In this document: positions 1 through 19,268 of the stretch, in pieces
Layout of the letters: every line of letters starts with the position of its first letter
Position numbering within the stretch: the first letter of the stretch is position 1
Virus record (IMG/VR): IMGVR_UViG_2576861478_000002
Length of the DNA stretch: 19,268 nt
From: a virus
Lineage: Duplodnaviria > Heunggongvirae > Uroviricota > Caudoviricetes
Reading direction: 5' to 3' (one strand)
Translations under genes and position numbers: made by a program
The notes under the pieces: generated by a model
Databases searched by the model: none
What the model saw: only the letters and a program-made list of their open reading frames with translations
Told to the model about the DNA's origin: nothing

Positions 1-813
1 CATAATGAATATGCTGTGTTTGAAGATACTTTTACAAATGTCACCGTAAAAGATTATCAGTTTAAGCGAAGTTTTAAGCAAAGTGAAGTCATTCATTTAA
101 GATACAGGAATGATAAGTTATCACCTCTTATCGATGGTTTGTTTACTGATTATGGTGATTTATTCGGTAGAATATTAAGTTCTCAAAAACGTAAGAATCA
201 AATTCGCGGAACAGTTGATATGGATATGCTTGCTGCAAAGAGTGAAAAACATCAAGCCAAACTGCAAGAATTCATTGATAACATGTATAAAGCAATTGGA
301 GAAAAAGACGTTGCTCTTATTCCACAACAACCAGGTTTTAAGTATGCTGAAACATCTGGCGGAGGGAATTCTGGTCAGAGTGTGGAGGAAATCAATAAAG
401 TAACGAATGGCTTCTTAAATCAAGTAGCAATGGCTTTTGGTATTCCAACTGCTTTGATATATGGCGAGATGGCTGATGTGGAGAAGCAAACGAAAAATTA
501 TATGCTTTTCACAGTGAAACCTTTATTAAAAAAGATTTCTGATGAAGCAAACGTTAAATTTTTTGAAGAAGAAGAGTATCTTTCAGGTCAAAAAATTGAA
601 GTTAAAGCTGTTTCTTATCAAAGTATATTTGATCTTGCGACAAGCATCGATAAACTCATTTCTTCAAGTGCATTTACAGGGAATGAGATTCGATTAGAAG
701 TAGGATATGAAGTTTCTGATGATCCTAACTTAAATACACATCATATTACGAAAAACTATACGAAACTAACTGAATCTGAAGGAGGTGAGAATACAAATGA
801 CGGTGAAAATTGA
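1..813 (+). CDS. HK97-family phage portal protein (5' truncated by window edge)
   Basis: Frame is open from base 1. Portal-like motifs HLRY..N and AMAFGIP..L..G. Lies directly upstream of the protease and capsid genes. Confidence 0.9.
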   Translation, partial: HNEYAVFEDTFTNVTVKDYQFKRSFKQSEVIHLRYRNDKLSPLIDGLFTDYGDLFGRILSSQKRKNQIRGTVDMDMLAAKSEKHQAKLQEFIDNMYKAIGEKDVALIPQQPGFKYAETSGGGNSGQSVEEINKVTNGFLNQVAMAFGIPTALIYGEMADVEKQTKNYMLFTVKPLLKKISDEANVKFFEEEEYLSGQKIEVKAVSYQSIFDLATSIDKLISSSAFTGNEIRLEVGYEVSDDPNLNTHHITKNYTKLTESEGGENTNDGEN

Positions 814-1573
814 CGTTAAAGGACCAATTATTTCGAATGATGAAGCTTGGATTTATGATTGGTTTGAAATGGATGCTACAAGCCCAGGTAAGATTACAAA
901 ACAACTGGATAACGCAAATAGTGAGGATTTAATTGTATCAATCAATAGTCCTGGTGGTTATGTAGATGAGGGTTCGGAAATTTACACAGCATTAAAAAAT
1001 TATCCTGGTCATGTAGAAGTTCAAATTGTTGGTTTGGCAGCAAGTGCAGCTTCTGTAATTGCGATGGCTGGTGATAAAGTTCGAATTTCTCCAACAGCAA
1101 AAATCATGATTCACAACGCTGCTAAGTGGCATGGTGGAGATCATCGTGACATGGAAAAGGCAGCCGAGATGTTAAAAATAACAGATCGAGCTATTGTAAA
1201 TGCCTATGTCATTAAAAGTGGTAAATCTGAGGAAGAACTACTTAACATGATGGCTGAAGAAACTTGGATGGGTCCGCAACAAGCATTAGAAAACAATTTC
1301 GCGGATGAAATCATGTTTATGGAGAATCCAGTTAAAATGACAGCTTCAACGGCTGCTGCTGCCATGCTTCCGCAGAAAGTAATCGATGGCTTTAGAAATG
1401 GAACCATGAACAAAGGCCAAGGAATTACAAAAGAAGATTTAAATGCAGCATTATCAGGATTAAAAAATGAAATCCTGAATGATTTACAAAACAATATAGA
1501 AGAACAACCAAAGGAGCCGAATCCTAAACCTGTAAAAAACAGTGGGATTAAAGGGCTCCTTTTAAAATTATAA
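797..1573 (+). CDS. ClpP-like prohead maturation protease
   Basis: INSPGG, GLAASAASVIAMAG, MIHN and EETW motifs. RBS GGAGGTG precedes ATG 797. Confidence 0.95.
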   Translation: MTVKIDVKGPIISNDEAWIYDWFEMDATSPGKITKQLDNANSEDLIVSINSPGGYVDEGSEIYTALKNYPGHVEVQIVGLAASAASVIAMAGDKVRISPTAKIMIHNAAKWHGGDHRDMEKAAEMLKITDRAIVNAYVIKSGKSEEELLNMMAEETWMGPQQALENNFADEIMFMENPVKMTASTAAAAMLPQKVIDGFRNGTMNKGQGITKEDLNAALSGLKNEILNDLQNNIEEQPKEPNPKPVKNSGIKGLLLKL

Positions 1574-1593
1574 AAAAACGGAGGAAACACACA

Positions 1594-2757
1594 ATGGTAA
1601 TTAAATTTAATAAATCTGAAGCATTTACTAAGGCAAAAGCAAAGTTGACGGACACTTTAACTAACGCAGAAAGTACAGAACAAGAACAAACGTCAGCGTT
1701 TGAAGGTTTCTTTGATGCACTACAAACAGATGTAGCAAATACGGTCCGTGAACAAGTAAATAACGATATGCTTGATCGTTCAATTTTACAGCAACGTGGT
1801 CAAAATGTTTTAACTTCAGCAGAAACAAAATTCTTCAATGCAGTTGTTAAAGAAGGTGGATTTACAGATGGCTCAATCCTTCCTGTAACGACTCAAGAGC
1901 GTGTGTTTGAAGATTTAGTTACAGAACATCCCTTATTAGCTGAAATTGGTTTGCAAGATTTAGGAGCAGTTACGAAGTTTATTTACTCTGATGCAACGAA
2001 GGCGTATGTATGGGGCGAATTATTCGGGGAAATCCGTGGGCAAATTGATGCTATCTTCAAACAAGAAAAAATTGGTCAACTTAAATTAACTGCATTTGCA
2101 GCAATTCCAAATGATATGAAGGAACTTGGCCCGGAATGGATTGAACGTTATGTTCGAACTGTTTTAGTAGAAACATATTCAGTCGGTCTAGAATTTGGCT
2201 TTATTAATGGTGGCGGATCTGTAGCACATCAACCAGTTGGTTTAATGAAAGATGTAAATCCAGAAACAGGCGCTGTTACTGATAAAAAATCTTCTGGTAA
2301 ACTAACATTTGCTCCGTCTGATAAAGGGGTAATTGTAGCAGGCGGACTTTTTGAAGTAGGAAAAGCTTTATCTGTTGATGCAAAAGGGAAATCCAGAAAA
2401 GTATTAAATAAAATTGTAATGGTAGTTAACCCGATTGATGCGATTGGCGTACAAGCACGTAATACAATCCAGACCGCAACAGGTCAATGGGTAATGGCAT
2501 TGCCTTATAACATTAAACCTGTCGAGTGTGAGGAAGTTCCTGTTGGTAAAGCATTATTCTTTGTAAAAGGACAATATATTGCTGCAATCGCAGGTGGATA
2601 CAAGCTAAAAGAATTTGATCAAACATTAGCTTTCGAAGATGCTACCCTTTATACAATTAAACAATTTGCTAATGGGAAACCGAAAGATAATAAAGCGGCT
2701 CTTGTTTACGATTTAGAAATTTCATTTACACCACCTGCAGAAACAAAAACTAAATAA
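1594..2757 (+). CDS. HK97-fold major capsid protein
   Basis: 387 aa after the protease, with helical N-terminal delta-like region, G.F..G.G...P.G motif and GGAGG RBS. Confidence 0.93.
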   Translation: MVIKFNKSEAFTKAKAKLTDTLTNAESTEQEQTSAFEGFFDALQTDVANTVREQVNNDMLDRSILQQRGQNVLTSAETKFFNAVVKEGGFTDGSILPVTTQERVFEDLVTEHPLLAEIGLQDLGAVTKFIYSDATKAYVWGELFGEIRGQIDAIFKQEKIGQLKLTAFAAIPNDMKELGPEWIERYVRTVLVETYSVGLEFGFINGGGSVAHQPVGLMKDVNPETGAVTDKKSSGKLTFAPSDKGVIVAGGLFEVGKALSVDAKGKSRKVLNKIVMVVNPIDAIGVQARNTIQTATGQWVMALPYNIKPVECEEVPVGKALFFVKGQYIAAIAGGYKLKEFDQTLAFEDATLYTIKQFANGKPKDNKAALVYDLEISFTPPAETKTK

Positions 2758-2769
2758 AGGGTGAAGTAA

Positions 2770-3066
2770 ATGAGAAACGCAACAATTTCAGATGAAATAT
2801 TGCAAGATTTTAAAGAAAGGATGCGTTTAGGTGATGAAGAAGACCATAACCTAAGACGTATCCTTTTTACATCTAATAAGGCTTTACTAAGAGTTTGCGG
2901 TGACTATGAAATTACCAATGATGAAGAGTTCAAAGAATTAGTCTTTGAACGTTCTCGTTATGTTTATAACGATGCCTTAGAGTATTTTGATAAGAATTTT
3001 TTAAGCCAAATTAATAGTTTGAGCATTGATAAAGCCTTAGAAGAAATTAAGTTAGACGGTGATTAA
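2770..3066 (+). CDS. Head-tail connector / adaptor (SPP1 gp15 / HK97 gp6-like)
   Basis: 98 aa directly after the capsid gene; ELVFERSRYVYND motif typical of Firmicutes phage connectors. Confidence 0.75.
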   Translation: MRNATISDEILQDFKERMRLGDEEDHNLRRILFTSNKALLRVCGDYEITNDEEFKELVFERSRYVYNDALEYFDKNFLSQINSLSIDKALEEIKLDGD

Positions 3067-3067
3067 T

Positions 3068-3442
3068 ATGCAGCCCTTTAAATATAAGCGGCCGTTAAAT
3101 GCCGCAAAATTAAACAAATGTATCATACTAGAGCGAAAAATATCAGAAACAAAAGATGAAGAAGGAAATGTTCATCCGTCTAAATGGCTAGAGTTCGTAA
3201 AAGTATGGGCAGAACCTAAAACACCATTTGGTACAGGCTTTAGATCAGAAATATTTCAAGGAAATGCAGAGTTTGTTATTAAACTAATAAACTTTACAAT
3301 TCGATATCGAGAAGGTATTAATTCAGCAATGCGTGTAAGGTAAGATGGGAAGTTATACGAGATTAAGTCAGTTATTGATATCGACGAACAACATAAGGAA
3401 ATGTGCCTTATTTGTGAGGAGCGATCAAATTGGCAGAATTAG
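3068..3442 (+). pseudogene. Head closure protein (SPP1 gp16-like) interrupted by in-frame TAA at 3341-3343
   Basis: VWAE and FTIRYREGI..AMRV motifs. The same frame continues after the stop as DGKLYEIKSVIDIDEQHKEMCLICEE to TAG 3440-3442, the expected C-terminus. Either a real nonsense mutation or a base-call error. Confidence 0.75.
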
Positions 3443-3867
3443 AAGTTTTCGGAATAGAAGAATGGATTAGGGATTTGGAACAGTTAGGACAAGATGTTCC
3501 CCAGATCACAAAGCAATCATTACAAGCTGGAGCAAAGGTATTCAAAAAGAACTTAGAAAGAAATTCTCCTGTGGGTCCGGAGGTGCAAAAACCAACTCCA
3601 AAACAATCATGGCGAGATGGAAAACACGCTAAGGATGCTATTAATATAGGGAAAGTTGTGAAAAAAGGTAGTTCCTATTCAATTGAAATTGGATGGGACA
3701 AAGCAGATAATTCTCCGCATTATTATATGAAATTTCAAAACTGGGGAACAAGTAAAAATCCAAACCCACCACACAAAGGGTTTGCTGAGAAAACTTTAAT
3801 CCAAAGTGAAAAAGAAGCCCTAAAAGAAATGGAAAGGGAATTTATGCGGAGGATTACAGGCCGATGA
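3430..3867 (+). CDS. HK97 gp10-family tail completion protein
   Basis: Position in the module; YYMKFQNWGT and P.KGF.EK motifs; TTG start with GAGGAG RBS. Confidence 0.8.
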   Translation: MAELEVFGIEEWIRDLEQLGQDVPQITKQSLQAGAKVFKKNLERNSPVGPEVQKPTPKQSWRDGKHAKDAINIGKVVKKGSSYSIEIGWDKADNSPHYYMKFQNWGTSKNPNPPHKGFAEKTLIQSEKEALKEMEREFMRRITGR

Positions 3868-4017
3868 AAAATTTGAATAAGGAAATATTTGATGTTTTAC
3901 GTACAGATGTAGTTATTAAATCTGAGTCAGGTGGAGAATTTATATATCAATTTGTTAAAGGAAATGACAAAACAGATATATGGATTACATTTTCAGAGTT
4001 AAATAGTTCTCATTATA
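3864..4017 (+). pseudogene. 5' fragment of tail terminator (DUF3168-like) truncated by a deletion junction
   Basis: Overlaps the gp10 stop (ATGA). About 50 terminator-like codons, then sequence copied from 6660-6694. Confidence 0.6.
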
Positions 4018-4052
4018 GGTTTAGGTACTGTCAACGAGTTGCGTGATGCTAA
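4018..4052 (+). repeat. 35-bp exact copy of 6660-6694 at the deletion junction
   Basis: GGTTTAGGTACTGTCAACGAGTTGCGTGATGCTAA occurs at both 4018-4052 and 6660-6694. Confidence 0.95.
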
Positions 4053-4872
4053 AAAAGTGTGGAACGGTAAAGGTTGGGAACTCCTTATTCCTGATGTGGA
4101 ATCAATTAAAAAGGTTACCCTGGAGCAGGTTATTAAGGTTATTAAACTGGCAAAAGAAGAATTAAATAAGAAAGTGGAAGAAGCGCAACAAGAAACCACT
4201 GGCCAATTTAATACAGTAACAGAAAGTCTTCAAAAAGTTACGAGAACTATTTCTGACGTACAAAGAGATCAAGGTGAAATTGATAAAAAAGTAACCCAGG
4301 TTGAACAGGATTCTGAGAAATTTAAACGGTCTATTGAAACATTAACGAAAAATAGTAGTGAGACTACAAATAAAATCAACACCTTAGAAAGTGATGTGGA
4401 CGGAAATACGAAAGTTATTTCACAAGTTAAAGAAAGTGTAGCAAACATTAATGACGATGTAAGAAACTTATTAATCGGTTCTAAATCTTTTGATGGTGCT
4501 TTGAACTTTGCGCAAGCAGACAATCGTTGGTGGTTTAAATCAGCCGATAAAGTTAAAATTTCGAAAGATGTTTTTCAAGGTAATGCAGTTGTTGAAACCC
4601 AATCATCATGGACTGCTTTAGCTTATAACTTCAAAGATTTGGTGAATCGGGGAGTTGTCAAAGTAGGAGAAAACATTAATGACGATGTAAGAAACTTATT
4701 AATCGGTTCTAAATCTTTTGATGGTGCTTTGAACTTTGCGCAAGCAGACAATCGTTGGTGGGTTAAATCAGCCGATAAAGTTAAAATTTCGAAGATGGTT
4801 TTCAAGGGAATGCAGTTGTTGAAACCCAATCCTCTTGGACTGCTTTCGGTTATAACTTCAAAGATTTGGTGA
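4039..4872 (+). pseudogene. Tail fibre/spike protein, fragment 1 (N-terminus deleted; ends in a frameshifted duplication)
   Basis: KVWNGKGWE motif, coiled coil, then a carbohydrate-binding-like module (RNLLIGSKSF). No own RBS. Frame breaks at a 1-nt deletion in the second repeat copy. Confidence 0.7.
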
Positions 4873-4897
4873 ATCGGGGAGTTGTCAAAGCAGGAGA
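4443..4897 (+). repeat. Tandem duplication, 228 bp (4443-4670) + 227 bp (4671-4897)
   Basis: Direct alignment shows 8 substitutions and one 1-nt deletion, all in the distal part of the unit. Confidence 0.95.
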
Positions 4898-7823
4898 TAA
4901 AGCAACCTATTCAATTTATACTCGAGTAAAAGGATTACCGGATGGCCAAGAAATACAACACCCTTTCTATTTTGCACCAGGTGCTACCGGAATCCGTCCA
5001 AATAAATCTACTAATCAATGGCCAAGGGTAAGCGTTTCGTTCACAGTGACAGCAAGCATGATGTCGTTACCGGGACCAGATAACGAGAGTCATTTACGTA
5101 TAGAACCTGATGCAAGCCCTCCTGCTGGTTGTTGGTATCAGCAGAGTTCACCACAATTGACTATAGGCAGTAAAGATTATTCGTGGCGACCTGCTCCTGA
5201 AGATATTGCAGATGGTAATGTTTTCACCAAGATAACAACCGAGATCAAAGAAGAGGCTGGGAGAATCTCTAAAAAATTGGAGCAGGTTGAATCTCGTACA
5301 GTGGGCGTTGAAAACTGGCTAATCAATACTGGGCGAAATCAAAAGCCACAAACAATTGGAATGTCTGGAGGCGCACTAGTCAACAAAGCTGCTCAATCGT
5401 TCACTGAGGATTACATGATCGTAGAATGTACAGATCATACCGACTCTTTCTATCAATTCCATCTAGATAATACTAAGATGGGTGACTACGAAAAAGAGAA
5501 AGATATGACATTTAGTATCGATATGCAAAATGATGCTCTTATTGATTTAATTGTATTCCAATTTATTAATGGAGTTTGGGCAGAAAACTTGTACAATAGA
5601 TTTCCTGTCGCTAATTGGTCTAGGAGATCATTTACATTTAAGATTGATGCGCGGGCAACTGGATGGGGATTGCGATTACGATTTGAAAGAAACGAAAATT
5701 CAAAGGGTAAGAAATTTCGTTTCAAGAAACCTAAACTAGAAAAAGGTTCCGTTCCTACAGGTTTTACAAAATCGACTTATGAGTTGGAGCAAAGTTTTGA
5801 GGGTGTAAAAGAACGTATTGAAAAAACGGAATCTATCATTAATGATGCTGGTGATCGTAACTATGCACGTAACGGAGATTTCACACACTATTGGGCCGAT
5901 AACGATCTGCAATGGGATAAGAACCTAAACGGTAATTTGCGCGCTGGTAATTGGGCAACAGGTTATAACGCTGGAACAACAGATCCTACAAAGGGTTATC
6001 ATATGCACGTTGATGACAAAAAGTTTGGGTATCCTGTAGTTGCTGTTATTAACAAAAATGGTCAATTCGGTCAAGCTAAAAGGTGGCTTGGAATGCCTCA
6101 AGAAATGCCAGCTAGTTTTCGAAATGATTTCCAGCCAGGTGATACGTACACGATCGCTTTAGATGTATGGACGGAAACAGCAAATAACAAAATAGCGGTA
6201 GGATTACACCACTTTATTGAGGGTAACAATACAATGGGCTTTCATAGTGGAGGTACGCCAGAATTGACCATCGAACCTGTTAAAAAGTGGGTTCGAGTTC
6301 ATACAACAATGAAATTACATGATAAATCAGATATGAAAAAAGGGTTTAGTTTATATATTTATGGTGATCGTTCTGCTGATGGTAGTGAGTGCTACTTCAA
6401 AAATGTATCCGTGTTAAAAGGATCTATGCCAAAAGCATACGCTCCGTCTCCGGAAGATGGGGTAAAAGAAAATGTATTCAGCCAGAAAGTAACGGAGATT
6501 ACGCGGAACGCCGAAGGGATAACAAGTGATGTAAAAAAAATACAGGAAATACAAACTCAGCAAGGGGAAACACTGACTCAAGCTACTACAACGATCCTGC
6601 AACAATCTGAAGAATTGAAGCTAGCAATGAAAAAGAAAGATGTTGAAGCTTATGTAGGTGGTTTAGGTACTGTCAACGAGTTGCGTGATGCTAATTTTAC
6701 GTTAGGACCGAAATATTGGTTTTGGAATAGCGGTAATGGGGCTACTGGTGCTGTTGATACGAATTTAAAATACAAAGGTATGAATACATTTGCAATTACT
6801 GTTACTGGACAGTCCCAAGATCGTTGGTGGGGACTTACAAGTCAATTTATTGAGTGTCAGGTTACCGAAGACTTTGTTGCATCAGGTTATTTCAATACTG
6901 ACGGGAAAACACCTATGGATGGTGGCGGTGCATTTATTGAAATTGAACGGTGGACTGCTGACAAAAAAACTCGCATTAAGACAGCTAGAACGAATATCAC
7001 TGTTGTAAATCATACATGGGTTCGTGCTGTATGCACAGATAAAGCGCCAGCTAATGCGGCGTTTGTGAGATGGCGTTATTACGTTACAAGAAATGGACGT
7101 TTATGGTGTGCTGCACCTTTGTTACAACGTGGCACTATAGCTACAGAATTTTGGCTACATCCAAAAGATCAAACGGATGCTGACAAAATGCTAGAAGATA
7201 TAGCCAATAGAATAGCTACTGAAGATTACAATAAAAAAGTTACAGAATTAGAAAGAAGTATTAGTACTAATAAAGAGGGCGTTTCAATCATTTCTGAAAA
7301 ACAAGAAACGTTTATAAATGAGACTTACGCCGCTTATGTAAAAGCAACGGGTTCTAAACTTAAGGTTCTTGATGAAGGAATCCTTGCAGAAGTTAAAAAA
7401 GGGAATATCATCGCAGCTATTAACTTTTCATCGGAAAAATTAGAGATTGATGTTTCAAAGGTAGCTATTAATGCCGATACAATGGTGAAATGGTTACCGG
7501 AAAAAGCAATTGATACGAATCTTATTAGAATTGACGGTGATAAGATAACTATTGATAAAGATGGTGTAACTGTTAAAATGCTAGATTTCCTATTCCAAGA
7601 CGAATGGGGAACAAAAACAACTGCGGTATCAACACGAAACCTAATATCAGATCCCGACTTTTCTACTGTTACAAAGAAAAACATTGGACATACCGATTAT
7701 CATGGGTTTGAAGGTGGATATGGTCTTACTTGGAAGTCATGGGGAAATGTCGTAATAGAACAGAATACACATATATTCGATTACGAGCAAATGGTAAATG
7801 CTGCAAGGGATAGTTATACATAG
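4866..7823 (+). pseudogene. Tail fibre/spike protein, fragment 2 (coiled coils alternating with CBM-like modules)
   Basis: 985-aa open frame that continues fragment 1 after a -1 shift and terminates inside the fold-back repeat. Confidence 0.75.
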
Positions 7824-8029
7824 CTACCCTTGCAGCATTTTCCATTTGCTCGTAATAGAAAAGACTACACATATATTCGATTGCGAGCAAAGGGTAAATG
7901 CTGCAAGGGATAGTTATACATTTCTACCCTTGCAGCAATTACCATTTGCTCGTGATCGAATATATGTGTAGTCTTTTCTATTACGAGCAAATGGTCAATG
8001 CTGCAAGGGTAGCTATGTATAACTATCCC
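7750..8029. repeat. Nested direct and inverted (fold-back) repeat built from one 80-bp coding segment
   Basis: 100-bp direct units at 7750-7849 and 7850-7949. 30-bp hairpin 7780-7809/7827-7856. 103-bp inverted arms 7807-7909/7927-8029 around a 17-nt spacer. Confidence 0.95.
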
Positions 8030-8683
8030 GAAACAGTCGTGAATAATGGGATACATCCTGGTAACGAATATACAGTTTCTGCTCACTTTAGAACAGCTAT
8101 GATAAATGGTGCACGTAAAACAGGGAAACCTCGTTTACAAGTATGCTGCGTTAAATTCCGAGACAATGTAAGTTACGATATATGGAATGAACAAAAAATG
8201 GATTTTCCTGAACCGTCTACATTTTATGGAGAAATCAGAAGATACTCTTTCACTTTCAAAGTGCCAACAAACTATATTCCGCAACAGCACGCATTAATTA
8301 TTAAAGTTTGTTCTGGAAATGCTGACATGAGACAAGGGACAGCAATTTGTGTAAGTGGTGTAACGTTATACAGTGGCAAATATGCATCTATGTATAATTG
8401 GGATCGTGCTGCAGCAGAAAGAGCAGATGGTATTCAGCCGTTTAACGCGCTTGCTGTAGGTGGTGTGAATAATAATATATCTCCATCACCAGACGGACAA
8501 ACGTTTGATATAAGTACTGAAAAAGAAGTGAAAATCCATAGGAATATACGAGCAATGCAGGGGATTAACTTAGGTGGCGGTGGGTTCCCACAATGGGGAC
8601 ATATTCGTTTTACAGACGGTAATGCGGGAGCGGGTTTTTATGTGAGTACTCCAAGTGGCTGGAAATTTAACGCACCTGGATAG
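7898..8683 (+). pseudogene. Tail fibre/spike protein, C-terminal fragment 3
   Basis: Resumes the YEQMVNAARV.MYNYPETVVNN sequence interrupted in fragment 2 and ends GHIRFTDG...GWKFNA. The listed start is an artefact of the repeat. Confidence 0.7.
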
Positions 8684-8699
8684 AAAGGAAGGATTAAAC

Positions 8700-9065
8700 A
8701 TGGGTATTAACTATATGATGCCTTTTCAAGCAGGTGAAACGCTTCCTTATATGGGAAGGATAGCAGACGTGAAACGAACGGAAACAGGAGTCTTTATACA
8801 AGTTCCTGCTGACATGTTAGATAATGCAGGGGCTTCCAATGATACGAGTAAAGTTGTGGTGTGGAGGGAAATGTCTGCCGGAACTATTGGTTTTAGGGTT
8901 TTAACGAAATGTGAGTTATGTGGTTGGGGAGCCAAATTATATGAATTGAACTTAGGAGCTGCTAAAAGGAACATTTGTGCAAATGATTATTTTAAACTTA
9001 AAGGTGAATATCCGCCACAAGAGGCATTAACAATTGAAAATACAACGCAAAGGGGCCAGCCATAA
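8700..9065 (+). CDS. Hypothetical protein downstream of tail fibre (CxxC motif)
   Basis: RBS AAGGAAGGA before ATG 8700; 121 aa. Confidence 0.7.
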   Translation: MGINYMMPFQAGETLPYMGRIADVKRTETGVFIQVPADMLDNAGASNDTSKVVVWREMSAGTIGFRVLTKCELCGWGAKLYELNLGAAKRNICANDYFKLKGEYPPQEALTIENTTQRGQP

Positions 9066-9182
9066 GCTGTTTTTATTTTGCACAAAATACGGCTTTTGTT
9101 TTGAAATTTCTGCGATGCATTCACCATAAATAAGGTTGTCTCATATCATGTAGAGATTGTTTTATTAAGATTTTAAAAGGAT

Positions 9183-9416
9183 GTGAATGCAGTGGAAGAT
9201 GTATATGTAAAAATCGACAGTTTAAAAGCAGAACAAAAAGAAATTATGCGAGATATTCGTAATTTAGAAACTCGCACAACAATTAATGAGAAAGACATTG
9301 CTACACTTAATAAGCAATTAGAAAAGATTAGCATTAATACAATTTGGATTTTACGAATTATTATTAGTGCAATTACTATGTCAGTCTTGGGTTTAATATT
9401 AAAAGGGATGATTTAA
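9183..9416 (+). CDS. XhlA-family haemolysin/holin-like protein
   Basis: Coiled-coil N-terminus plus C-terminal TM helix (WILRIIISAI..LGLILK); first gene of the lysis cassette. Confidence 0.8.
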   Translation: MNAVEDVYVKIDSLKAEQKEIMRDIRNLETRTTINEKDIATLNKQLEKISINTIWILRIIISAITMSVLGLILKGMI

Positions 9417-9442
9417 TATCTTAAAATAAAAGTACTTATTGA

Positions 9443-9468
9443 GAGAGGGACAAGCGTCTCTCTTTTTT
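9443..9468 (+). terminator. Intrinsic terminator between xhlA-like gene and holin
   Basis: GAGAGGGAC-AAGC-GTCTCTCT followed by a T tract. Confidence 0.6.
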
Positions 9469-9491
9469 ATTATAAATAAGGAGATGGAAAG

Positions 9492-9917
9492 ATGGATCGT
9501 ATTGATATATTAATGAAAGCATTTATAGCTACATTTGGAGGCTTTTGTGGGTATTTTTTGGGAGGATGGGATGCAACATTGAAAATCTTAGTAACGATGG
9601 CAGTTATTGATTATTTCACTGGCACGATTGCAGCCGGGTATCACGGAGAATTAAAAAGTAAAGATGGTTTCAAAGGCATCGCCAAAAAGGTGGTGCTTTT
9701 TCTTTTGGTCGGAGCGTCCGCTCAACTAGATTCAGCACTGGGAAGTAACAGTGCAATTCGTGAAGCGACTATTTTCTTCTTCATGGGCAATGAGTTGCTT
9801 TCACTTTTAGAAAACGCTGGTCGTATGGGAATCCCCTTACCTTCAGCATTAACAAATGCAGTTGAAATTTTGGGCGGTAAACAAAAACAGGAAGAGAAAA
9901 AAGGAGATGTTCAGTAA
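9492..9917 (+). CDS. Phage holin family 4 (toxin secretion/phage lysis holin)
   Basis: FLGGWD, IDY.TG..AA, GFKGIAKK and ELLSLLENAGRMGIPLP motifs. Confidence 0.93.
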   Translation: MDRIDILMKAFIATFGGFCGYFLGGWDATLKILVTMAVIDYFTGTIAAGYHGELKSKDGFKGIAKKVVLFLLVGASAQLDSALGSNSAIREATIFFFMGNELLSLLENAGRMGIPLPSALTNAVEILGGKQKQEEKKGDVQ

Positions 9918-10855
9918 TGGAAATCAAAAAAATGTTAGTACCAGAAAGTCGTTATTCAGTTTTATGTCCATATCCAATGAATCCAACGGAAATTACATTC
10001 CACAACACGTATAATGATGCTACGGCATTAAACGAACGTAATAATGTCGCTAACAATAGTACAGGTACTTCGTTCCATATCGCTGTAGATGACAAAGAAG
10101 CTATTCAATTAATTCCGTTTAATAGAAATGCTTGGCATGCAGGTGATGGGAATGGACCAGGTAATCGTAATAGTATCGGTATAGAGATTTGTTATTCTAT
10201 GTCAGGTGGGGAAAGATATCGTAAAGCTGAATTGAATGCCGCTCAAGTAATTCGTCAGTTAATGGATATGTTCAACATTCCAATTTCTAAAGTTAAAACA
10301 CACCAAGAAAGAAACGGTAAATATTGTCCTCATAGAATGATTAATGAAGGGCGTGTACAGTGGTTTAAACAACAATTAGTTTCTGGTGGGGAAATTCAAA
10401 TTCCAGAAACGCCACAGATTCCACAACCACCAATTACAAGTGGTACAGGTATTGTTTATATTACTGGTCAAAACGTGAACTTACGTAAAGGACCAGGGAC
10501 TCAATATGATTCAATTAGGAAACTAAATGCACCTGAAAATTATAAAGTGTGGGGACGTTCTGGCGGATGGCTTAATTTAGGTGGCGATCAGTGGGTTTAC
10601 GAAAACTCAGAGTGGTTACATTTCGAAGCGGATGGACAATCATCCACAACTTCGCAACCTTCAAATGATGGTTTAGGGGTAGTTACTATTACAGCAGATG
10701 TATTACGCGTTCGTACTGGCCCAGGAACTAATTATGGCGTCGTAAAAAACGTACACCAAAGCGAAAGATATCAGTCTTGGGGATATAGGGACGGTTGGTA
10801 TAATGTTGGTGGTGATCAATGGGTTTCAGGTGAATATGTAAAGTTTGAAAAGTAA
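9917..10855 (+). CDS. Endolysin: N-acetylmuramoyl-L-alanine amidase (Amidase_2) with two SH3b domains
   Basis: ITFHNT, SFHIAVDD, AWHAGDG, SIGIEIC and H..NGKYCPH motifs; two VNLRKGPGT / LRVRTGPGT SH3b repeats. Confidence 0.95.
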   Translation: MEIKKMLVPESRYSVLCPYPMNPTEITFHNTYNDATALNERNNVANNSTGTSFHIAVDDKEAIQLIPFNRNAWHAGDGNGPGNRNSIGIEICYSMSGGERYRKAELNAAQVIRQLMDMFNIPISKVKTHQERNGKYCPHRMINEGRVQWFKQQLVSGGEIQIPETPQIPQPPITSGTGIVYITGQNVNLRKGPGTQYDSIRKLNAPENYKVWGRSGGWLNLGGDQWVYENSEWLHFEADGQSSTTSQPSNDGLGVVTITADVLRVRTGPGTNYGVVKNVHQSERYQSWGYRDGWYNVGGDQWVSGEYVKFEK

Positions 10856-10984
10856 AACACATTACTATACAAAAGAATAGTTTTATTATAAAAGAGGAAC
10901 GTGTTAATTTTATATGTAATTAAAATTTACTTTTAATATAGGGTTTATGATTGGAGCCTATGTGTATGTGAAATAGGGAATAGA

Positions 10985-11016
10985 AAAAAAGCATTCGTCC
11001 CCAAGAATGCTTTTTT
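10985..11016. terminator. Bidirectional intrinsic terminator after the lysis cassette
   Basis: AAAAAAGCATTC-GTCCCCAA-GAATGCTTTTTT, a perfect 12-bp stem. Confidence 0.8.
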
Positions 11017-11097
11017 CAATAGATTTATCATAAAAGGAGAAAAAATCACTGTCGATTTCATTATATGTAGGTACACCGTGTAATATGCAAAACATAC

Positions 11098-11103
11098 TAA
11101 CAT
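11098..11103 (+). promoter_or_regulatory. -10 half (TAACAT) of IS110 circle-junction promoter
   Basis: Lies exactly 17 bp from TTGACT (12709-12714) once the right end is joined to the left end through the AA core. Confidence 0.7.
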
Positions 11104-11290
11104 TAGTAGTACAAACCAAGGCCACGGTTTGTGCTACTATTTTTTTTAGTAGAAGTGAAGTAAGGTCGAAAGGTGTCTTGGACCATATTGGAGTCCGTAT
11201 AAATAAACAGATCGACTTCACACCCTTATTTGAATCAGTTTAGTATGTTGGATCCAGGAGATCGTGTATAAGAAAGTGGAATCGATAAGG
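11104..11290 (+). ncRNA. Putative IS110 bridge RNA (5' hairpin, target-binding loop, donor-binding loop)
   Basis: Hairpin 11104-11139. Loop 1 (11155-11221) carries AAGGTGTCTT, the reverse complement of the right flank 12725-12734. Loop 2 (11231-11284) carries TTAGTATGTT, the reverse complement of the left end 11091-11100, and TAAGAAA, identical to the right end 12720-12726. RNA ends are approximate. Confidence 0.8.
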
Positions 11291-11336
11291 CACTGTGGAG
11301 GCTTCTATGATTGGCAAAAAAGGAGAGATTCATGTC

Positions 11337-12557
11337 ATGCAACACGTTGTAGCTTTTGATGTCAGTATGGGTAAAAGTATGATGGTTATTTACAATCGAT
11401 ACCGTCAATGTGAAGTAGAGAAGGAAATTAACCATAACCGTCCCTCTTTTGAACAGCTTCATGAAACGCTTCAGGAACTGATAGGTCGAGGTGGAGAAGA
11501 ACCTGAAATTGTTTTTGAAGCAACAGGTGTATATTCCAAACCGTTGGAACGATTCTTTCAAGATAATAATTATGCATATTGTCGTATTAATCCTCTTGAA
11601 GCAAACTTACAACCGGCTTCAATGCGCCGCCAAAAAACAGATAAAAGCGACGCGCATGAACTGGCAAAATCGCACTTTCGAGTAGGACGTGAACAAACGT
11701 ATCAAGAAAAGGGATACTACCAACAGATGCGTGGACTCACACGTTACTATGATGAGTTAGACATTGAGATTACTCATTTATATTCTCGGTTACACGCAAT
11801 CCTACAATTGAGTTTTCCAGAGTTGGAACAGCTATTTACAAAGCGGTCGTCCCTGTTTTTGAATATCGTACAACTATATCCACACCCGGATGAAGTGTTA
11901 GCCCATTCTAAAACGAGAATTTGCAGTAGGTTAAAGGCAAATACACAAAAACGGTTGTCTTTGAAACGAGTAGAAGAGAAAGGAACCGCCCTCCTTAAAG
12001 CTGCAAAAATCTCTTACCCAGCAATCTCAAGAAACGATGTACGCTGCGAGCAAGTCAAAGATTATGCCAGCCGCATTGCAGACTTGAAAGAGAAGAAGGC
12101 ACAGCTTGTAAAGCAGATGGTGGAACTTTCTAATGAACGTACAGAATATCATGTGCTTCGGTCATTTCCAGGAAGAGGGGAAATAACAGCCGTTCGAATC
12201 ATCGGTGAGTTAGGTGATATAAGACGTTTTAAAAATAATAAGCAATTAAATGCCTATGTGGGGATTGATATTAGGCGTTATCAGTCAGGGAATACTCATT
12301 ATAAGGACAAAATCAATAAAAGGGGAAACAATAAACTAAGGAAAATCTTATTCTTTATGGTTACATCGATGATTACATTACGTAAGAAAACAAAGAATCA
12401 TCTGGTAGAATACTATGACAAATTAAAGAAGCAACCTTTGAGAAAGCCTCATAAAGTTGCATCCGTTGCGTGTATGAATAAGTTTTTGAAAGTGGCATTT
12501 CATCTTATTACACACGAAAAACTATATGATTACGAAATAGCATCAACCGGTTCGTAA
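11337..12557 (+). CDS. IS110-family recombinase (transposase)
   Basis: AFDVS (D), FEATGVY (E), KTDKSDA (D,D), C-terminal YQSG serine motif and KRGN..LRK. AGGAG RBS favours ATG 11337. Confidence 0.97.
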   Translation: MQHVVAFDVSMGKSMMVIYNRYRQCEVEKEINHNRPSFEQLHETLQELIGRGGEEPEIVFEATGVYSKPLERFFQDNNYAYCRINPLEANLQPASMRRQKTDKSDAHELAKSHFRVGREQTYQEKGYYQQMRGLTRYYDELDIEITHLYSRLHAILQLSFPELEQLFTKRSSLFLNIVQLYPHPDEVLAHSKTRICSRLKANTQKRLSLKRVEEKGTALLKAAKISYPAISRNDVRCEQVKDYASRIADLKEKKAQLVKQMVELSNERTEYHVLRSFPGRGEITAVRIIGELGDIRRFKNNKQLNAYVGIDIRRYQSGNTHYKDKINKRGNNKLRKILFFMVTSMITLRKKTKNHLVEYYDKLKKQPLRKPHKVASVACMNKFLKVAFHLITHEKLYDYEIASTGS

Positions 12558-12708
12558 TCAACTAAATATACTATAGCACAATTGACCTCGCGAAAAAAAT
12601 GATATCTCGTTAGGTCTATTTGGTGTACACAAATTTATTTTTTAGAGGAAAGATACCCATCACTCTAAAAAATAAATTACTTCATCGAATCAAATCTTTC
12701 AATAGCAC

Positions 12709-12714
12709 TTGACT
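12709..12714 (+). promoter_or_regulatory. Outward-facing -35 (TTGACT) in IS110 right end
   Basis: 10 bp inside the right-end core; pairs with the left-end -10 in the circle. Confidence 0.7.
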
Positions 12715-12724
12715 AAAGGTAAGA

Positions 12725-12756
12725 AAGACACCTTCCCCAGTCGAAGATGTCTTTTT
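12725..12756. terminator. Intrinsic terminator that was the IS110 target
   Basis: AAGACACCTTC-CCCAGTC-GAAGATGTCTTTTT. The empty site restores the upstream A4 tract from 11089-11092. Confidence 0.75.
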
Positions 12757-12978
12757 CATGTTGTAAGTTCTTTAGATGTCAATTCTAGAGTATGCAGTTT
12801 ACATATATTTTATACCATAATAAGTTATAAGCCCTACTTGCTTCATTATTACGAATCTGTAAACCTCTCCCGTGTATCTTGCTAAACACAACTAAGAATG
12901 TCATAAAAGTTGTTGGCAATAGCCCGATCTGTCACAACGTGTTGGGTTGTATAAACCAAGTTTTTTACACGGATAATC

Positions 12979-13007
12979 ATTTTACATCTTCTTTTTTATC
13001 TCGTCAA
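12979..13007 (-). promoter_or_regulatory. Sigma-A-like promoter TTGACG-N17-TAAAAT facing the 12725 terminator
   Basis: Reverse complement of 13002-13007 and 12979-12984, with a 17-bp spacer. Confidence 0.55.
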
Positions 13008-13012
13008 GTTGT

Positions 13013-13213
13013 TTAGAATAACGAGAGTTGTTCACCTTCTATTTGTTGAACGTCTATTTGCCATTGGTATAGGTCGCCCATTCTTCTTTTTAATTCAGTT
13101 TCTATTCCGTGTTTTGCATGCTCAACTGTTGGTGCGTAAATTTCAATAAACTTTTCTTTGTATTGTTGCCCACTGGGAGAGAAAACACTATAAACGATTT
13201 GATATTTTTTCGT
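13013..13213 (-). pseudogene. 66-aa hypothetical protein (KKYQIVYSVFSPSGQQYKEKF...QLSLF) with start codon ACG instead of ATG
   Basis: Open frame with GAGGTGA RBS. The homologous position in repeat copy 2 (16591-16593) is ATG. Confidence 0.65.
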
Positions 13214-13560
13214 GCTGTATCACCTCGAAAGTTGTATAGATAGCAGTATAGCAACTGTATTGTTAGTATGGTAAAGAGATGTGGTTTTTAACAACCTATT
13301 GGAAAAAGAAAAAACACCTCATTATGAAGTATCTTTTCCTGTGTTTCAATCCAAAAGAAAGATGACAAAACTACAATTCTTGTAAGACACCAAAAGGGAA
13401 CTACAGAAGTGTGTTCTCAATAAGAGTATATAACAGCGCATAGAGTAGGGCAAGTATTACTAAGATATTCCCCCACAATTCGTAGTTTTCATTGTATTAA
13501 CCACCTTTATTTTTTATGAATATACTCTTTTTTAGTTATTCGTGAGAGAACCCTCTGTTA

Positions 13561-13827
13561 TTACATCCTCATAATGGTTTTATAAAAAGCTTCTGCTTGT
13601 TCTTCTCCGTGATCTAATAAAGTTAAATACTCATCAAAAAAATCGAAGATTACAGAAACTTGATGATCTCGTAATTTCATATGATTGACAACGTACATCG
13701 TACCTTGAGCAGCAAGTTCATCTGTATAAGTCTTTTTTTTGCACATCCATTCTTTCCACATGGTTAATGCACGTTCGATACATTGCTTATCTGCTGCGAA
13801 ACGTTCGTATTGCGATTTCGTTAACAT
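13561..13827 (-). CDS. Hypothetical protein (88 aa), copy 1
   Basis: GAGGAGAG RBS; frame conserved in both copies. Confidence 0.8.
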   Translation of the reverse strand: MLTKSQYERFAADKQCIERALTMWKEWMCKKKTYTDELAAQGTMYVVNHMKLRDHQVSVIFDFFDEYLTLLDHGEEQAEAFYKTIMRM

Positions 13828-13842
13828 ATGTAGCCACTCTCC

Positions 13843-14034
13843 TCATTCTTCTAACATTTCCTCATAGGTACTCTTGTAAAAATCAAATAGTCCCTGATTA
13901 TTTAATTCTTGAACAATATGATGTATTACCTTAGTTGACACCGGTTGTGAAAATCCAGCAGCAATGGCTGAAAACTCTATTCTCTCAGAATAGTAACAAA
14001 TATATGCCAGGTCATATTCTTTGAGTTTACACAT
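13843..14034 (-). CDS. Hypothetical protein (63 aa), copy 1
   Basis: GAAAGGA RBS before ATG 14034; conserved in both copies. Confidence 0.75.
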   Translation of the reverse strand: MCKLKEYDLAYICYYSERIEFSAIAAGFSQPVSTKVIHHIVQELNNQGLFDFYKSTYEEMLEE

Positions 14035-14310
14035 CTGTTTTCCTTTCATAACTATTTTTTTCATTTTGGTTGCACTATTGTGTTAATTGCGTCTAACAAG
14101 TTGGTGCAGTGCAAAAATGGGCGTTTTTTTTATTGCTATGATATTTAAAATTTACTTTTAGATAATGCCTTTAGTATTGGATTAATAATTCTACCGATTA
14201 AACGAAATCCTCTAAATATTAATTGGACAACCTTCATATAATCATCCCCCTTAAATTAAGTAAATCATACCAATTTCATGCAACAACTGTAAATGTTCGT
14301 TTCTAATTTA

Positions 14311-14357
14311 TTGACGGAACAGAACGATTGTTCTATAATTTATACAAACGAATGTTC
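14311..14357 (+). promoter_or_regulatory. SOS promoter TTGACG-N17-TATAAT with two LexA (Cheo) boxes
   Basis: GAACgattGTTC at 14322-14333 between -35 and -10; AAACgaatGTTC at 14346-14357. Confidence 0.9.
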
Positions 14358-14375
14358 TTGAAAGGAGCAATTCAT

Positions 14376-15452
14376 ATGGCAGCAACCGAAAATACAACTA
14401 AAGGAAAAGAGAAAGCATTAGAAGAGGCTCTGAAGAAAATTGAAAAAGATTTTGGCAAAGGTGCTGTTATGAAACTGGGTGAGCGACCTGAACAAAAAAT
14501 ATCTGTTGTGTCAAGTGGCTCTGTTGGATTAGATAATGCTTTAGGTGTTGGTGGATATCCGAAAGGGCGCATTACTGAAATCTTTGGTCCCGAATCTTCA
14601 GGAAAGACAACACTAGCATTACATGCAATTGCAGAAGTTCAAAAACAAGGTGGAACTGCGGCATTTATTGATGCGGAACATGCGCTTGATCCTGTATATG
14701 CAGAAAAGTTAGGTGTAAATATTGATGAGTTGTTTGTGTCACAACCGAATACGGGAGAAGAGGCGTTAGAGATAGCGGAAGCGTTAGTAAGAAGTAGCGC
14801 TGTTGAAATTATTGTAGTAGACTCTGTAGCAGCTCTAGTACCACAGGCAGAAATTGATGGTGATATGGGAGCATCACATGTTGGACTGCAAGCAAGGCTG
14901 ATGGGGCAAGCCTTGAGGAAGATATCAGGAGCAGTATCTAAAAATGGAGTAATAGCTATATTTTTGAATCAACTTAGAGAGAAAGTGGGCGTTTCATTTG
15001 GGAATCCCGAGACGACACCTGGTGGTAGAGCGTTGAAGTTTTATTCAACTGTCCGTCTCGAAGTACGTCGTTCGGAGCAGTTAAAGCAAGGCAGTGACAT
15101 TGTTGGTAATAAAACAAAAGTGAAAGTAGTAAAAAATAAAGTTGCTCCACCATTTCGAAATTTAGAATTTGATATTATGTATGGAGAAGGCATTTCCCTA
15201 GAGGGAGAGCTTGTTGATATTGGGGTAGGGTTAGATATTGTTCAGAAAAGCGGATCATGGTATTCGTATAAAGAGGAGCGTCTTGGGCAAGGTAGAGATA
15301 ATGCTAAGCAATTCCTGAAAGAAAATGAAAATATACGTAATTCTGTTCGAAATGAAATTTATGAATACTATTCTCCAAAAGAAGAATCTATTATTGTGGA
15401 AGAGGAGCTTATAAAAGAAAATGAGCCCATCACTTTAAAAGAATCTGAATAA
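14376..15452 (+). CDS. recA: RecA recombinase (mobile-element paralogue)
   Basis: GPESSGKTT Walker [11 protein letters not shown] Walker [15 protein letters not shown] signature and [18 protein letters not shown] supports ATG 14376; the longer ORF start overlaps the promoter. Confidence 0.97.
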
Positions 15453-15475
15453 GGATATATAAAGAGAATTGTAAA

Positions 15476-15525
15476 ATAAAATACAATTTATGGACATTTT
15501 AAAAGTTGGGACACCTAGTTATTAG
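15476..15525 (+). pseudogene. 3' remnant of yolD-like gene (KIQFMDILKVGTPSY*)
   Basis: Matches 18246-18295 with one substitution. Confidence 0.85.
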
Positions 15526-15541
15526 AACTGGGTGTTTTTTT
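15511..15541 (+). terminator. Intrinsic terminator, copy 1
   Basis: ACACCTAGTT-ATTAG-AACTGGGTGT followed by a T tract. Confidence 0.8.
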
Positions 15542-15615
15542 ATTTGGTCATAAAATCCCCATCAAAGTAAAACTTATCCATTAAGTTATTTACAATCCCG
15601 TTGAAATAAGCGAAT

Positions 15616-16506
15616 TTACCCATCGATAAACTGTTTGAACATACCTGTTAGTCCAACATGGTTATTTTCTTTACGTTTAGAAATATTGTGGATGTCTCTA
15701 AATCTATCGATGTAGTCATATACCATAGTTTTAAATGTATTAGTAAACTATCCAATAGGATTTTTCATAAGAGTCCCGTTATGCTCAGCTTCATGAGTTT
15801 TAGAGAATAAAGCAACAGAAGCATTGGCAATAATGTTGTTAAATACATCTTTGTCTGATAGTAAATTAAATTTCTTAGCAGCCTTTTTAACGATATTCAC
15901 AGCATTGTGGAAGGATTCATTGATAACTTTTGAATCAAATGCAGTTGCTAATTTCATTCGCATAGATTGTGGAACTCGATAATCGATAAAATCATTATCA
16001 TTGACATTAGATTGAGACTCGTTACTCTTACGTATATTTATATCTTTAATCTTTTGTTTTAAAGAAATAGGTTTTGTTTTAATGGTAGGACACTTTGTAG
16101 GACTTTTTGTATCTACCTTGTTGGACACTTCCTCCACAATTGGCTGAATAATAATAGCATTAGAAGTTTGGCGCATATCTTTTTTACGCTTCATTGCTAT
16201 TTGATTAATCATGCCTAACTCCACAAGTTTCTTCATTAAACGTTGTACAGTTTTATAGGATACTTCCATCATGTCAGCAATTGAATTTTTGCATAGGAAA
16301 CTAACGCCTACATATTTACAACTGTGACGCTTTAAAATATCCAATAATGTAATAAGTCTAGCTTGTACATCGGCACGTTTAACAGACGTTCTAATGACGT
16401 CTTTGTATGTTCTAACGACTTTGTTTAGTTCTTCCACATCAATAAATACGGATAAATTGTGATAGGATTCTTCTTTTGCTATTACGTCTATACGTTTCGT
16501 TTTCAT
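15616..16506 (-). pseudogene. HTH-domain Rep-like phage protein, copy 1, premature TAG at 15748-15750
   Basis: AAAGGAG RBS before ATG 16506; HTH (SIADMMEVSYKTVQRLMKKL). TAG aligns with TAT (Tyr) in copy 2 and the frame continues 44 codons to the homologous TAA. Confidence 0.75.
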
Positions 16507-16940
16507 TATAAATCTTGTCTCCTTTTTGGAAACAAAAAAGCAATGGTTTTTACCTAGCCGGTCCGGGGTATCCACGATTTGCTATTTTTTCATGCTGTAT
16601 CACCTCGAAAGTTGTATAGATAGCAGTATAGCAACTGTATTGTTAGTATGGTAAAGAGATGTGGTTTTTAACAACCTATTGGAAAAAGAAAAAACACCTC
16701 ATTATGAAGTGTCTTTTCCTGTGTTTCAATCCAAAAGAAAGATGACAGAACTACAATTCTTGTAAGACACCAAAAGGGAACTACAGAGATGTATTCTCAA
16801 TAAGGGTATATAACAGCACATAGAGTAGGGCAAGTATTACTAAGATATTCCCCCACAATTCGCAGTTTTCATTGTATTAACCACCTTTATTTTTTATGAA
16901 TATACTCTTTTTTAGTTATTCGTGAGAGAACCTTCTGTTA

Positions 16941-17207
16941 TTACATCCTCATAATGGTTTTATAAAAAGCTTCTGCTTGTTCTTCTCCGTGATCTAATAA
17001 AGTTAAATACTCATCAAAAAAATCGAAGATTACAGAAACTTGATGATCTCGTAATTTCATATGATTGACAACGTACATCGTACCTTGAGCAGCAAGTTCA
17101 TCCGTATAAGTCTTTTTTTTGCACATCCATTCTTTCCACATGGTTAATGCACGTTCGATACATTGCTTATCTGCTGCGAAATGCTCGTATTGCGATTTCG
17201 TTAACAT
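16941..17207 (-). CDS. Hypothetical protein (88 aa), copy 2
   Basis: One amino-acid difference from copy 1 (R9H). Confidence 0.8.
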   Translation of the reverse strand: MLTKSQYEHFAADKQCIERALTMWKEWMCKKKTYTDELAAQGTMYVVNHMKLRDHQVSVIFDFFDEYLTLLDHGEEQAEAFYKTIMRM

Positions 17208-17222
17208 ATGTAGCCACTCTCC

Positions 17223-17414
17223 TCATTCTTCTAACATTTCCTCATAGGTACTCTTGTAAAAATCAAATAGTCCCTGATTATTTAATTCTTGAACAATATG
17301 ATGTATTACCTTAGTTGACACCGGTTGTGAAAATCCAGCAGCAATGGCTGAAAACTCTATTCTCTCAGAATAGTAACAAATATATGCCAGGTCATATTCT
17401 TTGAGTTTACGCAT
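17223..17414 (-). CDS. Hypothetical protein (63 aa), copy 2
   Basis: One amino-acid difference from copy 1 (C2R). Confidence 0.75.
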   Translation of the reverse strand: MRKLKEYDLAYICYYSERIEFSAIAAGFSQPVSTKVIHHIVQELNNQGLFDFYKSTYEEMLEE

Positions 17415-17690
17415 CTGTTTTCCTTTCATAACTATTTTTTTCATTTTGGTTGCACTATTGTGTTAATTGCGTCTAACAAGTTGGTGCAGTGCAAAAATGG
17501 GCGTTTTTTTATTGCTATGATATTTAAAATTTACTTTTAGATAATGCCTTTAGTATTGGATTAATAATTCTACCGATTAAACGAAATCCTCTAAATATTG
17601 ATTGGACAACCTTCATATAATCATCCCCCCTTAAATTAAGTAAATCATACCAATTTCATGTAACAACTGTAAATATTAGTTTCTCATTCA

Positions 17691-17739
17691 TTGACAAAAC
17701 AGAACATTTGTTCTATAATTCGATTGCAAACAAATGTTC
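17691..17739 (+). promoter_or_regulatory. SOS promoter TTGACA-N17-TATAAT with two LexA (Cheo) boxes
   Basis: GAACatttGTTC at 17702-17713; AAACaaatGTTC at 17728-17739. Confidence 0.9.
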
Positions 17740-17755
17740 TTGTGGGGGTCATCTT

Positions 17756-17974
17756 ATGAATCATTTACTTAAATGTTCGCTCAATCAAAAAATACCAATT
17801 GAATTAATTTATTTAAACGGTTCAGGAGATTTCTCTCAAAGAACTGTGATTGTTAGAAAGATATATGAAGATCGTATATTGGTGTATTGCCTGAAAAAAC
17901 AACAAGTTAGAACGTTGAAATTAGCTAATATACTATCTGTTGATAAAGTAAGAGCAAAATATCAGCATGCTTAA
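17756..17974 (+). CDS. Small SOS-regulated protein, WYL/Sm-like (72 aa)
   Basis: LIY...G..SQRTV.V.......LVYC......RT.KL.NILSV pattern resembles WYL domains; GGGGGT RBS. Confidence 0.6.
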   Translation: MNHLLKCSLNQKIPIELIYLNGSGDFSQRTVIVRKIYEDRILVYCLKKQQVRTLKLANILSVDKVRAKYQHA

Positions 17975-17998
17975 AAATACATAATGAGGTGATGCTAC

Positions 17999-18295
17999 AT
18001 GTCAACAGCAATTCCAAAACCACCAAAGAAGAAAAGTGGCTCTAAAAAAGAACCTAGACCGTATATGGATGAATTCGAGCAACAAGAAGCTGCAGAATTG
18101 ATTCAGTATGCCAAACAGGATGATACAGAATTAGTTTTTACTGTATATAGAAAATATAAAGAACCAGATATTATCAAAGGGAAAATCGTTAAACTTGAAC
18201 AACAAATGGGTAGAATTGTTGTAAGTGTCGGATTCAATGAACTACATAAAATACAATTTATGGATATTTTAAAAGTTGGGACACCTAGTTATTAG
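17999..18295 (+). CDS. YolD-like family protein
   Basis: RPYMDEFEQQE..ELIQYA, KGKI.KLE and KIQFMDILKV motifs; under an SOS promoter. Confidence 0.85.
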   Translation: MSTAIPKPPKKKSGSKKEPRPYMDEFEQQEAAELIQYAKQDDTELVFTVYRKYKEPDIIKGKIVKLEQQMGRIVVSVGFNELHKIQFMDILKVGTPSY

Positions 18296-18309
18296 AACTG
18301 GGTGTTTTT
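18281..18309 (+). terminator. Intrinsic terminator, copy 2
   Basis: Same stem as 15511-15535. Confidence 0.8.
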
Positions 18310-18383
18310 ATTTGCTCATAAATCCACTGTCAAAGTAGAACTTGTCCATTAAGTTAGTTAAAATCCCGTTGAAATAAGCGAAT

Positions 18384-19268
18384 TTACCCATCGATAAACT
18401 GTTTGAACATACCTGTTAGTCCAACATGGTTATTTTCTTTACGTTTAGAAATATTGTGGATGTCTCTAAATCTATCGATGTAGTCATATACCATCGTTTT
18501 GAATGTATTAGTAAAATACCCAATAGGATTTTTCATAAGTGTCCCATTATGTTCAGCTTCATGAGTTTTAGAGAATAAAGCTACAGACGCATTAGCAAGG
18601 ATATTGTTAAGTACATCTTTTTCGGATAGTAAATGAAACTTCTTAGCAGCCTTTTTAGCGATATTCACAGCATTGCTAAATGATTCGTTAATAACATTTG
18701 AATCAAATGCAGTTGCTAATTTCATTCGCATAGATTGTGGAACACGATAGTCCATAAAATCATTATCATTGACATTAGATTGAGCCTCGTTACTATTACG
18801 TATATTTATATCTTTTATATTTTGTTTTAAGGTTTTAGTAGTTGTTTTATTGGTGTGACATTTTTCTTCATTTTTAATAGGTGCTTGTGTGACAACCTGT
18901 TCCTCCACAATAATTGGTTGAATAACAATCGCATTGCTTGTTTGTCTCATATCGCTTTTACGCTTCATTTCTAGCTGTTTAATAATACCTAAAGACTCTA
19001 GGTGTAGGCACACTCTAATAACCGTTCTACGGCTAATATTAAGGTCTTCAGCGATGTGTTTTTTCGTTCTGAAAGAAACGCCAAAGAACTTAGAAGAATA
19101 GTTGTGTAATTTATTTAATACAGCCAATTGAGTTTTATTTAACTGATCTACGAATTTTTCTTTATATGCACGAACAGTCTTGTTTAATTCATCGACTGTT
19201 TTAAATGTCGCAAGGTTTTCGTATGTTTCATTCCCCGCAATAATTGTAATTCCTTTTTTCTTTTCCAT
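18384..19268 (-). CDS. HTH-domain Rep-like phage protein, copy 2 (intact)
   Basis: HTH (HIAEDLNISRRTVIRVCLHLESLG) and MRQTSNAI motif; paralogous to copy 1. The replication role is inferred, not shown. Confidence 0.75.
   Translation of the reverse strand: MEKKKGITIIAGNETYENLATFKTVDELNKTVRAYKEKFVDQLNKTQLAVLNKLHNYSSKFFGVSFRTKKHIAEDLNISRRTVIRVCLHLESLGIIKQLEMKRKSDMRQTSNAIVIQPIIVEEQVVTQAPIKNEEKCHTNKTTTKTLKQNIKDINIRNSNEAQSNVNDNDFMDYRVPQSMRMKLATAFDSNVINESFSNAVNIAKKAAKKFHLLSEKDVLNNILANASVALFSKTHEAEHNGTLMKNPIGYFTNTFKTMVYDYIDRFRDIHNISKRKENNHVGLTGMFKQFIDG

Follow-up and report, generated by a model that had tools for sequence, protein, structure and literature searches.

A putative bridge RNA with mirrored guide order in an IS110-group insertion sequence from a Caudoviricetes genome

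In the bridge RNA of IS621, the 5′ strand of a loop base-pairs to the left half-site's bottom strand and the 3′ strand to the right half's top strand (Durrant et al., 2024, PMC11208160). An insertion sequence in a Caudoviricetes record of IMG/VR (IMGVR_UViG_2576861478_000002; the whole stretch of 19,268 nucleotides that was analyzed is called the window) raises the question whether this order is a general rule. A preliminary description had claimed that the left end of this element encodes a bridge-type guide RNA, which matches the element's own target and donor junctions in reversed polarity. Here, we ask whether such an RNA is likely to be encoded there, what its loops match, and whether the reversed order is genuine. 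We favor the reading that this is an intact IS110-group element with a bridge RNA in mirrored IS621 geometry, and we put its probability at roughly 0.88. The claim of a bridge RNA has held up because four lines of evidence converge: the Pfam domains of the recombinase, a three-part RNA fold with compensatory pairs, the covariation of guides and flanks, and an empty site.

Boundaries of the element and its recombinase gene

The element and its gene have the following coordinates.

11091..12726, + strand: IS110-family insertion sequence, delimited by homologue alignments, assembly-graph branches and the empty site of provirus L071
11337..12557, + strand: recombinase gene, 406 aa (P0001), identified by Pfam domains and motif alignment to IS621
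11320-28, + strand: ribosome-binding site AAAGGAGAG, read from the sequence ahead of ATG 11337

The element is intact and 1,636 bp long (~1.63 kb), with a left end of 246 nt upstream of the gene. Homologues from Bacillales align with it from query position 1 to 1636, and assembly graphs fork at 11090 and at 12734/12740. Because both ends fall within A tracts, each boundary is uncertain by ~2 nt. More than 30 homologous copies, 66-84% identical at the DNA level, were found in Bacillales genomes and on plasmids of the B. cereus group, and the full-length copies align from element position 1 to ~1636. Using megablast, the element had no match among phages and only distant copies among plasmids. 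Searches of the phage collection with the flanks returned nothing useful. The nearest record, provirus G001, is 99% identical to the window as far as 10894. The next 3.2 kb of the window (10895-14132, the element and ~1.6 kb of flanking DNA) correspond to ~160 bp in G001 (10395-10557), and the element therefore occupies a variable accessory slot of the prophage. We ruled out G001 as a clean empty site, since the whole of 10895-14132 is replaced by these ~160 bp.

The recombinase gene is the single long ORF of the element, with a likely start at ATG 11337 and its end at 12557. Its product matches PF01548 (DEDD_Tnp_IS110, E 4e-19) and PF02371 (Transposase_20, E 1.5e-22), both over the curated cut-offs, and is a distant match to the structures of IS621 and ISCro4 (E 5e-12 and 8e-11, respectively). 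The catalytic motifs FEATG, KTDKSDA and RRYQSG line up with EATG, KTDxxDA and RRYxSG of IS621. P0001 hence combines a DEDD RuvC-like domain with a C-terminal Tnp domain that contains the catalytic serine. Just past the stop codon lies a conserved hairpin (window 12584-12616, GACCT...GCGAAAAAA...AGGTC), the stem of which shows compensatory changes in relatives (CCCT/AGGG, GCCTT/AAGGC); a GC-rich, terminator-like hairpin follows it.

The predicted left-end RNA and the matches of its guides

Comparison of homologous left ends predicts an RNA with a 5′ stem-loop and two internal-loop modules, which would carry four guide strands.

11104..11139, + strand: predicted 5′ stem-loop of the bridge RNA, 14 consensus pairs, several of them compensatory (e.g. 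CG/UG/UA, AU/GU/GC)
11155..11221, + strand: predicted target-binding loop module (RNAalifold consensus, 23 sequences)
11155-60/11216-21 and 11164-67/11210-13, + strand: outer stems of the target module (consensus fold)
11180-96, + strand: inner hairpin of the target module, GGAC 11180-83 / GTCC 11193-96
11170..11179, + strand: putative 5′ target guide AAGGTGTCTT, exact 10/10 reverse complement of 12725-34, a hypervariable block of the alignment
11200..11207, + strand: putative 3′ target strand TAAATAAA; the corresponding strand of relatives is identical to left flank and core, in the window only AAA is
11224..11290, + strand: predicted donor-binding loop module (consensus pairs)
11224-36/11279-90, + strand: outer stem of the donor module (consensus pairs)
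11251-63, + strand: inner hairpin of the donor module, GATC 11251-54 / GATC 11260-63
11240..11249, + strand: putative 5′ donor guide TTAGTATGTT, exact 10/10 complement of core AA plus left end CATACTAA (11091-11100)
11269..11275, + strand: putative 3′ donor guide TAAGAAA, exact 7/7 identity to right end TAAGA plus core AA (12720-26)

The consensus fold was derived from an alignment of 23 non-redundant Bacillales left ends. It contains 44 pairs, 11 of which are compensatory, with both sides changed and the pairing kept; examples are 11164/11213 (GC in 17 sequences, AU in 6) and 11183/11193 (CG in 16, UA in 7). A structured RNA with two internal loops is thereby predicted in the end of the element. 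By hand tally, the consensus pairs comprise ~55 G.U cells and 3 A.C cells, an excess which indicates that the putative RNA is read from the + strand, on which the recombinase gene also lies. Together, the compensatory and G.U pairs argue for selection acting on the RNA fold. Alignment of 23-37 homologous left ends shows a conserved scaffold in which the 5′ target strand forms the one hypervariable block; the donor module is far more conserved than the target module.

All of the stems that had been proposed from the window alone are found in the sequence at the positions given, among them the outer stem GTGAAG 11155-60 / CTTCAC 11216-21 and inner stem GGAC/GTCC of loop 1, and the inner GATC/GATC stem of loop 2. 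The outer stem of loop 2 (11231-36/11279-84, one A.A mismatch) is extended by CCTTAT 11224-29 / ATAAGG 11285-90. A further TCGA/TCGA stem in loop 1 is present in the window copy, but the comparative data favor GGTC 11164-67 / GATC 11210-13, one register off, where GC is replaced by AU in 6 of 23 sequences. When the full left end was folded, RNAalifold paired 11091-98 with the donor guide. We attribute this pairing to the guide's complementarity and treat it as an artefact, since transcription should begin downstream of the candidate −10 box described below.

No matching family was found in Rfam 15, which gave one sub-threshold chance match only. In the RNA-library runs X15, X17 and X19 the element is present as contigs, which cannot show transcription, ends or strand, and a run with raw reads (X24) had no reads on the stretch. 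In the fragmentary X19 assembly, 11090-11538 is better covered than the gene body, and we do not count this as expression. Parts of the left end are also found in other contexts. Solitary copies of the left terminus and 5′ hairpin, 49-53 nt long and separate from any remaining element, occur at L031/L032, at L033 and in plasmid hit H32. In a Trichococcus copy (L008, 2419-2500), both guide loops are absent; the recombinase gene is intact, and left terminus and 5′ hairpin are retained. Judged from its sequence, this copy would need a bridge RNA in trans.

The exact match of the 5′ target strand to the right flank had been pointed out before, and AAGACACCTT has indeed only two exact occurrences in the 19-kb window, as reverse complement in the guide at 11170-79 and at the right junction (12725-34). 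The preliminary description had named covariation of 11170-79 with the flanks of homologous left ends as a check. In the 16 homologous copies with both guide and right flank, a mean of 7.5 of the 8 variable guide positions match, compared to 4.16 of 8 for shuffled pairings (sd 0.17, maximum 4.69 in 2000 trials). This is far beyond chance. In nearly every relative the 5′ guide is the reverse complement of the right flank. Unrelated guides match their own flanks (guide/flank: GCGGACGC/GCGTCCGC, TCACCCTC/GAGGGTGA, CCAGCCGC/GCGGCTGG and TTTGATAT/ATATCAAA), as does the window guide (AAGGTGTC/GACACCTT). On B. cereus-group plasmids, the pair TTTGATAT/ATATCAAA agrees at 8/8 positions, and GGGTGCTT/AAGCATCC and GGGTGTCT/AGACACCT at 7/8 each; plasmid copies of this group also carry a related guide, GGGTGTCTT. 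On the evidence of these pairs, the window guide is one of several apparently programmed variants. An exact-pattern scan for the target loop of the window found none in viral contigs and two chance matches in unrelated GC-rich metagenome contigs.

In relatives, the 3′ strand of the target loop matches the left flank at 2.52 of 4 variable positions, compared to a null of 1.48 (sd 0.16), and none of 5000 shuffles was as high as the observed value. Complete 4/4 matches include CCAC, TAAG, TACA and CCCA. The 3′ strand covaries clearly with the left flank, although more weakly than the 5′ strand does with the right flank. Target covariation is accordingly seen on both sides of the insertion across the family, and in the window copy itself on the right side only. 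There, the 3′ strand matches its own left flank at 0/4 variable positions and the match is confined to the A tract. The second target guide (AAATAAA, 11201-07) had been recognized as the weak point of the guide RNA proposal, and only its AAA matches the left flank. A second left junction from other strains (…CTTT-AAA) fits the 3′ target strand of the window no better. Two explanations are conceivable: in this lineage the 10-nt 5′ guide and the A tract may do most of the work, or the cognate left half-site may be among sequences unseen so far. A plasmid copy from Bacillus sp. JAS24-2 (L068) has mixed flanks: the left flank matches its own 3′ target strand at 4/4 positions, and the right flank, by contrast, is targeted by another guide lineage (AGACACCC...), which points to two element copies having recombined.

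In the donor loop, the matches noticed before were recovered in full, with TTAGTATGTT (11240-49) being the exact reverse complement of 11091-11100 and TAAGAAA (11269-75) being identical to 12720-26. The 5′ donor guide and the left end are both conserved in all relatives, and the 3′ donor guide is kept as (T/A)AAGAAA. The two donor guides overlap on the AA core and cover both ends of the element, which is the complementarity to a circle junction known from bridge RNAs. The same junction would create a promoter from two half-elements.

11098..11103, + strand: candidate −10 box TAACAT of a promoter that would form only in the excised circle (from the sequence)
12709..12714, + strand: candidate −35 box TTGACT of this circle-junction promoter; CTTGACT is conserved in the right ends of most relatives, a few have ATTGACT

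When the ends are joined via AA, the result is TTGACT-17 nt-TAACAT, with a spacer made of 10 nt of right end, AA and CATAC. We consider this a candidate junction promoter. A joint of right end to left end, as expected for a circle, was not seen in the RNA-library contigs.

Empty alleles and the insertion site

An empty site in related genomes, which had likewise been proposed as a check, was found in the IMG/VR provirus L071 and defines the target.

12725..12757, + strand: target, made up of core A(A) and GACACCTT, the latter forming the 5′ arm of an intrinsic-terminator hairpin with a T tract behind it (from the L071 empty allele)

The empty allele of L071 reads ATATGC-A6-GACACCTTCCCCAGTCGAAGATGTCTTTTT. 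Window positions 10635-11092 and 12721-14058 are contiguous on this provirus, which joins 11092 to ~12721. Since the site is uninterrupted in L071, the insertion lies within the A tract directly 5′ of GACACCTT. The count of A residues is not balanced: there are 6 in the empty allele, compared to 4 to the left of the element plus 3 to its right in the occupied site, and a model with a 2-nt core predicts 8; the L071 strain is only 92-97% identical to the window. Copies of one and the same element also differ by 1-2 A at the right junction (L040 vs L060; L038 vs L059). These differences may reflect either a register slip in the A tract or drift in homopolymer length.

A second provirus (L070) carries the right half-site behind AAAAATAAT, uninserted. 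Contigs of run X17 contain two further right junctions, which have AAGACACCTT in common past the right end and then diverge; a second left junction forks at 11090. Together with that of the window, at least three right junctions therefore carry the 10 nt specified by the guide. Most relatives examined have a right flank that starts with the 5′ arm of an intrinsic-terminator hairpin and lies behind an A tract; such terminator-foot flanks were found at L036, L058, L044, L060, L038 and L059, at L065 (2100-2160) and in the window (12724-12757). Judged from these flanks, the clade seems to be aimed at terminator feet in general, much as group IIC introns are. Insertion between an A tract and a terminator stem would explain how the elements spread in phages and plasmids without hitting coding sequence.

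Guide order, group assignment and a possible third architecture

The 5′ strands of the loops are the reverse complement of the right flank (target) or of the left end (donor), both in the window and throughout the relatives examined. They do not follow the IS621-type rule, in which the 5′ strand of each loop has the sequence of the top strand of the left half-site. Reversed polarity had been proposed for the window copy; the alignments extend this mirror image to all relatives examined, and the mirrored order is a real, family-wide trait. In other respects the element resembles IS621 (structures 8WT6-8WT9). Both have a recombinase with a DEDD RuvC-like and a Ser-containing Tnp domain, a guide RNA (here predicted) in the left end upstream of the gene, and the order of 5′ hairpin, target loop and donor loop. 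In both, each loop would read both DNA strands in a staggered manner, the guides overlap on the core (CT there, AA here), and a candidate split promoter spans the circle junction. Besides the mirrored guide halves, the differences are 5′ guides of 8+2 nt, with a target guide that pairs with one core nucleotide only in most relatives, a distantly related recombinase of 406 aa rather than 326-328 aa, and a target at an intrinsic terminator's foot. Core sequence (AA) and guide length (10 nt) had also been presented as unlike IS621. They do differ from IS621 with its CT core, but they are within the diversity already reported (published guide lengths are 8-14 nt).

The same order of matches is known from another branch of these elements. 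In IS1111-type seekRNAs, the top-strand complement lies 5′ of the bottom-strand match, and the IS110-type ISEc21 has the opposite order (Siddiquee et al., 2024, PMC11187229). ISEc11, ISPa11 and ISKpn4 share this order with the window element, and their matches overlap at the insertion point as well. However, IS1111 elements encode their RNA downstream of the gene, possess 11-13-bp subterminal inverted repeats and have recombinases of 330-350 aa (PMC11187229); none of these three features is found here. One alternative has to be weighed first, namely that the element is a member of the IS1111 lineage whose guide RNA gene was relocated from a downstream to an upstream position. Its polarity would then be ordinary and its RNA position unusual. 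The guide order itself fits such an origin, and there are rare IS1111 members with an upstream non-coding region, e.g. ISMtsp17 (Siddiquee et al., PMC11187229). Nevertheless, other features argue against it. We found no subterminal inverted repeats of ≥7 bp when comparing the first and last 60 nt (the IS1111 group has 7-17 bp); the best repeats are 5-6 bp, none of them at matched subterminal positions, and the best aligned one is 5 bp. The predicted RNA is located in the left end (11104-11295) and not in the right end downstream of the gene, and the recombinase is larger than the ~330-350 aa of the IS1111 group. Furthermore, the closest unnamed sequence to the clade in Durrant's recombinase table has the clade's C-terminal motif GIDI.RYQSGNT...INKRGN and adjoins ISL4, ISLhe4 and ISSsu7 (ISfinder, Firmicutes). 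Durrant's tables list these nearest named relatives in the IS110 group and place their bridge RNA in the left end; the literature searched gives no guide order for them. Assignment of the element to the IS110 group is thus supported by the published criteria and by Durrant's tables, used in place of a recombinase tree, and we consider descent from the IS1111 lineage unlikely.

Less probable still is that the left end is a structured mRNA leader or a DNA binding site of the recombinase, with a complementarity to the flank that is coincidental or a by-product of hairpin-rich targets. The targets are indeed palindromic terminators, so that the other arm of the window hairpin fits the guide at 9/10 positions, and the bridge RNA is here predicted from the sequence. 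But independent lineages have different guides, each of which matches its own right flank at the junction and at a fixed distance from the right end. The second loop reads both element termini, and the pairs with compensatory and G.U changes indicate that the RNA fold is under selection. An IS621-like polarity, with the mirror image arising from wrong boundaries or from an RNA on the minus strand, is the least probable reading: boundaries within A tracts are uncertain by ~2 nt and hairpins form on either strand, but the ends are fixed by the empty site and by >30 homologues, an RNA from the minus strand would turn ~55 G.U cells into A.C mismatches and put the long guide 3′, which is unlike IS621 too, and none of the relatives' 5′ target strands resembles its own left flank.

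A bridge RNA in mirrored geometry would act as follows. The RNA, made from the strand of the recombinase gene and upstream of it, would consist of the 5′ hairpin and two internal-loop modules. The 5′ strand of the target loop would pair with the right flank, at the base of a terminator hairpin. The 3′ strand of this loop would be meant to match the left half-site plus core, pairing with the bottom strand. The 5′ strand of the donor loop would pair with AA-CATACTAA and its 3′ strand would match TAAGA-AA, so that the two guides would jointly cover TAAGA-AA-CATACTAA as the circle junction. Strand exchange at AA by the DEDD/Ser recombinase would then yield left flank-AA-left end ... right end-AA-right flank. 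The cassette of RNA and recombinase would be turned round with respect to the polarity inherent in the recombination site, and the counterpart of the IS621 'top' strand would hence lie antisense to the recombinase gene. What we infer is the synthesis and binding of the RNA, the existence of a circular intermediate that carries a junction promoter, and the chemistry of strand exchange as well as its order.

Reading of element ends and flanks by a bridge-type guide RNA is a mechanism that has been known since 2024, and our data support that it applies here; in the literature searched, the mirrored layout is reported only for the IS1111 branch. The preliminary description could not tell whether the reversed polarity was already catalogued. 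For IS1111-type seekRNAs it is (PMC11187229), but for an upstream RNA in the IS110 group we did not find it in the literature searched. The combination of upstream RNA and IS1111 guide order is not stated in the 2024 IS621 and seekRNA papers, a 2026 review or recent preprints, and large covariation surveys may well contain it without comment. A preprint on a 'half-match' was rejected as precedent, since it concerns donor-only recognition and not a half-site match.

Tentatively, and with the odds somewhat against it, we propose a more far-reaching view. Guide order might be uncoupled from the position of the RNA gene, and a widespread Bacillales clade might represent a third architecture, with the RNA upstream as in IS621 and the guide order as in IS1111. 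Its cassette would be inverted with respect to the polarity of the site, the first strand to be exchanged or copied out would be the one antisense to the recombinase gene, and the whole clade would be aimed at the A-tract foot of terminators. If true, the IS110 and IS1111 layouts could be linked in evolution through this architecture, which could also supply Gram-positive bridge recombinases with 10-nt and 7-nt guides.

The mirrored clade leaves the known mechanism unchanged. Bridge RNA recombinases are under development for programmable genome writing, and nearly all of their design rules derive from the IS621/ISCro4 clade. Left and right guides of elements such as this one would be mislabelled by pipelines and models built on the IS621 order, and guide order as a published criterion for telling IS110 from IS1111 does not track where the RNA gene lies. 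Mirrored guides in a natural, apparently active multi-copy clade with its RNA still upstream would mean that the cassette can vary in its orientation to the recombination site, and the clade would offer a testable handle on which DNA strand exchanges first.
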